A DNA stretch of 64,000 nt from Candidatus Melainabacteria bacterium RIFCSPHIGHO2_02_FULL_34_12 (lineage in GTDB: Bacteria > Cyanobacteriota > Vampirovibrionia > 2-02-FULL-35-15): the NCBI GenBank assembly GCA_001784555.1, contig MFRM01000006.1:34244-98243 (forward strand), in the 5' to 3' direction. Made by a program: the position numbers and the translations under genes. Position 1 is the stretch's first letter. Every line of letters begins with the position of its first letter. The notes beneath the pieces are model-generated. The model had not been told where the DNA came from. It worked only from the letters and a program-made list of their open reading frames with translations, and did not search any database. This document shows positions 1-64,000 of this stretch, in pieces.

Positions 1-267
1 GAAATTCTCTTTCTTAGGCTTTTAGTAATAGCATTTGCAAGTCTTTCTGGCAAAGGGTATTGTTTCTCTGATATTAATTTTTCAATGTTAATTAAAACTG
101 CTTTATGCTTTTTATAGTTTTCTTGAGCAGCAGTTAATCTTGTTAATGAGTTTATAGCCAATGTATCTCTTTTTAAAAGAAGATCGTCTATAACAACTCG
201 TAAAAAATTTAATGACTGACTAGCATTTAGCAAAAGTTCTTTAACTTGCTTTTCTGTGCTGTGCATT
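1..267 (-). CDS. Hypothetical protein, partial (runs off the left edge). ATG at 267..265; N-terminus MHSTEKQVKELLLNASQSLNFLRVVIDDLLLKRD...
   Basis: Hand translation of the minus strand shows an open frame from 267 to the window edge. It is absent from the supplied track because it is incomplete. No recognisable family. It is not TrmD, which would be expected downstream of rimM. Confidence 0.3.
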
Positions 268-414
268 AATTTCTTTTCTTATCTCTTTTATAAGTATTTT
301 GTCTTCTTCAAATAATTTGTCACATTCTTTATGAATTTTATCTAATCTTTTAATAGTACTCTTACCAAATTCTATCTTTTTAGAAGAAGCTTTTTGTTTG
401 TTTTTTCTTTTCAT
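244..414 (-). CDS. Small Lys-rich ORF (56 aa, MKRKNKQKASSKKIEFGKSTIKRLDKIHKE...). It overlaps the start of the 1..267 ORF in another frame. It could be a separate small protein, or the N-terminus of that gene displaced by a frameshift.
   Basis: Hand translation of the minus strand. ATG at 414..412, TAA at 243..241. Located 28 bp downstream of the rimM stop. Confidence 0.15.
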
Positions 415-441
415 TTAATCGTTTTCCCTTAATTAAGAATA

Positions 442-948
442 TTATATCTCATTTATTAACCCCTCTATTGCATTTATTGTAATTGTCTTTTCTTTTAAAT
501 TTATCTCTGGTACCAGTTCATCAGCAAATGGAACCATTATTTCTTTTCCATCTTCATCTTTAATAACCAGAATGTCATTTCCACCTTTCATTATGTGATC
601 TACTTTCCCTAGTAAATCACCGGATTCTGTGTATGCTGTAAGACCTTCAAGATCATGATAGTAATATTCATTTTTTTGTAGTTCCTTAAATTCAATGGTC
701 GGTACATAGACAGATAATTCTGCTAAACCCTCAGCTACATTCATATCAGCTATACCTTCAAGTGCAAATAAATAAACATTTTTATGTTTTTTTGATTTTA
801 AAACTTTAAATTCTTGTTTTACACTATCTTCACTTTCTACGTAAATGGAATTAAGCTCAAGAAGATAGTCTGCCGGTTCCACTAAAGGGAGAATCTTTAC
901 TTCACCTTTATTTCCAAATGTACCTACAATTGTGCCGACTAGAAACAT
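442..948 (-). CDS. rimM: Ribosome maturation factor RimM (16S rRNA processing)
   Basis: 168 aa. N-terminal GTIVGTFGNKGEVKILPL and a C-terminal PRC-barrel-like region match the RimM family pattern. Confidence 0.8.
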   Translation of the reverse strand: MFLVGTIVGTFGNKGEVKILPLVEPADYLLELNSIYVESEDSVKQEFKVLKSKKHKNVYLFALEGIADMNVAEGLAELSVYVPTIEFKELQKNEYYYHDLEGLTAYTESGDLLGKVDHIMKGGNDILVIKDEDGKEIMVPFADELVPEINLKEKTITINAIEGLINEI

Positions 949-985
949 AATACCCCTATTTTGTGGGCGTGCTGGTGGCGCCCCC

Positions 986-2107
986 CTACATTAAAACAAC
1001 ATTTGGCTTGCTGCTTTTTTCAATTTTTGTACCAGGAGCCCAAACTGAATTTGAAATCATTTCAGTACCTTCGCTGACCCAGCAGTTATTTCCTATTATG
1101 CTGTTAATTACCTTTACATTTTTACCTATGTGAGAACCAGCCCAAATCATTGAATTACTAATATAAGAATTTCCTTCTATAACACAATTTTTTTCTATAT
1201 AAACCAAACCACTAATAACTACATTTGGTCCAATTTTTACATTTTCTCCCAGGTATATATTTCCTTCTATTTTTACAGATGGATCAATTATTACTCCGTT
1301 TCCTTTCCAGCCAAAATTTGCTTTCGGGGTATCTATCTTTAGTGAAACTCTTTCGAGAAGTGCATCTTTTATGCTTTGGAGATATTGCTGAAGGCTTCCA
1401 ATATCTGCCCAATATTGATTTATTTTTATGCCTTGCAGCGGAATATTTTTTTTCATTAGCTTTTGGAAAAGATCAGTAGCTATATCGACTTTTGGAGCTT
1501 CTAATTCTGATGGAATTTCAGCTAAGACGCTTTGATTAAAAAAGTAAATCGCTGTGTTAGCTAGATTGCTCTTTGCTTCTTCGGGTTTTGGTTTTTCCTG
1601 AAATGAAATTACACGATCGTTTTTATCTGTTACCACTACACCGAACTGAGAAGTATCTGACACTTCTTTAATAGCAATGGTTACAGGACACTTTCCTTCA
1701 ATATGCCTTTCATAGAGATAAGTAAGATCTATGTCTGTTAGGGCATCTCCCATTATTACTAAAATAACATCATCAGTTAAATATTTTTTACAGCTTCTGA
1801 CACCGCCTGCTATTCCAGTAAGTTTTTTTTCATATACAAAATTAAAATTTACTCCTAGTTTTTCTTTTGAACTGTTAAAATAATTTTCAATTTTTTCATG
1901 CATTACATGAGTATTTGCTGAAAGATTTGTAAAACCATGTTCTTTGCAAAGAGTTACAATATGCTCCATTACAGGTTTTCCAAGTATAGGACAAAGTGGT
2001 TTAGGAATCTCTGATGTAAGTGGATCAAGTCTGGAACCTACTCCAGCTGCAAGAATCATTGCCTGTTGGGGCTTGCCATGGCAAGCCCTTACGTCATCCT
2101 GATCCAT
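986..2107 (-). CDS. Sugar-1-phosphate nucleotidyltransferase with a C-terminal left-handed beta-helix (GDP-mannose pyrophosphorylase / GlmU-like fold)
   Basis: The N-terminus has MILAAGVGSRLDPLT...KPL (NTP-transferase G-x-G-x-R-L motif). The C-terminal third is full of hexapeptide-like I/V-G-x-N repeats (VKIGPNVVISG..IEKNCVIEGNSYI). A GAGGGG RBS lies about 12 nt upstream of the 2107 ATG. An internal Met at 2059 is an alternative start. Confidence 0.7.
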   Translation of the reverse strand: MDQDDVRACHGKPQQAMILAAGVGSRLDPLTSEIPKPLCPILGKPVMEHIVTLCKEHGFTNLSANTHVMHEKIENYFNSSKEKLGVNFNFVYEKKLTGIAGGVRSCKKYLTDDVILVIMGDALTDIDLTYLYERHIEGKCPVTIAIKEVSDTSQFGVVVTDKNDRVISFQEKPKPEEAKSNLANTAIYFFNQSVLAEIPSELEAPKVDIATDLFQKLMKKNIPLQGIKINQYWADIGSLQQYLQSIKDALLERVSLKIDTPKANFGWKGNGVIIDPSVKIEGNIYLGENVKIGPNVVISGLVYIEKNCVIEGNSYISNSMIWAGSHIGKNVKVINSIIGNNCWVSEGTEMISNSVWAPGTKIEKSSKPNVVLM

Positions 2108-2112
2108 TTATA

Positions 2113-3498
2113 TTATTTCCCCTCAGCTCTTTTTACTGCTTTCATTACTTCTTCCGGTGCAGTTCCACCATGTATTTTTTTTGTGTTAACACATGATTCT
2201 AATTTTATCTTTTCAATAATATCATTATTAAACTCTTTATTAAATCTTTTCCATTCATCCATTGTTAAATTGTTTAATTGTTTTTTATTTTTAATACAAT
2301 ATACAATTATTTTTCCTGTAATTTCATGAGCAGATCTAAATGGTATTCCCTTTTTAGTAAGGTAATCAGCAACTTCTGTAGCATTTAAATAACCAGTTTG
2401 AGTTGCTTTATACATTTTTTCTTTATTGAATTTTATATTCTGTAAGAACTCATTTGTAATTTTTAAAATAATTTTTATCTGGTCAACCGAATCAAAAATC
2501 AATTCTTTATCTTCCTGAAGATCCTTGTTATATGCCATTGGCAGTCCTTTAAGCACAGTGAGCATGGCAGTAAGATTTCCTAAGAATCTTCCTGATTTTC
2601 CACGTATGAGTTCTGGAATATCCGGATTTTTCTTCTGTGGCATCATGCTGCTTCCTGTGGCATATGCATCTGAAATAGTTATGTAATTAAACTCATCCGT
2701 GCTCCATAAAATCATTTCTTCTGCCCATTGGCTAAGGTGAATGCCAAGAAGTGAAATATTAAAAAGTGACTCAGCTATAAAGTCTCTGTCAGAGACTGCA
2801 TCAATGCTATTTTCAGTAATTTTTTCAAATCCAAGCTTTGTAGCTAATAGATTTCTATTTATCTTAAATCCTGCTCCTGCTACTGCGCCTGCTCCCAGAG
2901 GTAAAACATTTATTCTTTTTATACTCTCAGTAAATCTCTCCAGATCTCTTTTTAGTTTTTGTTCATAAGCTAAAAGATAATGACCTAGAGTTATGGCTTG
3001 TGCTTTTTGAAGATGCGTATACCCGGGAAGTATGGTTTTATAGTGTTTTTTGGAGAGATTTATTATTGTCAGTCTTAGCTTTTTTAAGAGTAAAATAATT
3101 TCTTTGATTTCATTTCTGGTCCAAAGCCTTATATCTGTAGCTACTTGGTCATTTCTGCTTCTTCCAGTATGTAATTTTCTTCCTGTGTCTCCAATTATAG
3201 ATGAAAGTTTATTTTCAATGGCTGAGTGAATATCTTCGTTTTGATTTTCTTTAAACCATTTTTCGCCATTTTTATCTATCTGGCTTTTTATTTTTTTAAG
3301 TGTAGTAATAATCTTACTGGCTTCTTTTTTTGTAAGTACTTTTGCACTGGAAAGTCCATGTGCATGTGCAATTGAGCCTTCTATGTCTTCTTTATAAAGT
3401 CTTTTATCAAAGCTCAGGCTGTCGTTAAATTCACTTAAGAGTTTTGCTGATTTTTTTGAAAAACGTCCTGACCAGAGTTTGCTGCTTTTGTTCGGCAT
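2113..3498 (-). CDS. argH: Argininosuccinate lyase
   Basis: LWSGRF N-terminus and the fumarate-lyase signature HTGRSRNDQVATD. 461 aa. Confidence 0.9.
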   Translation of the reverse strand: MPNKSSKLWSGRFSKKSAKLLSEFNDSLSFDKRLYKEDIEGSIAHAHGLSSAKVLTKKEASKIITTLKKIKSQIDKNGEKWFKENQNEDIHSAIENKLSSIIGDTGRKLHTGRSRNDQVATDIRLWTRNEIKEIILLLKKLRLTIINLSKKHYKTILPGYTHLQKAQAITLGHYLLAYEQKLKRDLERFTESIKRINVLPLGAGAVAGAGFKINRNLLATKLGFEKITENSIDAVSDRDFIAESLFNISLLGIHLSQWAEEMILWSTDEFNYITISDAYATGSSMMPQKKNPDIPELIRGKSGRFLGNLTAMLTVLKGLPMAYNKDLQEDKELIFDSVDQIKIILKITNEFLQNIKFNKEKMYKATQTGYLNATEVADYLTKKGIPFRSAHEITGKIIVYCIKNKKQLNNLTMDEWKRFNKEFNNDIIEKIKLESCVNTKKIHGGTAPEEVMKAVKRAEGK

Positions 3499-3537
3499 AA
3501 CATGAATATATTAGCGCATAGATATGAAAGGCACTAT

Positions 3538-3567
3538 AGTAGGGACGTTGCACGCAACGCCCCTACT
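3538..3567. promoter_or_regulatory. GC-rich hairpin: agtagggacgttgc / gcaacgcccctact arms with one mismatch. It lies between the response-regulator stop and the argH start.
   Basis: Inverted repeat read directly from the sequence. No clean U-run on either strand, so it is not a canonical terminator. Possible attenuator or processing site. Confidence 0.25.
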
Positions 3568-3575
3568 GTTATCTT

Positions 3576-4376
3576 CTAAATTTTCTGAAACATATAACCA
3601 GTTCCACGTGAGGTAAGAATAAGTTCTGGATTTGCTGGATCTTCTTCCAGCTTTGAACGCAATCTGCTTATATGAACATCTACTACACGGGTATCTATTC
3701 TATGATCTGCTGGATAAGACCAAACTTGTTGCAGAATTTCTGCACGGGAATATGGTTTTCCGGAATTACTTACAAGCAGCTCAAGCAGATTAAATTCCAT
3801 TCCAGTTAAGCGAATTCTCTCATTATTTTTATAAACCTGTCTTTTGCTGGTATCGATTTTTAAATTTCCAATAACTATTACATTATTTGAATGGCCGCTT
3901 GCCTGTTCCATAGGCCTGTCTGTAACTCTTCTTAAAACTGCCTTTATTCTGGCCTCAAGTTCATTTGGACTGAATGGTTTAGTGACATAATCATCAGCAC
4001 CCATCTCCAGTCCTTTTATTCTGTCAGCTACATCTACAACTGCTGAAAGAATAATTACAGGCACTTCTGAATAAGATCTAATTTCTTTACATACAGCAAA
4101 ACCATCTACTTTTGGGAGCATAATATCGAGAATTACAATGTCAGGGTGGTAGGTATTAAATTTTTCAATGGCTTCTTCCCCGTCATGTGCAATATCAACC
4201 TGATAACCGGAGAGTTTTAAACGTGTTTCAAGTATTCGTCGTATTGTAGTTTCATCATCTACAATTAATACTTTTGTTTTTGGTTCCTTCTCAACAGTTT
4301 CTATTGGTTGAGATGGAATTGGTTGTGGTGAAGGAATTTGTACAGTTTCATTTTCTGGTTTGAAAACTGTTTCCAT
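3576..4376 (-). CDS. OmpR-family two-component response regulator, RpaB/Ycf27-like
   Basis: Receiver domain KVLIVDDETTIRRILE...DIVILDIMLPKVDGFAVC...KPFSPNELEARIKAVLRR plus a winged-helix C-terminus (RIDTRVVDVHISRLRSKLE...TSRGTGYMF). A roughly 30-aa N-terminal extension is typical of the cyanobacterial RpaB type. Confidence 0.8.
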   Translation of the reverse strand: METVFKPENETVQIPSPQPIPSQPIETVEKEPKTKVLIVDDETTIRRILETRLKLSGYQVDIAHDGEEAIEKFNTYHPDIVILDIMLPKVDGFAVCKEIRSYSEVPVIILSAVVDVADRIKGLEMGADDYVTKPFSPNELEARIKAVLRRVTDRPMEQASGHSNNVIVIGNLKIDTSKRQVYKNNERIRLTGMEFNLLELLVSNSGKPYSRAEILQQVWSYPADHRIDTRVVDVHISRLRSKLEEDPANPELILTSRGTGYMFQKI

Positions 4377-4400
4377 TAGCTCTTACCTCTTTAATTTTTT

Positions 4401-5582
4401 TTGAGTTATACTTTTATTAGCTTAATGATTAGTTTATCTCATGTTAAGAAGTATGAACAGGTCAATCTTGGTTCCAAAATTTTGAGGGAATTAAGGTTTT
4501 TTTGTTTATTTTTTTTAATTTTAGTCTTAACGATTCCAGCAAATAGAACTTTTGCCCTGGATGAATCGAAACCAGCACTTCCGCTTGAAATCTCAGAAAA
4601 ATACTATAAAAAAGAAGCAATTTTAAAGTTTAATCAGGCAGTCAAAGAATGGGAATCCATGGATACTGCCCTGGCAATTAATTCATGGACTGAAGCTATT
4701 AAACTTGATCCAAATTTATGGGTGGCATATCTGGGACTTGGACAGGCTTATGAGTCTGAAAAAGAGTATACAAAGGCACTTGATGCTTATAAGCATTACC
4801 TTGATATAGCACCGCAAATTGCACCTGATCGGAAGACTGTAGTAGATGCAGTTAAATTCTTATCTCATCTTTTGAAAAATGGGGAGGAAGTTGTAAAAAG
4901 CAGTGACTATTTACAGCTTGTAAAAACTAAACATGGTGGTAGAGAACTTTTTGTCCGCTGGGATTTAAGCAAACCTGTAAAAATTTATTTTTATCCTGCA
5001 CAAGGAGTACCGCATTACAGAAGTGAATTTCAGGAAGCATTTTCAGAAGGAGCAAAAATTTGGCAGCAGGCCCTTGAAGGTTTAAAGTTTGAAATAATTG
5101 ATAATTCTATACTTTCTCTTTTTAAACTAAAAGAAAGAGAAAAAAAGGAAAAAGAATTTGTAGAACAAGCACAGATAAAAGTTATTTTTCCTTCCAGGTT
5201 TAAAATAAAAGGAGATCCAAAAAATCCTATTGCAGCTGAAATTGATGCTCAAAGTTTTCCGGAAATCAGGGATAAAAAAAACTTCAGAGTACTTGGAGTA
5301 ATTATGGTAAGTCCTTATATTTATCACCAGTCACAGATAGCAATTCCACTTGAGCCACTGTCAAAATTAAAAACAACAGAAGAGCAAATTAAAAAAATAA
5401 AAATTATTGCAGCACGCGAAGTTGGTCATGCTCTAGGGCTTTGGGGATTTAGTCCAAACCCAGATGATCTGATGTTTGAAGGAGAAGTTACCCAGCTTAA
5501 ACTTTCTGACAGAGATAAGAACACACTTAAAAAACTTTATGAGCTGGATCCTGAAAAAGAGAATGTGCTGACAAATTTTTAA
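4401..5582 (+). CDS. Secreted/membrane-anchored TPR-repeat protein with a degenerate metzincin-like motif
   Basis: N-terminal hydrophobic segment FFCLFFLILVLTIPA. TPR-like AINSWTEAIKLDPNLWVAYLGLGQAYESEKEYTKALDAYKHYLDIAP. Near the C-terminus, AAREVGHALGLWGF resembles HExxHxxGxxH but has R in place of the first His and G in place of the third. Confidence 0.5.
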   Translation: MSYTFISLMISLSHVKKYEQVNLGSKILRELRFFCLFFLILVLTIPANRTFALDESKPALPLEISEKYYKKEAILKFNQAVKEWESMDTALAINSWTEAIKLDPNLWVAYLGLGQAYESEKEYTKALDAYKHYLDIAPQIAPDRKTVVDAVKFLSHLLKNGEEVVKSSDYLQLVKTKHGGRELFVRWDLSKPVKIYFYPAQGVPHYRSEFQEAFSEGAKIWQQALEGLKFEIIDNSILSLFKLKEREKKEKEFVEQAQIKVIFPSRFKIKGDPKNPIAAEIDAQSFPEIRDKKNFRVLGVIMVSPYIYHQSQIAIPLEPLSKLKTTEEQIKKIKIIAAREVGHALGLWGFSPNPDDLMFEGEVTQLKLSDRDKNTLKKLYELDPEKENVLTNF

Positions 5583-7435
5583 TGAATCCAGCCAGCCATT
5601 GAACTTTTAGGTTCAAGCATAATTTCAAACCGAGAACTATTCTCTGTCTTTTGCGATCCGCCGTATTTTTTATCGGCAGTATTGATTTCAGATTCAAATG
5701 AACTTCCGCAAAACGGGAATCCTATTAAATGAGCCTGGTCTGAAAAAGAATGAATAACTCCTATTTTTTTATTTCCCAAGTCATATTCAATAGCGACCCA
5801 TTCTTTATCTTTTGAGCAATTTACAGTTATATTTTCTCTTTTAAAAGCAGCTTTACCAAAGTGTCTTTTTCTAAACTCAATAAGATCTTTATACAAAGAT
5901 TTGATTTGCTGGTTTCTTTCATTATCTAGTTCATCCCAATTTATTCTTGAATCTAAAAATGATTTAGGGTCATTTGGATCAGGGGTTGATTCCCAATCTG
6001 CCCGTTCAAAATACTGCATTTCCCCTAATCTGCCACTTCTTGCTCCATCTCTAAAAAGCTGATCATCATAATTCACAAAAAATAAAAAGGGACTACTTGA
6101 ACCAAATTCATCCCCACTAAAGACCATTGGAATATAAGGAGATAATAAAGCCAGTGCACTGGAGAGTTTGTACTCTTCAAAAGAAACCAGTGTGCTTAAA
6201 CGACTGCCCGAAGGGCTATTTCCGATAGAATCATGGCTACTATGATAAACCACAAAATGACTTGTAGATGTACCACTTGAAGGCTTTCCATAATTAATGG
6301 GTTTTCCATGTGGTTTTTTTCTTTTTCTAAATGCAGATTCACGTGTTCCGTTAAAAATATTTGGATCTTCTAATCCTTTTGCAATATCACTTATATTACC
6401 AGTAAAGTCTCCGTAATATGAAGCAGTTTCTCCTGTAAGCTTTCTACGCAGTGCTTGTTCAGGATTAAACGACCAGACAGCATCCAGACCATAACCACCT
6501 TCTTCGGGTGGCTGAATAAATTTCGGATCGTTTTCTGAACTTTCACCTATTATAAGAACATTTCTTCCTAAAGATTTTGCAAGTCTTTTTACCTCATCTC
6601 TTATTTCTCTTAAAATATGTTTTTGACTGCTATCAAAAATATAGTCCACAGCATCCAGTCTTAAAACATCAAAATGATATTCAAAAATCCAGTAAAGTGC
6701 ATTTGAAATAATAAAATCCCTTACTGCTTGACTTCCTTCACCATCATAATTAAAAGTTTTTCCCCATGGAGTTGTGTATTTCTCTGTAAGGTATGGTCCA
6801 AACGGATCTAAAAAATTATCCCCACCTGCTCCTGTATGGTTACAAACCAGGTCTTTTGCAGCTGCAATTTTTCTTCCATGAAGTGAATTTATTAAACTTT
6901 TTAACCGAACCGGACCGCCATAGCTGTTCTGTGGTGCAAATGGAAATATTCCGTCATAGCCCCATCCTCTTTTTCCTGGAAATTGTGCTAGTGGCATAGG
7001 TTCTACACAGGTAAAACCTACATCCTCTATATGGGGAAGTTTTCCCATTACCCCTTCAAAATTTCCTTCTGGTGTAAAAGTGCTTACTGGAAGTTCATAA
7101 ATAATCAGATCTTCCAGAGATATTCCATGCCAGTCTTGATCTGTCCATGTAAAATCTTTAGGATCTATTATTTGTGAGGGACCTCTAATACCATCAGGTT
7201 GAAATCTGGATGCTGGATCAGGCAGTTCAATACTATTATCAATTCTATAAAGATATCTTGCATTTGAGGATACCTTTGCATTAGCAGTAAAATAATCCTC
7301 TTTATCTTTAGACATTTGTACAGTTCTTGAATCTAAAACCACAGAAGCTTTGTTAACATTTGGTCCCCAGAACTTAAATTCGATTTTACGATTAGGAGTA
7401 ATATTGGCGCCAAGATGAAGTTTAAAAGCTGACAT
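5579..7435 (-). CDS. GH13 alpha-amylase-family enzyme, malto-oligosyltrehalose trehalohydrolase (TreZ)-like
   Basis: N-terminal E-set-like domain, then YELPVSTFTPEGNFEGVMGKLPHIEDVGFTCVEPMPL (TreZ-like). GH13 regions present: DLVCNHTG (region I), LRLDAVDY (II), IIGESSE (III), YHSSHDS (IV). Confidence 0.6.
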   Translation of the reverse strand: MSAFKLHLGANITPNRKIEFKFWGPNVNKASVVLDSRTVQMSKDKEDYFTANAKVSSNARYLYRIDNSIELPDPASRFQPDGIRGPSQIIDPKDFTWTDQDWHGISLEDLIIYELPVSTFTPEGNFEGVMGKLPHIEDVGFTCVEPMPLAQFPGKRGWGYDGIFPFAPQNSYGGPVRLKSLINSLHGRKIAAAKDLVCNHTGAGGDNFLDPFGPYLTEKYTTPWGKTFNYDGEGSQAVRDFIISNALYWIFEYHFDVLRLDAVDYIFDSSQKHILREIRDEVKRLAKSLGRNVLIIGESSENDPKFIQPPEEGGYGLDAVWSFNPEQALRRKLTGETASYYGDFTGNISDIAKGLEDPNIFNGTRESAFRKRKKPHGKPINYGKPSSGTSTSHFVVYHSSHDSIGNSPSGSRLSTLVSFEEYKLSSALALLSPYIPMVFSGDEFGSSSPFLFFVNYDDQLFRDGARSGRLGEMQYFERADWESTPDPNDPKSFLDSRINWDELDNERNQQIKSLYKDLIEFRKRHFGKAAFKRENITVNCSKDKEWVAIEYDLGNKKIGVIHSFSDQAHLIGFPFCGSSFESEINTADKKYGGSQKTENSSRFEIMLEPKSSMAGWIH

Positions 7436-9129
7436 TATTTAATGGTTGGATCGAATCTTCCTGATTCTATGTTTATTCTTCTTAATTCTTGATTTAAATC
7501 TTGCATTTGTTTTAAGCCATCCAGCCTGTATTGAGGTGGATATGAATATTTAAAGTTTCTCCCGCTTGAATCTCCAGGTAGATTAATAAACTGATCATCT
7601 CCAGTAAATGCATTTGGATTGTGAGCAGTTAAGATGTCAGACAGTGGATGAAAAGTATATAAAGGTGGACTGTGTGCCATAGTTTCTATTAGCTTTAGCA
7701 TGTAGTCTGGAGTCATTTGATCTGGTGTATGGTCTATTCCGTAAATATCTGCCATATTTCTTTGTTCATCAGGTGATAGAGAACTATAATTTTGTGCTTC
7801 AAAAGGTATATTGTGCGTGGAAAATGCAAGTCCATTTAAAGAATCATATTTGCTGACACCAATAAATTTGCCAGGCTTTTTGTCAGCACTGTCTCCCGTA
7901 GTAGTACCTTTTCTGTAGAATCTTGGGATTATCATTCCAAGAACTCCTTGTGCTTTTAAAATTTTATTACATCTTAATTGTCCTGTGCCAAGATTTTCTG
8001 CCATTATTTTTAATCTTCCTCCACCGGCAGTAATATATCTAGAGGTAAGTTCTGTAAGTTGATCATCCCAGATTTTTTCATCTCCTTGTGGATCTTCTGG
8101 TATATATGCTCCTGTATTTGGCTCAGCATCATTATCAATTGCAAATATTCTTCCAAGTCCAAAAACATGATCTATTACTTCACCAGTTGCTACATCTGCT
8201 AAACAATCATGCCTTTGATTAATGTATTCAAATCCATCTTCTCTAACTCTTTCCCAGTTCATTATTGAATTGTCCCATTTTTGTCCGGCAGGGCCGAGTT
8301 TATCAGGTTTGCATCCTGCTTTTTTAGTAGAGTCAACATAACCACGATGACGTAAAACCCATGTATCTGCACTGTCTCTGGCAGGCAAAAAAGGAGTATC
8401 AATAAATATTTCAAAATTATTTCTTATAGCATGATCTTTAACTCTTGCTCCTTGCATAAAAAGTTGGTACTGAAGCCAGCTGTGAAATCCTATATCATCT
8501 GCATTTTTCCCTTTAAAGGTGTTTATTGCAGATGAGTCATATTCTGCTATTTTATTGTCTTTCCAATCCCAGTAGGCTCTGCTTTCATTAATTACTTTAT
8601 TTGCTCTGTATATTCCAAAGTCACCAATCCAATATTTTTTAGCACCTAAAAAATCTGCAAAGCCAGATGGGAGTTTTGGTGTAAGAGAATTATTAAAAAT
8701 TAATCTTGCTACATGTTCAATTCTGTTTGCTTTTCCGTATAAATCTTTTGATCCGTAAGGAAAATCATTTTCAATTCCGGTAATTTCTGATTCGTAAATT
8801 TTTAAAACCGCAGTAGGTACATCTACTAAGTCTCTTAGCGATAAAAATAAAGGCCACAGAGCAAATGAACTTTGTGCTACATATGGACTTTCTCCGTAAC
8901 CAGCAGGATTCAGTGGAGTTAAAATAAATCCTGCGTGTCCTGTTTCAATTGCCCAGTCTATAGCCGGGATTAGATCCAGAAGTTTTCCATTTTCAAAGCC
9001 TGGCAAAAATAACTGAATTAATGCTTTTCTTTGAGGGCCACTTGAACCGTCTTTTGCCCATGCTTGCTTTGCAGTGGAAGTTAATAAACTACCGTAATCA
9101 TATTTGCCTGGATGGTATTGAACTCGCAT
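7435..9129 (-). CDS. 4-alpha-glucanotransferase (amylomaltase, GH77)-like
   Basis: GFILTPLNPAGYGESPYVAQSSFALWPLFLSL resembles the GH77 LPLGPTGYGDSPY...SAFAGNPLLI block. 564 aa. Its stop overlaps the start of the upstream GH13 gene, suggesting one operon. Confidence 0.55.
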   Translation of the reverse strand: MRVQYHPGKYDYGSLLTSTAKQAWAKDGSSGPQRKALIQLFLPGFENGKLLDLIPAIDWAIETGHAGFILTPLNPAGYGESPYVAQSSFALWPLFLSLRDLVDVPTAVLKIYESEITGIENDFPYGSKDLYGKANRIEHVARLIFNNSLTPKLPSGFADFLGAKKYWIGDFGIYRANKVINESRAYWDWKDNKIAEYDSSAINTFKGKNADDIGFHSWLQYQLFMQGARVKDHAIRNNFEIFIDTPFLPARDSADTWVLRHRGYVDSTKKAGCKPDKLGPAGQKWDNSIMNWERVREDGFEYINQRHDCLADVATGEVIDHVFGLGRIFAIDNDAEPNTGAYIPEDPQGDEKIWDDQLTELTSRYITAGGGRLKIMAENLGTGQLRCNKILKAQGVLGMIIPRFYRKGTTTGDSADKKPGKFIGVSKYDSLNGLAFSTHNIPFEAQNYSSLSPDEQRNMADIYGIDHTPDQMTPDYMLKLIETMAHSPPLYTFHPLSDILTAHNPNAFTGDDQFINLPGDSSGRNFKYSYPPQYRLDGLKQMQDLNQELRRINIESGRFDPTIK

Positions 9130-9176
9130 GTAAAAAAATTATTTAGTTCTTAAATTAATTGAAACTATTCTACTTT

Positions 9177-9377
9177 GTGTTACGGATTTATGTCCATAAG
9201 TTTAATTTTCTCTGAACGTATAAAGCGCCTTCCCTTAAAATCGGCTATCACGGCAGCAAGCTACCGTGTGTTACGCGGATTTTATCCCTTCAGCACCGGT
9301 CGGCGCTGTTAAGGAAGGCGCTTTGATTTTGCTCGTTTATATCCCGGAAGCAAGCTTCCGGGTTTTACACTTCGCTC
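9177..9377. repeat. GC-rich composite repeat. Two roughly 91-bp degenerate tandem units, each starting GTGTTACG(C)GGATTTTATCC and ending in a 20-nt hairpin (cacggcagcaagctaccgtg; cccggaagcaagcttccggg). The two units are also joined by a long-range inverted repeat: aaagcgccttccctta (9222-9237) versus ttaaggaaggcgcttt (9309-9324).
   Basis: Read directly from the sequence. The GC content is far above the flanking AT-rich DNA. Located between the GH15 stop and the GH77 start. Confidence 0.5.
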
Positions 9378-9386
9378 AAATAAATA

Positions 9387-11111
9387 CTAAGCAGCTAATG
9401 CTTGGTTTGTAATTGATTCTCGTAATTGGATAGCTCTGGTAGCTTCAGACACCATAATGGCAAAAACACCATGTGCCATTTGAAGAGGGGAATTTGGATT
9501 TGGAAGCCATTCTTCTCTCTCACCATCTTCCTTTTTCCAGCGAGCTTCAGGAAGTACTCCGGCGGGAATTTTAACAGTACGTTTTTCCAATGGGTTTACA
9601 AAAAACTCAATCTCATAGTCATGTTTTGTAAGTTGTGAAAGGCTTCTTTTCATAAATCTGTCTGCCAGAAGAAAACTTTTTTCATCTTTTCCACCAGACT
9701 TCAAATATCTCCCGTAGAAATGAGCTGCAAGTATGGGATCAAAAAGTGTCCACTGAGCAGCTTTATGTCCAGGGTAAATAACTGACCACTTTCCTTGTCC
9801 GTTTGGATTTGAAGCAAAGTTTTCACCAAAAAAAGCATCCAGCTCATCAGGCATCCTTCTTATACCGTATTCTCCCATATTTTCAATAAGTCTTTGAACA
9901 ATTGCATCCTGTTGTGCTTCATTTAAACCAGGATCAAATAAAAGTGAAAATGCAAGTGCGCTGTCACATGGTATTTCATTAGTTTCAACAGCAGGACTTC
10001 CGTCTAATGGGATTCTTTCATTTTTTATAGCATCACCCTTTTCAATTGCATCATCTATAATTTGTTTTAAATTAACATTTGGATTAACAGTAATAGTTTC
10101 ATTTGGATTCCAGCCTTTACTTTCAAAATATTGTTTAGCTTCCTTAAAAGCAGCTAGGCAGAGACTTACGCTGGAAGCTCTTTTTTTGCCTGTTTTGTAT
10201 TCCCATGGACCAATATCTGTTACATCCTCATATCCGATTTCATGGAGAAAATGCAAAGCTACTGAAAAAAGAGAATCATGACCATTTTCAGAATTTTGTC
10301 CGGTAAGAATACTATCCAGTTCTTTTAAGTCAATAATCCCTTGATTTGCAGCAAAAAAGAATGCATATAAATAAGCTCCTAAGCTATCAAGCTGATGATG
10401 TCCCCAATCCTTATATTCACCAAGTTTGCCATCAATAATGGATTGTTTAGCTCTTGGAAGCCCATTTATATCGCTTTCAAATTTTTCCTTTGCAAGTCTT
10501 TTATTTTCATTTGGATCAGGATTTAAAAACAAGAAAGATGTGAAATGCCCTCTTTGAAATGGATCATTGTCATAACTAGCCATAGCAATAAGTTCATCTT
10601 TTACTTTCTGAACAAGTTCTTCACGATCCTCAGAGCCTTCTGGCTCAAGAAGAGCAGCAAGTGTCATTCCGACAGTCATAATGGCATTGTCTCTTCGCCA
10701 TGAACTGTTACTGTATTCACTGGCTGCATTTGGGGAAGCTGGAATAGCACCGCTTTCATAAACTGTTAGATCCACGGTTCTTTCTATGGTTTCCAATATT
10801 TCATCAAGTTCAGCTGAGGTTGAAATTGGATCTGATTTTGTAATATGTTGATGCAACCAGTGTCCTTCAACTAACTCACTAGCTATTGGAATTTGCTCTG
10901 GCGTGATTAATTTAGCTGAATTAAAAATAGTCGAAGTCACCCATGCAGGTGTTGTACAGAGATTGTTTACTGGAAAGCTAGCTGTAAATCTTGGGACTGC
11001 GAAACAACCATTATTTGTTCTTCTATTATTGGTAATTGCACCTCTTGCTGTTCTAAGCAAAGGAACTCTTCTTATTCCACTGGTTATTAATGATGCTACT
11101 TCTGTTACCAT
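9387..11111 (-). CDS. Glycoside hydrolase family 15-like (glucoamylase / glucodextranase / GH15 trehalase)
   Basis: YSNSSWRRDNAIM matches the GH15 W-x-R-D-x-A block. DIGPWEYKTG matches the GH15 catalytic WEE region. The size fits an (alpha/alpha)6 barrel. The true start is probably downstream of the first Met. Confidence 0.5.
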   Translation of the reverse strand: MVTEVASLITSGIRRVPLLRTARGAITNNRRTNNGCFAVPRFTASFPVNNLCTTPAWVTSTIFNSAKLITPEQIPIASELVEGHWLHQHITKSDPISTSAELDEILETIERTVDLTVYESGAIPASPNAASEYSNSSWRRDNAIMTVGMTLAALLEPEGSEDREELVQKVKDELIAMASYDNDPFQRGHFTSFLFLNPDPNENKRLAKEKFESDINGLPRAKQSIIDGKLGEYKDWGHHQLDSLGAYLYAFFFAANQGIIDLKELDSILTGQNSENGHDSLFSVALHFLHEIGYEDVTDIGPWEYKTGKKRASSVSLCLAAFKEAKQYFESKGWNPNETITVNPNVNLKQIIDDAIEKGDAIKNERIPLDGSPAVETNEIPCDSALAFSLLFDPGLNEAQQDAIVQRLIENMGEYGIRRMPDELDAFFGENFASNPNGQGKWSVIYPGHKAAQWTLFDPILAAHFYGRYLKSGGKDEKSFLLADRFMKRSLSQLTKHDYEIEFFVNPLEKRTVKIPAGVLPEARWKKEDGEREEWLPNPNSPLQMAHGVFAIMVSEATRAIQLRESITNQALAA

Positions 11112-11266
11112 AGACCTCTTTGTTCTATGTCCGAATGCCTATGTTCTTTAATTGATTGACGCAATAGATTTCTTAAATTAAGAACAATTGGGTCTAATTT
11201 TATAATTTCTTAACAAATTTGTCCAGTAAAATTTTGTTTGATAAAAAATATTTAATCTTTGTAAGC

Positions 11267-12874
11267 TTAAGCCATCATTAATTGAGCTGTGGGCGAAACA
11301 TTAGAATTTTTGTGGATATTGTTGAATATGCCTTTGTATATGGCTACTGTCTCAGGTGAGTTTCTTAGGCTACTTAGCATATTAATTACTTCATTTTCAA
11401 CAGATGGCTCACCTGTAATGTCTTTGTATAAACCTAGGGCAGTATGTAAATAAACCTGACTTATATAAGGCTCTATTCGATTTGGATCACTCCAGTACCA
11501 GGCACAGCTTGTATACATTAGCTGTATAAATTTTTCCATTTCTAGAAGTTTATAAGCAGTATTTCCCCAGTGATGCTTGGAAACTCCTGGTTTTAAATGC
11601 TTGTCTAAAAAGCTATCTAATACTGCTACATAACGATCTGATGGTTCTGTATCTATTACATTAATATATTCGTTTTTTGCTGCTTTGGGATCTATAAATA
11701 GTTCACTACCTAACTCCTGAAAAAGCTCATGCATTCTGTCTCTTGCAAAATTAAAGGTATTCCTAAAATCAACCCTCCACTGTGAATTTCCCCCCACTGG
11801 ATATTCACATGTGCAATGTTCATTTGCACCCCAATGACCCAGTCCATGACCTATACAACTCCACGAGGTGCCTTGCTTGATTTTGGCTTCCCATTCAGGA
11901 GGATTATGTTCTAGAAATTGTGCTAAGTTAGCCATTTGACCATCCTTAAGCATATTAATTGCACCGGAAGCCACCTTTTCTCCGTTTCCATTATGTTCAC
12001 CTAAAGCTTCGGTATCTAAAGCTTGAATAATTATTTGATTATGTTTTCTATCATCATTTTTACCTTCATACCACCTTTGAATAAATCTTTCACTAGAGTC
12101 AAATACTCCTGCTTTTCCAAAAGCAAAACTGTTTGATACTTCTTCATCGCGGAAAAATACTGCAATGCTGCTTCCATCATCCAGGTTTACCTTATATGGT
12201 CTTGAAGGATCGAGATATGGAGCTTGACTTTTATCTTCCCATGAGTTTTCGTGACCATCGGTACTTATTGGTCTGATTTTTTCAGCTTGTTCTTGTGAAA
12301 GAACTATAAATTTTATGCCTTGTTTAACTAATACTTTTAAAACATCATCATCTACTGCTGTTTCAGGCAGCCAAGCACCTTCCGGCTCTCTTCCAAAATG
12401 TCTTTTAAAAGATTCCTTTGCCCATATAACCTGAGTTTCAACATCGCTCATATCAAATTGTGGATGTCCGTTTGAACTGGGAAGTAGTATTTTTTGAAGA
12501 GGTAAAATTGTATGATTAAATGATGCAAGAAGAAGAGCTGTTCCATGTCCTCCATAATGCTCTCTGCTTCTTCTATCACTCTCAGTTATTTCCCTATAAA
12601 CTTCAGGCTGATAAACTTCCATCCAGTCTAATAAGGTAGATCCCATATCAAAATTTAACCTTTCAAAAACACCTGCCCTTGCAAGAGGTGTATAACATTT
12701 TTGAGCAATTCTTCCGTTGAAATCAAGAGGGAGAGATCCATTTGAACAAGGTATTGGAACATCAATAGGTCTTGTGCCTCTGTTTTGAGGAATTGTAATT
12801 CTTCTTTTGGGTTGATATGTATGGAAATCGCTTGCAATAGAAGTATATAAATCGGCAGAAGAAATAGTTGTCAT
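11267..12874 (-). CDS. Glycoside hydrolase family 57-like alpha-glucan enzyme
   Basis: N-terminal FHTYQP (GH57 region I, H-x-x-x-P) and GAWLPETAVDDD (GH57 WxxE nucleophile region). Confidence 0.45.
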   Translation of the reverse strand: MTTISSADLYTSIASDFHTYQPKRRITIPQNRGTRPIDVPIPCSNGSLPLDFNGRIAQKCYTPLARAGVFERLNFDMGSTLLDWMEVYQPEVYREITESDRRSREHYGGHGTALLLASFNHTILPLQKILLPSSNGHPQFDMSDVETQVIWAKESFKRHFGREPEGAWLPETAVDDDVLKVLVKQGIKFIVLSQEQAEKIRPISTDGHENSWEDKSQAPYLDPSRPYKVNLDDGSSIAVFFRDEEVSNSFAFGKAGVFDSSERFIQRWYEGKNDDRKHNQIIIQALDTEALGEHNGNGEKVASGAINMLKDGQMANLAQFLEHNPPEWEAKIKQGTSWSCIGHGLGHWGANEHCTCEYPVGGNSQWRVDFRNTFNFARDRMHELFQELGSELFIDPKAAKNEYINVIDTEPSDRYVAVLDSFLDKHLKPGVSKHHWGNTAYKLLEMEKFIQLMYTSCAWYWSDPNRIEPYISQVYLHTALGLYKDITGEPSVENEVINMLSSLRNSPETVAIYKGIFNNIHKNSNVSPTAQLMMA

Positions 12875-12993
12875 AATTTTATTTACTAGAATTCAAAATC
12901 TCAAATAATTAAGAATATTCTATACGAATTAAAATTTTATGTCCAGTGGAATTTTATGGTTTTGTAAGAACTTGGCGTAGTATGCCTTACAAT

Positions 12994-13335
12994 TTATGTT
13001 TTACTTAAAATCTTAGATTCTTTAACCAGCCACTTTAGGTATTTTTCTGAGCTTTCTTCAATATTTAGCCCAATTACTTCAGGAACAGTGTAGCTGTGCA
13101 TGGATTTTATTTTATCTTTCAAAGATTCAAAATTTCCTCTTACAGTTTTAATTACACAAAGAGCTTCTGTGTCTCTGCAAATTTCTCCCTGCCACCTGTA
13201 AACTGATCTGACCTTATTAATAATATTTACACATGCAGCAAGCCCGTCTTTTACAAGCTCACCTGCAATTTTTTCTGCTTCAGTAATATCTGGAGCAGTC
13301 ATTAAAACAACTATGGGGTCTTTGTCGTCTGGCAT
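12994..13335 (-). CDS. cutA: Divalent-cation tolerance protein CutA
   Basis: VVLMTAPDITEAEKIAGELVKDGLAACVNII..VRSVYRWQGEI is the CutA1 signature. 113 aa. Confidence 0.8.
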   Translation of the reverse strand: MPDDKDPIVVLMTAPDITEAEKIAGELVKDGLAACVNIINKVRSVYRWQGEICRDTEALCVIKTVRGNFESLKDKIKSMHSYTVPEVIGLNIEESSEKYLKWLVKESKILSKT

Positions 13336-13418
13336 GAGGTTATTATATCGTATGTCAAGCAGATCTTCTTCTTGTTACTGTATTTGGGGGATCAAAAAAG
13401 TGATGAATTAATTAGTTA

Positions 13419-14093
13419 TCAGATTTTTCCTCTTCTTCTCTGAGCTGCTTCACCCATTGCTTCCCATGTAGTTCTTGCCATTTGTGAAAGAATATTTCTG
13501 GCTAGAGCAACTCCTTTATTTGGGCTTACTCTTACTTTATTATCACAGCGAACAAGTCCTGAGTGCTGACCTTTTAACCAGAGCAAAGCTTCATTTACTG
13601 CTTCTTCTTTTTTATAATTACAAAGCACTTCAAATCCTAATCTCATAAGTCTGCTTTTATCTACTACTATCATGTTATATCTACTAATAAATTCCATATG
13701 AATGTTCTTTGCTATTTCTCTGTCAGTTGTATCTATATAAAATTGAGATACCGGAGCTCTTTCATCTGGCAAAGTTACGCTTAAATAAAATCCCCTGACT
13801 TCATTTTCATCTCTCGGATAGCTGATTTCAAGCAGTCCTGTTCTATGGTGTACTTGCGCATTACTAAGAACGCTTGTTTTTAGCCACATACCATCAGTCC
13901 ATCTGGACTGTATATGATTAAAGTAATTGTACTTATCACCGGCTGCTGTATTATCAGGTAAATAACCAACTAACTCCCAAAAACTGACATTACCATCTCT
14001 CCATTCATTTCTATATGGCAGTGGTTTTTGTTCTGTAAGTTTTACAGGAGGTTCTAATTGTGTTGTTTTAAAAGGAAGTGCGGCAGGTATCAT
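13419..14093 (-). CDS. Hypothetical protein (no recognised domain)
   Basis: ORF with coding-like composition. Co-directional and likely co-transcribed with 14129..14653. Confidence 0.4.
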   Translation of the reverse strand: MIPAALPFKTTQLEPPVKLTEQKPLPYRNEWRDGNVSFWELVGYLPDNTAAGDKYNYFNHIQSRWTDGMWLKTSVLSNAQVHHRTGLLEISYPRDENEVRGFYLSVTLPDERAPVSQFYIDTTDREIAKNIHMEFISRYNMIVVDKSRLMRLGFEVLCNYKKEEAVNEALLWLKGQHSGLVRCDNKVRVSPNKGVALARNILSQMARTTWEAMGEAAQRRRGKI

Positions 14094-14128
14094 TTTCTTT
14101 TTTCTCTTGGATATTCACAAGTGCTTAA

Positions 14129-14653
14129 TTAAGCGTCTATGATTTTTACAACAACAAGCTTGTCATGATTTTTTCTGTTAGGCCAATCTGATCCAATGAA
14201 CCATCTGAATCCTTCACGTAATGAACCATTCTCAGAATGGCTAACAATATCATTTAATGCTGCTTCTGCAACACCTCGATTTTTTAAGAGATCTTCTTCT
14301 CTTGGTTCAATAAGAAAGTTAAATGGTCCTGCATCTGGGTAGAATATTGAAAATAAATAAGTTGTGGCTTCTTCAGGTGGAACCTCATTTGCTTCAAAAG
14401 CACCTTTTCTTGTTATTCTGCCAGATACCTCAATCCTTGAACCATCTGGAAAATTTGCAATGATTTGATTTAAATATGCTCTTCTAGGTGAACCAAACTG
14501 TGGTTGAAATTCATTAGGTGGTGCTAATTCCTTTAAAGGCCCCACTACATGTAATTCTGTAACTTCTCCATTACCTGCTCCTCTAAGCGCTTTGTAAAAA
14601 TCCCAGTTTATGGGAATTTTAGGACTGTATACGACATTTCTGACTGGTGGCAT
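14129..14653 (-). CDS. Hypothetical protein (no recognised domain)
   Basis: 174-aa ORF, divergent from valS. No signature I can name. Confidence 0.4.
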   Translation of the reverse strand: MPPVRNVVYSPKIPINWDFYKALRGAGNGEVTELHVVGPLKELAPPNEFQPQFGSPRRAYLNQIIANFPDGSRIEVSGRITRKGAFEANEVPPEEATTYLFSIFYPDAGPFNFLIEPREEDLLKNRGVAEAALNDIVSHSENGSLREGFRWFIGSDWPNRKNHDKLVVVKIIDA

Positions 14654-14786
14654 AAAAATCTCCTTACTAAATTAAAACTGCTTGTAATTTAACCATGTAA
14701 GACAGACTTAAATCAATTATTACAGTAAGCAGAACTTATAGTAAACCTCCCAAATAATGAGACGACTTAATTTTAATTAAAGGCGA

Positions 14787-14850
14787 ACAGACCAATTTTT
14801 TGTGCAGCCGGACACTTGGATTGGAAGGTAAGCAAAAAATTTGGGTCTGT
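14787..14850. promoter_or_regulatory. Long hairpin in the valS upstream/divergent region. Arms are acagaccaatttttt and aaaaaatttgggtctgt, about 15 bp with one bulge. The 33-nt loop is gtgcagccggacacttggattggaaggtaagc.
   Basis: Inverted repeat read from the sequence. No T-box consensus, so it is not a T-box leader. Confidence 0.25.
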
Positions 14851-14959
14851 GAGCCAATTAAAATTAATGTTCTAAGAAATTGAAGAAAAATAAATAAGAT
14901 ATAAGACAAATTTGCAGTGTAAGATCAAATATGACTTATATAAGTAAAAGATTAAAACT

Positions 14960-17680
14960 ATGCAAGACCTTTCCAAAACCTATAACCCAAAAGAAGTTGA
15001 AGAAAAATGGCTTAAGATTTGGCTTTCTCAAAAACTGTTTAAGTCAGAAATAAATTCAGATAAAGAAAGTTTTTCTATAGCTATTCCTCCGCCAAATGTT
15101 ACCGGAAATCTTCATATGGGACATGCATTTGGAAATACTATCCAGGATGTTTTAATTAGATACCATAAAATGAATGGAAAAAATGTTCTCTGGCAGGGAG
15201 GTACTGATCATGCGGGAATTGCTACGCAGGTTTTAGTGGAAAGAGACATTTCAAAGAATGAGAAAAAAAGAAAAGAAGATCTGGGACGTGAAGAGTTTTT
15301 AAAACGAGTTTGGGCTTGGAAAGAAAAACATGGAAATGAAATTATAAATCAGATGAAAAAGCTAGGCTGTGCTATGGATTATGATCGCCTGGTTTTTACC
15401 ATGGATGAAAATTACACCAAAGCCATCAGAAAAGTTTTTGTAGAGCTTTATAAAAAAGGCTTAATTTACCGAGGCAAAAGAATAGTTAACTGGTGTCCTA
15501 AGTGCCTGACAAGCTTAAGTGATCTGGAAGTAGAATCTGAATCAGTAAAAGGAAAACTCTACCATATCCTTTATCCGTTTGATATTAAAGACATTTCAAA
15601 AGGTGGAATTACAGTAGCTACGACCAGGCCTGAGACTATGTTTGGAGATGTGGCAGTGGCAGTAAATCCTGACGATGTTCGTTATAAAAAGATTGTAGGA
15701 GGCAAGGTTACCTTGCCTCTACTGAATAAATCGATTCCTGTTATTTCAGATGAAATTATAAAAATGGATTTTGGGACAGGTGCTGTAAAAACTACGCCGG
15801 CTCATGATGCTAATGATAATGAAATATTTGAAAGACATACAGAGTTGAAAGAATGTCCGGTAATTATGGATTTAAAAGCAAAAGTTCAAGACAATGATAA
15901 TCTTGGCATTCCAAAAGAAATAGTTGGACTTGATCGTTTTAAGGCAAGAGAACTAACCTTACAAAAACTTGAAGAAGGCGGATTTTTAAAAAAGATAGAA
16001 GAATATGATCAAGCACAAGAAAAGCATGATCGCTGTGGCACTGTTATAGAACCTTATTTATCTGATCAATGGTATGTAAAGATGGAACCGCTAGCCAAAC
16101 CTGCCATTTCTGTAGCTGAGGGTCGCGACCCTCAGCTACGATTTGTTCCAGATCGTTATCAAGATCATTATTTAAATTGGCTTCGTAATATAAAAGACTG
16201 GTGCATAAGCAGGCAGCTCTGGTGGGGACATCAGATTCCTGTCTGGTACTGTAAAGAACAAAACCATCCTACAGCATCTGAACAAACACCCACTGAATGT
16301 TCAGTCTGTAAAAGTAAATCTTTAATCCAGGATCCCGATGTTTTAGATACATGGTTTAGCTCTGCGCTTTGGCCTTTTGTAACACTTGGATGGCCTGACG
16401 CGTCCTACTTTAATACTTTTTATCCTACCAGTGTTCTTGCAACAGCCCGTGAAATAATAAATCTCTGGGTTTCACGAATGGTCTTCATGGGACTGGAGTT
16501 TACTGGAGATGTGCCGTTTAAAGAAGTTCTTATTCACCCTGTTATTCAGACACCGGACGGAAAGAGAATGTCAAAATCAAAAGGGAATGCAATTGATCCG
16601 CTTGAAATGATAGATAAATATGGAGCAGATGCAAACAGATTTTGGTATTTTAGCTTAGGAGTTACAGGAAACCAGGATGTAAGATTTCCAGGGAGAAAAG
16701 ATAAAGACGGGAAATGGGAATCTGATGTACTGGAGCAAAACAGAAGATTTGCAAATAAATTATGGAATGCAGTTAGATTTGTTTTGCAGAATTTGGATGA
16801 AGAGAAAAAATATGAAGCTGACCTAAAGAAAATAAACAGTGATAAATTAACCATTGCAGACCGGTGGATATTACACAAATACACACAACTGCTTATAAAC
16901 ATCGAGAAATATTTTAAACAATATGATTTTTCTGAACTTGCAAGAGATGTATACCATTTTATCTGGGATGATTTTTGCGACTGGTACATTGAGATTTCAA
17001 AACAACAGCTAATAAATCCTGAGTTAAAAGAACAAACACAAAAGATTTTATTTAACATAGTTTACGGTATAACTAAAACTCTTCATCCTATAATGCCGTT
17101 TATTACAGAAGAGATATGGAATTCGTTATTGGAACGTAGGGACTTTCCGTGGAAAGCCTTGCTAGATAATCCCTATCCAAAACCTGAAAGTTCTTTTATA
17201 AATGAAGAAATCAATCAAACCTTTTCATATATTATTGATGTAACAAGATCAATAAGAAATCTAAGACAAACTGCAGGGATACCATGGTCAAACGAAATTA
17301 AAGTTAAACTGTTTACTAAAAATGTTAAAGCAAAAAAGATCTTAGATGAACTTATTTCTTATGTTGAATATTTAACTAAAAGCAAAGTTTCAGTCCACGG
17401 TGATTTTGAACCTATAAAACCATCAACAGGTACTCTGGTTAATGACACTAGAATTTTAATCCCCATATCAGGTCTAGTTGATATTGACAATATGTTAAGC
17501 AGCTTAAATAAAAGAAGAAGTCAGTTTGAAAAAGAAATAGAAAGTCAGAAATTAAAGCTAAATAATCCAAACTTTATTAACAATGCAGCACAGGATAAAA
17601 TAAACGAGGTTAAGTCAAGAGTAGGTGAATTAGAAAATCAGATAAAGGTAATTGATGAACAAATCGGTTTGTTGAGATGA
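14960..17680 (+). CDS. valS: Valine--tRNA ligase
   Basis: HIGH motif PPPNVTGNLHMGHA, KMSKS motif KMSKSKGN, C-terminal coiled coil. 906 aa. Confidence 0.95.
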   Translation: MQDLSKTYNPKEVEEKWLKIWLSQKLFKSEINSDKESFSIAIPPPNVTGNLHMGHAFGNTIQDVLIRYHKMNGKNVLWQGGTDHAGIATQVLVERDISKNEKKRKEDLGREEFLKRVWAWKEKHGNEIINQMKKLGCAMDYDRLVFTMDENYTKAIRKVFVELYKKGLIYRGKRIVNWCPKCLTSLSDLEVESESVKGKLYHILYPFDIKDISKGGITVATTRPETMFGDVAVAVNPDDVRYKKIVGGKVTLPLLNKSIPVISDEIIKMDFGTGAVKTTPAHDANDNEIFERHTELKECPVIMDLKAKVQDNDNLGIPKEIVGLDRFKARELTLQKLEEGGFLKKIEEYDQAQEKHDRCGTVIEPYLSDQWYVKMEPLAKPAISVAEGRDPQLRFVPDRYQDHYLNWLRNIKDWCISRQLWWGHQIPVWYCKEQNHPTASEQTPTECSVCKSKSLIQDPDVLDTWFSSALWPFVTLGWPDASYFNTFYPTSVLATAREIINLWVSRMVFMGLEFTGDVPFKEVLIHPVIQTPDGKRMSKSKGNAIDPLEMIDKYGADANRFWYFSLGVTGNQDVRFPGRKDKDGKWESDVLEQNRRFANKLWNAVRFVLQNLDEEKKYEADLKKINSDKLTIADRWILHKYTQLLINIEKYFKQYDFSELARDVYHFIWDDFCDWYIEISKQQLINPELKEQTQKILFNIVYGITKTLHPIMPFITEEIWNSLLERRDFPWKALLDNPYPKPESSFINEEINQTFSYIIDVTRSIRNLRQTAGIPWSNEIKVKLFTKNVKAKKILDELISYVEYLTKSKVSVHGDFEPIKPSTGTLVNDTRILIPISGLVDIDNMLSSLNKRRSQFEKEIESQKLKLNNPNFINNAAQDKINEVKSRVGELENQIKVIDEQIGLLR

Positions 17681-17681
17681 T

Positions 17682-17747
17682 GTAGGGACTGACCAATGTG
17701 TCCGCCCAATAAACGTAGGGGCTGACCAATGTGTCTGCCCAATAAAC
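17682..17747. repeat. Perfectly tandem 33-bp direct repeat x2 (gtagggactgaccaatgtgtccgcccaataaac and gtaggggctgaccaatgtgtctgcccaataaac). It sits between the valS stop and dxr.
   Basis: Read directly; 2 mismatches in 33. Begins 2 bp after the valS stop codon. Confidence 0.7.
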
Positions 17748-17780
17748 AGGTAGAAAGGTTACAATCACGCAAGAGGTTTT

Positions 17781-18956
17781 ATGAGACGTAAAAAGATCGC
17801 AATCTTAGGTTCAACAGGTTCGATAGGGAGACAAACCTTAGATGTGCTGTCTGCATTTAAAGATGATTTTGAAGTGATAGGACTAGCTGCAGGAAAAAAT
17901 GTACAGCTTCTGGCAGAACAAATAAAAGAACATAATCCGCGTTTTGTTTCACTTACTGATTCAAGTCTTGCTCAGGAATTAAAATCAATATTAAAAAATC
18001 CTGCACTTGAAATTTTCTGGGGAGATATGGGACTTGAGTTTATATCGTCCTGTTCCTGCGATATTGTTGTAAACGGGCTTGTAGGATCTCTGGGTTTAAA
18101 GCCTACTATTTCTGCCTTAAGTCACGGTAAGAGAGTAGCCTTTGCAAATAAAGAAACTCTTGTAATTGCAGGTAATTTAATTAAAGACTTAATTGACAGA
18201 TATCATGGAGAAATTATTCCTTTAGACAGCGAGCATGTTGCAATACATCAGTGTGTAAATAATGCAAAAAAAGAAGACATAAAAAGAATCATTTTAACTG
18301 CTTCAGGCGGACCGTTTAGAACCTGGGCTAAAAGCCAGATTCAATCTGCTACAAAAGAACAGGCATTAAAGCATCCTACCTGGGTTATGGGTCAGAAAAT
18401 CACTATTGATTCAGCTACTCTTATGAATAAAGGACTTGAAGTTATAGAAGCTATGCATTTGTTTGATATAAGTCATAAACAAACCGATGTTTTTATTCAT
18501 CCACAGAGTATCATGCATAGTGCTGTTGAGTTTGTAGATGGAAATATAATTGCACAGCTTGGTGCTACTGATATGAAACTACCGATTCAGTATTCTTTAT
18601 ATTATCCTGAAAGAAAACAGTTACCTTTTAATTTATTCTGTGACCTTCTTTCGGTAGGAAAACTTGAATTTGAGAAACCAGATTATGAAAGATTTCCATG
18701 CCTGAAGCTTGCATATGAAGTAGCAGAAAAAGGAAAAAGTTATCCGATAGTTTTAAATGCTGCCAATGAAATTGCAGTTGATATGCTCTTAAAAGAGCAA
18801 ATTTCTTTTGATAAAATTGCAACTATTATTTCAGATTCTTTGGAGACTCATGTAGCTTGTGAGCCAAAATCATTGGAAGAAATAATACAAATTGATAAAG
18901 ATGCCCGCAATAAAGCAACAGAATTAAAGAAAAGAATAAAACAAGTAATGGCTTAA
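17781..18956 (+). CDS. dxr: 1-deoxy-D-xylulose 5-phosphate reductoisomerase
   Basis: KKIAILGSTGSIGRQTLDV NADPH-binding N-terminus; Dxr family length. Confidence 0.9.
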   Translation: MRRKKIAILGSTGSIGRQTLDVLSAFKDDFEVIGLAAGKNVQLLAEQIKEHNPRFVSLTDSSLAQELKSILKNPALEIFWGDMGLEFISSCSCDIVVNGLVGSLGLKPTISALSHGKRVAFANKETLVIAGNLIKDLIDRYHGEIIPLDSEHVAIHQCVNNAKKEDIKRIILTASGGPFRTWAKSQIQSATKEQALKHPTWVMGQKITIDSATLMNKGLEVIEAMHLFDISHKQTDVFIHPQSIMHSAVEFVDGNIIAQLGATDMKLPIQYSLYYPERKQLPFNLFCDLLSVGKLEFEKPDYERFPCLKLAYEVAEKGKSYPIVLNAANEIAVDMLLKEQISFDKIATIISDSLETHVACEPKSLEEIIQIDKDARNKATELKKRIKQVMA

Positions 18957-19082
18957 TGAATCACCAAATGATACATTATTGTTCTGGCAACTATAGGATT
19001 TGTTCAATTTATTTGACAAATCCGATCAATTGTAAAGGATCGATCAAGAAAAGCTTCAGCTTGTCTGAAGCTATATAAAAAA

Positions 19083-19685
19083 ATGCAATCTAAATTAATT
19101 ATTGGCTTAGGTAATCCGGGAGTTGAGCATGACAATACTCCCCATAATGTAGGATTTGCTGCTCTTGATGCATTTGGCGAAAAATATCAGATTTCAGGAA
19201 AACAGGAAGATAAATTATTGTGTTGGTATGGAAGAGGTAAAGTAAACTTTGATAAAAATGATTTTGATTTAATTCTTGCATGGCCTACCACTTTCATGAA
19301 TAACTCCGGTGAGGCGGTAGTAAAATTACTCCACTGGTTTAAACTTGAGGCAGCTGATCTTATCGTAGTACATGACGATACAGCATTAAATCTTGGTAAG
19401 ATTAGAATTTGCTATAACAGCAGCTCGGCTGGACATCACGGGGTTGAATCTATAATTCAAATGCTCAGTGGAAATCAAGAGTTTACCAGACTAAGAATTG
19501 GAATAGGCCCTGATCCAGGCGGCGATAAAAGAAAAGATTATGTCTTAAATAAATTTAAATCAAATGAAGAAGGACTTATTGAAAATGTAATTAAAGTAAG
19601 TGTTGAAGCACTTGAAACAATAATTACTAAGGACACTGGAGAAGCAATGAATAAATTTAACGGTATGGAGATAGTTTCAAAATGA
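19083..19685 (+). CDS. pth: Peptidyl-tRNA hydrolase
   Basis: KLIIGLGNPGVEHDNTPHNVGF is the Pth signature. Confidence 0.9.
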   Translation: MQSKLIIGLGNPGVEHDNTPHNVGFAALDAFGEKYQISGKQEDKLLCWYGRGKVNFDKNDFDLILAWPTTFMNNSGEAVVKLLHWFKLEAADLIVVHDDTALNLGKIRICYNSSSAGHHGVESIIQMLSGNQEFTRLRIGIGPDPGGDKRKDYVLNKFKSNEEGLIENVIKVSVEALETIITKDTGEAMNKFNGMEIVSK

Positions 19686-21424
19686 AACAATATCAACCAC
19701 TATATTTAAAATACCGCCCACAAAAGCTCTCAGAGCTTATAGGTCAGGAAGTAGTTACAAAGACTCTTTCAAATGCAATTACTTATAATAAAATCGTTCA
19801 TGCTTATCTTTTTTGCGGTCCTAGGGGTACTGGAAAAACATCTACTGCCAGAATCTTGGCAAAATCTTTAAACTGTGAAAAAGGAACAACTATTGATCCT
19901 TGCGGTAAATGTGTAAGCTGTGTGTCTATTACTCAGGGTAATTCTCTGGATGTAATTGAAATTGATGCTGCCAGCCACAGAAAAGTCGAAGATGCAGAAG
20001 ATTTAATTAACAGAGTGAACCTCGGTACATATGGTTCTAGATTTAAGATTTATATTATAGATGAAGTACATATGCTTACTGATCATGCATTTAATGCACT
20101 TTTAAAAACACTTGAAGAACCACCGAAAAACGTAATTTTTATTCTGGCAACTACTGAAGAATATAAAGTAATTCCTACCATTATCAGTCGCTGTCAGAAG
20201 CTTGATTTTAAACCTGTTTTTCAGAACGATCTTGAAAAAAGAATTAATTACATAGCAGCTCAGGAAAAAATAAATATAGATGAAACTATAATTAAGTTTA
20301 TTTCTAAGAGATCCAGAGGATGTCTTAGAGATGCAGTGTCGCTGCTGGATCAGATAAGTGTTTTACAGGAAGAAAATAAAGTTATTGAGCCTAAAGAAGT
20401 ATTTGAGTTGTTTGGAACAGTTGACAGAACTATTTTATTTAAGCTTGTAAGTGCTGTTTTAACTTTTAGTCGCGAGGAATCAATTAACCTTGCAGAAGAT
20501 CTTGTCAAGAGCGGGAAAGATATTGCTGAATTATATAAAAATCTTCTTGAGCTGATTATTGATCTGGCAAAAGCAAAAATTGATTCTAAGTATAAAAAAG
20601 AATTAAGCCAGGAGTTAAATAATGATTTAGCGGTATTAAATAAAATAGAACATAATCATTTTTTAAAAATTATTGACAGATTGCAGGACTCACAGACCAA
20701 GCTTAGGTTTGCCCTTAGTCAGGAATTACAGTTTATGGTTGAAATTATGAGCATGATTGATGAAGATTTTCTTGTTTCAACCACAGATTTACAAAAAAGA
20801 ATTGAGAAACTTGAAGGACGAAACAGCGAACCGGCAGTGGGGCGAATCGGCGATACGGCGAAGGGACAAGAGAACGTAACGATGGTGAAACGAAAAAGCG
20901 AAGAACAAAATGTTATATCAGCAAGCCAGCATATAAGTGAATCCACTAACGCTATGGAACACGCCGATACGCCGGCTCGCCGATACGCCGACACGACTGA
21001 TTTAGATATGCTCTGGAAAAACATTATCGGATTAATTGAAAGTAATCCCACGAAAACTTTACTTATGCAATCAGAAAGTTATCTTATATCTCTTAGTGAA
21101 GATGTTGTGGAAATAGGTGTATCTAAAGATATGTTCTTACCCAGGCTTGAACATGATACAAAGAAAAAAGAAATGATTTTAAATTCTGCTAAACAAGCCA
21201 GCGGGAAAGAGCCAAAAATTATAAAATATCGTTTTTTGCCCAGAAAATTAGAACAAAATAGTTTTGAATCTACTCCAGCAGTAAAAACAAATGATTCTGA
21301 AGATGGAAACTTCAGCTCAGAAGCTAAAATCAGCTATAAATCAAAAATTGAAGAAAGCTCATTCCAATCTGATGATTTAACAGGTGCTATTAAAAATTTA
21401 CTTGGTGCAAAAGAAATAGATTAG
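19682..21424 (+). CDS. dnaX: DNA polymerase III subunit gamma/tau
   Basis: YRPQKLSELIGQE, Walker A GPRGTGKTS, zinc module CEKGTTIDPCGKCVSC. The C-terminal linker contains a GC-rich repeat segment. Confidence 0.9.
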   Translation: MKQYQPLYLKYRPQKLSELIGQEVVTKTLSNAITYNKIVHAYLFCGPRGTGKTSTARILAKSLNCEKGTTIDPCGKCVSCVSITQGNSLDVIEIDAASHRKVEDAEDLINRVNLGTYGSRFKIYIIDEVHMLTDHAFNALLKTLEEPPKNVIFILATTEEYKVIPTIISRCQKLDFKPVFQNDLEKRINYIAAQEKINIDETIIKFISKRSRGCLRDAVSLLDQISVLQEENKVIEPKEVFELFGTVDRTILFKLVSAVLTFSREESINLAEDLVKSGKDIAELYKNLLELIIDLAKAKIDSKYKKELSQELNNDLAVLNKIEHNHFLKIIDRLQDSQTKLRFALSQELQFMVEIMSMIDEDFLVSTTDLQKRIEKLEGRNSEPAVGRIGDTAKGQENVTMVKRKSEEQNVISASQHISESTNAMEHADTPARRYADTTDLDMLWKNIIGLIESNPTKTLLMQSESYLISLSEDVVEIGVSKDMFLPRLEHDTKKKEMILNSAKQASGKEPKIIKYRFLPRKLEQNSFESTPAVKTNDSEDGNFSSEAKISYKSKIEESSFQSDDLTGAIKNLLGAKEID

Positions 21425-21888
21425 AGTATTGAAGCTACAGCATAAGCACAAATAGCATTTTTTTCTCCCACTGAGTCAAGTCCTTCATTAGTTTTTGCTT
21501 TTATATTTATCTGGCTGTCTTTAATAGCAAGTGCTTTAGAAAGAACATCTTTCATTTGTGGTGTATATTTTGCCAGCTTTGGTTCCTGAGCTATAACTGT
21601 AGAATCAATGTTAACTATTATGTGTCCTTTGTTTTTTAAAGAGATAAAAACTACTTCCAGTAAATCTAAACTTTTTGCATCTTTCCATTTTGGATCATTA
21701 TCAGGGAAATATTGTCCTATATCACCTAGTCCACTAGCTCCTAGAAGTGCATCTATAATTGCATGTATAAGAACATCAGCGTCAGTATGACCAAGCAATC
21801 CCTTTGAATAAGGAATTTCCACTCCACCAATTATTAATTTTCTGTCCTCTGCCAGCTTATGAATGTCGTATCCGTGTCCAATTCTCAT
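21421..21888 (-). CDS. ispF: 2-C-methyl-D-erythritol 2,4-cyclodiphosphate synthase
   Basis: MRIGHGYDIHKL...LGHTDADVLIHAI..DAL signature. Confidence 0.9.
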   Translation of the reverse strand: MRIGHGYDIHKLAEDRKLIIGGVEIPYSKGLLGHTDADVLIHAIIDALLGASGLGDIGQYFPDNDPKWKDAKSLDLLEVVFISLKNKGHIIVNIDSTVIAQEPKLAKYTPQMKDVLSKALAIKDSQINIKAKTNEGLDSVGEKNAICAYAVASIL

Positions 21889-21957
21889 GAGGTTCCTTAA
21901 ACAAGAGACATTTTTTGGAAATCACTGTTCCGTGATTGTTAAATATTGTCGTTAGAA

Positions 21958-21977
21958 GGGCAGGATAAATCCTGCCC
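21958..21977. promoter_or_regulatory. Perfect 8-bp-stem hairpin gggcagga-taaa-tcctgccc in the divergent ispF / 22013 intergenic region
   Basis: Read from the sequence. It lies in a promoter region rather than a 3' end; a second small hairpin, aatcac-tgttccg-gtgatt, is at 21921..21937. Confidence 0.3.
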
Positions 21978-22012
21978 CTACAATTCCTTTAAGAAATATT
22001 TAACTTTACTGG

Positions 22013-22504
22013 TTGATAATCATCTTGAACAGGGTAAAAAAGAGATATATGCGTACTTCGGGTCACATTGTAGTTTCGGCAGTAATAGGCTTAGTTACTT
22101 ATTCAGTATTTAACGAGGTGGGACCGGCCATTGCAAGTTTTCTGGTCGGGACACTAATAGATCTGGATCATATTATTGATTATTTATATGCACATGGAAA
22201 AAGATGGGACTGGAAAAAAGTAAATGGTGCTCATCATGAAAGATTTAGCGGTAAACTTTATGTGCCATTGCATTCATATGAATTAGTACTTTTATTTTTT
22301 CTTTTAACTTTAGATCCTGCACTAACGGCCTGGAGAGTTGGTATTTCAATATCATTAATTGCACACTTTTTATGTGACCAATTTTTTAATCCGAACAGAA
22401 AATTCTCAACCTATTTTTTAATTTACAGACTAATACATAAATTCGACATAAAGAAAGTTCTGAAAAGCCCTGTTAAAAAAGCAGAAGAAGCTTTTGTAAA
22501 CTAA
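22013..22504 (+). CDS. Membrane-bound metal-dependent hydrolase, DUF457/YdjM-like
   Basis: Several TM segments, the conserved SGH near the N-terminus, and the D-L-D-H motif (TLIDLDHIIDY) typical of DUF457. Confidence 0.45.
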   Translation: MIIILNRVKKRYMRTSGHIVVSAVIGLVTYSVFNEVGPAIASFLVGTLIDLDHIIDYLYAHGKRWDWKKVNGAHHERFSGKLYVPLHSYELVLLFFLLTLDPALTAWRVGISISLIAHFLCDQFFNPNRKFSTYFLIYRLIHKFDIKKVLKSPVKKAEEAFVN

Positions 22505-22512
22505 GGTTGAAA

Positions 22513-23175
22513 TTACTTTTTTCTTTTTCCTGTAATTGCGTAATTAACAAGCAGCCCTATTTTTGCTGCATGGTCAGCAGCACGTTCGAAACTCTGTGCA
22601 ATAAAAAATAATTTTGAAAGACTGTCTACTTTTGACTCAGGAGCACCTTTAATTAAATTAATTATTTTACTGATAGCTAGTTTATAAATTGTGTCTACCT
22701 GATCATCCATTTCAGCTATTTCATTTGTTTTTTCTCCAAACATATCTCTGTAAGCATCTATGGACTCAGAAAGCATTTTATTACCAAGCTTTGCCATGTT
22801 TATTATTTCCTGTGGCACTTCAATATCTGAAAGAGTTACTTTTTCAAGTAACCGTGCTGTTTTTTTAAAGTGATCGCCAATTCTTTCTAGGTTATCAGTA
22901 ACCTGCATAGAAACCATTATTTGTCTGAAATCTTTAGCTACTGGTTGTTGTAATACTATAAGTGCATCTCCGAAGTCATGAACCTGCCATCTGGCTTTAT
23001 CTATTTCTTTGTCCTTATTTTTAATTTTTAAGAAAAGTTCATTTACGTTTTCTTTATTTTGGAGGAATTCAAATAAAAGTTCTCCATTTGCTTTTACATT
23101 TTCAGCAAGATCTAAAACAAGTTGTTGAAGTTTAACCAGTTCGTCCTGGAAAGTTATTCGTACTGTTTGGGTCAT
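22513..23175 (-). CDS. PhoU-family phosphate-signalling regulatory protein
   Basis: Two PhoU repeats (ERIGDHFKKTA ... ERAADHAAKIG). I place the start at the internal ATG 23175 (MTQTVRITFQDEL). The track's upstream ATG at 23226 lies inside the terminal inverted repeat of a palindromic element. Confidence 0.75.
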   Translation of the reverse strand: MTQTVRITFQDELVKLQQLVLDLAENVKANGELLFEFLQNKENVNELFLKIKNKDKEIDKARWQVHDFGDALIVLQQPVAKDFRQIMVSMQVTDNLERIGDHFKKTARLLEKVTLSDIEVPQEIINMAKLGNKMLSESIDAYRDMFGEKTNEIAEMDDQVDTIYKLAISKIINLIKGAPESKVDSLSKLFFIAQSFERAADHAAKIGLLVNYAITGKRKK

Positions 23176-23220
23176 GGTTAGTATTTTACTATATTTTTGT
23201 ATATTAAACAAAACAGGATA

Positions 23221-23329
23221 TGTCATTGCGAGGAGGCACGAAGTGCCGACGCGGCAATCTCATAACGTAAACTTTCAATTATTTTGTAAGGAGATTGCCA
23301 CGCCTCACTTTGTTCGGCTCGCAATGACA
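23221..23329. repeat. GC-rich palindromic element, family copy 1. Terminal inverted repeat tgtcATTGCGAGg ... cTCGCAATgaca encloses the hairpin ggcacgaagtgcc and the internal inverted repeat cgcggcaatctc / gagattgccacgc.
   Basis: Read from the sequence. It lies between the ugd stop and the PhoU-family start. It shares its termini and the GCAATCTC core with the 24726..24817 copy. Confidence 0.6.
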
Positions 23330-23336
23330 TGAAGAC

Positions 23337-24674
23337 TTACGAAACTCTGGACTTTAACTTAGCTGATGAAATTCCGATTCCTATATGGTTTAAGCCGTAA
23401 AGTTTTAATTTTTCCGGATCATAAATATTTCTGCCGTCAAAGACTACCTTATCCTTAAGGTTTGCCGCAAGCTTTTCAAAGTCAGGGCTTCTGAACTGCA
23501 GCCATTCAGTGCAGACCACAAGACCATTTGCTTCTTTTACTGACTCCATTTCATTATTTGCATATTCAATATTAGAAACATTTGCAAAATATTTTTTTGT
23601 ATTTTTTAATGCAATTGGATCATATAGTCTTAATCTGGCACCGGCTTTTTGTAAACCTTCTATTATTTTAATCGCTGGAGATTCTCTTATATCGTCAGTG
23701 CCTGCTTTAAAACTAGTACCCCAAATCGCAATTAGCTTATCCTTCATTTTGTCTTTCCCGAACCAGTTAACAATTTTATTTAAAAACCATTTTGATTGTT
23801 TTTCATTTACATTTTGTGCTGCCTGTGGAATTTCAAGACCTAAAGAGAGATTTTCTATTACATGATTTAAAGCATCTACATCCTTAGGAAGACATGAACC
23901 TCCATATCCAATTGATGGGTATAAAAACTGCCCACCAATTCTTGGATCGCTGATTATTCCTTCCCGGACCCTTCTTATATCTGCACCCACTGCATCACAT
24001 AAAATAGCTATTTCATTAATAAAAGAAACTTTAAGTGCAAGCATTGTATTACATGCATATTTAACAGTTTCAGCTGAAGTCGGATCCATTATTAAAATTG
24101 GATGACCGTTTCTGGTCAGATGTGAATATAAATCTTTCATCATTTCTGCAGCTTTAATTGTTTCTGTGCCGATTACTATTCGGTCCGGCTTCATGAAATC
24201 CTGAACTGCTGTTCCTTCTTTTAGAAATTCCGGATTTGAAACTACTTCAAAGTCAGAACTTAACTTACTGCTTAAATATTTTTTTACTTCTTGGTTAGTT
24301 CCAAGAGGAACGGTTGATTTTAATACAAATAGTTTATAACTTTTAATATGCGGTATAAGTGAATCAAGAGATTTATATACAGCACTTATGTCCGGCGTTC
24401 CATCTTTATTTGAAGGTGTTCCTACAGCAAGAAATATAAGGCTTACCTTGTCAATGTCAGGTCCTACTGTGTCCGTGAAACTTAATCTTCCTTCAATGCT
24501 GTTTTTTGATACCAGTTCTCTAAGTCCTGGTTCATAAATAGGCATCTGACCTTCTTTAAGGAGTTCAATTCTGTTTGAATCAATGTCTATTCCGATAACT
24601 TCATGTCCAAGTTCACTAAGACATGCTGCTGTAACAAGACCTACATAACCTAAACCAATTGTTGCAATTTTCAT
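23337..24674 (-). CDS. ugd: UDP-glucose 6-dehydrogenase
   Basis: N-terminal Rossmann fold MKIATIGLGYVGLVTAACL and the catalytic-Cys block GGSCLPKD. Confidence 0.9.
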   Translation of the reverse strand: MKIATIGLGYVGLVTAACLSELGHEVIGIDIDSNRIELLKEGQMPIYEPGLRELVSKNSIEGRLSFTDTVGPDIDKVSLIFLAVGTPSNKDGTPDISAVYKSLDSLIPHIKSYKLFVLKSTVPLGTNQEVKKYLSSKLSSDFEVVSNPEFLKEGTAVQDFMKPDRIVIGTETIKAAEMMKDLYSHLTRNGHPILIMDPTSAETVKYACNTMLALKVSFINEIAILCDAVGADIRRVREGIISDPRIGGQFLYPSIGYGGSCLPKDVDALNHVIENLSLGLEIPQAAQNVNEKQSKWFLNKIVNWFGKDKMKDKLIAIWGTSFKAGTDDIRESPAIKIIEGLQKAGARLRLYDPIALKNTKKYFANVSNIEYANNEMESVKEANGLVVCTEWLQFRSPDFEKLAANLKDKVVFDGRNIYDPEKLKLYGLNHIGIGISSAKLKSRVS

Positions 24675-24725
24675 TAGAGATTCCTCGTATATCTACAAAT
24701 GAAAATATAGCACAATTATTTTAAT

Positions 24726-24817
24726 ATTGCGAGGGCTTTAGCCCGAAGCAATCTCGTCATATTCTCGTGTAGCATTCGGGATTGCTTCGTCGTCCGCCAA
24801 GGCGGACTTCTCGCAAT
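24726..24817. repeat. GC-rich palindromic element, family copy 2. Terminal inverted repeat ATTGCGAGG ... CTCGCAAT encloses hairpins gggctttagccc and tccgccaaggcgga and the internal inverted repeat cgaagcaatctcg / cgggattgcttcg.
   Basis: Read from the sequence. Between the transaldolase stop, which overlaps the right terminal repeat, and the ugd start. Confidence 0.6.
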
Positions 24818-25557
24818 TAAATCTTTTGCTTTTCTGTTCCTACAATTTTAAAGCCGGATTTAGAAGCATCATTATAAAACATTTTTACTGTATCAAGTGA
24901 AAGCTCTTTAAGATCTTTGCCAACTCCTGCAAGTTTTTTTAAAATCTCATAGGTAACTGTAATAATTTGACAACCTGTTTCTTCTGCCTCAAAGATATTT
25001 AAAAGCTCTCTTGAACTTGCCCATAAAAGATCTGTTTTTGAAAGAGGTTTTAATATTTTTGCAGATTCAATCATGTATGGCTTTGGATCACGTCCTGTAT
25101 CTGCAATTCTTCCTGCAAATACAGAAACAATATTATAGGTATTAGGATTTAGAACTTCACTCACTGCTTTTACCTGTTCGACAGTTAAGATAGCTGTAAT
25201 ATTTAATGAAAGCCCGCTTTGTGAAAGTTTTTTTATAAGTGGAACGGATGATTCCTGTCTGGTGTTTGTAATTGGTATTTTAACGTTTACATTTTTCCCC
25301 CATGAAGCAATAATTTTTGCCTGACGCTCCATATCATCAAATTCATCTGAAAAAACTTCAAATGATATCGGTCTATCCGGAATATTTTTTAAAACATCAT
25401 GAGCAAAAGCTTCATAGTCTGTGATTCCATTTTTGTTCATTAAAGTTGGATTTGTAGTAAAACCTTTTACTATAGAACCCTTCTGGGCTTCAATCATTGA
25501 TTTAATGTCTGCACCGTCAGCAAATATTTTAATTTTTAAATCTTTAACTTGTGGCAT
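24817..25557 (-). CDS. tal: Transaldolase (short Fsa/Tal-type)
   Basis: IFADGADIKSMIE...VKGFTTNPTLM is the transaldolase family signature. Confidence 0.8.
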   Translation of the reverse strand: MPQVKDLKIKIFADGADIKSMIEAQKGSIVKGFTTNPTLMNKNGITDYEAFAHDVLKNIPDRPISFEVFSDEFDDMERQAKIIASWGKNVNVKIPITNTRQESSVPLIKKLSQSGLSLNITAILTVEQVKAVSEVLNPNTYNIVSVFAGRIADTGRDPKPYMIESAKILKPLSKTDLLWASSRELLNIFEAEETGCQIITVTYEILKKLAGVGKDLKELSLDTVKMFYNDASKSGFKIVGTEKQKI

Positions 25558-25575
25558 TTCTCTTCTCCTAATTTT

Positions 25576-26160
25576 TTATGAGTTCTTTCCTATTATTATG
25601 ACAGCTTCTTTTAAACCTGTAGCTTTAAAATCAGGCTTACTGTGGCCTGCTTTATTGTCTGGTATTTGTTGCATAACTTGTATGGTTTTTAATTCCATTG
25701 ACTGTCCACAGTAAATATCACTGTCTCTATCCCCTATCATCCACGACTTAGATAAGTCTAAACCAAATGTTAATTTAGCTTTTTTTAAAAAGAAATTACC
25801 GGGTTTTCTGCACTCGCAAGAAACAGTATATTCAGCTACTTTCCCCTGGGGATGATGATAACAATAGTAATATTCATCAAACTTAATATTGTTTTCTAAA
25901 AGTATGCTGTGTAGTCGTTGATGAACGACATTCAGATTTTCAAGAGTGGTTTTGCCTTTAGCATAATCAGGCTGATTTGATATGAGAAAAAGCTTGTAAT
26001 TTAAAGTCAGAAGTTTCTTCAGTGATTCAATTACTCCCGGAAAAAGTTTTAGATCTTTTTCATTATAAGGAGCCTCATATTCATTTGTATTCGGATTAAA
26101 AACCGGATAATTTATTACACCGTCTCTATCCAAAAAAACAGCTTTACCCCTGTTATCCAT
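25576..26160 (-). CDS. gmhB: D-glycero-D-manno-heptose 1,7-bisphosphate phosphatase (HAD family)
   Basis: HAD motif I FLDRDGVIN and the Zn-binding C-x-C-R-K-P block (SCECRKPG) typical of GmhB. Confidence 0.75.
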   Translation of the reverse strand: MDNRGKAVFLDRDGVINYPVFNPNTNEYEAPYNEKDLKLFPGVIESLKKLLTLNYKLFLISNQPDYAKGKTTLENLNVVHQRLHSILLENNIKFDEYYYCYHHPQGKVAEYTVSCECRKPGNFFLKKAKLTFGLDLSKSWMIGDRDSDIYCGQSMELKTIQVMQQIPDNKAGHSKPDFKATGLKEAVIIIGKNS

Positions 26161-26770
26161 GACTTTTAGCTGTAACTTTTACGCTTTCCCATTTCATTTC
26201 ATTCATCTGAATATCAGGATGTGAAACCAAAAGATGCCATACGATTGCCTGAAATTCTTCTGCATGCGGTGTCACTGTCTCAGCTGTCATAACAGGGATT
26301 AAAATGCAACAGTCTGCGACTTCTTTTGTGTATCCGCCGTCACGGCTTACTATCCCCATGATTTTTGCGCCTACTTCTTTACTGAGCTTCAGTGCCTGAA
26401 CCAGATTTACACTTATATTTTTTTCTATGTTTCCGCCGCCTACTGAAAATACTAATATAGCGTCTTTTGAATTTAAATTACTAACACGCAGCCAGTTTCT
26501 AAATACTGAATCCCAGCCGTCATCATTTACCCTGGCTGTAAGCTCAGATACATTATCGGTAGGTGTATAGGTTTCAATCCCTGCAATTTTTCTAAAGTCA
26601 TTTACAGCATGTGAAGCATTTCCTGCACTTCCGCCCACTCCGAGGATAAATAATCTTCCTTTATTTTCCCTAATGCTTTTTAAAATATTGATTGCTTTGT
26701 TGATCTCATTTTGATCAAGCATTGAAGCAATTTTTGATGTTTGTTCCAGATATTTTTTTATATAATCCAT
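26153..26770 (-). CDS. gmhA: Phosphoheptose isomerase (SIS domain)
   Basis: SIS-domain block LFILGVGGSAGNASHAVNDF; about 200 aa. Overlaps gmhB by 8 bp, consistent with an operon. Confidence 0.8.
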   Translation of the reverse strand: MDYIKKYLEQTSKIASMLDQNEINKAINILKSIRENKGRLFILGVGGSAGNASHAVNDFRKIAGIETYTPTDNVSELTARVNDDGWDSVFRNWLRVSNLNSKDAILVFSVGGGNIEKNISVNLVQALKLSKEVGAKIMGIVSRDGGYTKEVADCCILIPVMTAETVTPHAEEFQAIVWHLLVSHPDIQMNEMKWESVKVTAKSHG

Positions 26771-26837
26771 TTTCTTCCCCTAATTTTTTGGGCAAACACA
26801 TTGGTATGCCCCTACTTATCATATACCCATAAGATCC

Positions 26838-27554
26838 TTATGTTCTTATAATTATATTTATTATTTGTAATAAAGTTTCAAAAGAACCAATAAATGGGTT
26901 AAATCTTGTATCGGGATCATTTGCCCATTCTACAGGGAACACTGAAATTTTATAATTATCTTTGCTGGCAATTCTAAGCATTTCAATGTCCCATATGTTC
27001 TTTTCAGTAAACATTTTTTTAAATATGTGACGAGCTGCTTCTCTTTTAAAAAGTTTAAACCCGCATTGAGTATCTTCAATTCCTTCGGGAATTAAATTAA
27101 CGGTTTGGATAAATATCTTAAATAAATAAGAACCAAATCTTCTGTAAAAAGGTTGTTTTACAAGTATTTTGGCTGTGCTGTCTTTTGATCTTCTGGAACC
27201 AATTGAAACATCACTTCCTTTTTTAAGCTGATCAATGCCTATATTTATATATTTAAACGGAACTGACAGACCTGAGTCGATTAAAAGTAAATATTCTCCC
27301 TGAGCTTCAAGCATTCCGGTTTTTGTAGCATAACCTTTGCCTCTGTTTCTTTTATAAGTAATTACTTTAAGAGATGGAAATTTTTCTTTGTATGAGCTTG
27401 CAATTTGATATGTTTGATCCTTGCTCCCGTCATCAACAACAATAAGTTCGGCGTTAACTGAATTCTCTTTAAAATAACTCTGAAAAGCTTCTATATCTTT
27501 TCCTATTTTTTTTTCTTCGTTGTAAGCAGGAATAATTACTGACAGATAATACAT
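26838..27554 (-). CDS. GT2 glycosyltransferase (polyprenyl-phosphate sugar synthase-like)
   Basis: LSVIIPAYNEEKKI...LIVVDDGSKDQT is the GT-A DxD-type N-terminus. Confidence 0.7.
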   Translation of the reverse strand: MYYLSVIIPAYNEEKKIGKDIEAFQSYFKENSVNAELIVVDDGSKDQTYQIASSYKEKFPSLKVITYKRNRGKGYATKTGMLEAQGEYLLLIDSGLSVPFKYINIGIDQLKKGSDVSIGSRRSKDSTAKILVKQPFYRRFGSYLFKIFIQTVNLIPEGIEDTQCGFKLFKREAARHIFKKMFTEKNIWDIEMLRIASKDNYKISVFPVEWANDPDTRFNPFIGSFETLLQIINIIIRT

Positions 27555-27646
27555 AATAATTTTTATCTCTTAAGGTTTATTTTGAAACCATTATAATATT
27601 TTCATATATAATGGGCTTGTAGTTCCATGAAATTAATTGACGTTTT

Positions 27647-28777
27647 ATGAAAGTTTTAGTTACAGGCGGCGCAGGTTTTATCGGTTCTCATACCGTTGAT
27701 CTTTTGCTTGAAAAAGGATATCACGTCAAAGTTTTGGATATGCTTCAGCCCAGAGTACATCCTTTTGGAAAACCTAAATATATGGGTCCTGAAGTTGAAT
27801 TTATTCAGGGTGACGTTGCTGATAAAAATGTTTTATCTAAGGCAATGGAAGGTGTAGAAGGAATATTTCATCTGGCTGCATATCAGGATTATATGACTGA
27901 TTTCAGTAATTTCATAAGAACAAATACTTTAAGCACTGCATTATTTCTTGAGATTATAGTTGAAAAGAAATTAAACATAAAAAAGATTGTTCTTGCGTCT
28001 TCTCAGTCAGTTTATGGTGAAGGTAAATACAATTGTAAAGATCATGGAATTCAATATCCCGATAGCAGAAGTATTATGCAGCTTGAGAATTCTGACTGGG
28101 AAATGTATTGTCCCCAGTCAGGCTGTAAAAAATATCTTGAACCTGTTCTAATTGATGAAGCAGTTACAAATCCTTTTACAGCTTATGGCATATCGAAAGA
28201 GGCACTTGAACGGTTGGCAGCTAAATTGGGTAAAAGATATTCAATTCCTACAGTCTCGATGAGGTATTCAATTGTTCAGGGACCCAGGAATTCTTTTTTT
28301 AATGCTTATTCCGGTGTCTGCAGAATATTTACTTTAAGACTGATAAATGATAAATCCCCTGTAATTTATGAAGATGGAAAACAATTAAGAGATTATGTCC
28401 ATGTATATGATGTAGCCAGTGCAAATGTTTTGGCATTTGAAAAAAATGAATGTGATTACAGTGCTTTAAATGTCGGAGGTCTTAAAGGAACAAATCTTAT
28501 AGATTATACAGATACGTTAATTAAGGTTTCCGGCAAAAATATCAAGCCAATGGTTCCCGGATATTATCGTTATGGTGATACCAGGCATACTGTTTCATCC
28601 AGTGAAAAATTAAAAAAACTAGGCTGGAAAAATAAATATAATTTGGAAGACATTTTTAAAGACTACTTAAAATGGGTATATGAACAACCGGATATTAAGG
28701 ACAGATATGAAGAAGTAGAAACAATAATGAAAAATCAGAACATTCTTCGAAAATCAAAATCATCTTTATCGATATGA
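27647..28777 (+). CDS. NAD-dependent epimerase/dehydratase (extended SDR) with a Cys-rich insertion
   Basis: VLVTGGAGFIGSH Rossmann fold and YGISK catalytic YxxxK. The insertion CKDHG...CPQSGC is possibly metal-binding. It could be a nucleotide-sugar 4,6-dehydratase or epimerase; the substrate is not assignable. Confidence 0.65.
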   Translation: MKVLVTGGAGFIGSHTVDLLLEKGYHVKVLDMLQPRVHPFGKPKYMGPEVEFIQGDVADKNVLSKAMEGVEGIFHLAAYQDYMTDFSNFIRTNTLSTALFLEIIVEKKLNIKKIVLASSQSVYGEGKYNCKDHGIQYPDSRSIMQLENSDWEMYCPQSGCKKYLEPVLIDEAVTNPFTAYGISKEALERLAAKLGKRYSIPTVSMRYSIVQGPRNSFFNAYSGVCRIFTLRLINDKSPVIYEDGKQLRDYVHVYDVASANVLAFEKNECDYSALNVGGLKGTNLIDYTDTLIKVSGKNIKPMVPGYYRYGDTRHTVSSSEKLKKLGWKNKYNLEDIFKDYLKWVYEQPDIKDRYEEVETIMKNQNILRKSKSSLSI

Positions 28778-29490
28778 AAGCATTGATACTTGCAGCAGGC
28801 CTGGGTAAAAGACTGGGATTGGATGACATTCCCAAGCCAATGTATGAAATTGACGGGAAACCAATCCTGGAGCATAATATATTACTTTTGAAAAAGTATG
28901 GAATCCTGGATATTTGTATAACCTTGCATTATAAAGGTGATGTAATAAAAAATTATTTTAAAGATGGTTCAAAATGGGGAGTAAACATTAACTATTCTTT
29001 TGAAAATGAATTACTTGGAACAAGTGGTGCACTTAAGAATGTTGGCTCTTTTTTTAATGATGAAAAGTCTTTTTTTGTAATTTATGGAGACAACTATACA
29101 AGTATCAATTTGGATGAAATATTAACTGTACATAAAAAAACAAAACCAATAGCGACAATTGCAATGTTTGATCCGCAGAAATCATTAAATTCCGGCATTG
29201 CCGGCGGTGTTATTAAGATAGATGAAGAAAATAATATACTTTGTTTTATAGAAGGCAAAGGGAATGGGTTAAATGGGTATGTAAATGCTGGAATCTATAT
29301 TTTGGAGCATGAAATTCTAAGTAAAATTCCTGATAAGTTTCCTTCAGACTTTGGGAAAGATATTTTCCCTAAATTATTAAACGAAGGTTACAAATTAAAA
29401 AGCTATTTAACAGACAGTTTTGTTCTTGCAATCGATACACAAGAAGCACTTAAAAAAGCTGAGGAAGCTTTAAAAAAACAAAGGGCATAA
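28774..29490 (+). CDS. hddC: D-glycero-alpha-D-manno-heptose 1-phosphate guanylyltransferase-like nucleotidyltransferase
   Basis: MKALILAAGLGKRLG...IPKPM NTP-transferase motif. About 238 aa, with no LbH tail. Translationally coupled to the downstream GHMP kinase. Confidence 0.6.
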   Translation: MKALILAAGLGKRLGLDDIPKPMYEIDGKPILEHNILLLKKYGILDICITLHYKGDVIKNYFKDGSKWGVNINYSFENELLGTSGALKNVGSFFNDEKSFFVIYGDNYTSINLDEILTVHKKTKPIATIAMFDPQKSLNSGIAGGVIKIDEENNILCFIEGKGNGLNGYVNAGIYILEHEILSKIPDKFPSDFGKDIFPKLLNEGYKLKSYLTDSFVLAIDTQEALKKAEEALKKQRA

Positions 29491-29491
29491 A

Positions 29492-30556
29492 ATGATAATT
29501 ACCAGAACACCATTCAGAATGACTTTGGGCGGCGGCGGAACTGATCTTCCATCGTACTATAGCGAGTTTGGTGGCTTTGTATTTTCAGTGACCATTGATA
29601 AATACATGTACATAAATTTAAATACTCCTATAGTGGATGATTTGATAAGGATAAAATATTCAAAATATGAAGAAGTTAATGATGTAGAAGAAGTTCAGCA
29701 TAATCTTGCCAGAGAAGCACTTAAGCTTATGGGAATAAAAAATGCTATTGAAATTCAGTCAATGGCAGATATACCTGCAGGTACTGGGCTGGGTTCTTCC
29801 GCATGTTATTTGGTCGGCTTATTAAATGCGCTGCATTGCTATAAAAATACCCCAATCTTTCCCAAGGATCTTGCAGAAGAAGCATGCCGCATAGAAATTG
29901 ATATTCTTAAACATCCCGTTGGAAAACAGGATCAATACACAGCAGCTTTTGGCGGATTTACCATTCTGGACATTGCAAAAGATGGAACTGTGCATGTAGA
30001 GAGGCCAAGAGTGTCAGAGGATACAATTGATGAACTTGAAAATTCATTAATGATCTACTATACACATACGAGCCGATCTGCAAATGAAATTTTAAAAGAA
30101 CAAAGTAAAGCAGTACAGGACAAAAAAGCTGATGCTCATAAATCAGTTGTAGACAGTCTGCATATAATAAAAGAAATTGGTTATAAAACTCTTGATGCCA
30201 TAACTTCCGGGAATTTGGATGCTTTTGGCAGGCTAATGGATGAACACTGGAAAACAAAGAAAAGACTTTCAAATAAAATTTCAAATACCGGAATTGATGA
30301 TCTTTATGAATTAGGAATTAAGAGTGGTGCTTTAGGCGGTAAGATCCTGGGAGCCGGCGGCGGCGGGTTTATGTTGTTTTATTGTCCAAAAGAACGCCAG
30401 TCAAATTTAACCCGTGCAATGTCTGATTGCGGGATGAGAAGAATGAGATTTAAATTTGATTTTGACGGCTCAAAAGTAATGGTTAATGTATTTAACAGAC
30501 GGCAATCGTTGCAGAGAGAGCTTAAAATTGCATCTGCAGTTAAAGCAATAAAGTAA
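29492..30556 (+). CDS. hddA: D-glycero-alpha-D-manno-heptose 7-phosphate kinase (GHMP kinase)
   Basis: MIITRTPFRMTLGGGGTDLP..YYSEFGG is the characteristic HddA N-terminus. GHMP motif PAGTGLGSSAC. Confidence 0.7.
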   Translation: MIITRTPFRMTLGGGGTDLPSYYSEFGGFVFSVTIDKYMYINLNTPIVDDLIRIKYSKYEEVNDVEEVQHNLAREALKLMGIKNAIEIQSMADIPAGTGLGSSACYLVGLLNALHCYKNTPIFPKDLAEEACRIEIDILKHPVGKQDQYTAAFGGFTILDIAKDGTVHVERPRVSEDTIDELENSLMIYYTHTSRSANEILKEQSKAVQDKKADAHKSVVDSLHIIKEIGYKTLDAITSGNLDAFGRLMDEHWKTKKRLSNKISNTGIDDLYELGIKSGALGGKILGAGGGGFMLFYCPKERQSNLTRAMSDCGMRRMRFKFDFDGSKVMVNVFNRRQSLQRELKIASAVKAIK

Positions 30557-30598
30557 TACTGAAACCTAAAAATTAAATAACAGATTGAGGAAATATAA

Positions 30599-31897
30599 AT
30601 GACGATCGGAATATTAGGTGGGGGTATTTCAGGTCTTTCATTAGCTTATTTTTTAGGCAGTGATTATGAAATTCTGGAAAAGAATAAAAATTGTGGCGGG
30701 TTGTGTACCACATTTGAAAAAAACGGGTTTTTATATGATATAGGCGGCCATATTATTTTTTCTTCTGATAAAGATATCCTTAATTTTGAAGTTGAATTAA
30801 TGGGAGATAAAGTTGAGAAAAGAAGACGAAGCAATAAAATCTGGTACAAAGGCCGTTTTGTAAAATATCCTTTTGAAAATGGATTACATGCACTTGATAA
30901 AGAAGAAATTGTTGAGTGTATAAAGGATTATCTTCAGAACAATAATCTAAAACCGACAAATTTAAAAGAATGGTTTCTGTATACTTTTGGAAATGCAATA
31001 TCAGAGAAATATATGCTTCCATATAATGAAAAGATTTGGAAAATTGATCCAGCTCTTATGGGAATGGAGTGGGTGGAAAGAATTCCAAAACCCCCTGTTG
31101 AAGATGTAATAAAGTCAGCAATTGGAATTGAAACAGAAGGATATACTCACCAGCTTTATTTTTATTATCCAAAAACCGGGGGTTTTCAGACACTAATTAA
31201 AACTTTTGAAGAAAAATTAAATAATATTCACAGGAATGAAGAAGTCGCCTCAATTGAAAAAATAAATGATAAATGGAAAGTAGAAACAAATAAAGGTATC
31301 TATAATTATGAAGATCTTGTTTCAACCCTGCCAATATTTGAGCTTGTAAAAATCTTAAAAATAAAAATCCCGCCTGAAGTACTAAAAGCAATTCAAAATC
31401 TTAGATATAATTCAATGGCAGTGGTTTTGGTCGGATTAAATAAAGTTAAACATGAAGACCTTACTGCTATTTATGTTCCTGATAAAGAAAGTCCTGCACA
31501 CAGATATTGCTTTAGCAGTGGCTTTTCAAAAAGCCTTTCACCAGAGGGATGTTCATCGATTTTTGCTGAGATTACATTTAATAGTCATGTTCTAAAAGAA
31601 GAAATAGCCAGTCAAAAAATAATTGATAAAACGGTATGGTGGCTAACAAAAGAAGGATTTATAGATAAAAATGACGTATGTGAGACTGACATTAAATATA
31701 TAAAATATGCCTATCCGGTTTATGATCTTAACTATACTAAAAATATAAAAATTATTTATGATTATTTTGACAGTATAAAATTACATTTGCTTGGAAGATT
31801 TGCACAGTTCATTTATATAAACAGTGATGTGTGCATTAAAAATGCCAAAGCATTAGCGAATAAATTGAAACAAGGAGTAAAGGGAGTAAAAATTTGA
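30599..31897 (+). CDS. FAD-dependent oxidoreductase, amine-oxidase superfamily (possibly UDP-galactopyranose mutase-like)
   Basis: GILGGGISGLSLAYFL (GxGxxG) followed by GGLCTT...YDIGGHIIF. Confidence 0.45.
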   Translation: MTIGILGGGISGLSLAYFLGSDYEILEKNKNCGGLCTTFEKNGFLYDIGGHIIFSSDKDILNFEVELMGDKVEKRRRSNKIWYKGRFVKYPFENGLHALDKEEIVECIKDYLQNNNLKPTNLKEWFLYTFGNAISEKYMLPYNEKIWKIDPALMGMEWVERIPKPPVEDVIKSAIGIETEGYTHQLYFYYPKTGGFQTLIKTFEEKLNNIHRNEEVASIEKINDKWKVETNKGIYNYEDLVSTLPIFELVKILKIKIPPEVLKAIQNLRYNSMAVVLVGLNKVKHEDLTAIYVPDKESPAHRYCFSSGFSKSLSPEGCSSIFAEITFNSHVLKEEIASQKIIDKTVWWLTKEGFIDKNDVCETDIKYIKYAYPVYDLNYTKNIKIIYDYFDSIKLHLLGRFAQFIYINSDVCIKNAKALANKLKQGVKGVKI

Positions 31898-32844
31898 AAT
31901 ATTTCATAACAGGCGGAGCAGGTTTTATCGGATCAACAATGATTGAAAGATTGATTCATGAAAATGAAATTACTGTTTTTGACAATTTTTGCTCTGGTCA
32001 GATGTCATATATTGAACAGTATATGAATAATCCAAAATTTAAATTAATTAAGGGAGATCTTCTGGATCTTCCTACATTAAAGCAAGCAATTAAAGGACAT
32101 GATTTTGTGTTTCATTTTGCTGCAAATCCAGATATTGCAAAAGCAATGTATGAGACAGATCTTGATTTAAGACTTGGAGTAATAGCTACTTATAATGTGC
32201 TTGAATCAATGAGACTTAATAATGTAAATAAAATTGCATATTCGTCTGGAAGCGGTGTTTATGGTGATGTAGGCACTACAGAAACACCTGAAAATTTTGG
32301 TCCTCTTTTGCCTACATCAATGTATGGCGCCAGTAAACTTGGTGCTGAAGGATTAATCAGTGCATTTTGTCATATGTTTGACATGCAGTCATGGATGTAT
32401 CGTTTTGCAAATGTAATTGGAAGAAATCAAACACATGGTGTCGGATATGATTTCATAAGAAAACTCAGAGAAAATCCCAAAAAACTTTTGATACTTGGAG
32501 ATGGAACACAGAGCAAATCCTACATTCATATAAATGATGTTCTGGATGCAATGTTATTTATAATAAAAAATACTAATGAAAAAGTAAATATTTACAATGT
32601 AGCTACAGGGGATTATATAACCGTAAATGAAATTGCAAATATTGTGGTTGAAAAAATGGGACTGCATGATGTGAAGTTTGAATACACGGGCGGTAAAAAA
32701 GGGTGGAAAGGTGATGTTCCTGTTGTAAGATTTAATCTTGAAAAGATTTATAAATTAGGCTGGAAAGTGAAATATAGTTCTGAGCAAGCAGTAAGAAAAT
32801 CCATAGATGAAATGCTAAGCATAGAAACCAGCTGCACAAAATAA
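31894..32844 (+). CDS. NAD-dependent nucleotide-sugar epimerase/dehydratase (extended SDR)
   Basis: FITGGAGFIGS Rossmann fold and YGASK catalytic motif. 316 aa. Confidence 0.75.
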   Translation: MKYFITGGAGFIGSTMIERLIHENEITVFDNFCSGQMSYIEQYMNNPKFKLIKGDLLDLPTLKQAIKGHDFVFHFAANPDIAKAMYETDLDLRLGVIATYNVLESMRLNNVNKIAYSSGSGVYGDVGTTETPENFGPLLPTSMYGASKLGAEGLISAFCHMFDMQSWMYRFANVIGRNQTHGVGYDFIRKLRENPKKLLILGDGTQSKSYIHINDVLDAMLFIIKNTNEKVNIYNVATGDYITVNEIANIVVEKMGLHDVKFEYTGGKKGWKGDVPVVRFNLEKIYKLGWKVKYSSEQAVRKSIDEMLSIETSCTK

Positions 32845-32848
32845 CCAA

Positions 32849-34024
32849 ATGTCTGGAGAAAATATTAAAGTCAGCGCAGTAATACCTTGCCTCGATGAGG
32901 AGAATACAATTGCTGAAACCATAAACAATATTAAAGAAGGTTTTACAACTGCAGGGGTTAAAGGCGAAATTATAATTGTAGACAGTTCGAAGGACAACTC
33001 ACCTAAAATTGCTGCTGAGCTTGGTGCAAAAGTAATTTCAGTTCCAAAACGAGGATTAGGGCAGGCATATATTGATGCTATTCCTTATATAAAAGGCAAA
33101 TATGTAATTATGGGAGATGCTGATTGTACTTATGATTTTCGTGAAACAAATAAATTTATAAATAAACTGGATGAAGGTTTTGAATTTGTAATGGGTACCA
33201 GAATGAAAGGTTATATTGAGAAGGATGCAATGCCCCCTTTGCACAGATATTTTGGCACTCCTCTTACAACGTGGATTTTAAATATGCTTCTTGGAACAAA
33301 TTTTTCCGATATACATTGTGGTTTAAGAGCAATTACTCTTGACGGACTTAAGAAAATAGATATTCAAAGCAAATCATGGGAGTATGCATCTGAAATGGTA
33401 GTGAAAGCAAGCCTCCTGGATTTAAAAAATGCTGAAGTACCCATTCATTTTTATAAAGACAAGCATGGAAGAGTAAGCCATCATAAAAGACAAGGATGGT
33501 TTTCTCCATGGCATGCAGGGTGGATAAATTTAAAAGTAATGCTTCTTTATGTACCGGGCAAAATGATAATTCAGCCTGGCATTCTTTTTTTATTGCTTGG
33601 ACTTTCACTTATTTTAATGCAAGTTAATGGTCCTCTTAATATGGGTTTCTTTACATTCAGTACAAATACAATGATGCTTGGTTTAACTCTTGCAGTGCTT
33701 GGATTTTCATCAATTCAAATGGGAATACTTGTCAGTTTGTTTTCACATTTGCACAAATATATAAATAATAAAACAACAAGATTTTTTTACAATTCATTTT
33801 CATATACAAAAGGAATGATTTTCGGGTTTTTAACTTCTTTTGGCGGTTTGGTACTCGCATCTACTCTTATATATCAATGGTACGAAAACGGATATAAATT
33901 AATTTATGTTCCGTGGTATGTTGTATTCGGGTTGCTCTTACTTATTTTCGGTATTCAGACAATCTTATTTAACTTAGTCTGCCAAGCCTTCTTACTTACA
34001 CATGGGACGGATGAAAATTTATGA
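32849..34024 (+). CDS. GT2 polyprenyl-phosphate glycosyltransferase with C-terminal TM helices (GtrB/ArnC-like)
   Basis: VSAVIPCLDEENTI...IIVDSSKDNS GT-A N-terminus. The C-terminal roughly 150 aa is strongly hydrophobic with several predicted TM segments. Confidence 0.7.
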   Translation: MSGENIKVSAVIPCLDEENTIAETINNIKEGFTTAGVKGEIIIVDSSKDNSPKIAAELGAKVISVPKRGLGQAYIDAIPYIKGKYVIMGDADCTYDFRETNKFINKLDEGFEFVMGTRMKGYIEKDAMPPLHRYFGTPLTTWILNMLLGTNFSDIHCGLRAITLDGLKKIDIQSKSWEYASEMVVKASLLDLKNAEVPIHFYKDKHGRVSHHKRQGWFSPWHAGWINLKVMLLYVPGKMIIQPGILFLLLGLSLILMQVNGPLNMGFFTFSTNTMMLGLTLAVLGFSSIQMGILVSLFSHLHKYINNKTTRFFYNSFSYTKGMIFGFLTSFGGLVLASTLIYQWYENGYKLIYVPWYVVFGLLLLIFGIQTILFNLVCQAFLLTHGTDENL

Positions 34025-34647
34025 GGAATTCATTAATGGAAGTAAGGAATAAATCGTATGGTGAAGATTATAAGCTTTCTTTTATAGATGAATTCGGTAT
34101 AAATCTTTCCGTAAAAAAAGTTTTAAAATCTGTTTCACAGTTATCCGAAGATATTTCATGCCTTGATATAGGATGCGGCTATAATGCCATGTTTTTAAAA
34201 AAGCTTTTGCCAAATATTACTGAAGGAACAGGGATTGATGTTTCAATAAATAGTGCTCTTAAAGATATAAAAAAATTACAATTTATAGAATCACCGATAG
34301 AAACTGCTGTAAATCAACTAGGTGGAAAATCATTTGATTTAATTCTTATTATGTCGGTTCTTGAACATCTGAATGATCCTTTACTTATTTTAAAGAAGTC
34401 TTATGAACATTTAAATGAGGGTGGCTATTTGTTTGTAAATGTTCCTACATGGCTAGGAAAGATATTCCTTGAGTTTTCAGCTTTTAAGTTAGGACTGAGC
34501 CCTTTTTATGAAATGGATGATCATAAAATGTATTATGATAAAAAAGATTTATGGCCTTTGCTAGTAAAAGCAGGATTTAAACCCAGTAAAATAAAAATGC
34601 AATATCATAAATTTGGTTTAAATTTGTTTGTTGTGGTTTGTAAATAA
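34021..34647 (+). CDS. Class I SAM-dependent methyltransferase
   Basis: Motif I LDIGCGYNAM; LILIMSVLEHLNDP post-I region. Confidence 0.6.
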   Translation: MRNSLMEVRNKSYGEDYKLSFIDEFGINLSVKKVLKSVSQLSEDISCLDIGCGYNAMFLKKLLPNITEGTGIDVSINSALKDIKKLQFIESPIETAVNQLGGKSFDLILIMSVLEHLNDPLLILKKSYEHLNEGGYLFVNVPTWLGKIFLEFSAFKLGLSPFYEMDDHKMYYDKKDLWPLLVKAGFKPSKIKMQYHKFGLNLFVVVCK

Positions 34648-36746
34648 TGTCAAACTTTATTTCTAGGCTAAAAAATCTGAAATTAAAAATAAAACCCGAG
34701 GTTTCGTTTGATTTCTTTTTTATTTTTTTGCTTTTATTTTTAATTTATCCGCTCACAAAGAAATATATTTTTGACAGATATGATGATTTTTATATTGATG
34801 AAAACTGGTATGTAACAGACGGATTTTTATTTTTAAAAGGTCTTGTGCCTTATAAGGATTTCTTTGAAAATAAGCCGATTATGATTGTTTTAATAAATGC
34901 ATTGAGTATTCTTATATTTGGCTTAAAGAATTGTGCTTTTAAAATAATGCCTGTAAGTCTGGTGATTCTATCAGCGGTTTTATTTTATTTGAGCTTGGTA
35001 AAAATAAGAATCCTAAGATTCTTTTCATTTGCCATTGCATTTTATGCTGCTTATATGATTTTGCATCCTGATTACCATGATAACGGGATAAATGATACGG
35101 AAACGCTGGGATTTGTTTTTGCTTTGCTTAGCTTTTCTTCATTCTTTGGGATTAATAAATTGAAGATTAAAAAACTTCTTGTTTCACATTTTTGTGGAGG
35201 AATATTTTTTGCATTGTCTCTTTTATCTAAAGAGCCGTTTTTAATATCGCTTTCCCCGCTCCTATTGTTTACTTTTATTGAAGAAAAGCCTTTTAAGGTT
35301 AATTATTCTAAACTTGTTTCATTGATAAGTGGTGCAGGTTCAATTTTCCTAGTCTTTTTTCTTTATCTTTTAATTACCGGTGCATTTTTATCTTATGTGG
35401 ATATATTTTTATGGAATTTAGCTTACAGTTCCCAATACACTAAAATAGTTAATTTTCATGTGCCGGATTCTTTTTTCCAGAGATTGCAATATGATTGGGA
35501 GCATTTATATGGCGGATACAAGAACTTTAATGTATTTATGCCGCTTGTAATATTTTATGTTGCAGCATTATTTTTTAACAAATTAAATTTAAAAATAATT
35601 TTATGTGTTTTTGGAATTTTCTGCGGTCTATACAGTGTTTCAATGGGACATTTATTTTGGAGACATTATTATTTAATTGGTATTTTTCCTTTTATAGTTC
35701 CTGCAATTCTGGGAGCCAAGAATTTCTCTGATTATTTGAGTTCCTCAAAAGAAAATAAAACTTTGAACCATGATTTAATCAGTATTGTTCTAATAATAGC
35801 TGCATATTCAATTTGTACTTTTACAAAGCCTGCAGTTTTTCTGAATGAATATGGTTCCAGCTACTCTACGGTTAATATAGGGGATAAGCTGGATGTTTTT
35901 AAAAGTAAAGTTTTACCTGTTATAGGAAATCTTACCTCAAAAAAAGATAAAGTATTGCTGGTAGGTTACCCGAATTTATATATTCTGGCTGACAGACTAC
36001 CGGCAACAAAATATATCACTCCAGTAGATAACTTTTTGGCTGTAAACACACTTAATCAAAGCTCTGAGAAAAGAAAAAAAATATTCATAGAAGAGCTTAA
36101 CAAAAACAAACCCAAAATAATTTATCTTCAACCGCAGTATCCTTTTGGTGGCGGTTTTATTTCCCAGTATATAACTCCTTTTATCTCTGAAAATAATTAT
36201 TTTAACTGTGGAAACAATCTTTATTTAAGAAACACTCCCTCAGATTCAGAGAAAGAAATTTATTGTGAACCTAATGTAGAAGAAATTAAATTAAATCTTT
36301 CAACTTCATTGGTTTCTATAACTGCTGTTTCAAATAATGAGCATAGTGATCAATGGAAAGCCAGTAATGCTGTAGACGGATTATCCTATACTGATTGGGC
36401 AGTAAGGGGAAATGGACCTGCTGTTTTTACTGTATTTTTAAAAAGACCTGCAAATATAAAATCCATCTGGTTATATGCCAGGCAGCCTTATGCTACTTAT
36501 CAAAGCTGGGAGAAATTGACTGCTAAATTTTATTTTTCTGAGACTTTACGATCTGCCCAGGAGATTTCTTTACCAGAAGCATATAGACGCAGAATGCAAA
36601 AAGCAAATCCTATTTCAGTTTATGCTGACAAAATTGAACTTTATTTTTCTGATGCTGATGCAGTTAAAAAGAAACCAAATGGAGAGCCCTCAGAGCATCC
36701 TATAGACTCAGGATACACGGAAATTTTAGTGGAAGAAATAAAATAA
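34647..36746 (+). CDS. Polytopic membrane protein (GT-C-like) with a C-terminal discoidin (F5/8 type C)-like domain; paralog 1
   Basis: About 10 predicted TM helices in the first roughly 520 aa. The C-terminal 150 aa has NAVDGLSYTDWAVRGNGPAVFTVFL...IKSIWLYARQ..., a discoidin-like A-x-DG-x-x-T-x-W pattern. The C-terminus is homologous to the C-termini of 37485..39581 and 41157..43085. Confidence 0.5.
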   Translation: MSNFISRLKNLKLKIKPEVSFDFFFIFLLLFLIYPLTKKYIFDRYDDFYIDENWYVTDGFLFLKGLVPYKDFFENKPIMIVLINALSILIFGLKNCAFKIMPVSLVILSAVLFYLSLVKIRILRFFSFAIAFYAAYMILHPDYHDNGINDTETLGFVFALLSFSSFFGINKLKIKKLLVSHFCGGIFFALSLLSKEPFLISLSPLLLFTFIEEKPFKVNYSKLVSLISGAGSIFLVFFLYLLITGAFLSYVDIFLWNLAYSSQYTKIVNFHVPDSFFQRLQYDWEHLYGGYKNFNVFMPLVIFYVAALFFNKLNLKIILCVFGIFCGLYSVSMGHLFWRHYYLIGIFPFIVPAILGAKNFSDYLSSSKENKTLNHDLISIVLIIAAYSICTFTKPAVFLNEYGSSYSTVNIGDKLDVFKSKVLPVIGNLTSKKDKVLLVGYPNLYILADRLPATKYITPVDNFLAVNTLNQSSEKRKKIFIEELNKNKPKIIYLQPQYPFGGGFISQYITPFISENNYFNCGNNLYLRNTPSDSEKEIYCEPNVEEIKLNLSTSLVSITAVSNNEHSDQWKASNAVDGLSYTDWAVRGNGPAVFTVFLKRPANIKSIWLYARQPYATYQSWEKLTAKFYFSETLRSAQEISLPEAYRRRMQKANPISVYADKIELYFSDADAVKKKPNGEPSEHPIDSGYTEILVEEIK

Positions 36747-36747
36747 C

Positions 36748-37449
36748 ATGAACAAGCCAGAATTAGCTGCAGTAATGCCTGTTTTTAATGAAGAAGAAAT
36801 TATTGCTGCTGTTGTATCAAAATGGACAAAAGAATTTGAAAGACTTGGAATTAATTATAAATTTCACATATATGATGCTTCTACAGATAAAACAAGCGAT
36901 ATTTTAAATAAGATTGGAAATAAAAATATAATTGTTCATAAAAGACCAAGGCTTGGTCATGGTCCGGATCTGGTATACGGTTACAGAGAAAATTCTGACA
37001 GTGAATGGATTTTCCAGATAGACTCAGATGATGAAATGGGTACTGAAGGGTTTGAATCCTTATGGAAAAATAAGGAAAAATTTGATTTATTGCTTGGAAG
37101 GAGAAACAGAAAAAATCAACCATTTACTCGCCAGATAATCAGCTTTATATCCAGACTAGTAATTAAAGTGTTTTATGGTAATAAGGTATATGATGTCAAT
37201 TCTCCATATAGATTAATGAAGTCTTCTGGATTCAAGACTCTGTACATGAAACTTCCTGATGATTTATGCATCCCTAATATTGTGATTTCAGGTTATGCAT
37301 CTCTTAAAAATTTAAGAGTGTTTGAAACTGAAGTCAGCCATTCACAAAGGAAAACAGGCACGGTATCCATACAAAAAATGAAACTTCTGAAAATAGCATT
37401 TAAATCTTTTCTTCAAGCTATTACTTTTAGATTTAGCATTAATAACTGA
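36748..37449 (+). CDS. GT2 glycosyltransferase (polyprenyl-phosphate sugar synthase-like)
   Basis: LAAVMPVFNEEEII...IYDASTDKT GT-A N-terminus. 233 aa. Confidence 0.65.
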   Translation: MNKPELAAVMPVFNEEEIIAAVVSKWTKEFERLGINYKFHIYDASTDKTSDILNKIGNKNIIVHKRPRLGHGPDLVYGYRENSDSEWIFQIDSDDEMGTEGFESLWKNKEKFDLLLGRRNRKNQPFTRQIISFISRLVIKVFYGNKVYDVNSPYRLMKSSGFKTLYMKLPDDLCIPNIVISGYASLKNLRVFETEVSHSQRKTGTVSIQKMKLLKIAFKSFLQAITFRFSINN

Positions 37450-37484
37450 TGTTAAAATAATAATCTTACATTTGTAAAAATTCT

Positions 37485-39581
37485 ATGGAAAAAGATTCAA
37501 AATCAGGTTTTAGTATATTACTGTTAAATGTTCTTTTGATTTATACAGTTTTTATTTTTTATTATTGGACACCAAAGTATATTTTTGACCCCCTTAGTTT
37601 TCAGAACATAGATCATGGGGGTTATTACAATGAACTTGCCCAAAATTTAAAACAAGGGAAAGTATACATGCCGACTAAGCCCGATCCAAGGCTTTTGAAG
37701 CTTGAAGATCCTTATGATCCGACTCAAAACGGAGGTTTAAGAATACATGATCTTTCGCTTTATAAGGAAAAATATTATTTATATTTTGGTGTCAGTCCTG
37801 TAGTAACTTTATACATTCCTTATCAAATTATTACTAAACATGGAATGCCCAATACTCTTGCAATACTTATTTTTTGTTTTGGCGGATTTATTTTTTCTGT
37901 TCTTTTTTTAAGGCTATTGAAAAAAAAATATTTTAATGAAGTACCTGAATGGATGATGCTTCTTGCAATAGGAGTACTTGGCTTTGGAAATGGTGCAGGA
38001 ATTCTTCTTAGGAGACCAGACATATATGAAACAGCAATAGCATCCGGATTCTTTTTCTCCGTAGGAGCAATTTATTTTTTTTGTGCAGCATTTAAGAATG
38101 GAAAGAGTGATTTAAAATTATTGATTTTTGGCAGTTTATTTTTAGGACTTGCTGTTGGTGGACGACCGCAAACAGTGCTATTTGCAATACTTTTTCCTTA
38201 TATATGGTTTAAGATTTTTTGTGATTTATCGAAAGAAAATCTTAAAACTAAGATTATTACAGTAGCTGCTTCTTTAACCCCATTTTTAATCTGCATGATT
38301 TTGCTTGGCTTATATAATTTCTTACGGTTTGAAAACCCATTTTGTTTTGGTGCTGAATATCAGCTTGCAGCAAAACATATGCATAAAATGGGTCTTTTTG
38401 ATATCAGGCGAATTCCTGCAAACTTTTATCTTAATTTAGTTCAGTCACCGGTTATTGATCATATATTTCCTTTCGTACATATAAGACCCTCTTTGCCAAA
38501 TTATGTCAGGCTTGCTCCTTTATATGATTTTGCAGGCATTGTTGGGGCTTTTCCAGCTGTCCCGTTTCTTTTTCTTTTGTTTTTATATCCACTTGACCGT
38601 TGGTTTAGAAATCATTTGCAAGGCATAAAAACAAAAATCTATATGAAAGATTTTCCATATTTTGAGTTTATTATGCTAGTTACCTCAGCTCTTTTAAATA
38701 TTTTTGTTCTCTTATTTATGCCTGGTACTATAATGCGATACTTGGCGGATTATGTTACTTTTTTAATTCTTGCGACCTGTATCATTTGGTTTTATTTCAG
38801 TACAAAATTACGGATAAAAAAAGATAAAAAACTGGTAATAACTGCTGTCAGTATTATTCTTGCATTACAGAGCATATTTTTTGGAATTGCATTTGACATT
38901 AATTCACCTGAAGCCAGCTTATCCGGTCATAATTCCCAGGAATATAGAAAATTAGAATCTCTTTGTAAGCCTGTTTCTGATTTAATATATGCTATTAATA
39001 ACCGCCAATTTATTAATTTAGCGCCTCTTACAAAACAATTGAGTGAAAATATTTCTGTTGGGTTAGATAAAATCAATCTTTCAGTGTCAGATATCACTGC
39101 AGGCAAAAAATATACCTGGGATGAAGTAAAATCTATGACTCATCCTGTTCCATTTGTAATTTCTTCCACTAATGTTTATAGTGGTGATTGGAAGGCTGAG
39201 TTTGCAGCAGATGGAAATATAAACAGTTCCTGGGCAGCCAGAGGTACAGGACCGGCAGTTCTTACCATATATCCTGTGGAATCGGTAAAAATTAAATCAA
39301 TCTGGTTTTTACCCCGAATACCCTACTCTTCATATCAGGGATGGGAAAAGCTTCAAGCAAAGTTCTTTTTTCAGGAAAAACTTAAGTCTGCAAAAATTAT
39401 TAAATTACCCAGTGCTTATAAACGAAGAATACAACAAGCTAAGTTTAATTCTCCGAAAACCGATAAAATCGAGATTTACTTATCCGATACTGATGCAGTA
39501 AAAAGAAAGCCTGATGGTCAGCTTTCTGATCATCCGATTGACTCAGGATTCGATGAAATTCTTATTGATGCTATAAAGTAA
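37485..39581 (+). CDS. Polytopic membrane protein (GT-C-like) with a C-terminal discoidin-like domain; paralog 2
   Basis: The N-terminal loop [37 protein letters not shown]...[14 protein letters not shown] is nearly identical in pattern to the paralog at 41157..43085. About 10 TM helices. C-terminal [26 protein letters not shown] discoidin-like domain. Confidence 0.5.
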
Positions 39582-39586
39582 TTAAT

Positions 39587-41155
39587 ATGAGTCACAAAAA
39601 AGCAATAATTATCGGTGCAGGTCCTGGAGGACTTACTGCAGCATATGAGCTGGTTCATAAAACAGATATTATTCCGATCGTTTATGAAATGAGTGGAGAT
39701 CTTGGAGGAATTGCAAAGACTGTTAATTATAAGGGAAATAGAATTGATATTGGCGGGCATAGATTTTTTTCAAAATCAGAGCGTGTAATGCAATGGTGGC
39801 AAAATATTCTCCCTTTGCAAGGAGCACCCTCAGGAGAAAACCTTCTTAGTACAACACTAATTTCTGAAGCTGGACCTGACCCTGAAAAAACAGATAAAGT
39901 CATGCTGATTAGAAATAGATTATCCAGAATATTTTTCCTTAGAAGATTTTTTAATTATCCGGTTTCAATGAACTTGAACACTTTTAATAATCTCGGAATC
40001 GTAAGGATGATAAAGATATTATTAAGCTATCTGAAAGTAAAAATATTTCCTGTTAAAGATGAAAGATCTCTTGAAGATTTTTTTATAAACAGATTTGGGA
40101 GAGAACTTTACCGCACTTTTTTTAAGGATTATACAGAAAAAGTATGGGGCGTCCCTTGTAACAAAATTAAAGCAGAATGGGGTGCTCAGAGAATTAAAGG
40201 GCTGTCTATTACAAAGACTGTATTGCATGCCTTGAAAAGTATTTTTATGAAAAGTACTTCACTTGGACAAAAAGAACTTGAGACGAGCCTTATTGAAAGG
40301 TTTATATATCCTAAATACGGACCAGGGCAAATGTGGGAGGAAGTAACCAGAATAGTACAAAATAAAGAAGGAGAAGTAATTTTAAATCATAAAATATCTG
40401 GTATTAGTTATGAAAAAAATAAAATTACTGGAGTAAAAATAAAAAATAGGCTTACAAATGAAGAAATACAAGTCGAAGGAGATTATTTCATTTCAACCAT
40501 GCCAGTTAAAGAACTTATTCAGTGTTTTGGTCTATCTGTTCCTGAAGAAGTAAGAAGAGTTGCAGAAGGATTAATGTATCGTGATTTTATAACAGTAGGT
40601 CTCTTGCTTAAAAAACTAAAGATAAAAAATGAAACTAAAACAAAAACAGCTAATAATATAATCCCTGATAATTGGATATATATTCAAGAAAGGGATGTTA
40701 GACTCGGAAGACTGCAAATATTTAACAATTGGAGCCCATACATGGTAAAAGACCCAAATACTGTATGGATTGGACTTGAATATTTTTGTAATATTGGAGA
40801 TGAATTATGGAGCATGTCAGATAAGACGTTTGCGAACTTTGCTGTTAATGAGCTTGAGAAAATTGAAATTATAGATAAAAATGATGTAATTGACAGTACT
40901 GTTATCAGAATGCCAAACACTTATCCTGCTTACTTTGGAACATATGATCAGTTTCATGTAGTAAGAAATTTTACTGACAGCTTTGAAAATCTTTTTTTAA
41001 TCGGAAGAAACGGAATGCATAGATATAATAACCAGGATCACTCCATGCTTACTGCCATGATTGCTATAGAAAATATTATTAATGGGATTAAAACTAAAGA
41101 AAATATCTGGTCTGTAAACGTAGAACAGGAATATCACGAAGAGAAATCTGCTTGA
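39587..41155 (+). CDS. FAD-dependent oxidoreductase, amine-oxidase superfamily
   Basis: [17 protein letters not shown] (GxGxxG) ... GGIAKT ... IDIGGHRFF. 522 aa. Confidence 0.5.
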
Positions 41156-41156
41156 T

Positions 41157-43085
41157 TTATTTATCCTCTTCAAATATTATTTCTGCATATCCTGGATTTA
41201 CACCTTCGGGAGGTACTGGATGTCCCCAACGATCTACTACAACAGGTTCCGAAAATGTAAGAACCATTTTATCTGTTTTAATAGGACTAAATTTTGCATG
41301 TTGAATTCTTTTTAAATATGTATCTGGGAATGAGAAATTCATTTCTGCTGAAAGATTTCCGTTTAAATAAAATTGTACGTTTAACTTTTCCCAGGATTCG
41401 AATAGTTTTGTTTGCCTGGATAATAACCATATTGACTTTATGACAGAAAGTTCTTTTGGAATTGCCTCAATTGTTATTGATCTGTTTCCTGGTATTATCC
41501 AATTTGAGTATACGTCATTATCATTTGCAGCTTCTAATTCTGAATTAATTGAAACCAGGTCATTATACTTTAGTGTAATAGGTATGCTGATTATATTTAC
41601 TACTATGTTCTTCCAGTCTGTTTCTTTTTCGAGAAAGATATTTGAAATAGGTTTAAAAAGATCCTTAAACATAAAATAATCTATTCTGTTTCTTGTTCTT
41701 AGTTCAGAGATTCCCAAAGCACTCCAGATTATTAAACTTACAACTGCTAAAATTATTGCTATTTTGTCTAAGATTATTTTTGTCTTATTTGTAAAATCAA
41801 ATTTTAAACAGAGGTAATACCATAAAATTATTACTATAAGTAAGAGAAAAGTAATTATTTCTGAACTGTATCGCATGCATGTGGCAGGTATAAGAAATAC
41901 AAACATAGAATTAATTATTAATGAAAGAAAAATTAATTTAAATTCAAACTTAGGGAAAGTAATGTTATTTGAAGAAATCACTGACTTTTGAATTAGTTTT
42001 GTAAATAAATAAAAGAGAGGGATAAATATAAACGGAACAGTTGATAGTATTCCTACCACTGGTTCTTTGTTAAAAAAACCAGTAACTTTTGCCAGAATCG
42101 GATACATAATAAATGGTCCATCATTATGAATATATGGAAAAACTGAATTAACTGCCGGCGGATTAAACAAATAATAAAATGGAGTAATAAAAAGATTAGC
42201 AATATCAAATTGGCGTTCTTTAGCAAAGTTATAAAGCCCTACCTGATAGGTAAAACCAAACTCAAAGATATTTCCAAATCGCAGATAGTTATATAGTCCA
42301 ATTAATGAAGCACAGACAAAAAATGGCAAAATTAATGCAAGCCCTGCATTAAATCTGGTTTTTGAGTCAATATTTTTCTTAATTTTATTCCATACTAAAA
42401 GAAATAAAACAGACATAACTAAAATTGTGGGTCGTGCTCCTGCTGCAAGACCCATAAATAGACTTCCTAACAAAAGTCTGGTTATACGATTTTTTTCTTC
42501 ATGGGCAGCCTTTATAAATAAATAAATCGAACCCATTAAAAAAAACAGTCCGCATAAAATTGCTACATTATATAAACCATTGTCTTCACGGACCATAAAT
42601 GGACCCCAGTTTGCAATTCCAAGTACTGCAACTGACAGAAAGATTTTCCAGTTTTCAATTTTCTGAAAATAGGTCCTTTGAATAAATAAAAGTATGGCAA
42701 CTGCCCAAGCAAATACACCAAACATAAATAGTACGCTTGCCAGCCTGTCTGTCATAGTAAGTCCTGTAAGTAACTTAAAAGGCAGATAAAGAAGAATTAC
42801 TGGTGTAATGCCAAAATATAGGTAATATTTTCCTTTATAAAGCGATGCATCATGCCAGCGGTAATGCATATTTGTCCATGGATCATATGGATCAGCTAAT
42901 TCAAGAAGTTTTGGATCAGGCTCTTTCGATAAATGAAGTTTTCCTGCAAGAAATGCGTCAGTCAGATGATTGTAAGAAATATAGCCACCTGCCCCGCCAT
43001 GATCCATATGAAAGTTAAATGCATCGCTTCCAGCAAGCCACAAATAAAACACAAGGACAATCATCATTATGTGACTAATTCTCAT
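41157..43085 (-). CDS. Polytopic membrane protein (GT-C-like) with a C-terminal discoidin-like domain; paralog 3
   Basis: MDHGGAGGYISYNHLTDAFLAGKLHLSKEPDPKLLELADPYDP...YKGKYYLYFGITPV matches the N-terminal loop of paralog 2. About 10 TM helices. C-terminal VYSNWIIPGNRSITIEAIP...IKSIWLLSRQ domain. Confidence 0.5.
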   Translation of the reverse strand: MRISHIMMIVLVFYLWLAGSDAFNFHMDHGGAGGYISYNHLTDAFLAGKLHLSKEPDPKLLELADPYDPWTNMHYRWHDASLYKGKYYLYFGITPVILLYLPFKLLTGLTMTDRLASVLFMFGVFAWAVAILLFIQRTYFQKIENWKIFLSVAVLGIANWGPFMVREDNGLYNVAILCGLFFLMGSIYLFIKAAHEEKNRITRLLLGSLFMGLAAGARPTILVMSVLFLLVWNKIKKNIDSKTRFNAGLALILPFFVCASLIGLYNYLRFGNIFEFGFTYQVGLYNFAKERQFDIANLFITPFYYLFNPPAVNSVFPYIHNDGPFIMYPILAKVTGFFNKEPVVGILSTVPFIFIPLFYLFTKLIQKSVISSNNITFPKFEFKLIFLSLIINSMFVFLIPATCMRYSSEIITFLLLIVIILWYYLCLKFDFTNKTKIILDKIAIILAVVSLIIWSALGISELRTRNRIDYFMFKDLFKPISNIFLEKETDWKNIVVNIISIPITLKYNDLVSINSELEAANDNDVYSNWIIPGNRSITIEAIPKELSVIKSIWLLSRQTKLFESWEKLNVQFYLNGNLSAEMNFSFPDTYLKRIQHAKFSPIKTDKMVLTFSEPVVVDRWGHPVPPEGVNPGYAEIIFEEDK

Positions 43086-43142
43086 AAAAAATATTTGTTC
43101 TTTTCATACTTACTTTTAGTTTACTTTTTTACTTTGTCATTG

Positions 43143-44849
43143 TTAATTTGTCCTGAGTTTAATGTGGTGATTTCCACGAGGAACTTCAAATCCAATAAAT
43201 CCTTTATCTGTAAGATATAAGTCTTTTGATTTTTTACCGTCAATATACAGCTCCCATGAGGGGTATAAATATTGTTTAACAATAAGAAAAGTCGGATTTT
43301 CAAGAGCTAAATCATAAAGAAAAGTATTTCCTTTTCTGTGATGTGAGAGGATTTCAGTACCTGGCTTCAGGTTCAGAATAAAATTGTTTGAATATTTTTC
43401 ATTTGTTCCAACCTCGTTTGCATAATTAAAATTAAATAAAATTGGTTCTGTTGTTTTAAGAAGTACACTCTGCGGACTGTGGCTGTTAGGAACCGTATAT
43501 TTTTCCCGGTAAAGCTGATTAAGCCATGATTCAGCATTGTAATTATTATGAACCATATCTTCGCCTGCAGAATGTAAGAATTTTGCACCGCTATAAAAAT
43601 GTAAAATAATAATAAGTATTAAAAACGGGATTTTTACCTTAAATTCATTAACAAGCAAAGCCATGATTATTGAACATAAAAAAGAATATACTAGAAATAA
43701 TCTCCATGAAAATTGAAGTCCATAAAGAATAGGCGGAAGATGCTGCCAGGCAGTTTTGCTTAAGAGGAGAATTATTGTTATTGATAAAGTACAAATTAAA
43801 AAAACAGCAAGGTTATTAAGCTGTATTTTTCGTTTTGCAATGAAAAGAAAAAGTAAAATTGCAATTGAAATAAGAAAAAGCTGACCTGCCTGCCATCTCT
43901 CTCCCGAATTACTCAGATCTAAAAACGCATAACACCAGCTTATATGCTCAAGCACTGTATTTAAATCTACCCGGTCAAATCCTCTGATATCACCGTTTAA
44001 GTGTTTTAGAGCATTATTTGCAGGAATTACATAAATAAGTGAAGCTGTTATGCCAATTACATTTGCAATAAACCAGTAGATGAGAGTGCTTTTATTTTCC
44101 TTTAAAAAAGTTTTTAAACTTCTTTTGATAAGTAAATAAACAAAGAAACCTAGGTGAATAAGCATAATAAAGAAAAAAGAAGGCATAAGATGGCTAATAA
44201 ATAAAACAGGAGTAAATAAAGCAATTAATATCCAGCCGTTTTTTTCTTTTAGAAAGAAAAGTTTATAAAACCCAAGAAAATAAAAAGGCATCCATGTAAA
44301 TATCCATAATTCTGAATATGCGTTTCTGGAATAAAGATCAATAAATCTGTAAGGAGAAAATAAATAAATAATTGCTCCAAATAAACTAATCAGATTTTTA
44401 GATTCTGAAGCATGGAAAATCTTTCTAAGAAGAAAGAACATCCCGACTTCTGAAATAATAAATGAAAGAAAAACGGCAACTTTCATGCCTGAAAAAACAT
44501 AATAATGATTATCAAAAAGAGAAGCTAAAGCTGAAGTAAAATAAATTACTATAAATGATAAAGGCTGATAAAAAGCCCAGTGGGGATTACCTTTTAATCC
44601 GGCATTGTCTGCTTGCCATATTATTGGCAGATGAAAATCTTCTCTTAAGGTTTTCACAACTTCTAATGCATTAAAAACAGTACCCATTGAATCATGTCCG
44701 CTAGGCCAGGTTTCATATTCAAAAAGCGGGATTAAAACATAATACGGTGCAATAATCAATACCAAGAGAATAATCCCGTATTGTTTTACAAGTTCAAAAA
44801 ATTTAGTTTTTGTGGAAGTAAACAAATTTTTACTATCTTTTAAGATCAT
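43143..44849 (-). CDS. YfhO-family polytopic membrane protein (putative GT-C glycosyltransferase), copy 1
   Basis: More than 10 TM helices. The C-terminal soluble tail ends ...YLYPSWELYIDGKKSKDLYLTDKGFIGFEVPRGNHHIKLRT, the YfhO-type Y-x-PGW-x-x-x-V-DG-K ... VP-x-G-x-H pattern. Confidence 0.5.
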   Translation of the reverse strand: MILKDSKNLFTSTKTKFFELVKQYGIILLVLIIAPYYVLIPLFEYETWPSGHDSMGTVFNALEVVKTLREDFHLPIIWQADNAGLKGNPHWAFYQPLSFIVIYFTSALASLFDNHYYVFSGMKVAVFLSFIISEVGMFFLLRKIFHASESKNLISLFGAIIYLFSPYRFIDLYSRNAYSELWIFTWMPFYFLGFYKLFFLKEKNGWILIALFTPVLFISHLMPSFFFIMLIHLGFFVYLLIKRSLKTFLKENKSTLIYWFIANVIGITASLIYVIPANNALKHLNGDIRGFDRVDLNTVLEHISWCYAFLDLSNSGERWQAGQLFLISIAILLFLFIAKRKIQLNNLAVFLICTLSITIILLLSKTAWQHLPPILYGLQFSWRLFLVYSFLCSIIMALLVNEFKVKIPFLILIIILHFYSGAKFLHSAGEDMVHNNYNAESWLNQLYREKYTVPNSHSPQSVLLKTTEPILFNFNYANEVGTNEKYSNNFILNLKPGTEILSHHRKGNTFLYDLALENPTFLIVKQYLYPSWELYIDGKKSKDLYLTDKGFIGFEVPRGNHHIKLRTN

Positions 44850-47800
44850 ACTCCTATGAAACTTGCAGGCGTGAAGTTTTTGTATTTTGAGAGGTTAATT
44901 TTTTTAGTGCCTCTGTTTTCAAATGAAATCTCAAGTTCATTTGTATCAAAATGATATATTGCTATGTCTGCTTTCCCGTCTCCATTATAGTCAGCTGGCA
45001 TTGGAATATCTCCTGCTTTGCCAAGAGTAAATGAATAATGGCTGGTGCCGCTTTTGGCAGGAACAAAGTCTTTAGCGTATGCAATATCCCATTTTCCGTT
45101 TTCGGGTGTCCACGTGGCAAGATCTACTTTCCCGTCTCCGTCATAATCTGCTGGGACTACTCTTGAAGTAAGGCTTCCAACAGTAACTAATATTTTAGTA
45201 GGGGTATTTGAACCACCGCATGCGCTGCCTCCAGTAGGTTTTTCTCCTAGACATGAAGAAAGATATAAATTAAATTCACCAAGATTCGGTTTAAAAATTA
45301 TGTAATCAGCTTTTTTATCTCCATCAATATCAGAATAAAGAACTGTATCTGCAACTGATGTATCAAAAGTATTTGTGTAGTAGTTCTCTGTAGTTGATTT
45401 ATATGTAGGCCATCTTCTGTCAAATGAGTTATAACAAGAAGTATCAGTTTTGCCGTCACCATCTACATCTGCCGGCAAAGGCATTTCACTCCATTCGCCG
45501 CACCATGTTCCATAGTAAGACTGAGAACCCTGTGATTTAAGAATATACCAGGTGGAGTTTGATTTATTAAACAATGCAATATCGGATTTAGAATCCCCAT
45601 CATAGTCTGCTGGTACAGGAACTAAAAGCTCTGAGCTGTTCAAGCCTGAGAGAAGTACTTTGTTTAAATCAATTTCTTTTTCGCTTTGATCTTTTCCATA
45701 TATAATGTGCCAGACTCTTCTAGCTTGATCATAAAAACCTATATCTGCTATTTTGTCACCATCAAAATCGTTTGACCTTGTGCTGTATGAGCCAAGATAA
45801 GGACAATCTGCAATTTCTTTTATGTAAGCAGGTGTTCTGTTATCATTTGATTCTAAAAGTTGACCTAGAAGTTGTTCGAAATTTGCCCCCGGGACTTGGG
45901 AAAGTGTTTTTGGCTCTACCTCATATAATTCTTTTAGATTTAATGGGTCATCGTTTTTGTTATTACTTAAACCAAGTTTTACCCCTTTATTTAAATAAGC
46001 ATTTAAAAGAATTTTTCTTGTCTGTGGAGAAAGAACCGATCTAAACATTCTTGGTGTCATATAAAGCCAGTTAATTTTTTTGCTCACCCATATTTTAGGA
46101 TCAAGTAAAAAAGCAGCTTTAAAATTTTCAGATGATTTATCAAGCAATTCTTTTTTTATTGAAGTATCTGTAATATTTGCAGACGGAATGATGTGGCTTA
46201 AACCGGTATTGTTAATAAAAACATCTACATATTGAGGTTCAGTAAGTATGGTTTCATTTTTTACATTTTTGTTTTTAAGATACTTTGTAAAAGCTATCTC
46301 TTCATCGTTTCCACCAGAAGCAATATCTACTGAAGCAGGTATTTGCTGAAGTCCGGAAAACTTCAATAATTTATGTTCGACAAAAAATAAAGGTTTATTT
46401 TTATCACCGAATATAAAGAACATCATCGTACATATACTGAGGGCTATCATAATAACTGCATAAAATGCAGTTAATTTTATTTCTTTAAGCTTAAATTGAT
46501 TTTCAGCAAAGTTTAAAGCAAAAGGCAAGGAAAATGCGCCAATTATATTGGCAGAAATAAACACCTTTCCTGCACCAGCTTCCGGAATGGAGACTAAATA
46601 AGGTATTGCAAGTGCACTGATGAAAAATGGCAATATAAAAAGTCCCCATGAGTGTTTTAATTTATATGCCTGAAAGAAGCCAAATGCATAAATGAGTAAA
46701 AGAATAAAATTACTTTCAAGAGGACTGTGTTTAAAATCAATATTTGTTTGACCAAGTTTATAAAGCTGTACAAAAGGTACCAGGTTTTTATCAAATCTTA
46801 CTGCATTTCCAAATAACACCCCAAGTACAATGGCTGTTAGTGCCATTATCCCAAGATTTCTTAAAAGAATTTTTTCATTTTCAATTTTATGCCATTCTCC
46901 GGGCAGTGCATAAGACAAAAGCAAATGAATAAATATTCCAAGAAAAAGAATTACAAGCTTTGAAACATCAATTATTACCAGGCTGCTAAGAAATACTCCA
47001 ACTAAAAGAGCAAATTTTATATTTTGTTCTTTGGTAAAAAGTTTATATGTCAGATATACACCTAATAAAAAGAAAAAACATCCTATTCCAAATGAAGGCT
47101 CAAAAAACCAGTGCAATACAAGTCCGGACCATTCTGCAGATGCAATTAGTTTATTTTGTGTTAAGTAATAAACTTTATCCAGCAAATTAATAGGAAGTTT
47201 TTCTCCCTGTTCTTTTATAAAGAAGGTGGTTATTGGTGCCCATGCTAAAAATGCCCCAAACGGAACCAGATAGCGGTTGATTTTTTTTGCAGAAAGAAAC
47301 TGTGATGATAGAATATAAAGAAGAAGAAAAATAAGATTTAAAAAGAGGATAGTGAGCACATCAAAGGAAATTTCCGGATGACTTCCCGAGATTTTTGATA
47401 ATGTACCGGCAAGTATATCTGCTCCGTAATGATATCTAAGGTTCAAGCCGGGAATTGAAAGATATTTAAGCGGATAAATATCATTTAATAGCTGATTTAC
47501 ATTAAATACATGCGTATTCCCAGACCCAAATTTATTAAGTTTAATTGTAGAAATTGCAGATGTAATATAAATTAAATTTATTGAGCCAAGCAATATCCAA
47601 AAATAAATATCAGTGTTTTGTTTGATTGAAGCAGCAATATTTTTACAATCATTACTAAGGCTGCTTAGTAATTGTTTTATTTCTTTAAATTGCCAGGAAA
47701 TTACAGCCAGAATAGTTATGCCAGAAACAATTAAGCTCATTAAAAAACTTTTTGAAATTGTACCTGCAATGTTTAGAATTATTAAAAAAGAAGAAATGCC

Positions 47801-47947
47801 CAGCCCCGTATTGATAAGAAATGAGAGCAATTTATTTTCTTCACTTATCTTTAGTTCTTTTTTAATTATGTGGCCAATTAAAGAGAACAGGGAAATTAAA
47901 ACAAAACTAAAAAGCAGGCATAAAAGTATTGTAAAGTTGAATTGCAT
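44846..47947 (-). CDS. Fusion protein: N-terminal roughly 560-aa polytopic membrane domain plus C-terminal FG-GAP/VCBS-type repeat (beta-propeller-like) domain
   Basis: The C-terminal roughly 330 aa contains at least 6 repeats of x-D-[YVI]-[DN]-GD-[GSK]-K-x-D, followed by an aromatic residue and a turn (FDGDKIADIGFY, ADYDGDSKSDIALF, ADVDGDGKTDTSCY, SDIDGDKKADYIIF, ADYDGDGKVDLATW, ADYNGDGKADIAIY). The N-terminal half is strongly hydrophobic. Confidence 0.55.
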   Translation of the reverse strand: MQFNFTILLCLLFSFVLISLFSLIGHIIKKELKISEENKLLSFLINTGLGISSFLIILNIAGTISKSFLMSLIVSGITILAVISWQFKEIKQLLSSLSNDCKNIAASIKQNTDIYFWILLGSINLIYITSAISTIKLNKFGSGNTHVFNVNQLLNDIYPLKYLSIPGLNLRYHYGADILAGTLSKISGSHPEISFDVLTILFLNLIFLLLYILSSQFLSAKKINRYLVPFGAFLAWAPITTFFIKEQGEKLPINLLDKVYYLTQNKLIASAEWSGLVLHWFFEPSFGIGCFFFLLGVYLTYKLFTKEQNIKFALLVGVFLSSLVIIDVSKLVILFLGIFIHLLLSYALPGEWHKIENEKILLRNLGIMALTAIVLGVLFGNAVRFDKNLVPFVQLYKLGQTNIDFKHSPLESNFILLLIYAFGFFQAYKLKHSWGLFILPFFISALAIPYLVSIPEAGAGKVFISANIIGAFSLPFALNFAENQFKLKEIKLTAFYAVIMIALSICTMMFFIFGDKNKPLFFVEHKLLKFSGLQQIPASVDIASGGNDEEIAFTKYLKNKNVKNETILTEPQYVDVFINNTGLSHIIPSANITDTSIKKELLDKSSENFKAAFLLDPKIWVSKKINWLYMTPRMFRSVLSPQTRKILLNAYLNKGVKLGLSNNKNDDPLNLKELYEVEPKTLSQVPGANFEQLLGQLLESNDNRTPAYIKEIADCPYLGSYSTRSNDFDGDKIADIGFYDQARRVWHIIYGKDQSEKEIDLNKVLLSGLNSSELLVPVPADYDGDSKSDIALFNKSNSTWYILKSQGSQSYYGTWCGEWSEMPLPADVDGDGKTDTSCYNSFDRRWPTYKSTTENYYTNTFDTSVADTVLYSDIDGDKKADYIIFKPNLGEFNLYLSSCLGEKPTGGSACGGSNTPTKILVTVGSLTSRVVPADYDGDGKVDLATWTPENGKWDIAYAKDFVPAKSGTSHYSFTLGKAGDIPMPADYNGDGKADIAIYHFDTNELEISFENRGTKKINLSKYKNFTPASFIGV

Positions 47948-48007
47948 AAACGATCCTCCTGGGTTTATGACGGATAGAATAAAAATTTTAGCCGTCTTTC
48001 AGTGAAT

Positions 48008-48172
48008 TATTATTGCGCCCGAGCGAAAAACTCGGGAGCTTGCTCCCGGAGATGTGAGCGAGTAGCAACAAAACGCCTCCTTACTAACGCCTCCTGATGC
48101 CCATGGCTCAAATCGGCGAAAAACTCTGTGAGCTTGCTCCAGAGATAGTCGATTTGAAGGGAGGCGTTTTAT
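48008..48172. repeat. GC-rich repeat/palindrome island in the divergent promoter region. It contains hairpins cccgag-cgaaaaa-ctcggg and gggagcttgctccc, a direct repeat GCGAAAAACTC(g/t)G(g/t)GAGCTTGCTCC x2 (48023-48046 and 48117-48140), and a long-range inverted repeat caaaacgcctcc (48069-80) / ggaggcgtttt (48159-70).
   Basis: Read from the sequence. It begins with tATTGCGccc, reminiscent of the ATTGCGAGG element termini. It overlaps the spurious track ORF 47999..48187. Confidence 0.5.
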
Positions 48173-48263
48173 AAAGTTTAATAACAAAGCTAGTTATATA
48201 CTTAGAAAGCTTTTTTATTTTAAGTCTGTAGGTTTTGAAACTATTTACTAGGGTTAATACAAG

Positions 48264-49775
48264 ATGCATCTGGAACAAATGAGAAAAAAATTATTATTTT
48301 TATTGCTGTTTAATTTAATTTTTTTTGAAGCAGGTTGCACTTTAAGCAACAATTTTTTTAATGCCAAGAAAAAGGCAAATAAGATAAATAATCTTTTAGA
48401 TATAAACAGTGACGGCAAATCTGATTTAATATTCTGGAATTGCCATAGTTTTGAAAAAGATTTAAATGAAAGTAATGAAAAGGGATATTTTGAAACCACT
48501 GAGTTAGAAAATACAAATTATCAGAAAATAAAATCAGGAAATCCAGGAGACATTCCTGTATTTGGGGATTTTAACGGAGATGGAGCAAGTGACTACGGCC
48601 TTTTTCAAAATGTGGATGGTGTAAACAGATGGTACTTAATTGATGGATTATCAAAAACAACATTTCAGGAAAGATATGGTTTTGTTACCGACATACCTGT
48701 GCCAAATGATTATGACGGTGACGGCAAATGTGATTTAGTAGTTTATAGACCTCATAACAACGGTTTTTACGGTACTTTGTCAGAAAAAAACAAGTTACTT
48801 GAAATCCACCTTGGGATTGCTGGCGACATACCTGTGCCAAAAGATTACGATGGCGATGGAATTGCTGATCTTGCAACATACAGGATAAACAGTGGAAGCT
48901 GGCTAATAAGAGAATCTAAAAATGACCTCCCGAAAATTTTAATGTTAGGTGGTAGAAAATATTTTCCTGTTCCTGCTGATTATGACGGTGACGGAAAAGC
49001 AGATTTAGCTGTGTGGAATCCTGGAAATAATGATTGTAAAATAGCTTTTTCTTCTTTTAGTCAGAAATTAAGTAATGAAACTGCAAAAAACATCAGAGAA
49101 AAGCTTAATGGAATGAAATTATTTCCTGCTTCTTCAGACTTTGATGGAGATGGAAAAAGTGAGCTTGCATTTTGGGAATATAAGACAAATATATTTCATG
49201 TATTCAAATTTAAAAACAATGACTTTGACTATAAACGCTATGAGCTGGCTATAAGTAAAAATACAACCCCAATCAATTATTTTTTATTAAAAAGATACAT
49301 TCAAATAAAAAATCGAAAAATTAATACGACAAATCTTCTGGAAATATACAAATCACAAAGTAAAACAAATGAATTCATTTGTGATGTAGACGGAGATTTT
49401 ATAAATGATAAAGGGAAATATGATGCTTCTGCAAAAACAATTGTCTTTAAAGAATCATCATCAAATACTGAAAAAAAACTGCCAGTGCCTTCTGCTGCTG
49501 GTAAATTTGCAGCTGGTGATTTCGACGGAGACGGTATGTGTGATGCAGCTTTTGCGGATATTGAGAGCAGAAAGCTTGTATATTTTTCAAATGGTTTTAA
49601 AACTTTAACTTCAATTGATCTTGATAAAAAGGCAAATGGAATACCATTTTCAGCTGATATTGATTTGGATTTTATGTCTGATCCTTTATTTTATAATCCA
49701 GACACTAAAATATTTGGATTTCAGCTTTCAAGTGAAGGTTATAGATACGATGAGGTAGAGGGAAGAGGTCAATGA
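48264..49775 (+). CDS. Secreted/lipoprotein FG-GAP/VCBS-type repeat protein
   Basis: Signal peptide LLFLLLFNLIFFEAGC followed by at least 7 repeats (DINSDGKSDLIFW, GDFNGDGASDYGLF, NDYDGDGKCDLVVY, KDYDGDGIADLATY, ADYDGDGKADLAVW, SDFDGDGKSELAFW, GDFDGDGMCDAAF). Confidence 0.6.
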   Translation: MHLEQMRKKLLFLLLFNLIFFEAGCTLSNNFFNAKKKANKINNLLDINSDGKSDLIFWNCHSFEKDLNESNEKGYFETTELENTNYQKIKSGNPGDIPVFGDFNGDGASDYGLFQNVDGVNRWYLIDGLSKTTFQERYGFVTDIPVPNDYDGDGKCDLVVYRPHNNGFYGTLSEKNKLLEIHLGIAGDIPVPKDYDGDGIADLATYRINSGSWLIRESKNDLPKILMLGGRKYFPVPADYDGDGKADLAVWNPGNNDCKIAFSSFSQKLSNETAKNIREKLNGMKLFPASSDFDGDGKSELAFWEYKTNIFHVFKFKNNDFDYKRYELAISKNTTPINYFLLKRYIQIKNRKINTTNLLEIYKSQSKTNEFICDVDGDFINDKGKYDASAKTIVFKESSSNTEKKLPVPSAAGKFAAGDFDGDGMCDAAFADIESRKLVYFSNGFKTLTSIDLDKKANGIPFSADIDLDFMSDPLFYNPDTKIFGFQLSSEGYRYDEVEGRGQ

Positions 49776-50509
49776 CGATAACAATAACAATAATTATTCC
49801 TGCATATAATGAATCACAACGTATTTCAAGAACATTATTTGAAATTGATGCATATATTACTAAAACTTCCTCTCAAAATCAGATTAAAGTAATTACTGTA
49901 GATGATGGCAGCATTGATAATACTGAAAATGTTGTAAAGAACTGGATTAAAGACAGATGTATAAATAAACAATGCTTTGAGACAATAAGTTATTTACCGA
50001 ATCATGGCAAAGGATATGCAGTAAGAGAGGGCTTTTTAAAAGCAGAATCAGATGTGGTTTTATATACTGATGCAGATGGAGCATGTTCCATTAATGAGCT
50101 TGAAAAATTAATGCTTTGGCTGGATAGAGGTTTTGATATTACTTGTGGCTCGAGGATTTTAAAAGATGATATATCCGAGGTTAAAATGAGCTTTAAGCGA
50201 AGATTATCAGGATTAGTTTTCCATTCGATTTTAAAAGTTTTTGGACTTGCAAGTCTTAAAGATACCCAGTGTGGTTTTAAGGCTTTTAAAAAAGAAGTTT
50301 ATAAAAAGCTTGCAAATATGCAAAAGTGTTTTAATTATTCTTTTGATATTGAATATTTATTTCTTGCAATGAAAATGGGCTATAAAATAAAAGAAGTCCC
50401 GGTAAACTGGTATCATGTAGAAGGCTCAAAAGTTAGTCTTGTAAGAGATTCAATAAAGATGCTTATTGAAGTGCTAAAAATTAGATTTGTGTATAAGTAT
50501 AATGTTTAA
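49772..50509 (+). CDS. GT2 polyprenyl-phosphate sugar synthase (DPM1/CsbB-like)
   Basis: ITIIIPAYNESQRI...ITVDDGSIDNT GT-A N-terminus. 245 aa. Immediately upstream of a YfhO-family gene. Confidence 0.7.
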   Translation: MTITITIIIPAYNESQRISRTLFEIDAYITKTSSQNQIKVITVDDGSIDNTENVVKNWIKDRCINKQCFETISYLPNHGKGYAVREGFLKAESDVVLYTDADGACSINELEKLMLWLDRGFDITCGSRILKDDISEVKMSFKRRLSGLVFHSILKVFGLASLKDTQCGFKAFKKEVYKKLANMQKCFNYSFDIEYLFLAMKMGYKIKEVPVNWYHVEGSKVSLVRDSIKMLIEVLKIRFVYKYNV

Positions 50510-50526
50510 AATAAAGGATTTATTAC

Positions 50527-52368
50527 ATGTCTGATTCATCACATCCAACTCAAGAAACTAAAACATATCATTTTCTCGGGACCAGAACCGAGAGGGTAGT
50601 ATTTTTAATTTTATTGACAATGATATCGGCAGGTCCCATTATTTTCGGGAAAAGTATACCCAGCCACGCTGACTGGCATATTCATATTGAGCATGCTTAC
50701 AATTTTAAAAAATGTTTCTGGCAGGAACAGTGGTTACCCAGATGGCTTGATGCACAGGTAAACGGTTATGGATTGCCTATTTTTAATTATTATGCTCCTC
50801 TTGTCTACTATCTTTTTGGTTTCCTGGAATTAATTTTTAGAAATCCAGTTTTATCAATTAAATGGACATTTGTAATTCCAATGATCCTCTGCACTATTTT
50901 TGGTTATTTATATCTCAGAAAACACGGCTCTGCACTTGCTTCAGCAATTGCAATGAGCCTTATTATTTTTTCACCTGCCATTCATATATTTATTTACAAC
51001 ACCAATTGGCCTACCAGTACCTTAGCTTTAGCTTTTTTGTTTATTGTATTATATGCAATTGATGGTTTTAACAGAAATAAGGAATTTGATTTAAAATCAT
51101 TCCTTTTATTATCCATAGGTTATGCAGCCATGGCTATCACTCACCTTGCCACTGCGTTTCTTTTTACTTTAATGGCTGTTCCTTATTTTATATTAAGCTT
51201 AAATATTTACAGAACAAAAAGATTTGTAAAATTCTTTTTTTCAAGCATGTTAATGGGAGGCTGTCTTGCTGGCTTTTATTTATTTCCTGCATGCCTTGAA
51301 AAAAACCTTGTGCATACTGATGAAGTCCTCACACAGGCACCGCTTTGGGATTATTCAAAAAACTTTCTTTTTACTTATTTAGACAGACACAGAGATGACG
51401 GATATGCCTGGGCTATTTTTGATCACAGATATTATGAAGTTAGCAATGCTTTGTTTGGTTTGATTGTAATGGCATTTATGATGGTGCTTCTTTTCAATGT
51501 GGATAGAATAAAACAGTATTTTGATGAACCGTTTCGCATTACCTCAGCTATAACAATGTTTTCAATTTCTTTTTTAATGATGACTCCGGTCTCTATATTT
51601 GTCTGGATAATGATTAAACCTATGCAGACTATCCAGTTTCCATGGAGATTTACTTCTTTTGTATTGCCTTTTGGAACTATTATTGTTGTCTATGCGCTGG
51701 ATTTAATCGGTAAATTAATGAAAGAAAAAGTTTCTATTGGCGGATATAAGTTTTTGTTTTATTGTTTAGCGCTTGTTTTTTCTCTTTTGGTTTATGTCGA
51801 TGTAGTAAACATGTACAGGTGGAAGTGGGTTCCAGAACAAAGTTTACTTAAAGCTGCAATATATGTTTTATGGGGCAATGAAGAATACAGACCGAATATT
51901 ACAGGTGATCCGAACTGGAAACAAATAAATTTTAAAAGTGATTTCAGTCCGTCAATTGCTTCTTCAAATCCTGCTGCTGATATTGCCCCAATAAAATGGC
52001 TGTCACATGAAAGAATATTTCAGGTGTTTTCTCCTGAGCAACATCAAATCAGACTCAGAACTTTTTATTTTCCAGGATGGAATGTTTATGTTGACGGAAA
52101 CAAAGTTGATTTAAGCATGGATCCTAAATATGGTTCTATAGTGGTTCAGGTCCCGGCAGGAAAACATAAACTTGTCGCGAAGTTTGAACTGACCCCTCTT
52201 AGAAAATCATCAGCATATGTCAGCCTTGCAGCTCTTCTAATCTATGCTGTTATGTTATTAAATTTGTTTAAGGAAAAAAATTTGAAATCTGAAAATAAAA
52301 CTAAAAATTCTGATGAAGAAAAAGAATCCATAAATGAAAATAAAACTGTGGAGGCTGGAGTAAATTGA
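50527..52368 (+). CDS. YfhO-family polytopic membrane protein (putative GT-C glycosyltransferase), copy 2
   Basis: More than 10 TM helices. C-terminal FYFPGWNVYVDGNKVDLSMDPKYGSIVVQVPAGKHKLVAKFELTP, the YfhO-type terminal beta-sandwich pattern. Confidence 0.5.
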   Translation: MSDSSHPTQETKTYHFLGTRTERVVFLILLTMISAGPIIFGKSIPSHADWHIHIEHAYNFKKCFWQEQWLPRWLDAQVNGYGLPIFNYYAPLVYYLFGFLELIFRNPVLSIKWTFVIPMILCTIFGYLYLRKHGSALASAIAMSLIIFSPAIHIFIYNTNWPTSTLALAFLFIVLYAIDGFNRNKEFDLKSFLLLSIGYAAMAITHLATAFLFTLMAVPYFILSLNIYRTKRFVKFFFSSMLMGGCLAGFYLFPACLEKNLVHTDEVLTQAPLWDYSKNFLFTYLDRHRDDGYAWAIFDHRYYEVSNALFGLIVMAFMMVLLFNVDRIKQYFDEPFRITSAITMFSISFLMMTPVSIFVWIMIKPMQTIQFPWRFTSFVLPFGTIIVVYALDLIGKLMKEKVSIGGYKFLFYCLALVFSLLVYVDVVNMYRWKWVPEQSLLKAAIYVLWGNEEYRPNITGDPNWKQINFKSDFSPSIASSNPAADIAPIKWLSHERIFQVFSPEQHQIRLRTFYFPGWNVYVDGNKVDLSMDPKYGSIVVQVPAGKHKLVAKFELTPLRKSSAYVSLAALLIYAVMLLNLFKEKNLKSENKTKNSDEEKESINENKTVEAGVN

Positions 52369-53342
52369 AAAGCATATTTGTATTAAGTCTTTTATTACTT
52401 ACACTTCCTGTATGGGTACCTGATTTCAGGAAGGATAAAATGACAGTATTTGCATCACTTTCATATTATAAATGTGATTTTGATGCTGATAAAAAAGAGG
52501 ACCTTGCACTATGGCATCCTAAAACAAATACACTGTATTTTCAGCTAACCTCCGATGGTAAATTTTATGAAAAGAAATTCTTTGATGCCGAATTAAATTA
52601 TTCTCCTGTTTTTGCTGATTATGATGGTGATGGCAAAACAGATTTTGCTTTTTATCAGGTCGAAAGCGGACAGTGGATTTTTTATCTTTCAAAAGAAGGT
52701 CTCCAAAAAACTTTTCTTGGCGGGATAAGTGATATTCCTATTCCTACAGATATAAATGGAGATATGATATATAGTCTTTCAATATGGAGACCGAATGCAG
52801 GTTTATGGGTTTTAACAGAAAAAACAAAATCAATTCAAAGTGATGATTCAGAACCTGAAATAATACCTGAAGGTAACTTTCAGGACTCTGCGTTTTCAGG
52901 AGATTATGACGGAGACGGTAAATCTGATTTAATTGTATGGAGACCAGATGATGGATACTGGCATGTAGTTAGATCAAGGACAGGATTTGATTTTGAACAA
53001 AGTGATCACATACAGCATGGAAAAGAATGGGATATCATTGTTCCAAATGACTATGATAATGATGGAAGATGTGATCTTGTATTTTGGAGACCAAGTGAGC
53101 AAACCTGGTACTTTTTATATGCAGGTTCTCAAAATCAAAATCAGATAAAATTTGGAGAAAAAAACGATATTCCTTTATCTGCTGATCTTGATTCTGACGG
53201 TAGTCCTGAGCTGATTACCTGGAATGCAGTAAAAAAATCCTGGAATATATTAAATCTAAAAAAACATGAATCTAATTCTTATAAATGGGATGTGCCTGAA
53301 GGATGTATTCCAGCTGTTTCAATAATACAGAAATATGAATAA
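52365..53342 (+). CDS. Secreted FG-GAP/VCBS-type repeat protein
   Basis: N-terminal hydrophobic signal, then repeats (ADYDGDGKTDFAFY, GDYDGDGKSDLIVW, NDYDNDGRCDLVFW, ADLDSDGSPELITW). Confidence 0.55.
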   Translation: MKSIFVLSLLLLTLPVWVPDFRKDKMTVFASLSYYKCDFDADKKEDLALWHPKTNTLYFQLTSDGKFYEKKFFDAELNYSPVFADYDGDGKTDFAFYQVESGQWIFYLSKEGLQKTFLGGISDIPIPTDINGDMIYSLSIWRPNAGLWVLTEKTKSIQSDDSEPEIIPEGNFQDSAFSGDYDGDGKSDLIVWRPDDGYWHVVRSRTGFDFEQSDHIQHGKEWDIIVPNDYDNDGRCDLVFWRPSEQTWYFLYAGSQNQNQIKFGEKNDIPLSADLDSDGSPELITWNAVKKSWNILNLKKHESNSYKWDVPEGCIPAVSIIQKYE

Positions 53343-55287
53343 ATTACCGTTTTTCCTTTTGTTATTAAGCTTATTATTATGCGGTTGTTCCAATGCTCCG
53401 GATTTTATATCTTTTTCTACTTTAGCAAACAAAAAAATCAATAACTTGGTAGACATTGACGGAGACAGAAAATCAGATCTTATTTTCTGGAATACCACTT
53501 CAATGTCAAGCTCTGACACGTTTCTAGAGGCTTGTTTTTTTGAAATAATTGATTCAGCCAAAGACAAATATTCTAAACATAAAATTGGTGAGATTTCAGA
53601 TATTCCTTTTTCTGGTTATTTTAATGATGATCAAATTGTAGATATTGGGGTTTATAGAACCTATCCTGAGGGAGAAAGTGAGTGGTTTATAAAAAGCGGC
53701 AATAGCGAAGATCACTACAATATAAAACTTGGAAGTGCTGGTGATATTCCTATTCCTTCAGACTATGATGGTGATGGAAAAACAGATATAGTTATATTTA
53801 AACCCACAGTAAAATCTTTTCAGGGAATATTAACCAGCTCTAATGTTCCATTTAAACTAGACTTTAAAGTAGATGGAGATATTCCAGTTACTAAAGATTA
53901 TGACGGCGATGGTGTTTGTGATTTTGCTATATACAATTCAAAAAACGGCAATTGGTTTGTCAAACCATCAGGCAAACGTGATCTTATAAATATTCAGCTT
54001 GGCGGTCCTTATTTCCTTCCTATTCCTTCAGATTATGATGGAGATGGTAAATGTGATTATTGTGCATGGAATTATAATACCGGGGAAATAAAACTTCTGC
54101 TTTCTACTCTAAGTCGTCCGGTTTCAAATGAACTTGCAGAAAAAGTAAGAAAAGCTCTTAAAGGAAAAAATATTATTCCTGTACCGCTTGACTATGATGG
54201 TGACGGAAGGGCTGAACTTGCTTTCTGGGACAGCTCAGTTAAGTCCATTATAAGTTTTGATGTAAATAATGATTTCAGAAAAAAAACAAAGCGCCTAGGA
54301 AAAATCTCAAATTCCCTCCCCATTACGAATTTTTTACTTAACAGGTTTTATTTAAACGGATGGACTGTAAAAAGCCCGGTCATTGTAAATAAAGAAGAAA
54401 TAAAGTTTTTAATTTTAAATAAAGACAAAATCACTTCAATTCAAAAACCAGTTGAATCATTAACAAAACACTTACCCTCTAAATCAGTTAATTTATTCAA
54501 TTTAAATAAAAAAGATAATATTGTTCCATTTGTTTCTGATTTTGACGGAGATTATTCTCTTGACTTTTGTCTCTGGTCTGTGGATACAGGAACATATCTG
54601 TGTAGATCAAGCAGATTAGGCGGGAATTTCGCGCTGCAATTAGGAGTATCATCTGATCTGCCTGCAGTTGGAAATTTTAATTTTGATAATATTTCTGATC
54701 TTGCAGTTTACCGTCAGTCATTAAGAATGTTTATTGTCCGTTATCTGGGGAAATCCATGCCAAAAGAAGAAGAATTAATTAAGCTTAGTGATGATGCAGG
54801 TATAAATTCTTTTCCAATTGCAGGTGATTTTGATGGTGATAAGATAGATGACTTTGCAGTTTTTAATCCGTCAAAAAACATTTTTATAGTGAAAAAATCA
54901 TCCTCCTCTAAAGAAATTAAATATGAAATTTGTTCTCAGAAGAACTGTACAAATAGTCTGATTCCTTTAAGCGGTGATTTTGACGGAGATTTAACAGATG
55001 ATCCGGCAGGTGTAAATATACAGGATAAAAAGTTCATTTTCTATTCAAGCTTAAATGGTGTTTTGCAGGAAAATACTCTTAGTGCTGTAAATGGCAATGT
55101 AGCTTTTACAGCTGACCTGGACGGTGATTTAAAATCAGATATTTTCTTTTATGATCCAAATAACACTAATTTAGGAATCTGTCAGTCAAAGCAAAACTGG
55201 AAATACATGGAAATAAAGTTTACGGATGTTGCTGCCGGTAATTTAAAGAAGGTAAAATTAGTAAACTGTCCCAGATGCAATATCTGA
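53335..55287 (+). CDS. FG-GAP/VCBS-type repeat lipoprotein
   Basis: Lipoprotein-like signal LLLLSLLLCGCSNA. At least 9 repeats (DIDGDRKSDLIFW, SDYDGDGKTDIVIF, KDYDGDGVCDFAIY, SDYDGDGKCDYCAW, LDYDGDGRAELAFW, SDFDGDYSLDFCLW, GDFDGDKIDDFAVF, GDFDGDLTDDPAG, ADLDGDLKSDIFFY). Confidence 0.6.
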   Translation: MNKLPFFLLLLSLLLCGCSNAPDFISFSTLANKKINNLVDIDGDRKSDLIFWNTTSMSSSDTFLEACFFEIIDSAKDKYSKHKIGEISDIPFSGYFNDDQIVDIGVYRTYPEGESEWFIKSGNSEDHYNIKLGSAGDIPIPSDYDGDGKTDIVIFKPTVKSFQGILTSSNVPFKLDFKVDGDIPVTKDYDGDGVCDFAIYNSKNGNWFVKPSGKRDLINIQLGGPYFLPIPSDYDGDGKCDYCAWNYNTGEIKLLLSTLSRPVSNELAEKVRKALKGKNIIPVPLDYDGDGRAELAFWDSSVKSIISFDVNNDFRKKTKRLGKISNSLPITNFLLNRFYLNGWTVKSPVIVNKEEIKFLILNKDKITSIQKPVESLTKHLPSKSVNLFNLNKKDNIVPFVSDFDGDYSLDFCLWSVDTGTYLCRSSRLGGNFALQLGVSSDLPAVGNFNFDNISDLAVYRQSLRMFIVRYLGKSMPKEEELIKLSDDAGINSFPIAGDFDGDKIDDFAVFNPSKNIFIVKKSSSSKEIKYEICSQKNCTNSLIPLSGDFDGDLTDDPAGVNIQDKKFIFYSSLNGVLQENTLSAVNGNVAFTADLDGDLKSDIFFYDPNNTNLGICQSKQNWKYMEIKFTDVAAGNLKKVKLVNCPRCNI

Positions 55288-55308
55288 CTTTAGAAACCAC
55301 CAAACCCT

Positions 55309-55656
55309 ATGAAAATGATAATTGTAATAATCAGGCCTAACCGGCTTTCTGCTGTAAAAGAAGCCCTTACTTCAAATGGTTTTACTGGAATTACTGTAAA
55401 TGCTGTAAAAGGATGTGGAAGCCAGAGAGGCACAGTTGAAAGGTATCGTGGAAGCCAGTATGTGGTGGATCTTCATGACAAACTTGAAATTAAAGTAGTT
55501 GTAAATGATGATTTGCTTGAAAAGGCCACTCAGATAATTATTGAAGCTGCAAAAACCGGAGAATTCGGGGACGGTAAGATATTTGTTTTAAACGTAGAGG
55601 AAGTAATTCGCATAAGAACAGGTGAAAAAGGACAAGCTGCACTGGAGACAAGGTGA
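55309..55656 (+). CDS. glnB: Nitrogen regulatory protein P-II
   Basis: P-II signature I RYRGSQYVVD (T-loop Tyr) and signature II TGEFGDGKIFVLNVEEVIRIRTGE. 115 aa. Confidence 0.85.
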   Translation: MKMIIVIIRPNRLSAVKEALTSNGFTGITVNAVKGCGSQRGTVERYRGSQYVVDLHDKLEIKVVVNDDLLEKATQIIIEAAKTGEFGDGKIFVLNVEEVIRIRTGEKGQAALETR

Positions 55657-55678
55657 GAATGACAGGATTAATCGATAA

Positions 55679-56986
55679 ATGGAAAATATTGCAGAAATAA
55701 GTACTGCTCTAGATACAGCATGGATATTAATTATGGGCTTGCTTGTATTTTTTATGAATACAGGCTTTGCAATGCTTGAAAGTGGTTTTTCCAGGGTAAA
55801 AAACACAGTTAACATGCTTTCAAAAAATGTAACAGTGTTTTTTATATCAGTTCTTGCTTTTTGGTTTATTGGTTTTGCGCTTATGTTTTCTGAAGCAAAT
55901 GGATTTATTGGTATAAATTCTTTCTTAGGATTATTTTTATCGGGTAATAAAGAGTTTTATTCATCTTTAAAACATTTAAACATTCCGCTTGATGCAATCT
56001 TTTTCTTTCAGATGGTTTTTGCTGGCACTGCTGCCACAATTGTTTCTGGGGCGCTTGCTGAGAGAACAAAATTTATTTCCTTTCTTATTTTTACTTTTTT
56101 TATGTCTGCATTAATTTATCCTGTCTCCGGTCACTGGATTCTAGGAAAAGGTTTTTTATATGATCTTGGCGTAAGAGATTTTGCCGGATCGCTTATGGTT
56201 CATACTGTAGGCGGTATGGCTGCACTTGCTGGTGTAATGGTTATGGGTCCTCGAGTTGGGAAATATAATAAAGACCTTACCCCAAATGCAATTTTAGGAC
56301 ATTCCATACCTATGATTACGCTTGGTGGATTTATCTTATGGCTTGGTTGGTTTGGTTTTAAAATGGGATGTACGTTTGGTTTTTCGCCAGAGCTTTGTGC
56401 TCACATTGCGCTCTGTACAAATGCCAGTGGAATCATGGGAGGTCTTGGGGCACTAATTGGCTCGTGGTATTTCCTTAGAAAACCTGATCTTTCAATGGTT
56501 ATTAACGGGCTTTTAGCAGGCCTTGTAGCTAGTACTGCATCATGTGCTTATGTAAGTCTTCCTTCTGCACATTTAATTGGTTTTGTTGCCGGCAGTCTTA
56601 CGGTAATTTCCATTTTATCTTTAGAAAGATTTTTTTACATAGATGATCCTGTGGGTGCAATTTCAGTTCATGGAATAGGTGGTATATGGGGTTCTCTTGC
56701 TCTTGGTTTGTTTAGTGCTAGAGAGCATATAAATTATGCTCATGTTGCATATCCAAAAGCTGGATTGTTTTTTGGCGGAGGTGCTGAACAACTTTTACTT
56801 CAGTTAATTGGGATTCTTGCAGTTGTTGTTTGGTCATTTATAATATCTTTTATCGTCTGGAAAATATTAAAACATACAATAGGAATAAGAGTTTCACAAA
56901 AAGCAGAAGTAGACGGACTGGACTTAGCCGAACATGGAATGGAGGCCTACCCTGGGTTCGTTAGTAGTGGAGATAGTATTATATAA
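55679..56986 (+). CDS. amt: Ammonium transporter (Amt family)
   Basis: 11-TM profile and the Amt signature DFAGSLMVHTVGGMAALAGVMVMGPRVGKY. Confidence 0.9.
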   Translation: MENIAEISTALDTAWILIMGLLVFFMNTGFAMLESGFSRVKNTVNMLSKNVTVFFISVLAFWFIGFALMFSEANGFIGINSFLGLFLSGNKEFYSSLKHLNIPLDAIFFFQMVFAGTAATIVSGALAERTKFISFLIFTFFMSALIYPVSGHWILGKGFLYDLGVRDFAGSLMVHTVGGMAALAGVMVMGPRVGKYNKDLTPNAILGHSIPMITLGGFILWLGWFGFKMGCTFGFSPELCAHIALCTNASGIMGGLGALIGSWYFLRKPDLSMVINGLLAGLVASTASCAYVSLPSAHLIGFVAGSLTVISILSLERFFYIDDPVGAISVHGIGGIWGSLALGLFSAREHINYAHVAYPKAGLFFGGGAEQLLLQLIGILAVVVWSFIISFIVWKILKHTIGIRVSQKAEVDGLDLAEHGMEAYPGFVSSGDSII

Positions 56987-56994
56987 ATCTGTAG

Positions 56995-57026
56995 GGGCTT
57001 GCTGCAGCAAGCCCTTGATTGAAATT
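56995..57026 (+). terminator. Rho-independent terminator after amt: perfect 20-nt palindrome gggcttgctgcagcaagccc followed by ttgattgaaatt
   Basis: Read from the sequence. 9 bp after the amt stop codon. Confidence 0.55.
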
Positions 57027-57031
57027 ACATT

Positions 57032-58003
57032 ATGCAAAAACCCCAAATAAAAATCATCCTTGATGATAATAAAATAAAAAAAGCTTTAAAAATAAAAGAT
57101 GTAATTAAAGTTATTAAAGAAGGTTTTAGAAAAAAAGGTCTTGGACTTGTAAGTTTGCCTCCTAAAACGGGTCCGAAGTTAAATATTGCTGGTGCATTTG
57201 CAGAATCAATGCCAGTGGCGGTGTTTAAAGAAGGCAGGGTTACGCAACCCCACCTTCAAATATTTGGAATAAAATGGCAAAGTGCATATAAAAGTAATCT
57301 GAAAAAGGGTTTGCCGTATTTAAATAATTTAATTATTTTAAATGAACCTAAATCTGGTCTTCCATATGCAATAATTTCAGGGAATTGGATTACAGCTATT
57401 CGTACAGCTGGTGTAAGTGCAGTTTGTGCTAAATACCTGGCACCAAAGAAAAGAGAGCTAATTATAGGGATATTTGGTCTGGGGTTGCAGGCATATGTGC
57501 ATGTTCTGGCATTTAAAGTATTATTTCCAAAAGCCAAGTTTTTTTTATTTCATCACGATTCAAAGAAGTTAAACATTTTCAAGAAGAAATTTCCTAAAGA
57601 AAGATTTTTATCATCAAATAATTTCCATGGAGTAGTAAAAAACTCTGACATTATACTTAGTGCTACTACTTTTCCAAAGAAAATCTCACCTTATATATTC
57701 CCTCAGGATTTAAAGAAAGATGTTTTAATTTTGCCGCTTGAATATGGAAGTAGAATCAGTCCAAATTTATATAAATATGTAGATAAAATATATACTGATG
57801 ATATTGCTCAGTATAAATTAAAAAAGAAAATAAAATATTATTTCCCGTCAAATGCTCCTCGTATAAAAAATGAAATTGGAGATTTAATTGCTAAGAAAAG
57901 AAATAAAAAAACTTCTTCAAAAAGAATTCTTGTGTTTAATTTAGGCATTGCCTTGTTTGACATATTGATTGCAAGAGAAGCTTTATCAAAACTAAAAGGT
58001 TAA
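57032..58003 (+). CDS. Ornithine cyclodeaminase / mu-crystallin family protein
   Basis: NWITAIRTAGVSAVCAKYLAPKK...IIGIFGLGLQAYVHV is the OCD/mu-crystallin NAD-binding core pattern. Confidence 0.65.
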   Translation: MQKPQIKIILDDNKIKKALKIKDVIKVIKEGFRKKGLGLVSLPPKTGPKLNIAGAFAESMPVAVFKEGRVTQPHLQIFGIKWQSAYKSNLKKGLPYLNNLIILNEPKSGLPYAIISGNWITAIRTAGVSAVCAKYLAPKKRELIIGIFGLGLQAYVHVLAFKVLFPKAKFFLFHHDSKKLNIFKKKFPKERFLSSNNFHGVVKNSDIILSATTFPKKISPYIFPQDLKKDVLILPLEYGSRISPNLYKYVDKIYTDDIAQYKLKKKIKYYFPSNAPRIKNEIGDLIAKKRNKKTSSKRILVFNLGIALFDILIAREALSKLKG

Positions 58004-58286
58004 GAGTTAATTTTTCTGTTAATTTGTAATCTTAATATATGTCTCAAAAGGCCCATAAAATCTGAATAAATTAAGCTTTAGAAAATATATTGATTAAGAG
58101 CTTAACCAAATGTGAATTACAAATATAAAAATAAAATAAAGAACTCTATCTTTTGCCATTTTCAGAATGTTAGAATCGAATTGTCTTGAAAATGTATGAG
58201 CCTCTTACATAAATAATTCAATTATTTTAGAAGTTTATAAAAAACGACAAATCAATGGCGATAAGGTCGAAAAAATACAGAAAACA

Positions 58287-58316
58287 TTTTGAGCTTCCTT
58301 CACTGAAAGCTCAAAA
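58287..58316. promoter_or_regulatory. Hairpin ttttgagctt-ccttcactga-aagctcaaaa inside the 410-bp AT-rich leader of the 1564-aa gene
   Basis: 10-bp perfect inverted repeat read from the sequence, about 100 bp upstream of the TTG start. Confidence 0.3.
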
Positions 58317-58413
58317 TAATTGTTTTTGTATTAGCCATTTAAATCATTTCGTATTTAAGAAACTTATTTTAGAAATTTAAAAAAAATACAAGATTATTCA
58401 AAGGAGAATAAGC

Positions 58414-64000: not shown

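Follow-up and report, generated by a model that had tools for sequence, protein, structure and literature searches.

A probable gene-less IS200/IS605-type element with direct hairpin modules between divergent FG-GAP genes

The GC-rich island at 48008-48172 of the window (the whole stretch of DNA analysed here, 64 kb in length), which lies between two divergently oriented FG-GAP genes, is very probably a 159-nt mobile element that carries no gene, is derived from an insertion sequence (IS) of the IS200/IS605 family and is PATE-like or MITE-like in character. Such an element would be mobilised in single-stranded form ('peel and paste') by a Y1 (HUH) transposase supplied from another locus. The enzyme would bind two subterminal hairpins of the top strand, the guide bases that precede each hairpin on its 5' side would pair with a flanking target motif on the left (ATTAT or TTTAT) and with a terminal TTTAT on the right, this pairing would set the cut positions, and the excised circle would re-insert 3' of another TTTAT without target duplication. 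The two direct repeats seen in the island would then be two guide-plus-hairpin modules, direct rather than inverted since one and the same strand has to form both, and the inverted repeat described as enclosing them would be a long helix that closes the right-end domain. A matching transposase is presumably present in the source organism, and the copy in the window may still be mobile.

The island, its repeats and its copies

The island is bounded by the two genes listed below, the second of which is followed by a GT2 glycosyltransferase gene, a membrane-protein gene and further FG-GAP genes. The nearest named homologues of the 503-aa protein come from 'Candidatus Melainabacteria' (54% identity), and its closest homologue overall (P0001) is 81% identical.

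44846-47947, - strand: gene for a 1033-aa FG-GAP membrane protein, flanking the island, with 66 nt of original intergenic DNA up to the element
48264-49775, + strand: gene for a 503-aa FG-GAP lipoprotein, first in a plus-strand operon, with 91 nt from the element to its start codon

A sequence-only reading of this region had described a GC-rich island in the divergent intergenic region, with two direct repeats of about 24 bp, local hairpins and an enclosing inverted repeat, and all of these features are borne out. The GC content of the island is 0.51-0.59, against 0.337 window-wide. The direct repeats span 48023-48046 and 48116-48140 (93-94 nt from start to start) and share the parts GCGAAAAACTC (48023-48033 and 48116-48126) and GAGCTTGCTCC (48036-48046 and 48130-48140); with one mismatch tolerated, each of these 11-mers occurs at just those two sites in the 64-kb window. 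The inverted repeat is formed by AAAACGCCTCC (48070-48080), complementary to GGAGGCGTTTT (48160-48170), and the element strand of the island folds far better than shuffled sequence (z = -5.2). The same reading had taken the direct repeats for binding sites of a transcription factor that co-regulates both operons, or, alternatively, for another copy of a class of GC-rich palindromic elements. It is the alternative that we uphold, now specified as a non-autonomous IS200/IS605-type element; an inserted element at many unrelated loci, the outcome that had been named as counting against the regulatory interpretation, is what was found.

The internal repeats are not a product of chance, because the whole unit of about 160 nt recurs elsewhere. 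Within the window there is a second copy at 9220-9379, on the opposite strand and 83% identical to 48014-48172, with differences in the stems that are mostly compensatory. This copy has a GH15-like gene on one side and a GH77 4-alpha-glucanotransferase gene on the other, within a glycogen gene cluster that has nothing to do with FG-GAP proteins, and on the same relative strand as the first copy it likewise folds better than shuffles (z = -5.9). The identical FG-GAP locus is present on contigs of several ENA metagenomes, where the element is found in all seven contigs with enough upstream sequence; three further contigs of the locus terminate inside the element, as would be expected because repeats break assemblies.

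The two window copies served to build a covariance model (R1), which was used together with a metagenome scan for the pattern AGCTTGCT-N75-100-AGCTTGCT-N5-GATAG, yielding 40 significant full-length matches, a set in which both AGCTTGCT loops and GATAG were required and the conservation of those bases is by construction. At least 11 copies in contigs of one metagenome-derived genome (Ga0155197), and one more in L044, are 95-100% identical over about 164 nt and have unrelated flanks. About 25 distant full-length members, which we assign to subfamilies B to E, come from other metagenomes with a host GC of 0.32-0.59, and several of these distant subfamilies show near-identical multiple copies within one dataset. 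One contig holds two tandem head-to-tail copies that share one TTTAT. All 40 matches lie between long open reading frames (ORFs), in mixed orientation relative to the neighbouring genes. Other matches to the metagenome pattern, e.g. termite-gut contigs with 123-126-nt spacing, fail the covariance model and were set aside as unrelated.

No Rfam 15 family matches the window at the gathering threshold, and a permissive scan of 47900-48300 gave chance-level matches alone (E > 1). There was no blastn match of the element to plasmid and phage collections; in viral contigs the two-loop pattern had zero matches and a single-unit pattern two chance matches without hairpins, and a scan of genome-collection contigs with AGCTTGCTNNNNNGATAGNCGATTT returned eight matches, all of them chance occurrences inside unrelated sequence. 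The family thus appears to be new, in that it had not been catalogued in the resources searched (Rfam and the plasmid and phage collections).

Insertion, boundaries and guide bases

The element belongs to subfamily A, the end signature of which comprises the hairpins CTCGGGAGCTTGCTCCCGGAG and CTCTGTGAGCTTGCTCCAGAG with AAAAA guides and TTTAT motifs. Its parts, and the second copy, are listed here with the evidence for each in brackets.

48009-48013, + strand: flanking target motif ATTAT, outside the element (flanks of 13 close copies compared; nearly all other copies have TTTAT)
48014-48172, + strand: the element, non-coding, 53% GC, subfamily A (flank divergence in 13 copies; a length common within one genome; colinearity; a covariance-model match of 184 bits)
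48026-48030, + strand: putative left guide AAAAA, directly 5' of the foot of hairpin 1, in the first direct repeat (its last base covaries with the last base of the flank motif)
48031-48051, + strand: hairpin 1, CTCGGGAG-CTTG-CTCCCGGAG, left subterminal imperfect palindrome, CUUG in the loop, at the core of the first direct repeat (compensatory stem changes)
48070-48082, + strand: 5' strand of helix 4, the long closing helix of the right-end domain; CAAAACGCCTCC of the sequence-only reading (compensatory double changes in 11 of 11 pairs)
48110-48117, + strand: 5' strand of helix 7, AAATCGGC, extending the right-end hairpin (recovered by structure-blind MAFFT; most pairs compensatory)
48119-48123, + strand: putative right guide AAAAA, directly 5' of the foot of hairpin 2, in the second direct repeat (guide/motif association across 39 copies)
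48124-48144, + strand: hairpin 2, CTCTG-T-GAG-CTTG-CTC-CAGAG, right subterminal imperfect palindrome, one T bulged, at the core of the second direct repeat (compensatory stem changes)
48145-48155, + strand: invariant ATAG 3' of the foot of hairpin 2, then the 3' strand of helix 7, GTCGATTT (alignment; GATAG is part of the search pattern and its invariance partly by construction)
48157-48170, + strand: 3' strand of helix 4, GGAGGCGTTTT, the second inverted-repeat arm as first read (pairing with 48070-48082)
48168-48172, + strand: terminal motif TTTAT, element-encoded, the last 5 nt and putative right cleavage site (flank and motif comparison)
9220-9379, - strand: second copy, subfamily A2, 160 nt, between the GH15-like gene and the GH77 gene, with flank motif TTTAT at 9380-9384

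A relative (L020), the proteins of which are about 53% identical, has the same divergent pair, a 1024-aa FG-GAP gene on the minus strand and a 494-aa FG-GAP gene on the plus strand, together with the same downstream genes. Its orthologous intergenic region is 170 nt long, AT-rich throughout and free of any island. When 48014-48172 is taken out of the window, the remaining 157 nt align colinearly with this region; the junctions read ...TTATTAT/AAAGTTTAATAAC in the window and ...ATAGTAT/AAAGTTTAGTAAC in L020 (a slash marks the junction here and below), and a single TAT is left after removal. As judged from this alignment, the island is an insertion into an ancestral divergent intergenic region. 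The exact donor joint we infer: the empty site is predicted to read ...GTGAATTATTAT/AAAGTTTAATAAC, and the junction of the excised circle would read ...GGAGGCGTTTTAT/TGCGCCCGAGCG. A split argininosuccinate-lyase gene (L024) that was considered as a case of insertion contains no inserted element, and its disrupted frames were taken as frameshifts.

The insertion splits a divergent region of about 157 nt, leaving 66 nt beside the 1033-aa gene and 91 nt beside the 503-aa gene, and a simple scan of 47850-48350 found no sigma-70-like promoter. An insertion inside a divergent promoter region may alter the expression of both FG-GAP operons, and any such effect would be a by-product of insertion rather than the work of a designed regulatory site.

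In one population variant (L012), 47842-48009, including the start of the 1033-aa gene, is missing and is replaced by 19 nt that match the left flank of another copy (L039) exactly, an arrangement that shows the left edge of the element to be a site of rearrangement.

Across the 13 close copies, flanks diverge directly left of TGCGCC (or TTGAGCG) and directly right of ...GGCGTTTTAT, and the left flank ends in (T)TTAT in every one. Subfamilies D and E have TTTAT both in the left flank and at the element end, and subfamilies B and C have TTTAA in the left flank and TTTAC at the element end. The two motifs do not represent a target-site duplication, because they differ from each other in B, in C and in the window copy (ATTAT versus TTTAT); they are, as these comparisons indicate, a target motif and an element-encoded terminal motif.

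Both hairpins (48031-48051 and 48124-48144) lie in direct orientation on the same (top) strand, with the left motif 17 nt upstream of the foot of hairpin 1 and the terminal motif 28 nt away from the foot of hairpin 2. Among 39 copies, the right guide base, directly 5' of the hairpin foot, is A in the 26 that end in TTTAT, which represent five subfamilies, and G in 12 copies of two subfamilies with a terminal motif ending in C (TTTAC, or ATTAC in two); there is a single exception (L056), and the last position alone is informative in this test. Subfamily C includes both guide/motif states, in perfect association. On the left, the guide base is U with TTTAA and A with TTTAT. The right guide base and the terminal motif are about 30-40 nt apart and are unpaired with each other in the RNA-like fold, and it would be hard to explain their covariation except by pairing between guide and cleavage site.

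Transposase link and right-end fold

Sequences of IS608 TnpA and ISDra2 TnpB served as tblastn probes, and as probes alone. The TnpA probe matched contig L051 at 297-707, where an ORF (303-737) matches Pfam Y1_Tnp (E = 2.8e-36), passes the NCBIfam equivalog model for IS200/IS605 transposases (134.5 bits, cutoff 55) and aligns to the solved TnpA structures of ISHp608 (IS608) and ISDra2. Upstream of the ORF stands TTTAA/CTAGAGAATT-CCCCACAGCTTGTTGTGGGG, a left hairpin of the same kind, and directly after it (721-873) R1 finds a right-end domain of about 150 nt (49 bits, E about 3e-9). The identical protein is encoded on 52 contigs. In sampled copies of this L051-type IS, three different left flanks, two ending in TTTAA and one in TTGAA, abut CTAGAG, and the AAUU guide of the IS fits both kinds of flank. 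Some copies have a short right end, GTGATA-CCCCGCAGCTTGCTGCGGGG-AGATTCATT/, followed by three different right flanks; others have a long right end, equal to the 3' 135 nt or so of miniature element D and ending in CTTTAT/. Over 20 of 20 nt (TACCCCGCAGCTTGCTGCGG), miniature element D is also identical to the right-end hairpin of the L051-type IS. By these comparisons both physical linkage and shared sequence appear to tie the family to an IS200-type element that looks active, the link running through the distant subfamily D by covariance-model homology, not close identity. For subfamily A, neither the window nor about 110 kb of Ga0155197 sequence yielded a transposase gene, and none of the loci examined has element halves split around an ORF.

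The linked full-length IS carries tnpA alone, without tnpB or iscB, and an omega-RNA role is therefore not implied. A tnpB/omega-RNA connection was rejected for want of support, the ISDra2 TnpB probe having found no credible match.

The fold of the element is strongly conserved. On an alignment fitted to the model's own structure, standard pairs fill 95.7% of pair cells, as compared with 35-53% for slid controls, and double (compensatory) changes are found in 31 of 41 pairs, the covarying pairs including 11 of 11 in closing helix 4 and 8 of 9 in helix 7. The two hairpins and helix 7 also emerged from a structure-blind MAFFT alignment of 13 diverse members, in which most of their positions show several types of pair. 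The fold can be assigned to a single strand, because G-T pairs outnumber A-C mismatches by 93 to 15 on the element strand, which is the one that carries tnpA in the full IS. The right-end domain is an elaborate three-way junction; strong covariation across subfamilies is seen in helix 4, in helix 7 and at the junction itself, and helix 4 sequesters part of the terminal motif.

Structure of this kind could also mark structured non-coding RNA genes or cis-regulatory RNA elements, the copies of which are kept for their RNA function. Such a view would accommodate the covariation in eight helices, the strand bias with G-U favoured over A-C, the stable CUUG tetraloops and the fold scores of -5.2 and -5.9 on the element strand, and yet we consider it quite improbable. 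The copies match no Rfam family, show no preference for orientation or neighbours, are near-identical within a genome and have sharp boundaries at a fixed target motif. Moreover, one TTTAT serves both copies of a head-to-tail tandem, a transposase gene lies between related ends, and guide and motif covary at bases that are unpaired in the RNA-like fold.

For the mobile element that we favour, recognition by TnpA would explain the hairpins and guides but not obviously helix 4 and helix 7. Nor does TnpA chemistry obviously need the 28-nt distance from hairpin to motif, which hints at an additional function. We put forward tentatively, as an unlikely addition to this reading, that each copy of these gene-less elements gives rise to a structured RNA with its own function, beyond that of transposase substrate, or that the fold acts as single-stranded DNA. 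Candidates would be a guide of omega-RNA type that reads into the flank, a small RNA acting in trans, or an insulator or terminator of transcription that works in both directions; as single-stranded DNA, the fold would place the left and right cleavage sites side by side near hairpin 1, which would favour excision of the miniature element. On the bottom strand a T run follows each hairpin, and hairpin 1 with TTTTT scores terminator-like.

The nature of the linked enzyme bears on whether the element might instead be of REP/REPIN type and mobilised by a domesticated RAYT, a suggestion prompted by the kinship of RAYTs to Y1/HUH enzymes, by their action on hairpins, and by the short, intergenic, hairpin-rich and multi-copy nature of the element. 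The L051 transposase passes the IS200 model and fails the REP_Tyr_transpos (RAYT) model (33.5 bits, cutoff 80); its gene is multi-copy (the 52 contigs above) and lies inside a bounded IS with varying flanks. The hairpin modules are direct, not inverted, and the unit measures 159 nt, whereas REPs are 20-40 nt long. A REP origin is, on these grounds, highly improbable.

The ends of the element speak in turn against a MITE of the classical kind, bounded by terminal inverted repeats, mobilised by a DDE transposase and flanked by a duplicated TTAT or TTTAT target. There are no terminal inverted repeats, in that TGCGCCCGAG... and ...GGAGGCGTTT (or ...GGAGGCGTTTTAT) share a reverse-complement similarity of no more than 4-5 nt, and the same holds in the other subfamilies. 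TTAT-like sequence does flank both sides of most subfamily A copies, and the element is small and inserted in AT-rich intergenic DNA; yet the left and right motifs, constant within each subfamily, are different in B, C and the window copy, and the linked transposase is a Y1 enzyme, not DDE. We regard such an origin as extremely improbable. That the direct repeats are operators of a transcription factor co-regulating the divergent FG-GAP operons, as their number, their 24-bp length and their place in the divergent intergenic region had suggested, is almost certainly wrong, given that the unit occurs also in the glycogen operon and at more than 35 unrelated intergenic sites, is missing from the orthologous promoter of the relative, and changes its stems compensatorily with loop and junction bases alone fixed, the reverse of the pattern expected for an operator recognised by its sequence in double-stranded DNA.

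For annotation, a tempting false lead is removed, namely that these repeats are a regulon signature for FG-GAP envelope operons. The probable mobile element would also explain GC-rich structured islands and assembly breaks in an AT-rich, Melainabacteria-like genome. PATE-like non-autonomous IS200/IS605 elements are an ordinary kind of genomic parasite and already known; defined here is a widespread miniature family that appears to derive from IS200/IS605, with a covariance model, exact boundaries and a guide/target rule, which can be used in annotating metagenome-assembled genomes, in typing strains by the presence or absence of copies and in searching for the cognate TnpA.

Comparison with known systems

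Classical bacterial MITEs such as Correia, ERIC and Nezha have terminal inverted repeats and target duplications made by DDE transposases. The present element resembles them in being about 100-200 bp long, non-coding, intergenic, RNA-foldable and assembly-breaking, and differs from them in having neither terminal inverted repeats nor a target duplication. With REP/REPIN sequences and their RAYTs it shares the form of a short intergenic hairpin repeat that would be handled by a Y1/HUH enzyme; the modules here, however, are direct, the unit is four to eight times the length of a REP, and the linked enzyme scores as IS200 and resides within a multi-copy IS.

Closer parallels are found in IS608 of Helicobacter pylori, the transposase of which binds subterminal top-strand hairpins with four guide bases 5' of each foot (PMC3201880, PMC5934647). 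Its guides, GL AAAG with CL TTAC and GR GAAT with CR TCAA, obey the same last-position rule (PMC5934647, PMC3201880), and its left motif lies outside the element, 19 nt upstream of the hairpin, with the right motif inside (PMC3201880, PMC5934647). In the present family, too, the putative left cleavage site is outside the element (17 nt from the foot, against 19 nt in IS608), the guides are directly 5' of the feet with the last guide base complementary to the last base of the motif, the hairpins are strand-specific, and a conserved tetranucleotide lies 3' of a foot (ATAC at the left hairpin of IS608, ATAG at the right hairpin here). The two differ in target and terminal motifs, TTAC and TCAA in IS608 as against TTTAT and TTTAT here, and in the right cleavage site, which is about 10 nt from the foot in IS608, as also in the short right end of the L051-type IS, and 28 nt from it here. 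IS608 further carries tnpA and tnpB, whereas the present element is without an ORF.

The element is most readily compared with the palindrome-associated transposable elements (PATEs) described in Haloquadratum (PMC3119063) and with ISGst elements of Geobacillus, for which gene-less PATE-like copies have been described; ISGst2 has the target TTTAT, a terminal motif that differs at positions 3 and 5, and guide and motif that covary (PMC10055086). Like PATE-like elements, the present family is gene-less and multi-copy, has IS200/IS605-type ends with subterminal top-strand hairpins and no terminal inverted repeats, and appears to insert without target duplication 3' of a fixed 4-5-nt motif (TTTAT, as in ISGst2), presumably mobilised in trans by a TnpA. 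It differs from them in belonging to another sequence family, in its Melainabacteria-like host, and in a right end built as a three-way-junction domain that places the terminal motif 28 nt from the hairpin.

A variant junction at the FG-GAP copy of the element

The copy of the IS200/IS605-type element lying between the divergent FG-GAP genes (the 159-nt, gene-less unit at 48014-48172) has a population variant in L012, an ERZ4903070 contig that differs from the window over 47842-48013. This contig lacks the 5'-terminal part of the 1033-aa FG-GAP gene together with the intergenic DNA to the left of the element, and instead carries a 19-nt stretch that exactly matches the left flank of a different element copy (on contig L039). 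The junctions are located at ATTTAT-TTTCTT and TTTAT motifs, and the element itself carries two G-to-C changes in L012. The rearrangement could have arisen by recombination at the element or because its boundary was chosen aberrantly.

Other GC-rich sequences in the window

A second GC-rich repeat family, of ~150 nt and unrelated to the IS200/IS605-type element, has a window copy upstream of the RNase PH gene, and copies at other loci are 90-95% identical:

63514-63665, window copy
12264-12413, copy on compared contig L055
16907-17051, copy on compared contig L022

Members have inverted terminal arms of ~19 bp (GTAAAGTTTTCGAGGATAC ... ATATCCTCGAATGTTTTAC). The RNA fold z is -4.0, and one copy is separated by 17 nt from a copy of the element belonging to its A2 subfamily.

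A third structured GC-rich island (24722-24824; fold z = -5.3) is flanked by a transaldolase gene on one side and a UDP-glucose dehydrogenase gene on the other. It is closed by a 7-8 bp stem (TTGCGAG/CTCGCAA), and, read on the minus strand, the island holds a CUUG-loop hairpin, CCGCCTTGGCGG, and is itself preceded by TTTAA. This island may or may not be a further IS200/IS605-type miniature element; the window and the contigs compared contain no other copy of it.

The GC-rich stretch at 20788-21036 (up to 0.58) is coding; it lies in the 580-aa ORF of DnaX (DNA polymerase III tau/gamma), within the linker that follows the ATPase domains, and contains repeated GCCGATACGCC-like motifs.

Neighbouring mobile genes and short repeats

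On contig L126, the IS200-type transposase gene is followed directly downstream by a second Y1_Tnp ORF (1335-1793, 152 aa), an arrangement suggestive of two IS200-like elements inserted one right behind the other. A RelB-like/ParE toxin-antitoxin gene pair (L026 18046-18512) occurs in flanking genome sequence of the window's own contig, about 4-5 kb to the right of where the window stops.

The metagenome genomes that bear the element harbour small repeats of several types; their contigs carry additional short families of about 80-150 nt, one of them directly adjoining a copy of the element:

140-217, 4305-4383 and 8385-8466, short repeats on L033
9386-9466 on L039 and 5374-5454 on L091, short repeats
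3465-3617 on L113 and 487-640 on L114, short repeats
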